Positions 1 through 43,277 of a DNA stretch of 43,277 nucleotides are shown in pieces; within the stretch, counting starts at the first letter, position 1; every line of letters starts with the position of its first letter. The notes beneath the pieces are model-generated. The model saw nothing but the letters and a program-made list of their open reading frames with translations, ran no database searches and was not told the origin of the DNA. The translations under genes were made by a program, and so were the position numbers. Source of the DNA: a virus (taxonomy: Duplodnaviria > Caudoviricetes); the IMG/VR virus record IMGVR_UViG_3300033146_003420, positions 1 to 43,277 of that record, one strand, 5' to 3'.

Positions 1-114
1 TAAATTAATTCAAACTGAAATTGTAAAAGATGTAAATGGTAATGAAGTTGAAGTTGAAGCAGGTTCACGGAAAGTCCATTTACAAGAATTAAAAGAAGCA
101 AAAACCTATGCTCT
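1..114. repeat. Terminal direct repeat, copy 1 (circular assembly overlap)
   Basis: 1-114 (TAAATTAATTCAAAC...CCTATGCTCT) is identical to 43164-43277. Confidence 0.97.
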
Positions 115-385
115 CTGGTATTTCCAAAAAGCAAAAGCAGAATATTTAGCATTAAAAGATTTTGCAGAAAACAATGAAAGACTCCCAATGCCAGAACCAG
201 TTAAGGAAGTGAAAAAAGTTGAACTGAAAGAAGAAGAGGTTATTAGTGAAGAAGATTTGGAAGTTGAAGTTAGCGAAGAGCAAGAAAAAGTTGTAGACGA
301 TAATGAAGAAGTTGAAAAAGAAGAAGAATATCCATCTGAACCAGTAAGTGAAGAAAAACCAACAGAAGAAATTTTAACTAAATAA
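2..385 (+). CDS. 3' part of an acidic hypothetical protein spanning the circular junction (starts at 43120; about 142 aa)
   Basis: The frame is open from nt 2 and continuous with the ATG at 43120 through the terminal repeat; Glu-rich C-terminus. Confidence 0.8.
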   Translation, partial: KLIQTEIVKDVNGNEVEVEAGSRKVHLQELKEAKTYALWYFQKAKAEYLALKDFAENNERLPMPEPVKEVKKVELKEEEVISEEDLEVEVSEEQEKVVDDNEEVEKEEEYPSEPVSEEKPTEEILTK

Positions 386-395
386 ATATAAATTT

Positions 396-581
396 ATGAA
401 AGATTTTTTTAAAACTAAAATAGGTAAAAGTGTTGAAAAATACCTATGGGAATTAGCAGTCCTAACTCTTGGACTGTTGTTTACTATCGCGACAGATTCG
501 AATGTTGTTTATTTGGCGATATTGACACCAATTATCACACAAGCGACTAAATGGATAAATGTAAATAAAATTAAAAATTAA
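396..581 (+). CDS. Small membrane protein, putative holin
   Basis: 61 aa with two hydrophobic segments, close to a putative lytic peptidase. Confidence 0.5.
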   Translation: MKDFFKTKIGKSVEKYLWELAVLTLGLLFTIATDSNVVYLAILTPIITQATKWINVNKIKN

Positions 582-582
582 T

Positions 583-831
583 ATGCAAATATCTAAAGAA
601 GAATGCAATAACAATCTTAAAATTATGGCTGAAAAAATCGATAAATTAAAAGATAATTTTAAATCTTTTGAGTTAAACCTAACAAAACAAATAGCAGAAC
701 TTCCACTGAAACTGGAAGAAAAGTTCGACGAAAGGTATGCGAATAAAAGAATTGAAAAAGGTTTCGACAAGATAATATGGATTGTTATAGCTGGAGTTTT
801 AATTGGTATTTTAAATTTGATAATTAAATAA
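583..831 (+). CDS. Coiled-coil protein with C-terminal transmembrane helix (lysis-cassette / XhlA-like)
   Basis: Helical N-terminus followed by IIWIVIAGVLIGILNLII. Confidence 0.5.
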   Translation: MQISKEECNNNLKIMAEKIDKLKDNFKSFELNLTKQIAELPLKLEEKFDERYANKRIEKGFDKIIWIVIAGVLIGILNLIIK

Positions 832-835
832 AAAT

Positions 836-1855
836 ATGAACAAAATAACGCATGAAGTAAAAAATTCAGGGTTTATACACGAAGAACCTCCTGTTGAAGA
901 TTACAAGGCGGTGCTAGGTGGAATTTCTAAATCCCCATTAAAAGAACCTCCTACAATTTTTAAAGACGGAATAGGATGGAAAGAGGTTTGGGCTGAATAC
1001 GATGTGGCGGAATTGCAATTCAACCGTAAATTTGATACATATTCTTGTGTTGTTTACGGTATAGCAAAAGCTACTTGCTTGTATCTTTATGAAGTTTATG
1101 ATATTAATATTACAATATCTGAAATGTATAATGCTTTTTTTGCCGATGTTGTTCAAAACAAAGGAACAACAGTTTCAAAAGGTTTTAAAAGTTTTCGTAA
1201 ACACGGATGGATAAGTGATAAAAAATATTCTTTTAATTATGAAACTACGGCAAAAGAATTTTTCAGAAAACCACCTAAAGAAATATGCATAAAAGCTGAA
1301 GGTTCTTTGTTGAAATTTGATTTTCATTATGAAGTATTAGAAAATAATTTAGAAACTATATTTGAAGCATACAAAAAAACCCCTGTTGTTTTATCTGGTT
1401 TTGCTTGGATTGGCTCCGACCTTGGAGTTTACTTTGACAATGGAAATACACCTAACCACGTTTTTTTAGGCTTAGAACCTCTTATAAACGGAAATAATCT
1501 AATTTCAGACACATATACTAAAAATTTTAAATACAAAAACGAATCAGAATTAAGAAGTGAAGACCTTTTGAAAGAATTAGACAAATCATTTAAATATGGC
1601 TCAGCTCACAGGTGTTGGGTTACGCTTAAAAAAGAAAAAAAATCATTATTAAATAAAACAATAGATATGTTAAAAAAAATAGGAAGAGATATTAGGGGCG
1701 GTTTATATTTTATCAAGGATGGAAAAAAACAAAAGATTGAAAATGGTTTCCAAGGATTTGCAGCACTTGTAGAAGAATTAGGCATTGACCCTAAAAACAA
1801 CAATGTTTCTGATGAGAAATTAGCAAAATTAAAAGATTATAAATTTTTCGGTTAA
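836..1855 (+). CDS. Papain-fold cysteine peptidase, candidate endolysin
   Basis: Q..(x7)..SC motif (ELQFNRKFDTYSCVVY) and a downstream PNHV histidine; follows holin-like genes. Confidence 0.55.
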   Translation: MNKITHEVKNSGFIHEEPPVEDYKAVLGGISKSPLKEPPTIFKDGIGWKEVWAEYDVAELQFNRKFDTYSCVVYGIAKATCLYLYEVYDINITISEMYNAFFADVVQNKGTTVSKGFKSFRKHGWISDKKYSFNYETTAKEFFRKPPKEICIKAEGSLLKFDFHYEVLENNLETIFEAYKKTPVVLSGFAWIGSDLGVYFDNGNTPNHVFLGLEPLINGNNLISDTYTKNFKYKNESELRSEDLLKELDKSFKYGSAHRCWVTLKKEKKSLLNKTIDMLKKIGRDIRGGLYFIKDGKKQKIENGFQGFAALVEELGIDPKNNNVSDEKLAKLKDYKFFG

Positions 1856-1866
1856 AATAAAAAAAT

Positions 1867-3270
1867 ATGAAAAACATAATACCAAAACTAAGAGTAAAAA
1901 GAGGTGAAACAGTAGGCAATGAATTGTTTATAAGTTTTCCTGAGCTTGCTACCAACGAGACATTTTTAACAACAGATTATGTTGCAGGAGTTTCGACATT
2001 TGCGGTAGAAAATGGATTAAAGTTTTCTGATGCAACTTATGTTTTTGTGAACAATAACGGAAATGATAAATGTGAAATAATTTTGATTAGCGGAGTTCCA
2101 ACAGTAAATTCTATAAGTTTAGCCACAGCTTCAGTTCACGCCCATAGCAGAGGTGAAGAAGTTAGATTTATACCATTTAACAGGATAGTAATAGAAAGTT
2201 CTGCAGACAACATTACATTTACAGAGTTAGGCACTATAGATATTAGACCTGATTCTGAAGAAACTTATTATGAACATGCCGCAGGAACTTCAACTACTTA
2301 TTACAGAATAAGATTTGAAAATGAAACTGATACAACTTATTCTACTTATTCTGATTCTGTTATTGCTACAGGGTATACGGCGAATTCAGCTGGTCAATTA
2401 ATCCAAACAGCACTTTCAGATTTAGGTGTGGAAATAGACGGAACATTGATAACTAAAAGATTTTTATTTGACGCTTTAAACGAGGGTAGAAGAGAAATTG
2501 ATGAAGATATAGGTATTAAAAGGTGGTCATTTAGAAGTGTTTTCAATCATAAACTTTATTCTATAATTCCTGGACAATATAAAGTTGCAGTGCCAACAGA
2601 TTTGAGAGAACCTTCAACAAATAAAAACATAACTTCAGTTAGGGTTGGAAGGGAAAATAGAAATTGTAACTATTTCGATCAAGAAGCTTTAGAAAGAGGC
2701 TATATGACCACTTACCATACAACATTAAATGGAAATATTCTTACCACTGATACTTCTGTAGTTTTAACAGGTAGTGGAGATTTTGACGAATCAGGTAGCA
2801 TTCAAATTGCTGGAGAAAGTGTTGATGAACCATTAGACAGTGTTGAATATACAGCTAATGCTGAAACTACAAATACAATCAGTGGAGTAACTGGAATCAG
2901 GGCCGCAGGACATTCTGACGGAGTTGAAGTTTGGCAAAATGCTGACTTCGGGTTACCTTTGAATTATACTGTTAATAATGGGTATATATATTTTTCACAA
3001 CCTTTTGACGATGACCATGCTGGTGAAAGTGTGTATATTAACTATTATAAAAAAATTATAGATATAAATTCTGATTCAGATGAACTTGATGAACCTTTTT
3101 ATAATATTTATATTTCATTTTTAAGGTTTAAAATAAAACAAAAGAAAGATAAAAAATTAGATTGGAAAAATGATATTGATTATATTAAATGGTCAACTAT
3201 GAAAAAAGCTCAAATTGAAAAAGAATATTTTGGACAAAAAACTCGTATTAATATAGACATACCTAGATAA
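1867..3270 (+). CDS. Head-tail adaptor / tail tubular protein A-like, with extra beta domains
   Basis: Helical adaptor-like segment (GQLIQTALSDLG...FDALNEGRREID...WSF); directly precedes the nozzle-like gene. Confidence 0.55.
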   Translation: MKNIIPKLRVKRGETVGNELFISFPELATNETFLTTDYVAGVSTFAVENGLKFSDATYVFVNNNGNDKCEIILISGVPTVNSISLATASVHAHSRGEEVRFIPFNRIVIESSADNITFTELGTIDIRPDSEETYYEHAAGTSTTYYRIRFENETDTTYSTYSDSVIATGYTANSAGQLIQTALSDLGVEIDGTLITKRFLFDALNEGRREIDEDIGIKRWSFRSVFNHKLYSIIPGQYKVAVPTDLREPSTNKNITSVRVGRENRNCNYFDQEALERGYMTTYHTTLNGNILTTDTSVVLTGSGDFDESGSIQIAGESVDEPLDSVEYTANAETTNTISGVTGIRAAGHSDGVEVWQNADFGLPLNYTVNNGYIYFSQPFDDDHAGESVYINYYKKIIDINSDSDELDEPFYNIYISFLRFKIKQKKDKKLDWKNDIDYIKWSTMKKAQIEKEYFGQKTRINIDIPR

Positions 3271-3276
3271 AAATAT

Positions 3277-4683
3277 ATGGCAAAATTAGCAAGTATACCA
3301 TTACCCTTCTATTCTGAAGGAATTATAAGAAGTGCTGCAATAGACGAGGTCGTGGCTTTGCCTAGCAGTGTAGGAATAGCTAAAAACATTAATTTCGATA
3401 GAATAGGAGCTTTTGAGACAAGAAAGGGAACAACTATAGTTGGTGCTGAAATAGTTGCTGCAACTCCAATTTTGGGCTTAAATAATTATATAAATAATGC
3501 GAATACTGTTTATAGATTATTGGCAAAAGTTGGAACAGTTGTTTATGATTTTAATGGAACTTCTTGGACTTCAAGAAGAACAGGGTTAAGTTCTTCAAGT
3601 AAAGCTAGATTTACAAATTTAGTTGATTATACTTTTATGGTTAATGGGAATAATGGTTTAGTATGTTCAACTTATAATGGTGGAGCCTTTGGTTCTACGA
3701 ATGTTGCAGATTTGCCTAAAGGAGATTTTATTGAGAATTACCGTTCTAGAATTTGGATAGCAGACAGTTCAGATGATAAAGTTTATTATTCAGATGTTGT
3801 TAATACAGATGGAACTATTTCAGGTGGAACTTCATTTTTGCAAATAAGTCCACAAGATGGCGATAAAATAACAGGATTAAAAAGATATTCTAATGCTTTA
3901 TTAGTTTTTAAACAAAATCATATTTATAGAATTTATAGTATTAATTCAACTGACCCTGACCCTTTTATAAATGTTGGAACATATTCTCAAGAAAGTATTA
4001 TTGAAACTAAAGATGGAATATTTTTTCATTCCCCTAAAGCCTTTTATCAATTTGCAGCTCAGCCTGTAGATATAAGTAAAAAGATTATTGATATTGTTGA
4101 AGCTATTCCAAGAGCTTATTGGGAAAGTATTTCATCTTGGGAAGATGGTGACCATATTCATTGGGCTATTGGGGACATAACTTTGGACGGTGTAAGTATG
4201 ACAAATATGGTTTGCAGGTATACTATTTCTAAACAGATTTGGACTTTGTACAGTTATCCGTTTAAAATTAGAAGTGCCTGTAAATATGACAGTGGAACAA
4301 CCTTAACTAATGTTTTAGGTGGAGATGTTGGGAAAGTCTATACTTTTGATTCAGGAAATGATGATGACGGAACTCCAATATTTTACAATGTTGAAACTCA
4401 ATTCTATTACTTGACCAATAATAAAACAGATAAAAAAGATATTAATGAAATGGTAGCTTTGTTTGAAAATGCTCAAGGTGCAACAATAAGTTACAAAATA
4501 GACAATGACAGTGTTGCAAAATGGAGACCGATAGGTCAATTAAAAAACGATATTTATGAAGTCTTGAATGTTGGAGCTAAAGGTTTCACAAGAATAAAGT
4601 TTAAATTAAGTGGAAATATTATAGGTAATTCATTTATTTTTAGAGGTTTTGAGATATTAAATTCAGAAAATTATGACATTTGA
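3277..4683 (+). CDS. Tail nozzle / packaged-DNA stabilisation protein (P22 gp10 / T7 gp12-like)
   Basis: 468-aa beta-propeller-like sequence (RIWIA..VYYSD..GDKITGL..LLVFK); podovirus gene order. Confidence 0.7.
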   Translation: MAKLASIPLPFYSEGIIRSAAIDEVVALPSSVGIAKNINFDRIGAFETRKGTTIVGAEIVAATPILGLNNYINNANTVYRLLAKVGTVVYDFNGTSWTSRRTGLSSSSKARFTNLVDYTFMVNGNNGLVCSTYNGGAFGSTNVADLPKGDFIENYRSRIWIADSSDDKVYYSDVVNTDGTISGGTSFLQISPQDGDKITGLKRYSNALLVFKQNHIYRIYSINSTDPDPFINVGTYSQESIIETKDGIFFHSPKAFYQFAAQPVDISKKIIDIVEAIPRAYWESISSWEDGDHIHWAIGDITLDGVSMTNMVCRYTISKQIWTLYSYPFKIRSACKYDSGTTLTNVLGGDVGKVYTFDSGNDDDGTPIFYNVETQFYYLTNNKTDKKDINEMVALFENAQGATISYKIDNDSVAKWRPIGQLKNDIYEVLNVGAKGFTRIKFKLSGNIIGNSFIFRGFEILNSENYDI

Positions 4684-6574
4684 TGATTTAAATTTAGACA
4701 ATTTATTAAATAAAAAAAATTATAGCTTGTTGACTGTTGCTGAATTCGACAATCCTTTAGTTGCTACTAACAGTCAAGAAGTTCCTAGTTCAGATGTTGT
4801 TTCTGGAGAAATGATTGGAGATTTTTTTATTACAAAAGGGTTTATAAGAAGTAAAGATTATGTTGATGGGAGTTCAGGTTGGACTATTAATGACGATGGT
4901 TCTGCTCAATTCTCAGATGTTACTGTAAGAGGAACAATTTATGCTTCTTTAGGTGAAATTGGAGGGATAGAAATAGGTTCTGATTATCTTCAATCTGATA
5001 ATTATGTTGGAGGATTATTAGGAAAAGGATTTAAATTAAGTTCAAATGGTGACGCTGAGTTTCAAAATATTAAAGCCAGAGGTAAAATTAGTACTTCAGT
5101 ATTCGAAAAAGAAACTATTTCATCAGTTGGTGGAAGTTTAATTGTTTCAGAATCAGATATATTGTCTTTAGATATGACATCAGCAGATAATTCAACTATT
5201 ACTACAGAAAATGTAGCTTTTGCAGTAGGAACTATTTTAAGAATAAAAGACGGAACAGATGATGAATGGTTAAAAGTTACTGCAGTTAGCACATACACCC
5301 ACACTGTTACAAGGGATTTAGAAGGAAATTATGCTTCTGGTTCTAATCCTGTTTGGACAAAAGGAACAGCAGTTGTGTCTATGGCTGAAACGAATAAAGG
5401 ATTTATTGAAATGAATTCTTCTAGTACGAATAGTCCGTATATGAAAGTTTACAAAAGAGATTCAGATACTTATAACGACATTGACACAAAAGTTGTAATT
5501 GGAAATTTAAAAGATAAAACTGGAGTAGAAGAATATGGGCTTTGGATAGGTTCTGGTGCAGCATATATTGCTGGATATAGGTTGTATGAAGCGGTAGTTG
5601 ATGTTAATGGTGACGGAGATTATTCTGATATCCAAAGTGCACTAGATGCTGGAGCTAAAAGAATATTCGTAAGAAGTGGAACTTATAATATTGCGTACAA
5701 TACAGCATTAGAACTTTCATCTGGAACTGTGCTAATAGGTGAAAACAAAAAAGACACAATATTATTGGCAGCTTCAAGCACTAATAAAGAAAATATAAAA
5801 ATATTCGGAACAGAAAAAACAGTCGCTGGAACCATTTCAGTTTCTTCTGGCAGTGATTCAGTCTCTGGAACATCAACTTCTTTTACAAGTGCTACAACTG
5901 GAGATTCTATAGACATAAACGGTGTTTTATATGAAATAGAAAGTATTACAGATGATACAACATTAGTGTTAACCAATATTTTTAGAGGAAGAAATGTTTC
6001 AGGTTATGCAACAAAAATATACACTGTTAAGAAAGACATATCTATATTAAATTTTACAATAATAATGACAGGGTTAGGAGGTGTAGCAATAGGTGATGGT
6101 GTAGAAAATTTAAGAATAGGTGAATGTATTTTTGATTCTACAATAGACAGTTCTTCTGGAGAACATATAAATTTAAAAGATTGTTACAGTTGTATTGTTT
6201 ACAACAATATTTTTTACAGAGGGCAAACAGGAATTGAATTAGATGGGAATTGCTTCAATAATATAATAAAAGAAAACACCATTGGGCAAGCAGTTACTAA
6301 CGGAATAAGGATGGATAATTTTAACGGTCAAGTGTCATATAACAAAATAAGCAATAACAATATATTAAATTTTAGCACTTACGGTATAATTGTTGACGGA
6401 GATAGAAATATAATATCTGGAAATACTTCTTCTAACGGAAATGGAACTGGGTTATCCGTTGCAACTGGAGCTAATTTAAATATAATTAGCAACAATATAA
6501 TTAATAACAATTCTACTGCTCAGATAACTGACAATGGCACTGGAACTGTTGACGACAACAATATAATAACATAA
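4673..6574 (+). CDS. Tail spike/fibre with C-terminal right-handed beta-helix (pectin-lyase/NosD-like)
   Basis: GDYSDIQSALD..IFVRSGTY motif, then Asn/Ile-rich repeats (NIISGN, NIISNN). Confidence 0.75.
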   Translation: MTFDDLNLDNLLNKKNYSLLTVAEFDNPLVATNSQEVPSSDVVSGEMIGDFFITKGFIRSKDYVDGSSGWTINDDGSAQFSDVTVRGTIYASLGEIGGIEIGSDYLQSDNYVGGLLGKGFKLSSNGDAEFQNIKARGKISTSVFEKETISSVGGSLIVSESDILSLDMTSADNSTITTENVAFAVGTILRIKDGTDDEWLKVTAVSTYTHTVTRDLEGNYASGSNPVWTKGTAVVSMAETNKGFIEMNSSSTNSPYMKVYKRDSDTYNDIDTKVVIGNLKDKTGVEEYGLWIGSGAAYIAGYRLYEAVVDVNGDGDYSDIQSALDAGAKRIFVRSGTYNIAYNTALELSSGTVLIGENKKDTILLAASSTNKENIKIFGTEKTVAGTISVSSGSDSVSGTSTSFTSATTGDSIDINGVLYEIESITDDTTLVLTNIFRGRNVSGYATKIYTVKKDISILNFTIIMTGLGGVAIGDGVENLRIGECIFDSTIDSSSGEHINLKDCYSCIVYNNIFYRGQTGIELDGNCFNNIIKENTIGQAVTNGIRMDNFNGQVSYNKISNNNILNFSTYGIIVDGDRNIISGNTSSNGNGTGLSVATGANLNIISNNIINNNSTAQITDNGTGTVDDNNIIT

Positions 6575-6590
6575 TTAACAATATAAACAT

Positions 6591-8024
6591 ATGGCAATAA
6601 ACAGTGGTATACAAAATTTAATAGATTCAAACAGAAAGTTATCATCAACTGATGTGAATAATTTATTTTATTATTTTTACGGAAAAAGTGCAAATAGTGC
6701 AGAACAATCTTATTGGGGTAAAAAAACATCTGGGCAACTTTCTAATGCATTAAAACCCAATGCAAAGCAATTTCAAAATGCTGGATATTACAAAGATGTA
6801 ATATCTGCAAAAACAAGCAACAATACAAGCAACAATATAAATACAAGCTCGAATAAAGAAAAAAGCAAAGGTTCTTGGAATATAACTGGAGCCTCTATGA
6901 ATCAAGACGGTTCTTGGAACAAAAAACCTGTTCTTACTGTAGATGGAAAAACTCTTAATTTAAACACTCCAGAAGAATATAGGGATAAATTAAATGAATT
7001 AAAAAGCAGTGGTTATCCTGGAACAAGTGACCTTAATAATCAATTAGGTTTTTTCAATAATTTTGTAGATTATTATCAATCTAGAAATGGGAATAATACA
7101 AAGCAGAAAAAAATGCAAGCAGTGATAGATAAATTTAATAAATACGGATATGAACCTAGTAATGACGACATAGAGTATTGGATGGATGAAAATAAATCGA
7201 ACGAATACGGGAATTTAGAAGATAATTTAAAGAGAAGAAAAGAGCAAAGTGGCGAAACTTTAGAAGAAACTTCTGGGAATGTACAAGATTTATCAATGTA
7301 TGATTCTTATATCAACAATGACGCTTTCTTAAAAGAACAATTTGAAGACCAAAATATAAAAGATAATTTTTCAAAAATGTCACCTACCTTGCAAATGGCT
7401 TATTTGCAAATGATGAAATCTTTGGGTGCTCAAGTTGAAGCTGGAAAAGTTATTAATCCTAATATTGAAATTACTCCAGAACAAGTTAAAAAATTTACTG
7501 ACCAAGCAATATCTGAATTAGACCCTTATTATCAAGAACAAATAAGTAATTACAAGCAAGATTTAGACACTTCTATTTCAAGGTTAACAGAAGATTTTGA
7601 AACTGGAGTTAGAAATGCTGAAGACCCTTTTAAAAGAAATTTAGAAGTTGTTGCAGAAAATGAAGCTCAGGCTGGAACAGTTTATGGAAGTGAAAGAAAA
7701 AAGAGAGAAGATATAAATGTACAAAACCAACAACAAGCTATTGATGAAGTTTCAAAGGGCTTAGGAAGAGACGTAGAAGATAGTTACACTAAAGCTGAAA
7801 GAACTTTAGGAAGTGATGTTTTAAGCGGAATAAAAACTCCAAAAATAGCAGAATATAAAGTTAGCAATCAAGGAATATCAAAAACAGGTTCAAGGGATTT
7901 GTTTGACCCAAAAGGAGGAATGATTGGTTCTTTGCAAAAAGAAAAAACTACAGCGGTTAAGTCGAGGTCTAGTGAACTTGAAGAAGATTATCGAAAACAA
8001 AGAATTTTAAATATTAACATATAA
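6591..8024 (+). CDS. Putative internal virion (ejection) protein 1
   Basis: Helical Q/N/E-rich 477 aa; first of three large ORFs after the tail genes. Confidence 0.5.
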   Translation: MAINSGIQNLIDSNRKLSSTDVNNLFYYFYGKSANSAEQSYWGKKTSGQLSNALKPNAKQFQNAGYYKDVISAKTSNNTSNNINTSSNKEKSKGSWNITGASMNQDGSWNKKPVLTVDGKTLNLNTPEEYRDKLNELKSSGYPGTSDLNNQLGFFNNFVDYYQSRNGNNTKQKKMQAVIDKFNKYGYEPSNDDIEYWMDENKSNEYGNLEDNLKRRKEQSGETLEETSGNVQDLSMYDSYINNDAFLKEQFEDQNIKDNFSKMSPTLQMAYLQMMKSLGAQVEAGKVINPNIEITPEQVKKFTDQAISELDPYYQEQISNYKQDLDTSISRLTEDFETGVRNAEDPFKRNLEVVAENEAQAGTVYGSERKKREDINVQNQQQAIDEVSKGLGRDVEDSYTKAERTLGSDVLSGIKTPKIAEYKVSNQGISKTGSRDLFDPKGGMIGSLQKEKTTAVKSRSSELEEDYRKQRILNINI

Positions 8025-8028
8025 TTAT

Positions 8029-9936
8029 ATGGCAAAATTAACTAGAAAACTTGATGGTTCTTATGTAACTAATGAAAATAAAAATGTTGGCGATTTAGAT
8101 GCTGCAGCCAGCAGGGGAAGTGAACTTGATAAAAAAAATGTAGACTATGCTACAAAAAACTATGGATACAAACCACCTGCAGGATACAATTCTGGAATTT
8201 CAAATGTTGACCCTATGTTGCCTACTACTCAATCTTTAGCACCTGAGGGTGTACCTGAACCAGAAAATGAATCAGATATTTTTAATTTAATGACTAGAGA
8301 TGCTTTGACTAAGTTTCAAGGTGTAAATACGGCAGATTTAGAAAAGAAAAAAAGGGCTTTACAACAAGCTGCAATAGGGAAATCTTCAGAAATTACAGAT
8401 GAAGATTTAAGAACTTTCAGTCCTGCACAACAAGCAAATATTCGTGCTGGGAATATAAAGGCTTTACAGCCTGAATTTGACGATGTTGCCTACAAATTAA
8501 ACAAGGCTCAGCAATCAACAACTAATTTTGAAAACACTTTTGAAAAAGTGATGGCTATAAATGCGGAATATGCTGAAAAAATAGTTGCACCTGAAGCGGT
8601 AATAGAAAATTACAAAGAATTAATTGAAGCCGATCCTCAAAATGTAAACACTTATTTAGCAAAAGTAAATGACAAAACCAGAGAAGCTATTCTTGGAGTT
8701 TTAGATTATTCAAAAATGAGCCCAAAAGAAGAAACAACAAAAGCCCCTTCGATTGATGACCAGTTGAAAGCTATGGAAGCAGGTTACGACATAGGAGATG
8801 ATGGCTTATTAGTTAAAAAACCACCTGAAATTTTAACTGAAACTGGAGCTATCGGAGGTCAATGCGGAGATTATTTGCATAAAATTGCTGGAAATATTCC
8901 TGCTATGGGGGATACATTTGAAGAAAAAATGAGAATGGCGAATATGTCTACTGCGAATTATGAAGTTGGAGATGTTTTAATTCAAAAAACTAACCAACCT
9001 TACGGACACGTTTCTATTGTTAAATCAGTTGACGGTGACACAGCAACCGTAATAGAAAGCAATTACGGTTTAGATGAAAAAGTTGGAGAAAGAACTATAA
9101 AAATGGGAGACCCTTCTATTCAAGGAGTTTATAGGGGTGCGGAATTAAAAGAACCAGAGGCAGATGACAAAATAGACGAAGACAGCAAAAGTATCTTAAT
9201 TGCAACTGGATTATCTTTGCCAGCATTTGGTTTCTTAACTAGAGGCACTAACGCTTTAACAAGAATGTCGGCTGACCAAAGATTACAATATATGGGTGAA
9301 GCTGAAGAATATTTGAACAGAACTGGAACTGACGTTGCGACTTTCCAAAGCCAATACAACGCTTTAAGCAAAACGGTTGAAGCCAACTCTTTAAGAAATA
9401 ATCAAGCTGAAGTTGCTGAAACTGAATTGATTGCTACTGTGGATAATTTAAGAACTGCTGCAGATGAAGCTGAATTTAAAAAATTAAAATTATTAAATGT
9501 GGCAAAACTTTTTGCTGGCAAAGAACTTAACGATGATGCTACAATTAAATATTCTTTTCATTTACAACAATTAAGAGAAGAATTTGCCATGTACAATATG
9601 GCTATAGCTGGTCAACTTGATTCTAACGGAAATATTAGAGAAATAAATGAATCGGATTATCGCAAAGCTGAAAGTATTATTGCGAACGGAATAGCGAAAG
9701 GCAGTTTGGATGGTTTCGAAAATGCATTGGTTGCTTCAATGGAGAAAATGAAAGTAGTTTTAGCAGACAGTATTGAACATCAAGATAAAAAAGTATGGGA
9801 ATTGTTTGGAGTTGGGGACAGTTACCAAGGAAGAGAAAAAAATGAAGAAACTATTAGGGTGCAATTAATTTCTAGTGGTGAAACTGGAACTATTCCAGCA
9901 AACGAATTTGACGCAAGTATTTATAAAAAATTATAA
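8029..9936 (+). CDS. Internal virion protein with CHAP amidase/endopeptidase domain
   Basis: GGQCGDY...GDVLI...PYGHVSIV...VIESNY: CHAP Cys/His/Glu motifs at about 8850-9140. Confidence 0.8.
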   Translation: MAKLTRKLDGSYVTNENKNVGDLDAAASRGSELDKKNVDYATKNYGYKPPAGYNSGISNVDPMLPTTQSLAPEGVPEPENESDIFNLMTRDALTKFQGVNTADLEKKKRALQQAAIGKSSEITDEDLRTFSPAQQANIRAGNIKALQPEFDDVAYKLNKAQQSTTNFENTFEKVMAINAEYAEKIVAPEAVIENYKELIEADPQNVNTYLAKVNDKTREAILGVLDYSKMSPKEETTKAPSIDDQLKAMEAGYDIGDDGLLVKKPPEILTETGAIGGQCGDYLHKIAGNIPAMGDTFEEKMRMANMSTANYEVGDVLIQKTNQPYGHVSIVKSVDGDTATVIESNYGLDEKVGERTIKMGDPSIQGVYRGAELKEPEADDKIDEDSKSILIATGLSLPAFGFLTRGTNALTRMSADQRLQYMGEAEEYLNRTGTDVATFQSQYNALSKTVEANSLRNNQAEVAETELIATVDNLRTAADEAEFKKLKLLNVAKLFAGKELNDDATIKYSFHLQQLREEFAMYNMAIAGQLDSNGNIREINESDYRKAESIIANGIAKGSLDGFENALVASMEKMKVVLADSIEHQDKKVWELFGVGDSYQGREKNEETIRVQLISSGETGTIPANEFDASIYKKL

Positions 9937-9944
9937 TAAAACAT

Positions 9945-12900
9945 ATGGCATTTATAAAAGACAAAACTCAACCTACTCCTGGATTTGTTCCAGACAACAA
10001 ACCTTTTAATCAACCTACAAAAAAAGAAGAACAAAAACCTTTGAGCTTTAGAGAAAAATTAACTGCAGCTTTGCCAACCCCTTTAAAGCAAATAGATGAA
10101 TTCGGACAAGGGGTTAAAAAGTTTAAAAAAGATGTTTTAACTGGAGTTGGAAAAGGGGCTTTAAGCACCGTTAGGGGTACTTTTGGATTGGCACAAAAAG
10201 CATTTGAAACTCCTTCTCGTGCTTTGGGGTTAAAAACTGAAGATAAAACTGCTATTGAAAAAATAATACCTGAAAAATTAACTAAACCTGACGAAAGTGT
10301 TGGGCAAAATATCGGGTTTTACGGAGAACAAATTGGTGAATTTTTTATACCTGCATCTTTGTCTTTAAAAGCTGGAAAACTGGCTAGCGGTTTAGTAAAA
10401 GGTGGGAAAATTGCAAAAGGTGTGGCAAAGGTGGGGGCAATTAGTGCCACTGAAGGTGTTTTAGGAACTGGACAATCTGCAATGCAATCTGGAGAATTAG
10501 GAAAAAGAGAATTAGAAGTTGGTGCATTTTCTATGGTTGCACCACCTATTTTAGCAGGTGCAGGAAAAGGGTTAAAAGCAATCGCACCAACCCCTGTCAA
10601 AGAACTTGTAAAAGAAACTGCAAATAAAATTTTAAGACCTAGTATGAAATCACTTAAAGATGCAAAATATTACGACAAAGCTGAAGATGCTTTTAATGTT
10701 TTAAGTTCTTACAAGAAAAAATTTGATGGAGTTGCTAGAAACCCTAAAAATGTAGGCGAAACATTGTCTACTTTGAAAAATGCAAAATCTAAAATATATG
10801 AAATTTATTCAGATATATCCACAAAAGCTGGTGAAGTTGGTGCAAAATTTACACCAGATACAGCAATGGCTGATTTATCTAATTGGATTAAAAAAACAGG
10901 TTATTCAAGTGAAATAAAAGAATATACTGCCAAACAATTAAGAAATTTGAGTGATTTAACTGGTGCTAATCCCACTAAAGTTCAAGACAGAATAGAAGAA
11001 TTAAATGCAGGATTAAATTTATTTGGAACAGGTTCTGATAAAATAAAGACTCAAATAGATGCATCAATAGCTTCTAGGCTTAGAAAAAGTTTAGATGATT
11101 TAATTTTAAAAACTGGTGGAGATAATTATCAATTTTATAGGAATCAATATGCTTCATTGAAAACCATTGAACAAGATTTAGCAAGACATGCTGCAATCAT
11201 AGCTAGAAAATCTAAAACTGGATTAATAGACATGACTGATATTTTTTCAGGTGGTGATATTTTGGCTGGAGTTTTGACAGGAAACCCGACATTACTATTA
11301 AAAGGCGGTGCTGGTAAAGGGATAAAAGAATATTTTAAATGGTTAAATGACCCAGACAGGTTGTTGGCTAAACTTTTTGGCAAATTAGAAAAAATTGAAA
11401 AACCTGCACCTCCTGCCAGAACTCCAAATCAAAAATTATTAGGTGAAGGGAATCCAATGTTACCTAAATCTCAAAACAAAGTTCCAATTAAATTACCTTC
11501 AAAAACTCCTTCAACTGTAGAGAAAGGTGAATTGTTTATGCAATCAAACAAGAATATATTAAAAGAAGATAGTGGACTTCTTAAATTAAAATCAGGGGAA
11601 ACTATGATAACCCCTCCGCCAACTAAAAAAAACTTGCCTTTTGCAAAAAAAAGTAGTATAGTTAAAAGTAGTGATGATTTTAGTAATTTAATAAAAGAAA
11701 AAATGAAAGGCTCAAAGGGGCTTGAAAAGGGTGCGTATGACTATTTATTGAAAAATAAAGATAAATTAAAAACTCAATATTTAAAAGAAAACACCAAAAA
11801 AGGAACAATAGTATTAGATTCAGATATAGCTAAAACTTACTATAAAAAATTAGGTTACAACAATGCTAACGCAAGTGATTTTCAAGAACCAGCGTCTTTG
11901 TTAACTAATACTTTATACAAGGAGTCAGTAGAAAAATTGAAAAATCAAGGTAAAACTGTATTTTTAACTGCAGGAGGTCCAGGATCGGGAAAGTCTACTG
12001 CTATAGAAAAATCTCTAGGGGATATTGGGGCTGATTTGATATATGATTCTTCTATGTCGAATTTAGGAGGTTCAATAAAAAGAATTGAGTTAGCTTTGGA
12101 AAACGGATTAGAGCCTACAGTCGCAGTAGTTTTGAGAGACCCTAAAGAGGCTTGGTTTAATGGTGTATTGTCAAGAACTAAAGCTGGAAAAAGACACGTG
12201 AATTTAAAAACTTTTATGGATTTGACTTACGGTTCTATAAATACAATTCAAAAATTATCTAAAAAATACGGAGATAAAATTGATTTTAAATTTATTGGAA
12301 ATTACGGAGGGCTTGATGACATTAAACTATTAGATTTAGACAGTATAAATAATTTTAATAAACAATTTAATAAAGAAAAAACATATGAGGAAATTATTCA
12401 AGGAACAAAAAAACTCTTTAAAAAAGGAGAACTTGACCCCAAACTCGTCCCAGAAATCAAAGGTGAATATTCAAGCATTCATAAAGGGGTTAAAGGAGGG
12501 AATAAAAACAACATCAAACCGAACAAACAATTAAAAAATCCATTATTGCCTAAAACTAAACCAATCGAAAAATTCGAAGGCTTAAAAGAAGTTTCAACAA
12601 AGTTAGTTGAAAAACTAAAAGGAAAAACATTAGTTTCAAAGCAATTCATATCAGATTTAACAAAAGGAAAAGATATGACAAAGCCTGAAATAAAAATAAT
12701 AACTGAAGTTTTAGATGCTATGCCTGAAGGCAAAGTTAATGTTAAAGATTTTGCTAAAAAAGTTGAAGTTGAATTGTTGCCTTTGAATATAGCCAAAGGC
12801 AATAAATTTGAAAAATCTGCCACAGGCATCGCAAAACGATATGAAAATATAACTTTAAACGATGATTTAAGAGGAAATGTTGCAAAATACACAGAAAATA

Positions 12901-13907
12901 TATATGAAAGTCCAGTTAAAACATCCGCAGGTGAAATTCATTTTGGACAAACTTCAGAAAACTATTACGGTCATACAAGGGTTGAAGATATGGGTATTGT
13001 AAATAGGAATAATATGGGTTATAAGGATGAATTAATTGCCTACATAGAAATGCGTGAATCGCAAGGAGCAACCAAAGAAACAATAAAAAAAGAATTAAAA
13101 TACAATAGAGAAAATGAGACTGTTAGAAGGGTCATTGAAGTACAAAGTGATTTGTACCAGAAAGGAAATTTGGAAAAGGAAATGACGGCTTCTGGGAAAG
13201 ATTTATTAAAAAATGTTCCTAGTAGAGATTTTGATGAAGTTATTAAAAATGCAAATAAACTTAGAGAAAAAGAAATAAAACCTTTGCAACAATACAACGA
13301 CCCAACCGCTCATTTCCGTATGGTTCGTGAAGAAATTAAACAAGCTGCAATTGACGGAAAAACTAAATTGCAATTTCCTACTGGGGAAACTGCTATGAAA
13401 GTTGAAGGTATGGGAAATGCTAATTCTTGGTATTTTGGAAATAGTAATAATTTTACAAATTTAATTCCTGATAATATAAAAATAGGTATGACTATTAAAA
13501 ACGACAGGGGCGGATTTGGCAATCCTGATGCATTAGAGTGGGTAGTTACAGAAATATTAGAAAACGGAAAATTTAAAGCTATTGAAAAAGAAAAAATAAC
13601 AGTAAGTATGGAACATTCCAATATAAATTTTGAAAAAGCTTTTAAAGAAGCTAGAGAAAGTCGTTTAGTAGAACAATTTGATATTTCAGAAAAAGTTGAT
13701 AGAGATAACCCAATTTACAAATTCTACGAAAAAACTTTAAAAAAATACCTTAAAAAGATTGAACCTCAAATGAAAGAAATTACTGACGATCGAGGCGTAA
13801 GTTGGTTTGAAATACCAGTTAGTAAAGAAAAAGCCAAGATGCCAGTTGAGGCCTTTGGGGTTTTGCCACTTATTCCATTTGCAAACAAAAATAAGAACGA
13901 AAGTTAG
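9945..13907 (+). CDS. Large polyvalent ejection-type protein with zeta-toxin-like P-loop kinase domain
   Basis: Gly/Ala-rich N-terminus; FLTAGGPGSGKST Walker A, LIYDSSM, VLRDP..AW..VLSR..GKRHV; C-terminal domain with GHTRVED and IEVQSD motifs. Confidence 0.75.
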   Translation: MAFIKDKTQPTPGFVPDNKPFNQPTKKEEQKPLSFREKLTAALPTPLKQIDEFGQGVKKFKKDVLTGVGKGALSTVRGTFGLAQKAFETPSRALGLKTEDKTAIEKIIPEKLTKPDESVGQNIGFYGEQIGEFFIPASLSLKAGKLASGLVKGGKIAKGVAKVGAISATEGVLGTGQSAMQSGELGKRELEVGAFSMVAPPILAGAGKGLKAIAPTPVKELVKETANKILRPSMKSLKDAKYYDKAEDAFNVLSSYKKKFDGVARNPKNVGETLSTLKNAKSKIYEIYSDISTKAGEVGAKFTPDTAMADLSNWIKKTGYSSEIKEYTAKQLRNLSDLTGANPTKVQDRIEELNAGLNLFGTGSDKIKTQIDASIASRLRKSLDDLILKTGGDNYQFYRNQYASLKTIEQDLARHAAIIARKSKTGLIDMTDIFSGGDILAGVLTGNPTLLLKGGAGKGIKEYFKWLNDPDRLLAKLFGKLEKIEKPAPPARTPNQKLLGEGNPMLPKSQNKVPIKLPSKTPSTVEKGELFMQSNKNILKEDSGLLKLKSGETMITPPPTKKNLPFAKKSSIVKSSDDFSNLIKEKMKGSKGLEKGAYDYLLKNKDKLKTQYLKENTKKGTIVLDSDIAKTYYKKLGYNNANASDFQEPASLLTNTLYKESVEKLKNQGKTVFLTAGGPGSGKSTAIEKSLGDIGADLIYDSSMSNLGGSIKRIELALENGLEPTVAVVLRDPKEAWFNGVLSRTKAGKRHVNLKTFMDLTYGSINTIQKLSKKYGDKIDFKFIGNYGGLDDIKLLDLDSINNFNKQFNKEKTYEEIIQGTKKLFKKGELDPKLVPEIKGEYSSIHKGVKGGNKNNIKPNKQLKNPLLPKTKPIEKFEGLKEVSTKLVEKLKGKTLVSKQFISDLTKGKDMTKPEIKIITEVLDAMPEGKVNVKDFAKKVEVELLPLNIAKGNKFEKSATGIAKRYENITLNDDLRGNVAKYTENIYESPVKTSAGEIHFGQTSENYYGHTRVEDMGIVNRNNMGYKDELIAYIEMRESQGATKETIKKELKYNRENETVRRVIEVQSDLYQKGNLEKEMTASGKDLLKNVPSRDFDEVIKNANKLREKEIKPLQQYNDPTAHFRMVREEIKQAAIDGKTKLQFPTGETAMKVEGMGNANSWYFGNSNNFTNLIPDNIKIGMTIKNDRGGFGNPDALEWVVTEILENGKFKAIEKEKITVSMEHSNINFEKAFKEARESRLVEQFDISEKVDRDNPIYKFYEKTLKKYLKKIEPQMKEITDDRGVSWFEIPVSKEKAKMPVEAFGVLPLIPFANKNKNES
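11634..11662 (+). promoter_or_regulatory. Candidate intragenic sigma70-type promoter
   Basis: TTGCCT-N17-TATAGT, matching the intergenic promoter candidates of this genome. Confidence 0.5.
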
Positions 13908-13945
13908 CAAAAAAGGACTGCAACCTATCACTGCAGTCCTTTTTG
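13908..13945. terminator. Bidirectional intrinsic terminator between the convergent late and early arms
   Basis: AAAAAGGACTGCA-loop-TGCAGTCCTTTTT. Confidence 0.85.
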
Positions 13946-13977
13946 TTTAAAGCTATAGTTTGTATTAACTGTTAAAG

Positions 13978-14421
13978 TTAATATTCGCCTTGTTCTAGTA
14001 TCAAGTTCTCAATACACGGAAAAGGGACATATACGCCAGTTTTTTCTCCCAAATTTTTATTTACAATATCATAAATTTTATCTATGTCTTTTGTTTTTAT
14101 ATTTTTTGAACTTTTTTTACCTGTATAGACAAGTTGTACTGGTCGCCAAAGAAAATTTTTAATGGTTTCTGAAGTCCAAGGAATATCAAAATCTTTTTTA
14201 AGGGTTCTTCTAATGTCATAACCTGCGTCATTTAAAGCTTCAGCTAATAAGCCAAAATATAAATGGATAGATTTGTTTTGCGTGTTAGTTCTTCTTTTGA
14301 TTTTCTTTTTTACTTCTATAGTCACATTTTTTCCTTCAAATTGACTTAACACTAATTCCTTTTCTTTTTCGTTTAAAAATGTTATTTCACCGTTTATTAT
14401 TTTTGCTGAAATTGTTTTCAT
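13978..14421 (-). CDS. NinB/YbcN-like recombination-associated protein
   Basis: RRTNTQNKSIHLYFGLLAEAL resembles the RS..QN motif of the NinB family. Confidence 0.55.
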   Translation of the reverse strand: MKTISAKIINGEITFLNEKEKELVLSQFEGKNVTIEVKKKIKRRTNTQNKSIHLYFGLLAEALNDAGYDIRRTLKKDFDIPWTSETIKNFLWRPVQLVYTGKKSSKNIKTKDIDKIYDIVNKNLGEKTGVYVPFPCIENLILEQGEY

Positions 14422-14446
14422 ATATAAATTTAATTATTAGTTGTTG

Positions 14447-14476
14447 AGCCCTTATGTTGTATAAGGGCTTTTTTTG
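14447..14476. terminator. Hairpin with T-tract on the + strand
   Basis: AGCCCTTAT-GTTGT-ATAAGGGCT followed by a T-run. Confidence 0.6.
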
Positions 14477-14481
14477 AGATT

Positions 14482-14748
14482 TTAGACATCGTATTCATGA
14501 TAATATGGTTTATACCCTCCATTTTTTCTTATTTTTTTCTGTTCGTCTATCATCGGATAAGCAATGCTTTCTGCGAATTGACAGAACTCACAAGCCATAT
14601 AGTGCCAGTTATCCATAGAATCGAGCTTACAGCGTACCCATCCTCCCAGTTTAGGTGTCCACTCAATAGAATAAGTGTATCCTTTATGAGGATTCATTCT
14701 CCAAAATTCACTATCAGGTATTCTTACAACTTCAGACGGATTAGTCAT
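14482..14748 (-). CDS. Hypothetical protein
   Basis: 88-aa ORF coupled (ATGA overlap) to the upstream HNH gene. Confidence 0.6.
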   Translation of the reverse strand: MTNPSEVVRIPDSEFWRMNPHKGYTYSIEWTPKLGGWVRCKLDSMDNWHYMACEFCQFAESIAYPMIDEQKKIRKNGGYKPYYHEYDV

Positions 14749-15029
14749 TTTATGCCCCTTTGTCTAAAAGCTTTCAATATCCACTCGTCTTGACCGTTCC
14801 AAAACTCATCAACAAGATAATTGATTATCTCATCAGGTGTTTTGTTGTCAAAAAGCTTGTGATAATCACGATGTTTGAACATATCTACATAAGCAAGGTT
14901 TTTTGCTTCATCTTCTCCTCCACGGGAACGTGGAATAATATGATGTTTGTTGATATGTTTTCCTTTCATCCGCTTTTTTTCAATTCTCCTTGTTTCCTTT
15001 TTCCATTTTCTTTTCTCTTTCGCGTTCAT
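14745..15029 (-). CDS. HNH endonuclease-like protein
   Basis: NKHHIIPRSRGG...NLAYV..KHRDYH; GGAGGT Shine-Dalgarno upstream. Confidence 0.8.
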   Translation of the reverse strand: MNAKEKRKWKKETRRIEKKRMKGKHINKHHIIPRSRGGEDEAKNLAYVDMFKHRDYHKLFDNKTPDEIINYLVDEFWNGQDEWILKAFRQRGIK

Positions 15030-15235
15030 TTTTTACCTCCCTTTTGTGCAAAGAACAATTAATCTGATAAAATAAAATTATCTAACCATACGATTTTCTC
15101 AAATATTTTATCCTTTAAATTTATAAAAGTTATCTAAAAATAAAAAGCCTGTAAACATTAATATTAAACTTACTATTTTATTTTCTTCAAGTAACATTCC
15201 TGCCATTGCTACAATAAAAAATAAATTTATATCCA

Positions 15236-15697
15236 TTAAAAAATTTTCCATATTAAATCGTTAACAGTTAAAAGACATAATAATCTTGCTCTTGAATCAG
15301 CTTTATTTTTGCAAAGAGAATGTAAAGGGATATTATTGTTTTTTAAATCAAAAGAAATAATTTTAATTTCCCCTTTTTTGTTTTTATATTTGTAACCACA
15401 GATATGAAAATTATCTTTCTTATCGCTATAAAACCAACATTTTATATCTCTTACAATAATTTTTGATGGCAATATTTTTTCTAATTCATCTGCCATAAAG
15501 GCAGAATAATGATTTTCTTTTTTACCCTCGTCATTGGAAATATAAGCATCTCCGTGACAATCTTCTATTATCCTATGTTTTATTTTTGCAAATTTAGTAG
15601 ATTCTGGTTGCTCTTCCCAATAGAACAAGCCGTTTTGCTTTATACCAAGTGCTTTTAATTTTTTAGCCTTGTTAAAAGCTATTATTTTATTTTCCAT
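15236..15697 (-). CDS. Hypothetical phage protein
   Basis: 153-aa ORF in the early-arm orientation. Confidence 0.65.
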   Translation of the reverse strand: MENKIIAFNKAKKLKALGIKQNGLFYWEEQPESTKFAKIKHRIIEDCHGDAYISNDEGKKENHYSAFMADELEKILPSKIIVRDIKCWFYSDKKDNFHICGYKYKNKKGEIKIISFDLKNNNIPLHSLCKNKADSRARLLCLLTVNDLIWKIF

Positions 15698-15701
15698 ATT
15701 T

Positions 15702-16064
15702 TTAAAATAATTTTATTAATTTATTAATAGTATTTTCGCTTTGGTCGTCAAGGGTTGCTTCTTGACCGTTTTCTTTAGTTAATTTCCATTTAGCTCCAAT
15801 TCCTCCAAATCCGTTTCTAATTGCTAAAGAACCATCAATATTTATCGATAACTCTTTTTTATTATTGAAAAAAGCCTGCATAACTCTTCCTATAGTTATA
15901 GGATAAACTTCCCAATATTTACCATTTTCAAAATATCCTGTTTCTCTTCTAACCATTTCTTGTGTAACAAAACTTGATTGTTTTTCCTTTTTTATCGCCT
16001 CAGTATAAGGCAAGCCGTGTATAGCTTCTATTATTTTTCTTGTTAGTTTTTCTTTATTTTCCAT
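15702..16064 (-). CDS. Hypothetical phage protein
   Basis: 120-aa ORF, tightly spaced with its neighbour. Confidence 0.65.
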   Translation of the reverse strand: MENKEKLTRKIIEAIHGLPYTEAIKKEKQSSFVTQEMVRRETGYFENGKYWEVYPITIGRVMQAFFNNKKELSINIDGSLAIRNGFGGIGAKWKLTKENGQEATLDDQSENTINKLIKLF

Positions 16065-16133
16065 ATTTTTATTAAATTATAAATTATTTTAATTAAAGTT
16101 AAGCGTTTAACTTTTAATTGTTTTTTGTTTAAA

Positions 16134-16260
16134 AATTAAAAATAGTGATAACAATCCGACTACTAACGATGTCAAGTAATTGCTTAATTCTGCAAAGTGG
16201 ACCACTTACTTACTCATTAGCGACGGTGTTTTCGCCAAATTGCTACCACTATTTTTAATT
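16134..16260 (-). ncRNA. Candidate rod-like structured RNA
   Basis: 22-bp closing stem whose two mismatches are G-U on the - strand; inner helices CTAATGA/TCGTTAG and AAGTAA/TTACTT. Confidence 0.5.
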
Positions 16261-16263
16261 CTT

Positions 16264-16440
16264 TTATTTCCCTTCAAAGTCTACGGATAAAGTATATGAT
16301 ATATCGTGTGAAGTTCCGCACTCTTCACATTCTATTGTTCCTATAGTTTCCTCTTCCTCATAACTGCCATATTCACAGACCATATCTGTAATATCAATTA
16401 AATTTCTGCATTTTTTACATAATATTTGTTCTTTAATCAT
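16264..16440 (-). CDS. Small zinc-ribbon protein (58 aa, not in ORF track)
   Basis: Manual translation MIKEQILCKKC...ECEECGTSH...; two CxxC pairs. Confidence 0.65.
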   Translation of the reverse strand: MIKEQILCKKCRNLIDITDMVCEYGSYEEEETIGTIECEECGTSHDISYTLSVDFEGK

Positions 16441-16466
16441 ATTTTTATTAAGTTAATTTTAAATTG

Positions 16467-16552
16467 TAGAGGGGGAGAGACTCGAACTCTCACTAGACTA
16501 ATGTCTCCCAGTTTCTCGAACTAGTGCCTATACCGATTCGGCTACCCCCTCC
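16467..16552 (-). tRNA. tRNA-Leu(GAG)-like, class II, atypical
   Basis: GGAGGGGG-TA-GCC GAATCGGTATA GGC-A-CTAGT TCGAGAA ACTGG, variable arm AGAC/GTCT, GAGAG TTCGAGT CTCTC-CCCCTCT-A; no encoded CCA. Confidence 0.8.
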
Positions 16553-16555
16553 GTT

Positions 16556-16711
16556 TTATTTTATCTTCCAGCCATATATATCCCACCCAAACTCTAAAAA
16601 TCCATCACTTGTTTCTATTCCTTTTTCTTTAATCTCTACTACTTTTTTCCAACCAGTTTTTAATAAGATTTTATTACCAACTTTAATGTTTTTTCCTAAT
16701 TTGTAAGGCAT
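16556..16711 (-). CDS. Small hypothetical protein (51 aa, not in ORF track)
   Basis: Manual translation MPYKLGKNIKVGNKILLKTGW...GWKIK. Confidence 0.55.
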   Translation of the reverse strand: MPYKLGKNIKVGNKILLKTGWKKVVEIKEKGIETSDGFLEFGWDIYGWKIK

Positions 16712-16783
16712 ACTTTGTTTTTTAATAAGTTAATTTTAAATTGTGCCACCTTTATTATAGAGTAGGTGGCTTAACTCTTTTTT

Positions 16784-16978
16784 TTATGCTTTATTCACGA
16801 AATAACCGTGCATAAAGCATCTATAGTAGCCGAAAGAGTTGAACATCACTCTTTCGCATCTGGGACAGTAATAAGAGTCTTTTATTTTTTTAACTCTTTT
16901 AAGATTATCCCTAGTTGCTAGGGTTTTTCTTCCCATAATTTCTATTTCTACAAGTTCAGCCATTTGTACTTTTTCCAT
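16784..16978 (-). CDS. Small zinc-finger protein
   Basis: YCPRC...YRCFMHG; AGGAG Shine-Dalgarno. Confidence 0.7.
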   Translation of the reverse strand: MEKVQMAELVEIEIMGRKTLATRDNLKRVKKIKDSYYCPRCERVMFNSFGYYRCFMHGYFVNKA

Positions 16979-16993
16979 CCGTTTTTTCTCCTT

Positions 16994-17155
16994 TTATTTT
17001 TTACCACATTCTTCACAAAGAAATTCTTTGTTATGTTTGTACATACTCGCCCTTTGGCAATTAGGCTGGTGGTCGCATTTTTTGCAAAGTTCTAACTTTC
17101 CAAGATAGCAACCTACAATTTTACCACAATTTTTGCATTCTAAAACTACTGTCAT
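16994..17155 (-). CDS. Small Cys-rich protein (53 aa, not in ORF track)
   Basis: MTVVLECKNCGKIVGC...CKKC...CEECGKK; AGGAGG Shine-Dalgarno. Confidence 0.7.
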   Translation of the reverse strand: MTVVLECKNCGKIVGCYLGKLELCKKCDHQPNCQRASMYKHNKEFLCEECGKK

Positions 17156-17173
17156 TTTAGCCTCCTTTTTTTA

Positions 17174-17368
17174 TATAATATTATTAACTAAAAACGGTGG
17201 TAATGGTTAGCGATGGAAATGTTGAATATACTTTCCATTTCACGTTTTTTGTTGTTTTTTCTCACCTCGGTTAGAGGGTACGATAAGCAGTCTTGATAAC
17301 TGCACGCTATTTTCAACAAACTAGAGCCATTAGGATACTCACCGCCGTTTTTAATTAACAATATTGTA
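17174..17368 (-). ncRNA. Candidate multibranched, pseudoknotted structured RNA
   Basis: 27-bp imperfect closing stem, several inner helices and a 7-bp loop complement (TGTTGAA/TTCAACA). Strand assumed from gene context. Confidence 0.55.
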
Positions 17369-17376
17369 TTTAATTA

Positions 17377-17556
17377 TTAACTAACATCCCTTGTGTTACA
17401 ATCTATTTCTAAAGGTACAAAAACTGATGATGTAATAGTGTCAGTTGCGTCATCGTGAAACATATAAAGCCACCCACTATATACTCTTGTTATTAGAGTA
17501 GCTCTGCTCCATTTTTTATTTCCAATTTTCATTTTTAATAAATCTTTTTTATTCAT
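17377..17556 (-). CDS. Small hypothetical protein (59 aa, not in ORF track)
   Basis: Manual translation MNKKDLLK...ITRVYSGWLY...SSVFVP. Confidence 0.55.
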   Translation of the reverse strand: MNKKDLLKMKIGNKKWSRATLITRVYSGWLYMFHDDATDTITSSVFVPLEIDCNTRDVS

Positions 17557-17575
17557 ATTTGTTTGTATTTAATTA

Positions 17576-17923
17576 TTATTTTGATGTTTTTTTAACTCTT
17601 TTGTATCTATTTTTGGCATTTTCTATCATTTTTTTTCTAAAAGCAGGTTCGTTTTGGTACTTTTCCCGCATTAAATTTCTGTTTTTTTTGTATTTTAATT
17701 TACGCCTATTCGCAAACACGCTTTCTATTTTTTCTTCAGGCACTAATTTTTTAATTGTAACCCTGATGGCTTCAGCTGAAACATTAAATTTTTCAGCTAT
17801 AGTTGCGTAAGTAGAAAAATTTAATGTAAAATAATCTACGATATCTCTTTTATCTTCCTTAGTTAATTTCATACTTTTTTTTAAATTCAGGAGGCAGTAA
17901 TTCTGAATATTTTTTAGCTTCAT
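17576..17923 (-). CDS. Putative helix-turn-helix DNA-binding protein (true start may be the internal MKLTKE)
   Basis: STYATIAEKFNVSAEAIRVTIKK HTH pattern; basic C-terminus. Confidence 0.6.
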   Translation of the reverse strand: MKLKNIQNYCLLNLKKSMKLTKEDKRDIVDYFTLNFSTYATIAEKFNVSAEAIRVTIKKLVPEEKIESVFANRRKLKYKKNRNLMREKYQNEPAFRKKMIENAKNRYKRVKKTSK

Positions 17924-18353
17924 TTATTAAATACATTTTTTCTAATTGTAAATCTAGCTTAGCAGGGGTTTTCGCTTTTCTTTCTAGCATTATGTAAAAT
18001 TGCACACTTCTTAATTCTCTATTTTCATATCCAGGAAATTGACCAGTGGCTTTTAATGTAAATGTGGCATCTTTATGGGCACTATCTGTTTTTAATGAAT
18101 GATGTCCGGAGCAAAGGCACATACCGTTTTCAAGGTCAAATTTAGTTGACTGGTGGCTTTTTGAAAAAAGGTGGTGAGAATTTAAATATCCCCCTTTTCC
18201 TTTGTTGCAACCCCACCATTCGCATTTATAATTGGCTCTAGCTTTCACCAATTCTTGCCATAAATCCATACACTCTTGTGCGAATTTATCCTTGCTCTTG
18301 CTCGCTTGCTTAATATATTTTAATTGATTGTCTTTTGAAAGTGGTTCTATCAT
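17859..18353 (-). CDS. NinG/Rap-like HNH nuclease
   Basis: CEWWGC...SHHLFSK...FDLENGMCLCSGHH. Confidence 0.7.
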   Translation of the reverse strand: MIEPLSKDNQLKYIKQASKSKDKFAQECMDLWQELVKARANYKCEWWGCNKGKGGYLNSHHLFSKSHQSTKFDLENGMCLCSGHHSLKTDSAHKDATFTLKATGQFPGYENRELRSVQFYIMLERKAKTPAKLDLQLEKMYLINEAKKYSELLPPEFKKKYEIN

Positions 18354-18354
18354 T

Positions 18355-19395
18355 TTATAAATTATTAGAATTTTTAATTATATAAATTGAAACCTTTGAC
18401 AATAATAACCTTACTTGTTTTAAAACATCATTAGCTTCTTCTGATTTTACTTCAGGTAACGACATTAAAGATAAATCATTTGAAAGTTTTGCTAATTTTT
18501 CTTTGTCTGGTGCAAGTTTTAAATCTCTTGCTTTTTTATCTTCAGCATCTTTTAACTTTTTAGCCTCTTCTTTTGCTTCATCTTCTTTTCTTTTCTTTTC
18601 TGCTTCAATTTCTTTTCTGTCATCTTCAGCTTTTCTTAATTTAGCATTAGCTTCATCAAGCTCTTTTCTTCTTTTATCTGATTCTATTTTAGCTAGCCTG
18701 TTTTTTCTAATATTTTCTTTATTTTTTTTATCTAGTTCAATTTTATCTAGCCTTGCTTTTTCTGCATCTTTTTTTTGTTTTTCTTCAAGTTCTTTTTTTA
18801 ATTTCTCGTTTTCTTTTTCAATTTTTTTTTGTCTTTCTTCTGCTTCAATTCCAGCCTGTTTAATTTTTTCTTCTGCTTCTTTTTCTTTTTTGGCTTTTAC
18901 TTCTTTTACAAGTTTCGAATTTTTTAAAAGCTCCTGGAAGCCTTGTTCACTCATATCTTTAAGATTGTATAGGCTTGCGTCTTCAACGACTTCAGAAAGC
19001 AGTTCCACACGATTTATTAGCCTTTCATTTCTTTTTTGCTCTTCAATAACTTCCGCAAATTTTTCTTGCTTTAATAAATGAGATTCCATTGGTTTTGTTA
19101 AAGCTTCAATTACATTGTAAAAACCTTGTATCGCTTTACCTGTTCTAAGGCTTTCAGCTTTTAGTTCAGCCCTTTTGTTGTTAGCTTCACATCTTAAATT
19201 CTTAATTTCAATTCTTAACTCATTAGCTTTTTTCATTTCTTCAACTTGAGAAATATCTGTTACTTTAATTTTGCTAGCTTTTAATTCAAATTCTTTCGCA
19301 GTTTCGAATATTATTTTAAAATTTTCAAGCAAAAACTCAGCCTGAGTTGGTATAATTTTTTCTTGTTCTATTACTTTTGTTAATTCATTTTTCAT
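18355..19395 (-). CDS. Long coiled-coil protein of the recombination module
   Basis: 346 aa, K/E-rich heptads, downstream of ERF and YqaJ. Confidence 0.7.
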   Translation of the reverse strand: MKNELTKVIEQEKIIPTQAEFLLENFKIIFETAKEFELKASKIKVTDISQVEEMKKANELRIEIKNLRCEANNKRAELKAESLRTGKAIQGFYNVIEALTKPMESHLLKQEKFAEVIEEQKRNERLINRVELLSEVVEDASLYNLKDMSEQGFQELLKNSKLVKEVKAKKEKEAEEKIKQAGIEAEERQKKIEKENEKLKKELEEKQKKDAEKARLDKIELDKKNKENIRKNRLAKIESDKRRKELDEANAKLRKAEDDRKEIEAEKKRKEDEAKEEAKKLKDAEDKKARDLKLAPDKEKLAKLSNDLSLMSLPEVKSEEANDVLKQVRLLLSKVSIYIIKNSNNL

Positions 19396-19399
19396 ATTT

Positions 19400-19693
19400 T
19401 TATTGTTTTACTTGTTTATTTAATATTTTAACCAACCACTTAATTGCCTCACCTTCTGTCTTAAATATATCATCTATTTGAAGATAAGTTACTTCTTCAT
19501 TCTCACGTTTTACTGCGAAATATGTTTTATTGTTAAAATTTTTTTCTTTTAATTTTCTCAAAAACTTAACTTTTTCAATTTTAAAACTACTACAAGTGTT
19601 TGTTAACTTTACATACAACGCATAACATTTTTTATTTTCTTTTAAATTTTTAGTATCCATATTTTTAAAATGAAAGTTTTTTAACTTCTTCAC
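19400..19693 (-). CDS. Hypothetical protein
   Basis: ORF filling the gap between YqaJ and the coiled-coil gene; start uncertain. Confidence 0.55.
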   Translation of the reverse strand: MKKLKNFHFKNMDTKNLKENKKCYALYVKLTNTCSSFKIEKVKFLRKLKEKNFNNKTYFAVKRENEEVTYLQIDDIFKTEGEAIKWLVKILNKQVKQ

Positions 19694-20273
19694 TAATTTT
19701 TTCTAATTTAACTCTTTGATATTCAAGAAATTCATCAATTTCATCTTGAACTTCACCTCTTTTAATCTCAAACCTTAAATACGATTTTACTGTCAAACTG
19801 GGATCGTACATCACGAAGTGCAATATTTCTAATTCATCGTTAACAATAAAATATTGTAAAGCTTGAAATTTATACTCTTTTGGATATTCATTTGACATTG
19901 CAGCTTTGATTTGGTCAGCAGAACTTAAGCATTTAACTTCAATAGCTTCTTTTAAATCTTCTGTAAACCCGTCAGGCGAGATTGCAATACAAGAATTATC
20001 TTCTCTTTCCCATACTACTAATTCTTTATTGAACACTTTGTCTATTTCCTCTTCGCAAAGTGCAATAGCCAAAGGTTCTAAATCGTGACCTCTTTGCATT
20101 TTGTTTTCTCCTTCAGGTCTAGGTACTGCAAGCCTTTCAGCTATCAATTCGTAGTATGTTTTTTTTTCTATTTTACCTCTTAAAATTACAATGTCTTTCA
20201 GCCTAGTACCTGTGATTTTTCCACGCCTAGTTTCTAGCCACTGTTCTTCATTTTTAAATTTGATTATTTTCAT
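19665..20273 (-). CDS. YqaJ / lambda-exonuclease family 5'-3' exonuclease
   Basis: EQWLETRRGKITGT, MQRGHDLEP, ISPDG, IEVKC, YKFQALQ motifs. Confidence 0.9.
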   Translation of the reverse strand: MKIIKFKNEEQWLETRRGKITGTRLKDIVILRGKIEKKTYYELIAERLAVPRPEGENKMQRGHDLEPLAIALCEEEIDKVFNKELVVWEREDNSCIAISPDGFTEDLKEAIEVKCLSSADQIKAAMSNEYPKEYKFQALQYFIVNDELEILHFVMYDPSLTVKSYLRFEIKRGEVQDEIDEFLEYQRVKLEKISEEVKKLSF

Positions 20274-20282
20274 ATTATTTAT

Positions 20283-21026
20283 TTAAACAACTTCACTTTC
20301 TAAAACTTCTTCAACTTTAGAAAATTCAATTTTTAATTTATCTTTAATTAATTTAACTTCTTTGTTTATTTTAAATGTTGCTGGAATACTCTCCCAAATT
20401 AATGCCAAACTTTCAACAGTCTTGCATTCTTTTAAATTCTCTATAAATTTATTTGCCTCTTCTTTAATTTCATTTTCTGCTTTTTCTTTTTTAGCATCAG
20501 TGTCTTCATCTCCAGTCATAATACCAAATGCATTACAAAATGCATACCTTTTAGCAAAAGTAGATGTTGCTGCGAATTTCTGACTTTCTGACATAATTCC
20601 TGTTTTTGTTCCATGTGGAACATCCATTTCACTAGATTCTGAATGACCAGAAATATGTTTGACAATGCAAATAGCTTTTACAGATTTTTCGTTTGTTTCA
20701 ATTTTGGTTGCATAAGAAAATCCGCATTCTCCTATTAATTCTTTAGTTTGATTAACAATAACATCAAGGGGTGCATATTTATAAGCAACTACGCCTGCCT
20801 TAGTTTCTCCTCCTGCCACGCTTTTTTCAATAACTGGACATTTCCCTTGAAATTTTGCCATTGCTTCATCGAATTGTTCTTTGGCAAATTCAGCTTTCAA
20901 CTCTTTACGCATCGCTAACAACCTTTCAATTGTTGCTACATCTACTTTATTATCTAATGCTTTATCGATTAGATTTTCTGCTGATAAAGAATTTTTTGTT
21001 TCAATTTTTTGTATTTCATTCTTCAT
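20283..21026 (-). CDS. erf: ERF-family single-strand annealing protein
   Basis: YKYAPLD, HISGH, SQKFAATSTFAKRYAFCNAFGIMTGDEDTD signature. Confidence 0.9.
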   Translation of the reverse strand: MKNEIQKIETKNSLSAENLIDKALDNKVDVATIERLLAMRKELKAEFAKEQFDEAMAKFQGKCPVIEKSVAGGETKAGVVAYKYAPLDVIVNQTKELIGECGFSYATKIETNEKSVKAICIVKHISGHSESSEMDVPHGTKTGIMSESQKFAATSTFAKRYAFCNAFGIMTGDEDTDAKKEKAENEIKEEANKFIENLKECKTVESLALIWESIPATFKINKEVKLIKDKLKIEFSKVEEVLESEVV

Positions 21027-21422
21027 AATTTTTATTATTTAATATCTAATTAATTTTAACCCTAATGCATAACCTATAGCAAACAATGTTGCTAATTCTA
21101 ATATTCTACTTATAATCCTATAAAAGAATTTTTTAAGGAATTTTTTTGTATTTGTTTTTATTTTATTTTTCATCTTTTTTATCTTTAACTGTTAATTATC
21201 TTGTAGACTAACTGAGTTCATTGTCTTTGAGTTCAGCGTCATAATCTCTTTCAAAATTATCTAATTCGTTTTCTACTTCATATTCATTTAATCCTAAATC
21301 TTCTAAATATTGTGTTAACATATGTTTATTATATTCTTAAATCCAGCTTACCCCCAATGCAACCACATAAAAGTCAATTGAATTCGTTAACAGTATTACC
21401 GAGGAATAAGCCAGAAAATTAA

Positions 21423-21671
21423 TTAAATGTTCATTGTACTTTGTTTAGGTTCTGAGTATAAAGTGTATACAAAGTCTTTACATTTTTTACCCTGTTTGTT
21501 TATATATAGGAAATAATTACCTTCAATTTCCCATTCTTTGTCTTTTTTTATTTTCAAAATTATTTGAGCTAAACAAGTTATATAATTTTGGATGCACCAA
21601 TTTCTTGATATTCTCTTGTGCTTAAGTAGTACACTTTCTACTATTTCTTGTTGTTTTTTTTCATTCGTCAT
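21423..21671 (-). CDS. Small winged-HTH-like hypothetical protein
   Basis: ISRNWCIQNYITCLAQIILKIK..WEI pattern. Confidence 0.5.
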   Translation of the reverse strand: MTNEKKQQEIVESVLLKHKRISRNWCIQNYITCLAQIILKIKKDKEWEIEGNYFLYINKQGKKCKDFVYTLYSEPKQSTMNI

Positions 21672-21676
21672 ATTTT

Positions 21677-21871
21677 TTAAAAATTACAATGATTAGTTAT
21701 AGTTGCCAATAAATGTTCATAGTCTCCAGACTGTGCTTCGTCTAAAACTAATTCAATTTCTTCTTTGTTCCATCCGTCTTTTTTGGCTTGATTTCGGAAT
21801 GCACCTAAAATCGAAAAAGCATTTCCGTCCATACCTAATAAGTTTAGGTTTACTTTTTTTGTATTTTTCAT
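21677..21871 (-). CDS. Small phage protein (GxDGNAF motif)
   Basis: LLGMDGNAFSILG...EAQSGDYEHLL; ATG at 21871 preferred over the track's GTG, which lies inside a hairpin. Confidence 0.7.
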   Translation of the reverse strand: MKNTKKVNLNLLGMDGNAFSILGAFRNQAKKDGWNKEEIELVLDEAQSGDYEHLLATITNHCNF

Positions 21872-21883
21872 TTTTTTGTTCTT

Positions 21884-21952
21884 CACCACAGGGGCGAACG
21901 AGAAGAAATTGAGTTAACTTCTCATCGCACCCCCCCCTGTGGTGACTCAATT
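21884..21952 (-). promoter_or_regulatory. GC-rich leader with two mutually exclusive pairings
   Basis: CACCACAGGGG/CCCCTGTGGTG long stem versus AATTGAGT/ACTCAATT pairing. Confidence 0.5.
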
Positions 21953-21974
21953 ATTTTAATTATTATTATTCTTT

Positions 21975-22151
21975 TTATTGACAAATCCAGACTGTAATTA
22001 ATCGGTATTTATTATCTGTTGGTAAACTGCATCTGCACCTAAAGTTTTTGCATTTATTTTGATTAGCTAAACTGTAGCATTCTCCATAGTGATTTGTTTT
22101 TATCTTTTTTTCAAATCCGCATTCTTTGCATTTGTATTTTTTTAATTTCAT
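21975..22151 (-). CDS. Small Cys-rich protein (58 aa, not in ORF track)
   Basis: MKLKKYKCKECG...TNHYGEC...CKNFRCRC; ATGA-coupled to the upstream ORF. Confidence 0.6.
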   Translation of the reverse strand: MKLKKYKCKECGFEKKIKTNHYGECYSLANQNKCKNFRCRCSLPTDNKYRLITVWICQ

Positions 22152-22435
22152 ATTTTTAAACTTAAATAATGTTTTAATTCTAATATAAAGTATTCCATAT
22201 ACTCTTTTGATTTAAAACATTCTAAATCAATAAACATACCATTTGTTTTTACCCTTTTACCTCTAAATGTATATTCTTCTGTTCCAGTTGGTTTGTAAAT
22301 AAAACATTCTTCTTTTCCAGTTTTATGCCATTTCAATCTGCTTCCATTTTTATAATACCTTAACTTGTAATCTTTTTTAAATTCTAAACCGTTTTTTTTA
22401 AATTTTTCAATTAACTTTTCTTTTAAATTTTTCAT
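22148..22435 (-). CDS. Hypothetical basic protein
   Basis: 95-aa ORF downstream of an early promoter candidate. Confidence 0.6.
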   Translation of the reverse strand: MKNLKEKLIEKFKKNGLEFKKDYKLRYYKNGSRLKWHKTGKEECFIYKPTGTEEYTFRGKRVKTNGMFIDLECFKSKEYMEYFILELKHYLSLKI

Positions 22436-22677
22436 TCTTTTAATTTAGTAAATAAATGTTATTTATTACATTAAATAAATATAAGAATATTATTAATGTT
22501 GTAAATAAAACTATTGTGTCTTTTCTGTTTTCTTTTTCTGTTTTTATTTCTTTAAATGTTTTTTTCATTCTTTTGTATATTTAATTTATTATTGTTTGCT
22601 TCCACCTATCAACTATATTAATCCTTTTTGCTATGACAGGTGGGATTTTATTTTTTACCTTTCTTAACCCTACATTT

Positions 22678-22706
22678 AGTATACTTGTTTTTTTTAAAAA
22701 AAGCAA
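22678..22706 (-). promoter_or_regulatory. Sigma70-type early promoter
   Basis: TTGCTT-N17-TATACT on the - strand, intergenic. Confidence 0.7.
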
Positions 22707-22785
22707 CCCCTTGTATTAAAGCTAATGTTAGCTATTAAAAAAAGTTGTCCACTTAAAACTTTTGAAATAGAAAAAAAATAAAGTT

Positions 22786-23598
22786 TTAAACCCCTATATT
22801 GTAGAACAAAATAGGATCTTTTAGTTCATTAATATTATCTAATAGAAACCGCCAAGCTTTTAAATCGTAATAAGGTGAAGACGGAAATGGAGCCTCTGTT
22901 GTTTCCGGAGTATAATAATCATTCAACCTAGCTGGCAACAATTTAACATTGCCTAAATTAAAAGCACCGACTGAACTCATTCTTTTTCTTTGTTTTTTAA
23001 TGTTCATACCTGCGGATATTGCATATATTTTGTTCTGTTTTCTTTTTAAAGCCCTTACCACTCCTGATGTTATCATTCCTGAACCTATTGACAACACAAG
23101 GTCACCACCTAATAATTCTTCAGGGATAGAAAGTGCCTGTATTTTAGTTTGTTCTACGCTTTCAGGAACTGTTAAACCAAGTGGCATAGGTATTATGTTG
23201 TTTGTTTTCATATAGTTTTTAGCTTGAGAATACAGAACTGCAGTTCTACCGCCTTTCATTGGCATAATTTTATGACCTAGTTTTACCACTTCTTTTTGAA
23301 TATCTGGAGTTTTATTTTTATAACCAATAAGTTGGGGGTAGAAATTAGTTATTTCTATACCCCCTAATTCGTTTGCTATTGCCGCACATCCCCATCCTGA
23401 TTTACTTACCCTTGTGTCAAAAACTCCTATTTTTTTAGCACCTTCTTTTTTCATCCTGTTTATTACAATATACACTCCACGCAATTTCGCGAGAGGGGGA
23501 GCTGGTTTGTTGCAGCTCAAATCCTCTCTTTTTACATGTACAGTTCTTCCTAAAACTTCATATTTTTCTATTGGTGTAAATTCGTTTATAATTTTCAT
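22786..23598 (-). CDS. Fold-type II PLP-dependent enzyme (ACC deaminase / D-cysteine desulfhydrase-like)
   Basis: TPI...VKREDL...AKLRG (Schiff-base Lys), SKSGWG, SIGSGMITSG phosphate loop, PYYDLKAW, ILFYNIG. Confidence 0.85.
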   Translation of the reverse strand: MKIINEFTPIEKYEVLGRTVHVKREDLSCNKPAPPLAKLRGVYIVINRMKKEGAKKIGVFDTRVSKSGWGCAAIANELGGIEITNFYPQLIGYKNKTPDIQKEVVKLGHKIMPMKGGRTAVLYSQAKNYMKTNNIIPMPLGLTVPESVEQTKIQALSIPEELLGGDLVLSIGSGMITSGVVRALKRKQNKIYAISAGMNIKKQRKRMSSVGAFNLGNVKLLPARLNDYYTPETTEAPFPSSPYYDLKAWRFLLDNINELKDPILFYNIGV

Positions 23599-23599
23599 A

Positions 23600-24895
23600 T
23601 TAATCTTCTCTTTTATATTTGTATATTAAATGATTGTTTTCGTCTTTTCCTGAAACTACTAAATTTTTGAAGAATTGAGCTGGATTATTTGGATTTTTAG
23701 GATTGTCCCAGATGTATGCAGCTTTTTCCATGAAAGTTTTATGATCGTATTTAAGGTGACCTTCAGTGCTTCCAAGATTTAACCAAGGGCTAATTTTTTG
23801 ATTCATAAATATTTTTTCGTGTTCTTTCATATTTCCATACATTTCGTCAAAAGTTACTTGACCGTTTTCCATAGCCAAGAATAAAGCCCTGCTAGAATTT
23901 GTAGATAAATAATTGTCAAATCCAGGATAACCCAAAGGCAAACCGCAACAAATAGGAGAGTCACCATAATCTCTTAAAGAATTATCTGCAGCATAAAATT
24001 CTAATCCAAGTTTATGTGCTTTAGCTTTGAATTTTTTCAAAATAGGCAATTTGTAACTATCTCTTAATTCTGAATCAGTACCAGTCATTACAGCTTTCCA
24101 CTTATAAAATTTAAGAACATCGAATCCAACCGCTTTGCTGATTTCATTAATACCTTTCAAAACTTCAGGGGTTTTAAAATTAGATAATTTCATAAATTCT
24201 ATTGTAACTGCACTAGCCCCCATTTCTTTAATTGTTTCAAGGTATGAATCAGTGTTTTTTTCGCAAAATTTAGGTATAAAAGGTTGACACCTAACAACCA
24301 CCCTGTGAGTATTAGACATAGCTTTTATTAATTGCAATCTCCCATTAATTTTAGTTCCTGGTTCAATTTTTTCTATAGCAGGGTCTACAGATATTAAGCT
24401 AATCTGAATTACCATGTTCTTGTTAGCCTTCATAGCTTCAAGGTATTCAGGGTTGTTCCACAACCAGTCCCCCTTTGTGCTCATAATAACAGGGTATTGG
24501 TGTTTAGCTAAAAGCCTTAAAGTCTTCAGGCTAACCTTTTCTTCGTTGCATTTTTCAAAATTTGAAAACGGATCAGAAATACCTCCCCAATGTAAAGGCA
24601 TTCTTAATTTTATCAACCCTTTGTAAATCTTCATTATTTCACCATCTTTTTCGTTTGGCTCTTCGTTAAATGCTCTTTCTAGTACATTGTAGTTGATGGT
24701 TTTAGCTTCATCATCAAAAAACTTTTTCCCCTTTGTTGAACAGTTTAAAAGGTAGTTGAAATAACTAAAACAATATTTACATTTGTGTGTGCACCCTTGA
24801 TATGTGTCGAGGCTGAACGGAAATGAACAATAAAAATATTGCCCATTACACCTTAACCCCATATAAGTTTTTTTACTCTTTGTTTTCTTCTCCAT
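23600..24895 (-). CDS. Radical SAM enzyme, spore-photoproduct-lyase-like
   Basis: LDTYQGCTHKCKYCFS (CxxxCxxC), GGISDPF, STKG, RCQPFIP, plus an extra ICCG. Confidence 0.9.
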   Translation of the reverse strand: MEKKTKSKKTYMGLRCNGQYFYCSFPFSLDTYQGCTHKCKYCFSYFNYLLNCSTKGKKFFDDEAKTINYNVLERAFNEEPNEKDGEIMKIYKGLIKLRMPLHWGGISDPFSNFEKCNEEKVSLKTLRLLAKHQYPVIMSTKGDWLWNNPEYLEAMKANKNMVIQISLISVDPAIEKIEPGTKINGRLQLIKAMSNTHRVVVRCQPFIPKFCEKNTDSYLETIKEMGASAVTIEFMKLSNFKTPEVLKGINEISKAVGFDVLKFYKWKAVMTGTDSELRDSYKLPILKKFKAKAHKLGLEFYAADNSLRDYGDSPICCGLPLGYPGFDNYLSTNSSRALFLAMENGQVTFDEMYGNMKEHEKIFMNQKISPWLNLGSTEGHLKYDHKTFMEKAAYIWDNPKNPNNPAQFFKNLVVSGKDENNHLIYKYKRED

Positions 24896-25730
24896 ATTTT
24901 TTTATAAAATTAATTAATGATTTATTAAATTTTTCACTTTTATCAAAAGGACTTCCTGTGTTTTCAAAATAGAATTTTTTGATTTCATTGTAAACCTCTT
25001 CTTTGTCAAAATACAACTTTAAAACATAAACTTTAGCATCTTTATATTCGTTTACCCCCTCGCCTTGAGCACTTTCTTCATCAAAATTTTTGTCAAATAC
25101 AGTTTCTTTGTTGTAAGCAGACATTTCTTTCACATCCTGAATTATGTCTTTGTCAAGCCCTGCAGCTTCAAGTGTTTTATCTAGTTCTTTTAATTTTAAT
25201 TCTTCACCGCTCATAGCTAATTCATCTATAATAGACTGCATAGTTTTTTTCTCACCGAATTCTACAATACCTTCAAAAAATGAAGCTTGTTCACCTGAAT
25301 CTTCTACCATTTCTTTTAACTTTTCCCTAGTGTATTCACCAGCTGAAAAATTATCAGATAAGGCATATCTAATCCTTTCTTCATAGCTCCAAGCCTCAAC
25401 TAAACTAATCCACACCCATTGATAATTATCATCCTTTTTAGCTAGTTCTTTAAATATCTTATACCTTTGGTTACCTCCAAGTATTTCACCGTCTGGAGTA
25501 GAAATTAGAGGCTTGTATATACCTAGAGTTTTAATTTGTTCCTCTAATCTTTGGCTATTTTTCTTGTCAATAATACGAGGGTTTTTTGGCCAAAGCCTTA
25601 GCCAATCAAGCCTAGCATAGATTTTGCCATCTCTTTGGCAAACATTTCCAATGTCTTGACCTTGGACTGGTTTGTCTTTTTCAAAAGATTCGATTTGACC
25701 TTGGACTGTTGTTTGATTTTTATTTTCCAT
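24873..25730 (-). CDS. ParB/Srx N-terminal domain protein
   Basis: WPKNPRII...LEEQIKTLGIYKPLI...EILGGNQRY...SDN; acidic C-terminal region. Confidence 0.85.
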   Translation of the reverse strand: MENKNQTTVQGQIESFEKDKPVQGQDIGNVCQRDGKIYARLDWLRLWPKNPRIIDKKNSQRLEEQIKTLGIYKPLISTPDGEILGGNQRYKIFKELAKKDDNYQWVWISLVEAWSYEERIRYALSDNFSAGEYTREKLKEMVEDSGEQASFFEGIVEFGEKKTMQSIIDELAMSGEELKLKELDKTLEAAGLDKDIIQDVKEMSAYNKETVFDKNFDEESAQGEGVNEYKDAKVYVLKLYFDKEEVYNEIKKFYFENTGSPFDKSEKFNKSLINFIKKYGEENKE

Positions 25731-25738
25731 AAATTTAT

Positions 25739-25972
25739 TTATTTATTATTTAATAATTCCCTACAATCTCTTCTTGATTTTAAGAGATTAAAATGTTCTT
25801 TTTTTAATTGATTTAATTCGACAATTAAATCAAATTCTTTTTTGTCAACACTTTTTATTATCGGTATTTCCTTTTTTTCTATTGCATATTGAGCAACATT
25901 AAAGCCCAATAAGAATATTATAACTGAAGGAAGCATAATAAAAAATGCCAGCATTGATAATTTTCCAAACAT
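25739..25972 (-). CDS. Small membrane-anchored protein
   Basis: N-terminal hydrophobic helix. Confidence 0.6.
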   Translation of the reverse strand: MFGKLSMLAFFIMLPSVIIFLLGFNVAQYAIEKKEIPIIKSVDKKEFDLIVELNQLKKEHFNLLKSRRDCRELLNNK

Positions 25973-25981
25973 ATTTTTTTA

Positions 25982-26497
25982 TTAAAACGAAAGAGAATCA
26001 AGGCTTTCTTTTTCAGGGGTTTTACCCATCAAAGCACTTACCTTTTCTAATTCGCGATTTTTAAATTTATCTTCGACCTTTTTTAATTTACCACTTTTTA
26101 ACAATACTAACCTTTGTTCACCAAGCCTGATTAAATTTCCTAAACCTCCATTTGTTGCTACATAGTATTTTGAATTTATCTTTTTTTTCCATATATTCAA
26201 ACAAAGTTCAAGAACTCTTTTTGAAGAATAAACTGCTTTGCTAACTTTTGGAATTTCTTTTTTTTCTTCGTAAACTGGTGGTCTTTTGTCCGGATACAAT
26301 TTATAATATTCTTCAATCGGAATCATTTTGGCAATATCGTTGAAGTCGAATATTCCCACATTTAAAATTTGGAATTTCTTTTTATTTGTACAGGAAAGCC
26401 TCATAATATTTTCTACTTGCTGTGTAGTGACTCTTACTTCAGCCCTGTCTTTAAAGATTATTACTTGATTTTTTACATCTGTTTGTAGTTCATTCAT
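25982..26497 (-). CDS. Hypothetical protein following the replication initiator
   Basis: 171-aa ORF in the usual helicase-loader position; no motif recognised. Confidence 0.6.
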   Translation of the reverse strand: MNELQTDVKNQVIIFKDRAEVRVTTQQVENIMRLSCTNKKKFQILNVGIFDFNDIAKMIPIEEYYKLYPDKRPPVYEEKKEIPKVSKAVYSSKRVLELCLNIWKKKINSKYYVATNGGLGNLIRLGEQRLVLLKSGKLKKVEDKFKNRELEKVSALMGKTPEKESLDSLSF

Positions 26498-26501
26498 ATT
26501 T

Positions 26502-27329
26502 TTAAACTTTAATTATCATATTATTATTTATATCTCTTTTTGCTTGAGCTACAAGTTGGTCAAATTTTTCTCTTAACTTTCCTGCTGATAAAATATTAGC
26601 ATTCCAAAAATCATCCTTTTGAGCCCATTTTATTATAAGGTTGATGTCGTTTTCTTCTCTTCCGTCAATTTTTCTCATTTTCCTAATGTCGTCTGCCCAC
26701 AGCCTTAAGTTCGGTTCTTTGTGGTTGGGGTTATTAATTCTTATAAGTTCTAATAAATATTTGGCTATGTTCATATCTTCATCTTCGTAATTATACTTAC
26801 TTGTCGTCTCGTTGGGATTTTTAATCTTCAACTCTTCTCTTAACTTAACTTCTCTTAACTTAACTTCTCTTAACTTAATGCACGGAGACTTTTCGGCTGA
26901 ACGGACAACTTTTTGGCTGAACGCATCCGTCCGCATCCGTCCGCATCCGTCCGCATCCGTCCGCATTTCTATCAAATTAGCATTCTCCCATTCGTTTTTA
27001 GCACCTCCAAGGAGAATTGGTTTAATGTCTTTTCTAAATTCTTGATGGTTGTTAAATTTACTATACTGGTAATATTTATTTTTTTCAAATTCTACCATTA
27101 ACCAAAGTTTATTTTTTAATATTTCATTTACAATTTTTAACATTTCTTGTTCATTTTCGTTCCAAAAGGGAACAACAAGATTTTTTAATTTTAATGGAGA
27201 ATAATAAATTAACCCGAAATCATCAGTATGGGCTATTCCCCAAGTGTATAATATTTTTGCTTTGTCGCTTAAACAATTTACTTTATCCGATATGGATATT
27301 GATTTGTTTAACATTCTTTTTTGAGCCAT
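26502..27329 (-). CDS. Phage replication initiator / replisome organiser
   Basis: N-terminal MAQKRM...LSDKAKILY...DDFG; repeat-rich linker; C-terminal WADDIRKM..IDGR..KDDFWNANILSAGKLREKFDQL (lambda O-like C-terminus). Confidence 0.85.
   Translation of the reverse strand: MAQKRMLNKSISISDKVNCLSDKAKILYTWGIAHTDDFGLIYYSPLKLKNLVVPFWNENEQEMLKIVNEILKNKLWLMVEFEKNKYYQYSKFNNHQEFRKDIKPILLGGAKNEWENANLIEMRTDADGCGRMRTDAFSQKVVRSAEKSPCIKLREVKLREVKLREELKIKNPNETTSKYNYEDEDMNIAKYLLELIRINNPNHKEPNLRLWADDIRKMRKIDGREENDINLIIKWAQKDDFWNANILSAGKLREKFDQLVAQAKRDINNNMIIKV
26835..26966. repeat. Tandem repeats inside the initiator gene; putative iterons/origin
   Basis: About 3x TTCTCTTAACTTAAC (26835-26878), 2x ACTTTTYGGCTGAACG (26888, 26908), 4.5x CGCATCCGTC (26922-26966). 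Confidence 0.85.
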
Positions 27330-27346
27330 AATTTTTTGTTTACAAA

Positions 27347-27432
27347 AAAATTCACAGGAGATTGTTACCGTCTACACTAACTGCGATAGTGCACCGCCCA
27401 AAGGCAATTAGTAACAATCTCTTGTGAATTTT
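27347..27432 (-). ncRNA. Three-way-junction leader RNA upstream of the initiator
   Basis: 22-bp closing stem with one mismatch enclosing GCC/GGC and CACTA/TAGTG hairpins; its 3' end runs into a 7-T tract on the - strand. Confidence 0.6.
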
Positions 27433-27476
27433 ATTATTTTATTTGCAGTTTTTTAGACTTTTTTGTACCTGTTTTT

Positions 27477-27505
27477 AGTATGCCTGTTTTTTTAGAAAAA
27501 GGCAA
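27477..27505 (-). promoter_or_regulatory. Leftward promoter for the replication/modification operon
   Basis: TTGCCT-N17-CATACT on the - strand. Confidence 0.65.
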
Positions 27506-27646
27506 GTTTGCTAATGTTGGTTAAAATAAAGTTATTTCTTAGTTAAAACTTTTGAAATCAAAAAAAAATAAAAGTTTTGATTTTAAAAAAGTGGGCAACT
27601 TTATTTTATAGCTAATTTTAGTTTTTAATTGTATTAAGTGAAAGGC

Positions 27647-27675
27647 TTGCTTTATTTAAACAAAAAAGCTATAAT
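27647..27675 (+). promoter_or_regulatory. Rightward promoter for the packaging/structural arm
   Basis: TTGCTT-N17-TATAAT. Confidence 0.75.
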
Positions 27676-27716
27676 AATAATAAGGGTTAGTAACCTTATT
27701 ATTATTATAGCTTTTT
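27663..27716. repeat. Perfect 23-bp inverted repeat with 8-nt spacer
   Basis: AAAAAGCTATAATAATAATAAGG-gttagtaa-CCTTATTATTATTATAGCTTTTT. Confidence 0.9.
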
Positions 27717-27838
27717 GCCGTTTAGCCTAGTTTTCATTCCTAGCCCAAACTCTTTTCGACCAGAGTTAGCTAAACGGCAAAGTAATAAATACTTACGAAG
27801 TAGTTAATTTGGAGATTATAATTATTTATTCAAAAAGT

Positions 27839-28189
27839 ATGAGTGAAGAAAAACCTAAATATTCAGCTAAACATTTAGCACCTTGGCAATTTCAACCTGG
27901 TCAATCAGGAAACCCCAAAGGAAGAACTCCAGGAAAGAGTTTAAAAGAGTACTCAAGGGAATTTTTAGCAAAAATGAATGACAAAGAAAGGTTAGAATTT
28001 ATGAAAGGTCTCCCTAAAATAGATATTTGGAAGATGGCAGAAGGCAATCCGGAGCAGGCAGTTCACGGAAGCGTAACTATTTCAGATTTATTAGATAATT
28101 TAAAAAAGAATGGAGAAGTTAACAAAGGAACAATCGATAATGGGGGAAAACCTACTGAACAAGGATTGGAGGATGGGCAACCTGTATAA
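27839..28189 (+). CDS. terS: Terminase small subunit
   Basis: WQFQPGQSGNPKGR motif; overlaps the TerL start; ATG at 27839 preferred. Confidence 0.75.
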   Translation: MSEEKPKYSAKHLAPWQFQPGQSGNPKGRTPGKSLKEYSREFLAKMNDKERLEFMKGLPKIDIWKMAEGNPEQAVHGSVTISDLLDNLKKNGEVNKGTIDNGGKPTEQGLEDGQPV

Positions 28190-29789
28190 AATAATCAACA
28201 AAGAACAGAAAAAGGTTGTTTTTAAAAGGAATAAAGCTCAAGCCGATTTTCAATTAAACAAAACGAATAGAAATATAATACTAAAGTCAAGGCAATTAGG
28301 AATGACCACAGACGAATGCAATGACATGCTTGACGATGTGATATTTAATGCTAATTTTTCGGGATTATTTATTGCACACACTAAAGATGATGCGATTGAG
28401 ATATTTGACAAAAAAGTTTCTTATGCTTGGGAGAATTTAGACGAAGATTTGAAGTCACTTTACAAGTTAGACACAGACAGTGCGAATAAACTTAAATTCG
28501 GATTCGGAAAAAATGAATATAGTACATTTATAGTGGCAAACTCAGGGAGGTCAGGAACTTACAACAGGGTTCACGTCTCAGAATTGGCAAAACTTTGTAA
28601 AAAATATCCAGCCAGAGCAGATGAAATTGTTTCAGGAACTTTTCCAGCAGTCCCGATAGAAGGAAGAATAGACATTGAAAGCACCGCAGAGGGGATGAGT
28701 GGAATTTTTTATGAAATGTTTATGGAGGCTTACACAAGAAAGACTAAAGCACTTCCAGTAGAATTCACAGCACATTTTTATAATTGGACTTGGGATGAAG
28801 AAGAAATTTCAAAAATAAAAGAAAATTACCCTGTAGAAGAAATGGAACAAAGCCCTAAGTTTAAAAAGGTTCAAAAGCTTTATGATTATACAGATAAACA
28901 AATTACTTATTATTACTATAAGTGGTTAGGACTAAAGAAAGATTGGGATAAATTACATCAAGAATACCCTAACACCCCTGAAGAGGCTTTTGTTGCAAGT
29001 GGTAACACTTTTTTTAATAAAGAACAATTAATCAGCCAGATTGCAGTAGCCCCTGAACCTTTAGTTGTTGAGAAGGGAGAATTGCCTGACAAATTGTATA
29101 ATTATTATATTGATGGAAGTTTAAAGATATATGAGAAACCGCAAGATTTGATTGTTTATGTTATTGGAGCAGATGTTGCTGAAGGGAAAAATCAAGATAG
29201 TTCTTCGGCTAACGGGATAAATAACAAAACATTATTTCCAGCATTCGGATTTAGTTCAAACAAAGTTAGACCAGATGAATATGCTGAAGCTTTAAACGAA
29301 TTGGGAAGATTTTATAACGATGCTTATTTGGCGGTTGAGAGCAATACAGGATTGTGGGTATTGACAGAGTTGAACGAAACACATAAATATCCTAATTTGT
29401 ACTGGAGAGAAAGGATTGACGATGTTACCCACTCCGTAAGCAAGCAACTTGGATATCACACTGGAACAGGAAGTCAAGGCAGGAAAGTGATGCTTGATAA
29501 TTTGTTAGTAGAAGTAAATAACAATTTGGGGATTTGGCCAAAACCTTTTTTAAATGAAGCTTTGGTGTTTATAAGAAATGAACAAGGAAGACCTGAAGCT
29601 GCCGAGGGTAAACACGATGATGAAATAATATCTATGGGTATTTGTCATTATGTTAGAGAGAATGTTCCAGCGGAAATAAAAACAGCTTCTAGTGTAGCTC
29701 CAAAGTCTTTAGAGGAGAAGATAATGGCAAGGTTAGCCGCAAAGAAAAAAGGAAGCAGAGGAGGAATTAATCAAAGTAATTATTATTAA
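28110..29789 (+). CDS. terL: Terminase large subunit
   Basis: ILKSRQLGMTT, VHVSE, IESTAEG, VIGADVAEG, KHDD motifs. Confidence 0.95.
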   Translation: MEKLTKEQSIMGENLLNKDWRMGNLYKIINKEQKKVVFKRNKAQADFQLNKTNRNIILKSRQLGMTTDECNDMLDDVIFNANFSGLFIAHTKDDAIEIFDKKVSYAWENLDEDLKSLYKLDTDSANKLKFGFGKNEYSTFIVANSGRSGTYNRVHVSELAKLCKKYPARADEIVSGTFPAVPIEGRIDIESTAEGMSGIFYEMFMEAYTRKTKALPVEFTAHFYNWTWDEEEISKIKENYPVEEMEQSPKFKKVQKLYDYTDKQITYYYYKWLGLKKDWDKLHQEYPNTPEEAFVASGNTFFNKEQLISQIAVAPEPLVVEKGELPDKLYNYYIDGSLKIYEKPQDLIVYVIGADVAEGKNQDSSSANGINNKTLFPAFGFSSNKVRPDEYAEALNELGRFYNDAYLAVESNTGLWVLTELNETHKYPNLYWRERIDDVTHSVSKQLGYHTGTGSQGRKVMLDNLLVEVNNNLGIWPKPFLNEALVFIRNEQGRPEAAEGKHDDEIISMGICHYVRENVPAEIKTASSVAPKSLEEKIMARLAAKKKGSRGGINQSNYY

Positions 29790-29862
29790 ATATAAAAGTA
29801 TGAAGATATTAAAGAGGATGAAATTATAAGAAATAAGTTGATTTAATAAATATTTAAACTAA

Positions 29863-32073
29863 ATGAAAAAATTAGTTAAGATAAATGAAGAGGTTAAAAC
29901 TAAAACCTACAAAGCTGACGATAAAGAGGTTCAGCTAAACAGGTTTTTAGAAAAAAGAATAGAAGTTTTGAAAAAAACAAAGCTTGATGTTCTTAATGGT
30001 TTTAATTTCGAGGAATTAATGAAGAAAGCAGACAGAGAATATTCACCAAAAGATTTGTCTGGCAAGGATTCAGTTTCTAGTTTGGTTACAGTCGCAAATG
30101 AAGAGTCAAGCAGTAATGCAAATGCAAGTATAGTAAATGTTTCAAGCGAATCGGATAAAGCTGATTGGAGGTCTTCAATTTCTGAGCCTACATTGTTAGT
30201 TAAAGTGCAAACTGCTATTTCAATTCTTATTGACCAAAACCCTGAAGCGGTTATGAAAGCAAGTTGCGATAAATACGAAGAAAGAAATAATATAGCCAAA
30301 GCAATTTTAAAGAGGAATTGGGAGTTAAACGACAGCATAGACATGTTGAAGCTTTTTGTATTCGATTTAGCTAAATATGGATTTGCAGTTGGGCATACAC
30401 TTCCAAGAATGTTAAAAAGAGATAAAGAAATATTAGAAGAAATTGACACAGAAAACCCTGAAAAAAATAAATATAGAAAAATACAGATTATTGAGTTTAA
30501 CGATATTTATAGAGAGAAATTAGATTTATACAGAACTTGGATTGACGATAAGGCAAATTTAACTGACAAGTTTTCAGTAAATGATTGGTATTACGAGAAA
30601 GATTATTCTAAAGAAGATTTTGACGAAGAATTTGGGATGTATAATAATTCTAAAACTGTTAAGGGGAATAAATTAAGTGCGGATACACAAGGATTAAACT
30701 CAGCTACAAAAACTAGAGATGATATGATTACAGTTGGTTTCTACGAAAATAAAAAGAAAGATTTATATTGTATTTGGATTCCAGAAACTAAAACTATTAT
30801 TTATTACTCACCTTTGCCTAACGACGATGGGAAATTAACCCTTTGGTATGCTTATTGGAACTTGCGTGACCCTAGAACAATTTACGGTATTGGATTATTC
30901 GAGTTGTTAAAGAACAATAAAGTGATGTACGACAGGTTTAAGAATATGACTATTGACCAGTTGACTATGGCAATTTACCCAATGATATTTTTTACAGGTC
31001 CACCAATTGACGGCGAAGATGAAATTAAGATATCACCTGATAAATTGATAAAAAAACAAGCTGGAACTACAGTAGACCAAATTAAAATTAACTATGATAA
31101 TAGAGGCTGGGAAACTACAGAAAAGTTAAAAGCAGATATGGACGATGCTACAGCAATTACTCCAACTTTAGAAGGAGATGTTACAGGGCAAACCCTTGGA
31201 GAGGTTTTGCATGCTAAAGATTCGGCTTTAAAGCGGTTAAATATCCCTTTGCTTAATATCGCAAAGGCAATTGAAGCTGACGCTTACATTACATTGTCTT
31301 GGGCTAATCAAGTTTATTCTATTCCTGAAATACAAAAGTTTGCAAATGGTAAAGAGTTGTTGGAATACGAGGAAGAAAACAACAAAAAAGCAAGCAAAAT
31401 TAACCCTGTTGAAGGTACGGAAGAAATTGAAGCAGAGTTCTTGCCTGAAATGGATTTAGGATTAGAGGAAGATAGAGATGGAGTTTTGATTGAAAGCAAA
31501 GAAAGTAGATTTTTTAAGATTGGCAGTGAAGAATTTCCATTAGAGAGTATTAAATGGGAAGGTAAGATTACGATTAAAGCAAGGTCAGTTGTAAGTCCTA
31601 ACCCTGAATTAGAAAGACAAATGAAATCAGAACTTTATAATATTGTTTCACCTGTTGTTGCTCAAATGTCTTCACTTTGGTATAAACACCTTGACCCTGA
31701 GACTGGAGAAATGTATACACCTGATAGTGGAAAGGAAATGGCATTGGCTTTATATAAACCCTTGACTGAAATATTAAAGATACATAATGAAAAACCAGAG
31801 AATTGGATATTTGAAGAGATTATTTTATATTCAGAAAATCCCGAGATGCTAGAAAAAGAAAAAGAAGCTATGGCTCAAGCTGAAGCTGCAAAGCCTGAGA
31901 ACGATTTGTTTGTTGACCAAGCTAGCCTTGAACCAGAAGCTGAAGGAGGAATGGGTAGAGGAGTAAAACAAGCTCCTAATTCGGTTGTTGCTCCGAGTTC
32001 TTTAACTAATCCGCTTAAACAAGTTATGGGAAATATGAAAGCATCGGAAACTAAAGCTAATAAATCATTATAA
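29863..32073 (+). CDS. Portal protein
   Basis: 736 aa directly after TerL; IYGIGLFELL...DQLTMAIYP pattern of P22-like portals. Confidence 0.85.
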   Translation: MKKLVKINEEVKTKTYKADDKEVQLNRFLEKRIEVLKKTKLDVLNGFNFEELMKKADREYSPKDLSGKDSVSSLVTVANEESSSNANASIVNVSSESDKADWRSSISEPTLLVKVQTAISILIDQNPEAVMKASCDKYEERNNIAKAILKRNWELNDSIDMLKLFVFDLAKYGFAVGHTLPRMLKRDKEILEEIDTENPEKNKYRKIQIIEFNDIYREKLDLYRTWIDDKANLTDKFSVNDWYYEKDYSKEDFDEEFGMYNNSKTVKGNKLSADTQGLNSATKTRDDMITVGFYENKKKDLYCIWIPETKTIIYYSPLPNDDGKLTLWYAYWNLRDPRTIYGIGLFELLKNNKVMYDRFKNMTIDQLTMAIYPMIFFTGPPIDGEDEIKISPDKLIKKQAGTTVDQIKINYDNRGWETTEKLKADMDDATAITPTLEGDVTGQTLGEVLHAKDSALKRLNIPLLNIAKAIEADAYITLSWANQVYSIPEIQKFANGKELLEYEEENNKKASKINPVEGTEEIEAEFLPEMDLGLEEDRDGVLIESKESRFFKIGSEEFPLESIKWEGKITIKARSVVSPNPELERQMKSELYNIVSPVVAQMSSLWYKHLDPETGEMYTPDSGKEMALALYKPLTEILKIHNEKPENWIFEEIILYSENPEMLEKEKEAMAQAEAAKPENDLFVDQASLEPEAEGGMGRGVKQAPNSVVAPSSLTNPLKQVMGNMKASETKANKSL

Positions 32074-32082
32074 TATAAAAGA

Positions 32083-32469
32083 ATGAAAATATCAAAAGAA
32101 TATCCGCCAAATTACGAAAGGCTTAAAGGAGAGTTTAAACTTAGCGAGGGAGTTGTATTTACTTACGGAGATACAATTTATAATCCAGATGAAGGAAAAA
32201 TAGATAAACCATTAATGGCTCACGAGAAAGTTCATTGCACACAACAGGGAGTTGATATTGAAGGATGGTGGGATAAATATATTTTAGATAAAGAATTTAG
32301 ATTGTCACAAGAGTTAGAAGCTTACCAAAGACAATACAGGGTTGCTAAAAACAAATTAAACAGGGAAGATTTATTTAGATTGTTGAAATATATAGCAAGT
32401 GATTTATCTGGAGAACTTTATGGTAATTTAATAGATTTTAATAAAGCTATGAGCTTAATAAAGAATTAA
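32083..32469 (+). CDS. Small zincin-like (HExxH) protein
   Basis: LMAHEKVHCTQQ...ELEAY. Confidence 0.7.
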   Translation: MKISKEYPPNYERLKGEFKLSEGVVFTYGDTIYNPDEGKIDKPLMAHEKVHCTQQGVDIEGWWDKYILDKEFRLSQELEAYQRQYRVAKNKLNREDLFRLLKYIASDLSGELYGNLIDFNKAMSLIKN

Positions 32470-32470
32470 T

Positions 32471-32698
32471 ATGACGAATGATGAACAAAAGATTTTACAA
32501 GATTTACAAACACATTTAGGTTGGCCAATCCTTGAGAAGTTAATGGCAGAGTATGTTGAAGGATTAGAATTAAAAGGAAGTGCAAAAAGAGAAACAGAAT
32601 TTGAAACTGTTTGGCAAAGGGCTTTAGCCGAAGGTGGAGAATTACATTTAAAAACATTTTTCGCAGTAGCAGAGGCGGAAGCTAGGAAATATAAATAA
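32471..32698 (+). CDS. Small post-portal helical protein
   Basis: 75 aa, typical position between portal and scaffold. Confidence 0.6.
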   Translation: MTNDEQKILQDLQTHLGWPILEKLMAEYVEGLELKGSAKRETEFETVWQRALAEGGELHLKTFFAVAEAEARKYK

Positions 32699-32699
32699 T

Positions 32700-33077
32700 A
32701 TGATTACAAAATATTCAAAATTTGATTACGAAGGCTTAAAAGTAGAAGCTAATTACAGTCCAGAGGTTTTGGGTTGTAAAAAGATTAAATTCACCATAGA
32801 GGGTAAATCAGCAGAAATAGACAAGAGTGACCTCTATAATTTATTGGTATTATTTGCCGATGACGAAGAGATGGACAAATGCTTAGACACCAGAGGTAGA
32901 GATGTAGTTATGATAAAGAAAATGGTTAAAGTTAAAACCAAAGAGGCTATCCCTGCAGGCGGTGAAATTGTATTTCCTATCGAATACCCTTTGAGTGAAG
33001 AAGAATACGAACAATATTTGAAAGACAATAAAGATAATTTTTTAAAGGAGGAAGATGCTAAAAAATCATTAACTTAA
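32700..33077 (+). CDS. Hypothetical protein
   Basis: 125-aa ORF, tightly coupled. Confidence 0.65.
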   Translation: MITKYSKFDYEGLKVEANYSPEVLGCKKIKFTIEGKSAEIDKSDLYNLLVLFADDEEMDKCLDTRGRDVVMIKKMVKVKTKEAIPAGGEIVFPIEYPLSEEEYEQYLKDNKDNFLKEEDAKKSLT

Positions 33078-33123
33078 TAAAATAATTCATCAATCTCAAT
33101 GATGTAAAACAAAGAGTAAAATT

Positions 33124-33600
33124 ATGACAGATGAAAAAACAACAAATGAAACAGAAACTAAAAAAGAACCACCTTTGAATTTATCAATTCTTAAAAAGGA
33201 AATGGATGAATTTAAAAAAGAAACTAAACAAACAAACAAAACAATTCTTGGGGCTTTAGAAACCCTTATGAACAAAGACGAGAAACCTGAGCCTGTTACA
33301 GAAAAAAAAGTAGAAACTAAAGCAGAAGTAGTTGAATTGACAAATCAACAAAAAGAAATCTTTGAACATTATTTTGACCCTGTAGACGGTTTTAAAGCCA
33401 ACTACGATGTAAACCTAAACATTTTTACAATCGAAGTGCCAACTACCCTTTCAAATGTTTCAGAGGCACACAAAGCCCTTTACAAAGTTGATTTGAGAAG
33501 TAAAAAAGTTGACCCTAATAATATCTTAGGAAGTATGAAAAATTGGTGCATTATGGTTGCTCAAAACCTTAAATATGAGAAAAGAATTAAACTTAAATAA
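33124..33600 (+). CDS. Hypothetical protein
   Basis: 158-aa ORF in the head module. Confidence 0.65.
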   Translation: MTDEKTTNETETKKEPPLNLSILKKEMDEFKKETKQTNKTILGALETLMNKDEKPEPVTEKKVETKAEVVELTNQQKEIFEHYFDPVDGFKANYDVNLNIFTIEVPTTLSNVSEAHKALYKVDLRSKKVDPNNILGSMKNWCIMVAQNLKYEKRIKLK

Positions 33601-33629
33601 TTAAACTTAAACAATTAAACAATAAATAT

Positions 33630-33986
33630 ATGAAAGAAGTAAAAATTACAATTATTGGTGAAAACAATTCTAATACAGTTAAAGAATTTAAAGGAAAAGA
33701 AGCTATTAAGGAAGCTGCAAATGTTTTAAATGATTTAGCGGGGTTTCCTAGAGTTATTTTTAAAGATGTAAAAATGGCAGAGGATGGAGAAAATCCAGGA
33801 CATAAAGATGTAGAAAAGAAATTAAAGGAATATGTTAAAAAACTTGAAAAAGAAAATAAGGGTTTATTTAATAAAACAAAAGAACTTGAAAAGAAGTTAG
33901 GAATTAAAACACCAAAAATGCAACCAGAAACAGATATTGCAGTTGAAATGCCAGCGGAAGGCACATCTAAATCTAATAAAAAATAA
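33630..33986 (+). CDS. Hypothetical protein
   Basis: 118-aa ORF in the head module. Confidence 0.6.
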   Translation: MKEVKITIIGENNSNTVKEFKGKEAIKEAANVLNDLAGFPRVIFKDVKMAEDGENPGHKDVEKKLKEYVKKLEKENKGLFNKTKELEKKLGIKTPKMQPETDIAVEMPAEGTSKSNKK

Positions 33987-33987
33987 T

Positions 33988-34431
33988 ATGTCAAGTAATT
34001 TTAACAAAGTTATCAAAGAAATTAAAAAAAAAGAACTTAATAAATTTAAAGAATTAAATATGCAATTAAAATATATAGTAGAAGGAGCTGAAGCGATTAG
34101 CACTATTATGAAAATTAAATTACCAATAGTATTAAGCTTTAAACTTTCAGTATTTGTTAAACCTATTAACCCAATGGTTGAATCTTTTGGAAAGGCAAGA
34201 AATGAACTTTTATCAAAGTATGCTGAAAATGTTTTAGGAGAAGATAAAAAACCGACAGGTCAAATGAAATTCAAAGGAAAAGAGGAAGTTGAAAAGTTTA
34301 ATAAAGAAATTAATGCTTTGCTGGATGAAGAGGTTAAAGTGGAAGTACCAGAAATTAATATTGCAGAATTTGGCAATGTAGAGATTGAGCCTAACTTGTT
34401 GATGAATTTAGATTGGCTTATAAAAAACTAA
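33988..34431 (+). CDS. Hypothetical helical phage protein (start uncertain)
   Basis: KLPIVLSFKL...ARNELLSKYA...LLDEEV; ATG 1 nt after the previous stop preferred. Confidence 0.6.
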   Translation: MSSNFNKVIKEIKKKELNKFKELNMQLKYIVEGAEAISTIMKIKLPIVLSFKLSVFVKPINPMVESFGKARNELLSKYAENVLGEDKKPTGQMKFKGKEEVEKFNKEINALLDEEVKVEVPEINIAEFGNVEIEPNLLMNLDWLIKN

Positions 34432-34484
34432 TATTAATAATTTAATATATTCTTCCCTCTTTTGGGATGTAAAATAATAATCGT

Positions 34485-35345
34485 ATGGCAAAAGAAGTAA
34501 AAGACGATGTAGTCGAAGATGAAATCGAAGCCTTTGAAAAGGCTGAGGAAGCTGGTGAAGTTAAAACTGGCGAAGAAAGGGAATTGGACACAGAAAACTC
34601 TGGCGATAAATCAGATGATGAACCTGAAGATGGTTCAACTGAGGAAGCTGAGGAAACTGAAGAAAATTCTAATGAATCTGAAGACGATGTCGATGTCGAA
34701 CCTTCCACGACAGAAATAAAAGAAGTAGCTGGAGAAACACCTAGAGAAAAAGCTCTAAGGTTAGAAGTAACTAGATTAAGGAAAAAGGGTAGAGAAAAAG
34801 AAGAAAAAGATTTATTGGCAACTGAAAAAACATCTGAACCTGATTCATATGAAGAGTTAAAAGAACTTGGATATGACGAAGACCAAATTAACACCTTGGA
34901 CAAAGCTTTTGACATTATCGGTAAGAAAAAGGGATTTGTTCGTAAAGACCAAAGCTATGCTACAATGGCTAATGACACATTAGCAGAATTTGTAGAAGAG
35001 CACCCTGAATATTCAGCCGAAAATGACAAAGACGATGTTTATTGGGGTAGGTTTAAAACCATCTTAAAAGATGATTATAAACTTGCAAACAAAACTTCTA
35101 AACAATTAAAGTCTATTTTTAATAGAGTAGATAGAGAAATTAAAGAGGAGTTAGGTGAAAATGTTGTTGATAAAAAAGTTACAGCTCAAAAGCAAAAAAT
35201 CAAAAGTGCTTCAGCAGGTACTTCGACTTCTAAATCAGATAAACCTGTAAACAAGGTGGTTCAAAACAATAAAGTTGTTAGTAATCATCCTGGATTAATT
35301 TTCAAAGGTTTTGATGATGACGAAGTAGAAGAGTTTACTAAATAA
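34485..35345 (+). CDS. Capsid scaffolding protein
   Basis: Very acidic disordered N-terminus, coiled coil, upstream of the capsid gene. Confidence 0.75.
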   Translation: MAKEVKDDVVEDEIEAFEKAEEAGEVKTGEERELDTENSGDKSDDEPEDGSTEEAEETEENSNESEDDVDVEPSTTEIKEVAGETPREKALRLEVTRLRKKGREKEEKDLLATEKTSEPDSYEELKELGYDEDQINTLDKAFDIIGKKKGFVRKDQSYATMANDTLAEFVEEHPEYSAENDKDDVYWGRFKTILKDDYKLANKTSKQLKSIFNRVDREIKEELGENVVDKKVTAQKQKIKSASAGTSTSKSDKPVNKVVQNNKVVSNHPGLIFKGFDDDEVEEFTK

Positions 35346-35361
35346 TTTAACATTAAAATAT

Positions 35362-35793
35362 ATGGCATTTACTGGGTTTGAAAGAGTGGGTGGTTGTATG
35401 ACTGAAGCTAAAAAAAGAGTTATCGGTGCAGTTGCTTACGCGGTTGGTGATTTACTAATGCGTTCAACTACAGCTGGAACTCTTATTGCGGCAACAAGTT
35501 CAGCTACTCCAGGACTTTATTCTAATGGTGGTGGTATCGTTGTCAATGCGACTGACGGTGTTGTAACTACTGTTAAAGTAGAACCAATCGACTATGATGC
35601 AGAATATTTTGCACAAGTAACTAATAATTCTGATGTGGGTCACAACTATATGTTGATGGCTTTGACTGATTTAAACACAGTCAACAACAGTGGAACTGAC
35701 GACGTAACCAACCCTGTATTTATGCAGACTGGTGTTGTTGGCGATGCTGGGGACAAAAAGATTATTGGTCAATTTGTTCGTCAAATTTCTTAA
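35362..35793 (+). CDS. Putative capsid cement/decoration protein
   Basis: 143 aa, G/A/T/V-rich, between scaffold and capsid genes. Confidence 0.6.
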   Translation: MAFTGFERVGGCMTEAKKRVIGAVAYAVGDLLMRSTTAGTLIAATSSATPGLYSNGGGIVVNATDGVVTTVKVEPIDYDAEYFAQVTNNSDVGHNYMLMALTDLNTVNNSGTDDVTNPVFMQTGVVGDAGDKKIIGQFVRQIS

Positions 35794-35832
35794 TCGTTTT
35801 CACTTAACTTAATTTAATAACTTATTACACAT

Positions 35833-36837
35833 ATGGCTAAAGCAGTACCATACAACGTCTTAGCTGCAGCAAATGCTATCGATAAATCAGTTCAAAAGTA
35901 TTTCCTAAAAGAAGCTAATCCGGATTTACAGTTTAAAAAGTATTTTAACTTTAGAACTACAACTGATTATTACGAAAAGGATGCTGGAGTTTCAGGACTT
36001 TCTGAGGCTTCTTTTACAGCGGAGAATGCGACCATCAAAAAAGATGTTCCAATCGAAACTTATAAGAAAACTTATACTCAGGAACAAATCGATATCGAAG
36101 CTCCATTTACTTATTTAAATTGGAAATTTGCTATCAAAAAAAGAGATGTTACTAACATCGTAAAACAAATTGAAAATGCTCTAAACAGAAAGAAAGAAAA
36201 GTTATGTGCTGAGCGGTTGATTAATGGTTTTGTTACTTCTTATACTCATCAAGATTTATTGAGTGGAAATAGAACTATTACAACTACAGGTGGTGATTCT
36301 TTAGAAGCTTTCACTACTGCACATACAAGAGAAGATGGTGGAACTAATATGAACAATGTTGTTTATGATGGAACTACTTATTCTTTACCTTTCGACTACG
36401 CTGGATACAAAGCTGCAATCAGAACTGCCGCATTGTTCGTAGACCCTCGTGGTAATCCTATGCCTGGAAACCTTAATTTGCTTATTTGTAAAAGAGGTTC
36501 AAGTGTTTCTTTTAAAGCTAAAGAAATTCTTGCGGCAATTAAAAAAGGAACTATCCCTGAAAGTAACAACAACGATGGAGCTGGAGTGCCAGCATTTGAG
36601 ATTTTAGAATTAGATTATCTTACATCAGATACAGCTTGGTATATGACAGATAAATCTATGATGAATGATCAATATGGATTCCAATGGATTGAATCAGAAG
36701 CTAACAATGTTGACCCTGTTCATGTAAACCCTTACACAAGGGCTTTATCTTGGTTCGGACATTATCTTGCTGACTTAGGTCACAACGATGTTGCTCGTTC
36801 TTGGGTTGCTAGTGCAGGAGATTCAGCAACAACTTAA
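35833..36837 (+). CDS. Major capsid protein
   Basis: 334 aa in the position after the scaffold; size and motifs (AIRTAALFVDPRGNP, YLTSDTAWY) fit HK97-fold capsids. Confidence 0.85.
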   Translation: MAKAVPYNVLAAANAIDKSVQKYFLKEANPDLQFKKYFNFRTTTDYYEKDAGVSGLSEASFTAENATIKKDVPIETYKKTYTQEQIDIEAPFTYLNWKFAIKKRDVTNIVKQIENALNRKKEKLCAERLINGFVTSYTHQDLLSGNRTITTTGGDSLEAFTTAHTREDGGTNMNNVVYDGTTYSLPFDYAGYKAAIRTAALFVDPRGNPMPGNLNLLICKRGSSVSFKAKEILAAIKKGTIPESNNNDGAGVPAFEILELDYLTSDTAWYMTDKSMMNDQYGFQWIESEANNVDPVHVNPYTRALSWFGHYLADLGHNDVARSWVASAGDSATT

Positions 36838-36913
36838 ATAATTTGTAACTGGGCGGTGGCGAATAGTGGGTGAGCTTTTAGCAATATTCTATACAACCTC
36901 CGCCCCCAAATGA

Positions 36914-37375
36914 GATAAGAGTACAATAAAAGGAAATCAATTTTCAAGTCCTGGAAATATTAACTTAAAACTTGGTATTTTAAGATTTGATGTTGAAAAA
37001 TCAGCCAACCCCTTAACTAACGATGATGAGGGTTGTGGTTTATATGTAAATGATTCTGATGAACTTGTATTCTGGAACAAAGCTTCAGCTTTGGTTATTA
37101 GTCCAGGAAGTGGTTTTACAATTCCAGACGGTGATTTAACAGTAACTGACGGTGATGCGACTTTAACAAAAGGCGATTTAACATTGACTGATGGGGATAT
37201 TGTCTTAACGGCTAATTCTTCGTTGATTACATTCACAGGAACAGGTGCTAACGGAGGTGTTATTTCTAACCTTAAAAATGCTGCAGCTAGTGCTTTGTCA
37301 GGAACTCAAAAAGATGTTGAAATTGACATTGGCGGAACTGCTTACCATTTTACAGTTTATCCAACAAAAGCTTAA
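36914..37375 (+). CDS. Putative virion protein; open frame with no ATG/GTG/TTG at its 5' end
   Basis: Frame open from 36914 (DKSTIKGNQFSSPGNINLKLGILRFD...), 59 codons upstream of the TTG used by the track; DGDLTLT-type repeats. Confidence 0.6.
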   Translation, partial: DKSTIKGNQFSSPGNINLKLGILRFDVEKSANPLTNDDEGCGLYVNDSDELVFWNKASALVISPGSGFTIPDGDLTVTDGDATLTKGDLTLTDGDIVLTANSSLITFTGTGANGGVISNLKNAAASALSGTQKDVEIDIGGTAYHFTVYPTKA

Positions 37376-37389
37376 ATTGAAATATTTTT

Positions 37390-37412
37390 CAGAGGATTAA
37401 TTTAATCCTCTG
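37390..37412. other. Short hairpin after the post-capsid gene
   Basis: CAGAGGATTAA-T-TTAATCCTCTG. Confidence 0.45.
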
Positions 37413-37589
37413 TGTAAATAATTTAATAATAAAATTATATGACGTTTCAAGAATACGAAAAATTACCTTTAGACAGGAAGATGGAAACTTTGAACAAAAT
37501 AAATAAAGGTGAAATAATAATCAAAAAAGAGGACGAAGAATTTTTAAAAGGATTTAAAAAAATGTTTAATTAAAATAATATAAAAAAAT

Positions 37590-37913
37590 ATGTTTGAAAA
37601 CAATTTGCTTACAGCTAGCATAGACATTTCTTCTAGTGGAGATAATACAATTATAGCTGCACCATCTGAAGGTTACATCGCGATAGATCACATTAACTTT
37701 TTACCTACTTCAGATGTTGGGATTCAATTAAAAAGTGGTTCAGATGATTATGGTGCAGATTACCCATTAGATGCAAAACAAGCTTTTACACTTGATAATG
37801 CCATGAAAAGTCAAAAAGGTGTTATTACTTGTGGAAGCAAAGAAGCTTTTATTATGGAATTAAGTGATGCAGTTCAAGTTAGTGGATTTGTTCGGTATCG
37901 TGTAGTAGTTTAA
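37590..37913 (+). CDS. Small beta-rich putative virion protein
   Basis: 107 aa beta-sandwich-like sequence. Confidence 0.6.
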   Translation: MFENNLLTASIDISSSGDNTIIAAPSEGYIAIDHINFLPTSDVGIQLKSGSDDYGADYPLDAKQAFTLDNAMKSQKGVITCGSKEAFIMELSDAVQVSGFVRYRVVV

Positions 37914-37914
37914 T

Positions 37915-38796
37915 ATGTCTAACATCAAAAAACAAAAGAAAATAAAAACTTTAGAAGAGCAAACAAAATCTTTAAATACGGAAGTTGCCAGAATTGACAA
38001 AAAGAAAGAATTGTCTAAGAAGGAGTTGGCTAACAAAAAAGATGAGTTTAATGTTTTTTGTAGTGAAATTAAAGTGAAAAAGGAAAGACTAAAAAACGAA
38101 AAAGAAGAATTGGAGAAAGGGTTAGGGCAAATTAAATTCCACAAAGAAAAATATTTAAATGAAAAAAAAGATGTTGAAAATTCAATAAATTTTAATAAAA
38201 ATAAGTTATCAGCAATCAAGAAAGAGTTTAATTCTCTTGAGAAAAAATTAAATAAATTAGATTTAAAGCATAATTCTAAATTGAAAAAAATTGAAAAGTT
38301 GAACAATGAATCAGCTAAAACTTATTCTGGTTTGAAAAATAAAGAAAAAGACTTAAATGATTTTCTATTAAAAAATAAATCGAAAGAAAAAGAATTAATT
38401 AACAATGAAACAATTCAAAAAAAGAAAGCTGAAGTGTTGCTAGAAAAAGAAGCAAAATTAAATGAAAGAAGAGTTGTGTTGTTAGGCGTTGAAAGGGTTT
38501 TAAGAAATCAAACTAAAGCTTTGAAAGGTAAGAAAGTAAAATTTGCTAAAGATGTTTTTGCTTATGATAAAAACATTTCAGATTTTTATAAAGAGAAGAA
38601 TGAATTTGAAAATAGAAAAATTAATTTAATTATAAGGGAAGACGATTTGATTAAAAAAGAAGAATTGTTTGAAAAAAATAATAAAAATTTAACTTTAAGG
38701 GAAAGAAATTTTGAATTGAAAAAAATTGAAGTTGAATCAAAAGCTAAAGAATTAAAAATAATGGCAAAAAAGTATAATGCCGATAATTTAAAATAA
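37915..38796 (+). CDS. Lys/Glu-rich coiled-coil protein
   Basis: 293 aa, continuous heptad-like pattern. Confidence 0.7.
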   Translation: MSNIKKQKKIKTLEEQTKSLNTEVARIDKKKELSKKELANKKDEFNVFCSEIKVKKERLKNEKEELEKGLGQIKFHKEKYLNEKKDVENSINFNKNKLSAIKKEFNSLEKKLNKLDLKHNSKLKKIEKLNNESAKTYSGLKNKEKDLNDFLLKNKSKEKELINNETIQKKKAEVLLEKEAKLNERRVVLLGVERVLRNQTKALKGKKVKFAKDVFAYDKNISDFYKEKNEFENRKINLIIREDDLIKKEELFEKNNKNLTLRERNFELKKIEVESKAKELKIMAKKYNADNLK

Positions 38797-38797
38797 T

Positions 38798-39043
38798 ATG
38801 GGAGGTATAGCTGGAGGCGACAATGAAATAAAACAATTAGCTAATAGTGGCGGTATTACTATTGACCCATCCACAGAAGAAAAGCAAGATGATATTATTG
38901 ACGAACTTCAAAGTGCAGAAAACAAACAAAATGTTTCTCAAGATTTATTAGAAAAAATTTTATTAGAATTAAAAATAATTAATATACATTTGCAATCAAT
39001 GACAGATGAAGATGTCTCGGATGCTGATGTAACTAAAAGATAA
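38798..39043 (+). CDS. Hypothetical protein
   Basis: 81-aa ORF, tightly coupled. Confidence 0.6.
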   Translation: MGGIAGGDNEIKQLANSGGITIDPSTEEKQDDIIDELQSAENKQNVSQDLLEKILLELKIINIHLQSMTDEDVSDADVTKR

Positions 39044-39047
39044 AAAT

Positions 39048-39593
39048 ATGTTTATAGAAAGTCCGACCACTGGTCGTAAAGCAGAAGTAAATGAGGAGAA
39101 TAGGTTCAAAGTCGAATGTATCTCTATTAGTTCTGCCCACCACGTTAATCACCACGAGAAAGAAGCTTATAGTTTTAAGCTAGACATTACTCCAACAGGA
39201 GCAGGCGATTGTATTGGGTATATTAAAAACAATTCTGATAAGGATATGATAATTGATATGGTTATTGCAGCAGTTGGTTCAGATGAAACTATTATTGTGA
39301 AAATAGGAGATGAAGGAACTCCAATCGGAGGTTCTGCAGTATCTTTAACAAATCTAAATGCAGGAGCAGGAAATATAGCTGATGTAACTGCTGAGGCTGG
39401 AGTAGATATTACTGGATTAGCAGGTGGCGATATTGCTATGGGTTTTTTTGTAAAAGGAGGAGAGTCAAGTAAACAATTTCCAGTAGCACCTTCTTTTATT
39501 ATCCCTAAAAATCAAATAATTAGTTTTTACGTTAAAACAGGAGCAATTTCAGTTTTAGCAGGAGTATTAGTAACATTTCATAATCACGCTTAA
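39048..39593 (+). CDS. Putative virion structural protein
   Basis: 181 aa, G/A/V/I-rich beta sequence. Confidence 0.6.
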   Translation: MFIESPTTGRKAEVNEENRFKVECISISSAHHVNHHEKEAYSFKLDITPTGAGDCIGYIKNNSDKDMIIDMVIAAVGSDETIIVKIGDEGTPIGGSAVSLTNLNAGAGNIADVTAEAGVDITGLAGGDIAMGFFVKGGESSKQFPVAPSFIIPKNQIISFYVKTGAISVLAGVLVTFHNHA

Positions 39594-39604
39594 ATTAGAA
39601 AAAT

Positions 39605-40879
39605 ATGCCAGTACAAATGCAAATAAAAGACCCTAAAAATGGGATGGTGGCGGAAGTCGTCAATCATAGCGAGCAAAATGCTTTATGCGTTGCCACTAGG
39701 GAATTAAAAACATACGACAATAAACAGCAGTTTTTTTCAAATGAAATCTATGGTTCTCAAATGAATGTTGCTGTCGAGTTTTCTGGCACTCCTATAAATG
39801 TACATAATGGATTAGATAAAATCCAGTGGACAGCTACAGCTATTGTTGGTGGCAATCATTGGGACCCAGACGATAATAATCACCACGCAAAAGATGCTGT
39901 CATAAATATTCTTGATTATTCTGATTTATCAGGAGAAACTATAACAATAAGTGTTAATGAAGTAGTTACAGTTGTCACGGAAGGAGCAGACTATAATGCC
40001 GTAATTTCTAATGAACAAACAGCAATTAATTTAGCGGCTTTTATGACAAATATCACAGGAATTGGAGCGACAGCAGATGGAGCAGTTGTTACTTTATTAG
40101 CTGATGATAATTACGACATTGGTGCAGATGTTGATTTAGCTAATTATTCGGCTTTGACTGGTTGGATTTATATTACTAAATGGTTACCGACTGATATTAA
40201 AGAAGTAGAAATTGAATTATGGCAAAATGGAGTTATAGCAGAGGGTACACAAAAAGTTGGTTTAGGCAATTATATAGATACAACACTGCTTAATCAATGG
40301 CAAAAATTCACAATCCCTTTAGGAAGTTTTAACGGTGTTGATTCAATAATAGATAGTTTTAGAATAAGAAGTGTAGATATTGGAGCAGGACAGCCAAATG
40401 ATTATTATCTTGATTTTTTACAAATTCAAGAAATAGGAACTCCACAGGAATACAGAATTAGACCCAATAAAGACACTTGGCTACATATAGAAAATTTTAT
40501 GTTTTCTATTGCTAATAGTGTAGCTAGCACAGTTGCAGACGGTACAGTTGCAGGTTTTGATTATAATTCATTTCTTGGAGCAACACTAGGTTCAGGAATA
40601 GTTTACCAGCGAATACAAAATGGGGAAGTAATATCCTCATCCGTAATTAAAACACTAGCAGATTGGTTGTCGTTGCCAGAAACAAAAGTTTCTAGCCAAA
40701 TGAGTAATGGAACAAACAGTTTTATCACTATGAGAGGAGACTTTACTGATGCAATAATTTTAAAAGCAGAAGATAATGATGAATTAAGAATTATAGTAAG
40801 TGAAGATTTAAGTAGTTTATTACATCTCAAAATAAGTGCTGGATGTAAAGAGGAAGATAGATATAATATAAATAATTAA
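39605..40879 (+). CDS. Putative virion protein with carbohydrate-binding-like beta-sandwich
   Basis: 424 aa; NQWQKFTIPLGSF...YYLDFLQI resembles CBM-type strands. Confidence 0.55.
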   Translation: MPVQMQIKDPKNGMVAEVVNHSEQNALCVATRELKTYDNKQQFFSNEIYGSQMNVAVEFSGTPINVHNGLDKIQWTATAIVGGNHWDPDDNNHHAKDAVINILDYSDLSGETITISVNEVVTVVTEGADYNAVISNEQTAINLAAFMTNITGIGATADGAVVTLLADDNYDIGADVDLANYSALTGWIYITKWLPTDIKEVEIELWQNGVIAEGTQKVGLGNYIDTTLLNQWQKFTIPLGSFNGVDSIIDSFRIRSVDIGAGQPNDYYLDFLQIQEIGTPQEYRIRPNKDTWLHIENFMFSIANSVASTVADGTVAGFDYNSFLGATLGSGIVYQRIQNGEVISSSVIKTLADWLSLPETKVSSQMSNGTNSFITMRGDFTDAIILKAEDNDELRIIVSEDLSSLLHLKISAGCKEEDRYNINN

Positions 40880-40892
40880 TATAATAAAAACT

Positions 40893-43019
40893 ATGAAAAA
40901 ATTTATAAACAAACATTTGGAAGTAATAGTAATTTCTTTTTTGATTTTATTATCTTTGGGCGGTTACTTTTTCCCAAAAGTAGAAAGTATTTTCGGTTCT
41001 AATATTAGCAGAGGAAGACCAACAGTTTCAAGCATTTCTTTGGCTGAAGGAAATTTGATGGTAGGAAACCCTTCGGGAAAAGGTTCTGCAACTTCTTCAA
41101 TTTATATTGACACTGACGGTAATGTAGGAATCGGAACAACTTCACCTCAATACGAATTAGATGTAAACGGCTTCACAAACACAAAATCAATCCACGAAGT
41201 CTCACAAGAAGGCTTAGTTCTTGGAATGAACTTCAACACTGAAACCTTAACAGGAAGTGCAGGAAGTGAAACAGTCTTAGATAGTTCAGGATATAACAAT
41301 CACGGTACTAATTCAGGAGCAACAGCAACAAGCACAGGAGGATTTAATGGTGGTGGTGCTTTTAGTTTTGATGGGGTGGATGATTATGTGAATGTACCAA
41401 GTAATACTTCCCTGAATGCTTTAAACGATAAACAAACTTGGAGTTTTTGGGTTAAAGCTAATAATCTTACTGGGGACAACAAGGCAATTCTTTCAAATAG
41501 AGGAACAGGTGCTTTTATATATATTTCTCAGGCTTCGGGTAGTAATAATTTTAAATTTAGAATCAACGATGGAACTACGGATACATCAAAATGGGATGTA
41601 TCAGTCTCTGATATAACAGCTTGGAATTATATCACTTTAACAATAAATGGATTCAATTCAACTGGTGCTAAAATTTATACGAATGGAGAATTTAATTCTT
41701 ATATTGATATTTCAACTTTAACCTCTTTAGCTAATACAAACGGAATAAAAATAGGTGAACAATCAACAATTTACTTCGACGGTTCAATAGACAATGTCCA
41801 AATCTACAACAGAGCCTTATCAGCAGACGAAATTAAAGCACTTTATCTTCAAAGAGCAGAAGTTCAAGATAGCTATGTAAATCAGAAAGATGTGTTAGTG
41901 AATAGTGACGGAAAAGTAACAATCGCAGAAGATTTAACATTATCAGACGGTTTAACTCTTGGAGGAGTTAGAAGAACAACATTCCCAACAGGTTCAGGTT
42001 CAGGAGCTTTCACAGACGGAGGAACTTTTGCTTATTATAATGGTGGTAATGTAGGGATTGGAGAGAGTACTCCGACAAGTAAATTAGATGTGGTACAAAC
42101 AGGAAACACATCAGGATTAAGTGTTTTTAGTAATGTGAATGCTGATGCTACGGAATCTCTTGTTACAATACGAGCAAATAATTCAGCATTTGATGTTCCA
42201 GTTTTAGATTTATTAAATTATGGTACTAATAGAACTGCTGGTGTTTTTACTAAAGGTTTATTAGCTTTAGGGGAAGAGGGGCTTTATGTTCTTAATGACG
42301 CAGTAGCACAAACAGCAGGCGATGCTATAGCTCATTTTATAGATACAAAGACTGGTTCAACTATACCCCTATTAAAACTTACTCAAGCAGGAACTGGAAA
42401 CGCTTTATTAATTGACCAAAACGGTAATGGTGTAGCACTAAATATAGAAAACGCAGGTACAGGAAACTACATAACAGCAGGTAACTTTGTAGTAGAGAAA
42501 AGTGGCAATGTAGGAATAGGGACTGATAGTCCTGGCGAAAAACTAGAAGTAGTCGGTAATTTAGAAGTAGAAGGAGCTATAAAATATAAAGCCTCTATCG
42601 ATGACTATATTATTAATGAAAATTCTCCTTATATTTATACTTCTAAAACAGGGGGAAGCGGAACTTATCCATTTAATTCTTTTGGTCATTTAATAATACA
42701 AACAAGAACATCCACTAATGAAAGAGATATAATATTTGCCAATGCTTTAAATTCTACAGAAACTACAGCAAGAATGGTTATTAAAGGAATAACTGGTAAT
42801 GTAGGAATAGGAGTAACAGACCCATCAGAAAAACTTGAAGTAGACGGTGCTATCACTCAAAGAGAACTATCAGCAGACCCAGCAGACCCAGATGAAGGAA
42901 GTTCAGTTACTTGGCAATCAGACGGAACAGGCTCAGGGGATGATGGAGATATAATGGTAAAATTGACCGTGGGGGGAGTAACCAAAATAACAACATTAAT
43001 AGACTTTTCAGCACTATAA
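40893..43019 (+). CDS. Fibre-like protein with N-terminal TM/signal segment, LamG domain and GNVGIG repeats
   Basis: VIVISFLILLSLGGYFF; LDSSGYNNHGT...FDGVDDYV...FDGSIDNVQIYNRALSADEI; four GNVGIG repeats. Confidence 0.8.
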   Translation: MKKFINKHLEVIVISFLILLSLGGYFFPKVESIFGSNISRGRPTVSSISLAEGNLMVGNPSGKGSATSSIYIDTDGNVGIGTTSPQYELDVNGFTNTKSIHEVSQEGLVLGMNFNTETLTGSAGSETVLDSSGYNNHGTNSGATATSTGGFNGGGAFSFDGVDDYVNVPSNTSLNALNDKQTWSFWVKANNLTGDNKAILSNRGTGAFIYISQASGSNNFKFRINDGTTDTSKWDVSVSDITAWNYITLTINGFNSTGAKIYTNGEFNSYIDISTLTSLANTNGIKIGEQSTIYFDGSIDNVQIYNRALSADEIKALYLQRAEVQDSYVNQKDVLVNSDGKVTIAEDLTLSDGLTLGGVRRTTFPTGSGSGAFTDGGTFAYYNGGNVGIGESTPTSKLDVVQTGNTSGLSVFSNVNADATESLVTIRANNSAFDVPVLDLLNYGTNRTAGVFTKGLLALGEEGLYVLNDAVAQTAGDAIAHFIDTKTGSTIPLLKLTQAGTGNALLIDQNGNGVALNIENAGTGNYITAGNFVVEKSGNVGIGTDSPGEKLEVVGNLEVEGAIKYKASIDDYIINENSPYIYTSKTGGSGTYPFNSFGHLIIQTRTSTNERDIIFANALNSTETTARMVIKGITGNVGIGVTDPSEKLEVDGAITQRELSADPADPDEGSSVTWQSDGTGSGDDGDIMVKLTVGGVTKITTLIDFSAL

Positions 43020-43119
43020 AATATGAAATACTTATTAGAAATAACATCAAGCTTATTATTAATTATAATTATCTCACCACTTATCGTTTTTGGTAATTGG
43101 TTAGAAAAATAAAAACAAT

Positions 43120-43277
43120 ATGATAATCAAAGAAATTCCACAAAGTGGAGAAACAAGATATTTTAAATTAATTCAAACTGAAATTGTAAAAGATGTAAAT
43201 GGTAATGAAGTTGAAGTTGAAGCAGGTTCACGGAAAGTCCATTTACAAGAATTAAAAGAAGCAAAAACCTATGCTCT
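43120..43277 (+). CDS. 5' part of the junction-spanning ORF
   Basis: ATG at 43120 (MIIKEIPQSGETRYFKLIQ...) continues into nt 115-385. Confidence 0.8.
   Translation, partial: MIIKEIPQSGETRYFKLIQTEIVKDVNGNEVEVEAGSRKVHLQELKEAKTYA
43164..43277. repeat. Terminal direct repeat, copy 2
   Basis: Identical to 1-114. Confidence 0.97.

Follow-up and report, generated by a model that had tools for sequence, protein, structure and literature searches.

A phage gene trio encoding ParB-like, radical SAM and PLP proteins is a candidate thymine hypermodification system

A complete 43-kb phage genome, analysed here over its whole length of 43,277 nucleotides (the window), carries on its minus strand three closely packed genes, and the question they raise is whether together they could hypermodify DNA without the kinase and transferase of known pathways. 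The genes encode a ParB-like protein (24873..25730, 285 aa), a radical SAM (rSAM) enzyme with the fold of spore photoproduct lyase (SPL) (23600..24895, 431 aa) and a fold-type II PLP enzyme (22786..23598, 270 aa). As the initial annotation had stated, the three are coupled and belong to the replication operon: the ORF coordinates give a 23-nt overlap of the ParB-like and rSAM genes (24873–24895) and a single nucleotide (position 23599) between the rSAM and PLP genes, with a replication initiator (26502–27329) upstream of the trio and ERF/YqaJ downstream. The catalytic motifs that it had read as intact in all three proteins are conserved in our homologue alignments. A promoter scan gave a signal at chance level, and the literature covered by our searches held no description of the trio.

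Co-occurrence of the three genes, proposed as a check when the locus was first annotated, was assessed on fetched loci, and the trio recurs in many uncultured phages. For 45 of 107 distinct sequences of the window's rSAM type (QK, see below), the rSAM gene has both a ParB and a PLP gene in the same orientation no more than 3.5 kb away, as judged with partner profiles that were derived from these same loci and confirmed for subsets by Pfam; these 45 rSAMs form 28 groups at 95% identity and 9 at 70%. Counted by lineage, the trio recurs in nine besides the window's. Recurrence in 45 of the 107 same-type sequences argues that the trio is not a chance association. Searches for such loci by single sequence gave no matches, and alignment-based queries were required.

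For the thymidine hypermodifications covered by the literature drawn on here, 5-hydroxymethyluracil (hmU) is made first and is then acted on by a kinase and a transferase. Across the complete genome there was no match to the amino acid:DNA transferase (ADDT, PF18724; controls positive) and, as sources of hmU, none to thymidylate synthase (PF00303) or Tet_JBP (PF12851; control positive), the latter being a Pfam model that misses many dioxygenases. For the 5-hmU DNA kinase there was no PF18748 match at E 0.1 and no tblastn match to gp54 or gp55, a search that a very divergent kinase could escape. When nine genes of phage M6 were compared with the window by tblastn, gp52 alone matched. The M6-type front end, which had gone unrecognised in the first reading of the locus as well, thus has no detectable counterpart in this genome, and since no other source of an adduct was found there, the rSAM enzyme is likely the adduct maker.

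The one M6 match is the PLP enzyme. It aligns with gp52 over its full length (32% identity over 281 columns, E 2e-43), which overturns the earlier view that it is of an elimination/replacement type unlike the M6 enzyme, and it also matches phrog_7093 (E 1.6e-41). K38, the putative Schiff-base lysine, aligns with gp52 K36; the K23-REDL motif, K38 and G172 are all present, K38 and G172 being invariant among the 82 PLP enzymes aligned (of 91). The protein matches 68 phage records, and the 50 listed come mostly from Yuavirus-like Pseudomonas and Bordetella phages. Among solved structures, D-cysteine desulfhydrase, ACC deaminase and cysteine synthases come closest to it in fold, and there was no match at E 0.1 to the NCBIfam models TIGR01275 and TIGR01274 (D-cysteine desulfhydrase/ACC deaminase). 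The M6 gp52 family has the D-cysteine desulfhydrase/ACC deaminase fold too. According to the sections of PMC8989533 drawn on here, gp52 of M6 and gp226 of ViI decarboxylate amino acids on DNA and require a free α-amine; as judged from sequence, the window's enzyme is likely a gp52-family decarboxylase of amino-acid–DNA adducts.

The PLP gene is optional, standing beside 35 of the 72 QK loci fetched by the rSAM query and absent from 37. The rSAMs of L009, which has the gene, and L010, a complete genome that lacks it, are 98.8% identical, and the complete genome G049 has ParB and rSAM only, its rSAM being 41% identical to the window's. Since the PLP gene can be dispensed with, the ParB-like protein and the rSAM likely complete a first product without it, and the PLP enzyme is likely a downstream trimmer of an rSAM-made adduct.

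An AF2 model of the rSAM enzyme (pLDDT 92.5) has spore photoproduct lyase as its closest fold (Foldseek E 5e-7; VIA Z 17.9), bearing out its first description as an SPL-type radical SAM protein. Among the 43 rSAMs aligned (of 48), C35, C39 and C42 are nearly invariant and C316-C317-G318 is invariant, and the extra cysteines C23, C316 and C317 are present in all 61 QK proteins; a Pfam search returned no SPASM match. The hydrogen-donor cysteine of SPL, which we take to be C140/141, would presumably fall near H102–D108 of the rSAM, where there is no cysteine. M6 gp53 is a remote profile match (HHalign 98%, 16% identity); no BLAST-level match between the two was found, on which grounds the rSAM was rejected as a gp53 orthologue, and the two lie in separate clades of the tree. 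Clustering of the family at 50% identity leaves 619 representatives with E ≤ 1e-30; it is frequent among the fetched prophage loci, and the window's member had no match among cultured phages. Neither the rSAM nor the PLP enzyme had a sequence match in the PDB.

The family comprises two residue types, QK, to which the window's enzyme belongs (Q19, Q204, E233, K236, N305, R308 and D312), and R. An ADDT or TAGT gene lies within 3.5 kb of the rSAM in 12 of 19 R enzymes versus none of 107 QK sequences, counts that are phylogenetically non-independent and for the R type come mostly from fragments. R-type enzymes are fused to, or adjoin, glycosyltransferases or kinase/transferase genes, at the place where TET/JBP would stand; all ten TAGT fusions found are of the R type, one of them being fused to a kinase as well. 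ADDT occurs in 7 of 15 R records and thymidylate synthase or Tet_JBP in none (the positive control was detected), and near-identical R enzymes accompany either ADDT or TAGT. From this context the R type appears to behave like a thymine hydroxylase. Its clade is nested within QK (unstarred support 90–92), so activation of the thymine methyl is likely common to both types. Position 236 is lysine in QK and cysteine in 67 of 86 R enzymes, a difference that would fit a cluster site left open in QK and filled in R.

The ParB-like (ParB/Srx-like) protein consists of an N-terminal domain with the GNQR motif (residues about 35–145), followed by a C-terminal portion that belongs to no known family. It matches PHROG ParB-like (E 1e-15) and, in the Pfam search, had no match itself, its homologues matching ParB_N; G86, N87 and R89 of the motif (G86-N87-Q88-R89) are invariant in 22 aligned homologues of the 25 found. 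ParB adjoins the rSAM in all 72 QK loci fetched by the rSAM query, and among 15 more distant relatives scanned, nine are fused to an N6/N4-methylase, two to a PAPS-reductase-like domain and one to a methylase plus PLP domain. Phage ParBs activate thymine dioxygenases on double-stranded DNA, as reported in the main text of PMC13229309, and by this parallel the protein is likely an activator or loader of the rSAM. The idea that it is a serine kinase or an hmU kinase substituting for the front end was dropped, because R-type loci with a kinase of their own also carry ParB and because the fusion partners of its relatives are modifying enzymes of unrelated kinds.

A clue to the amino-acid donor comes from cysE, which directly follows the PLP gene in the two nearest relatives from IMG/VR, whose rSAMs are 57–59% identical; one distant relative has both cysK and cysE in its module. 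Of all 50 viral stretches that match a generic cysE motif, three hold the module; of the five among them that lie away from contig ends, two do. These gene neighbourhoods point to cysteine as the most likely donor. The gene is absent from the window and from G003 and accompanies only 4 of 107 QK sequences, all its carriers falling in one PLP clade, so the captures may lack independence. For two of the three CysE proteins the score clears the EpsC cut-off but not that for cysE, so these two could acetylate another substrate.

The trio very probably modifies a DNA base, and the rSAM enzyme probably installs an α-amino acid, the adduct then being trimmed by the PLP enzyme. To a fuller reading, built by analogy, we give a probability of about 0.42: the rSAM would capture an amino-acid side chain (that of cysteine, less likely serine) at the thymine methyl, and the PLP enzyme would decarboxylate the adduct. 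The result would be a post-replicative hypermodification in which a free amino acid is joined directly to the thymine C5 methyl. The ParB-like protein would activate the rSAM or hold it on double-stranded DNA, and the 5′-deoxyadenosyl radical would abstract a hydrogen from the thymine methyl, as suggested by the fold shared with SPL and by the sister clade. In the least certain step, C23, C316 and C317 would hold a second Fe-S site whose open iron binds the cysteine thiolate, with K236, R308, Q19, N305 and D312 gripping the amino-acid end, to give 5-(S-cysteinylmethyl)uracil. In rSAMs that form thioethers, the chalcogen of the substrate is bound at an auxiliary cluster (PMC10177961), and about 9 Fe are reported for M6 gp53. 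The PLP enzyme, going by its family, would then remove CO2 to leave 5-(2-aminoethylthiomethyl)uracil.

The best-surviving rival, which we consider possible though rather unlikely, is that the rSAM, cleaving SAM non-canonically, places its 3-amino-3-carboxypropyl (ACP) group on a base and that the PLP enzyme decarboxylates it to an aminopropyl base. Such ACP transfer from SAM is carried out by Dph2 and ArsL. ACP is the sole α-amino-acid part of SAM, and the route needs no extra substrate gene, matching most QK loci. It also draws on the finding that at many loci the same PLP family adjoins genes of 330–390 aa with an N6/N4-methylase fold, with neither rSAM nor ADDT (27 methylase ORFs lie within three genes of a PLP gene), and on L339, a ParB–methylase fusion with an inserted PLP domain; methylase-linked and QK-linked enzymes intermix in the PLP tree, which favours a shared SAM-derived substrate. 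These methylases, however, keep the ordinary DPFAG...PPY signature and may be plain methylases, and cysE and cysK would go unexplained. The nested R clade, moreover, apparently hydroxylates the methyl, an easy switch from nucleophile capture and a large one from ACP transfer.

We think it improbable that DNA is not the target of the module, which would act instead on tRNA, on a protein of the virion or host, or on a free metabolite, or that the rSAM adds no more than a minor mark, for instance 5-hydroxymethyluracil, with the PLP enzyme acting independently of it. In its favour, strong avoidance of 4-base palindromes persists: observed/expected ratios in the window are 0.12 for GATC, 0.18 for CATG and 0.26 for ACGT, and close relatives avoid these sites likewise, whereas seven M6-like loci do not avoid T-palindromes (0.91–1.0), a comparison that is confounded by GC and host. 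This persistence makes blanket restriction protection by the module unlikely. All three families, on the other side, have DNA-acting precedents, the window's rSAM and PLP enzyme are basic (pI 9.0 and 9.7), and R-type relatives are fused to DNA glycosyltransferases; the module also adjoins replication initiators or precedes terminase genes, the position held in phage Cooper by a ParB–Tet_JBP pair.

Less probable again is a version of the model of the initial annotation, in which the PLP enzyme makes an aminoacrylate from O-acetylserine or cysteine that is attacked by an rSAM-made thyminyl radical or a base thiol. The nearest folds of the PLP enzyme are those expected for it, and CysE, which yields O-acetylserine, occurs without cysK in L004 and L005, within the window's PLP clade. 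The PLP gene is nevertheless missing from 37 of 72 QK loci, complete genomes included, the tested members of its family are decarboxylases, and the fold match extends to gp52-type enzymes. Of the original proposal, a compact, kinase- and transferase-free hypermodification candidate built on an SPL-fold rSAM still stands; the aminoacrylate-making PLP enzyme is weakened as an idea by the dispensability of its gene. It is very improbable that the rSAM is an SPL-like DNA-repair lyase with incidental neighbours: SPL tops its fold matches and it weakly resembles the PA0069 and Rv2578c families, but it scores far too low for either, at 55.9 bits against a curated cut-off of 360 for PA0069 and 46.7 against 430 for Rv2578c, the SPL family model TIGR04070 has no match at E 0.1, and tight ParB/PLP coupling and the TAGT fusions of its sisters speak against it.

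If the proposed pathway is correct, a single radical enzyme with plain thymine as its substrate would replace the hmU, kinase and transferase front end, and the product could be a new DNA base, possibly sulfur-containing. The sister R clade would offer an oxygen-free route to 5-hydroxymethyl DNA. Surveys keyed to the kinase missed this rSAM family. We put forward more tentatively that QK enzymes are the first rSAMs to join a free amino acid in a single step to DNA thymine that has not been activated. The base so made would be sulfur-linked: S-cysteinyl-T, which in this phage would be decarboxylated to aminoethylthiomethyl-U. On the same tentative view, one branch became, through a few active-site substitutions with K236 to Cys among them, a thymine hydroxylase that needs no oxygen and does anaerobically what TET/JBP does.

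Among known systems, the M6 5-NedU pathway (gp58, gp54/55, gp51, gp53, gp52; Lee et al., PMC8989533, in the sections drawn on here) likewise places a gp52-family PLP enzyme beside an SPL-fold rSAM with extra cysteines and trims a base-borne amino acid by decarboxylation, as we propose for the trio. Unlike M6, the trio lacks a dUMP hydroxymethylase, kinase and ADDT and adds ParB; its rSAM, 16% identical to gp53, has E233/K236 opposite K/E in gp53 and likely builds the adduct, whereas gp53 isomerises one. The predicted product is the sulfur analogue of that of the ViI 5-NeOmdU pathway (gp247 O-seryl transfer, gp226 decarboxylase; same source), with side-chain linkage, a free α-amine and a single decarboxylation in common; the linkage would arise by radical C–H functionalisation of plain thymine, in contrast to displacement on phosphorylated hmU in ViI. 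In 5mYOX176/ParB176 (O'Toole et al., PMC13229309), a ParB-like gene is similarly coupled to a thymine-methyl-activating enzyme, among neighbours that include glycosyltransferases, terminases, transferases and kinases; the enzyme there is an Fe/2OG dioxygenase, whereas the Fe-S rSAM of the trio would need no oxygen, and the main text of that study mentions neither radical SAM nor PLP. Spore photoproduct lyase is the best structural match over rSAM residues 1–304; it differs from the rSAM in sequence (12–16% identity), and the rSAM has a C-terminal extension of about 125 residues, an extra conserved Cys triad and a modification-type gene context. Finally, the proposed order of hydrogen abstraction and C–S bond formation, with the thiol at an auxiliary cluster, resembles that of PapB and Tte1186 (PMC10177961), which are peptide crosslinkers, whereas the SPL-fold enzyme of the trio would take free cysteine and DNA.

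The module formed by the ParB-like, radical SAM (rSAM) and PLP genes is real and widespread. All three open reading frames lie on the minus strand (ParB-like 25730-24873, rSAM 24895-23600, PLP enzyme 23598-22786), and the 23-nt overlap and 1-nt gap described in the initial annotation are present and kept among homologues, as are all the motifs it had named for the three proteins. Alignment-driven scans, with the best 80 matches taken per scan, retrieved loci by rSAM (80, plus a further 80 in partial overlap), PLP (79 + 80 + 2) and ParB (38). In these fetched loci (L numbers) the trio was syntenic with 45/107 distinct rSAMs of the window's residue type (QK, as opposed to the sister type R), in nine groups at 70% identity, bearing out the suggested co-occurrence; the orders found were ParB-rSAM-PLP or ParB-PLP-rSAM. 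In the largest group, which sits immediately upstream of terminase genes, the rSAM is short (339 aa) and the PLP enzyme belongs to a more distant subfamily. Many loci in L009-L083 are prophage-like and run ParB, ParB, 339-aa QK rSAM, optional PLP, then terminase genes, a slot held in phage Cooper by ParB and a Tet_JBP-like gene; the latter, gp2 (L409:785-1753), lies downstream of the ParB gene and is annotated as queuine tRNA-ribosyltransferase (Tet_JBP match E 4e-8). A Cys-rich DUF3109-like gene, possibly encoding an Fe-S electron carrier, sits between rSAM and PLP in L004 (9357-9893), L170 and L176, and ahead of PLP in L189.

The window spans an entire phage record bounded by direct terminal repeats (ends identical over 114 bp). 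It has about 31% GC and divergent gene arms: terminase, capsid and tail genes are on the plus strand, and the trio lies with a replication initiator, ERF and YqaJ on the minus strand. A hairpin with a 20-pair stem (27666-27713) separates the replication and packaging arms. A 1320-aa late protein (9945-13907, plus strand) with a zeta-toxin-like P-loop kinase domain at residues 694-775 adjoins a CHAP-domain protein (8029-9936, plus strand); both are probably ejection proteins.

The PLP enzyme had been assigned to the elimination/replacement type, which is explained by the nearest solved folds to its model, D-cysteine desulfhydrase and relatives. This assignment was not upheld: the likeness is one of fold, family models of the D-cysteine desulfhydrase type gave no match in a family-model search, and the protein is instead homologous to gp52, the decarboxylase of Pseudomonas phage M6 (281 aligned columns, E 2e-43), with K38 aligned to the predicted Schiff-base K36. 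Both gp52 and gp226 of Salmonella phage ViI are reported to decarboxylate amino acids on DNA thymine, a free alpha-amine being required (PMC8989533). A tblastn search of cultured phages gave 68 records, 66 of them with query coverage of 80% or more, and YuA/M6-like phages predominate among the matches listed (50 of 68). A 69-row tree shows the M6 clade as a single branch within the family and groups the window enzyme with other rSAM-linked enzymes in a starred clade of 8 rows. Several loci (L100, L103, L106-L108, L116, L131, L140, L147, L153 and others) place a gp52-family PLP between twin SPL-like rSAMs, between DnaB and PolA genes and with neither amino acid:DNA transferase (ADDT) nor kinase; L153 and L156 additionally carry an R-type rSAM.

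The remainder of an M6-type pathway was not detected, gp52 alone of nine M6 genes matching the window. ADDT occurs in 9/35 records (7/15 R-type and both M6-like controls) and is absent from 12/12 window-type records, the window included, and 6/6 short-form records. Thymidylate synthase was found in 3/35 (both controls and the record of L085), Tet_JBP in 0/35, where the working control, phage Cooper, lies below the cut-off, and 5-hmU DNA kinase had no match in the window.

The rSAM structure model (pLDDT 92.5) best matches spore photoproduct lyase. The protein has no match among cultured phages, and its link to M6 gp53 is at profile level only (98% probability, 16% identity). It belongs to a large family (619 representatives at E<=1e-30). 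C23, C316 and C317, outside the SAM motif, are nearly invariant, and gp53, reported to carry about 9 Fe, has C and QCHG in the corresponding positions; the window enzyme therefore likely has a second cluster. At positions 19/204/236/305/308 the QK type has Q/Q/K/N/R versus E/R/C/A/K in the R type, positions 204 and 236 serving to assign the type. In the set of 140 distinct full-length locus rSAMs (the other 14 mostly from twin-rSAM loci), ADDT or DNA glycosyltransferase (TAGT) lies within 3.5 kb of 0/107 QK versus 12/19 R enzymes. Database proteins (n=195; 67 QK, 124 R, 4 other), 26 long ones of which were scanned for fusions, include 10 TAGT fusions, all R, one also carrying a kinase. R-type enzymes form a single clade (99) that falls inside the QK lineages (90-92, unstarred), and nearly identical members of it adjoin ADDT in one phage and TAGT in a different one. 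The ADDT/kinase route is established to require a 5-hydroxymethyl base, and TAGT, going by its family name, presumably needs one too. R-type enzymes are therefore likely oxygen-independent hydroxylases of the thymine methyl. Most R-type records are fragments; one with ADDT (G023) is complete.

R-type rSAMs adjoin or are fused to TAGT, or adjoin ADDT and kinase, in L008, L033, L064, L075, L006, L013, L076 and L062 and in database proteins P0034, P0035 and P0176; these loci hold neither thymidylate synthase nor Tet_JBP, and the set likely represents an oxygen-independent thymine hydroxylase. A SAM-synthetase-like gene adjoins the rSAM of L008. Inteins, some with homing endonucleases, interrupt R-type rSAMs (L098; P0180, P0224, P0234, P0244, P0249). 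P0007 and P0032, one QK and one R, list the same longest contig (40,890 bases), and one phage may carry both.

With rSAM-only queries and flanks of at least 1.5 kb, QK loci contained ParB in 72/72 cases and PLP in 35/72. The rSAMs of L009 and L010 are 98.8% identical, and only L009 has a PLP gene, L010 lacking one in its complete genome; the gene is also missing from the complete record G049, whose rSAM shares 41% identity with that of the window. ParB and rSAM therefore likely yield a finished first product carrying an alpha-amino acid, which PLP, where present, would trim. In the simplest model, the thyminyl radical would be captured by a cluster-bound cysteine in QK enzymes versus water in R enzymes, because QK has three conserved Cys plus a Lys versus a fourth Cys in 67/86 R enzymes; such chemistry would have a precedent in thioether-forming rSAMs (PMC10177961). 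A serine O-acetyltransferase-like gene directly follows PLP in the two closest IMG/VR relatives, and a distant relative has cysteine synthase and cysE; the window has no cysE gene. A generic cysE motif occurs in 50 stretches of the viral collection, 45 of them no more than 2.5 kb from a contig end and likely host flanks; this module accounts for 3/50 overall and 2/5 internal stretches. The three carriers fall in one PLP clade, and two of the three genes score EpsC-like. Alternatively, the common substrate of gp52-family PLPs could be the aminocarboxypropyl arm of SAM, which is supported by their pairing with methylase-fold genes as well, these PLPs intermixing with QK-linked ones in the 69-row tree. 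Such genes adjoin gp52-family PLPs without rSAM or ADDT in L177, L183, L187, L188, L198, L203, L218, L243 and L244, and in L339 (5962-7977) the PLP domain is inserted within a ParB-methylase; at these loci aminocarboxypropyl transfer to DNA is possible.

Unlike in seven M6-like loci, GATC, CATG and ACGT are strongly avoided in the window, so the mark is likely partial or context-limited, or serves another purpose. GGCC, CCGG and GCGC are also strongly avoided (1-43277), GCGC being absent altogether; palindrome avoidance suggests heavy type II restriction pressure.

Collectively, the module is probably a variant of thymidine hypermodification, with no description of its front end found in the literature searched; new here are the division into QK and R residue types, the finding that PLP is optional and the association with cysE. 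Because the window ParB has relatives that form fusions with methylases, with PAPS-reductase-like domains or with a hybrid of methylase and PLP, ParB appears to assist modifying enzymes in general. In the work of O'Toole et al., a phage thymine dioxygenase was activated on dsDNA by its cognate ParB, whose CTP residues were dispensable in their assay (PMC13229309), and by parallel the window ParB is a candidate rSAM activator. Post-replicative dioxygenases are reported to modify 17-35% of T, a parallel for a partial or context-limited mark in the window. Similar to M6, the proposed pathway includes a PLP enzyme of the gp52 family, 32% identical and sharing the Schiff-base lysine position.
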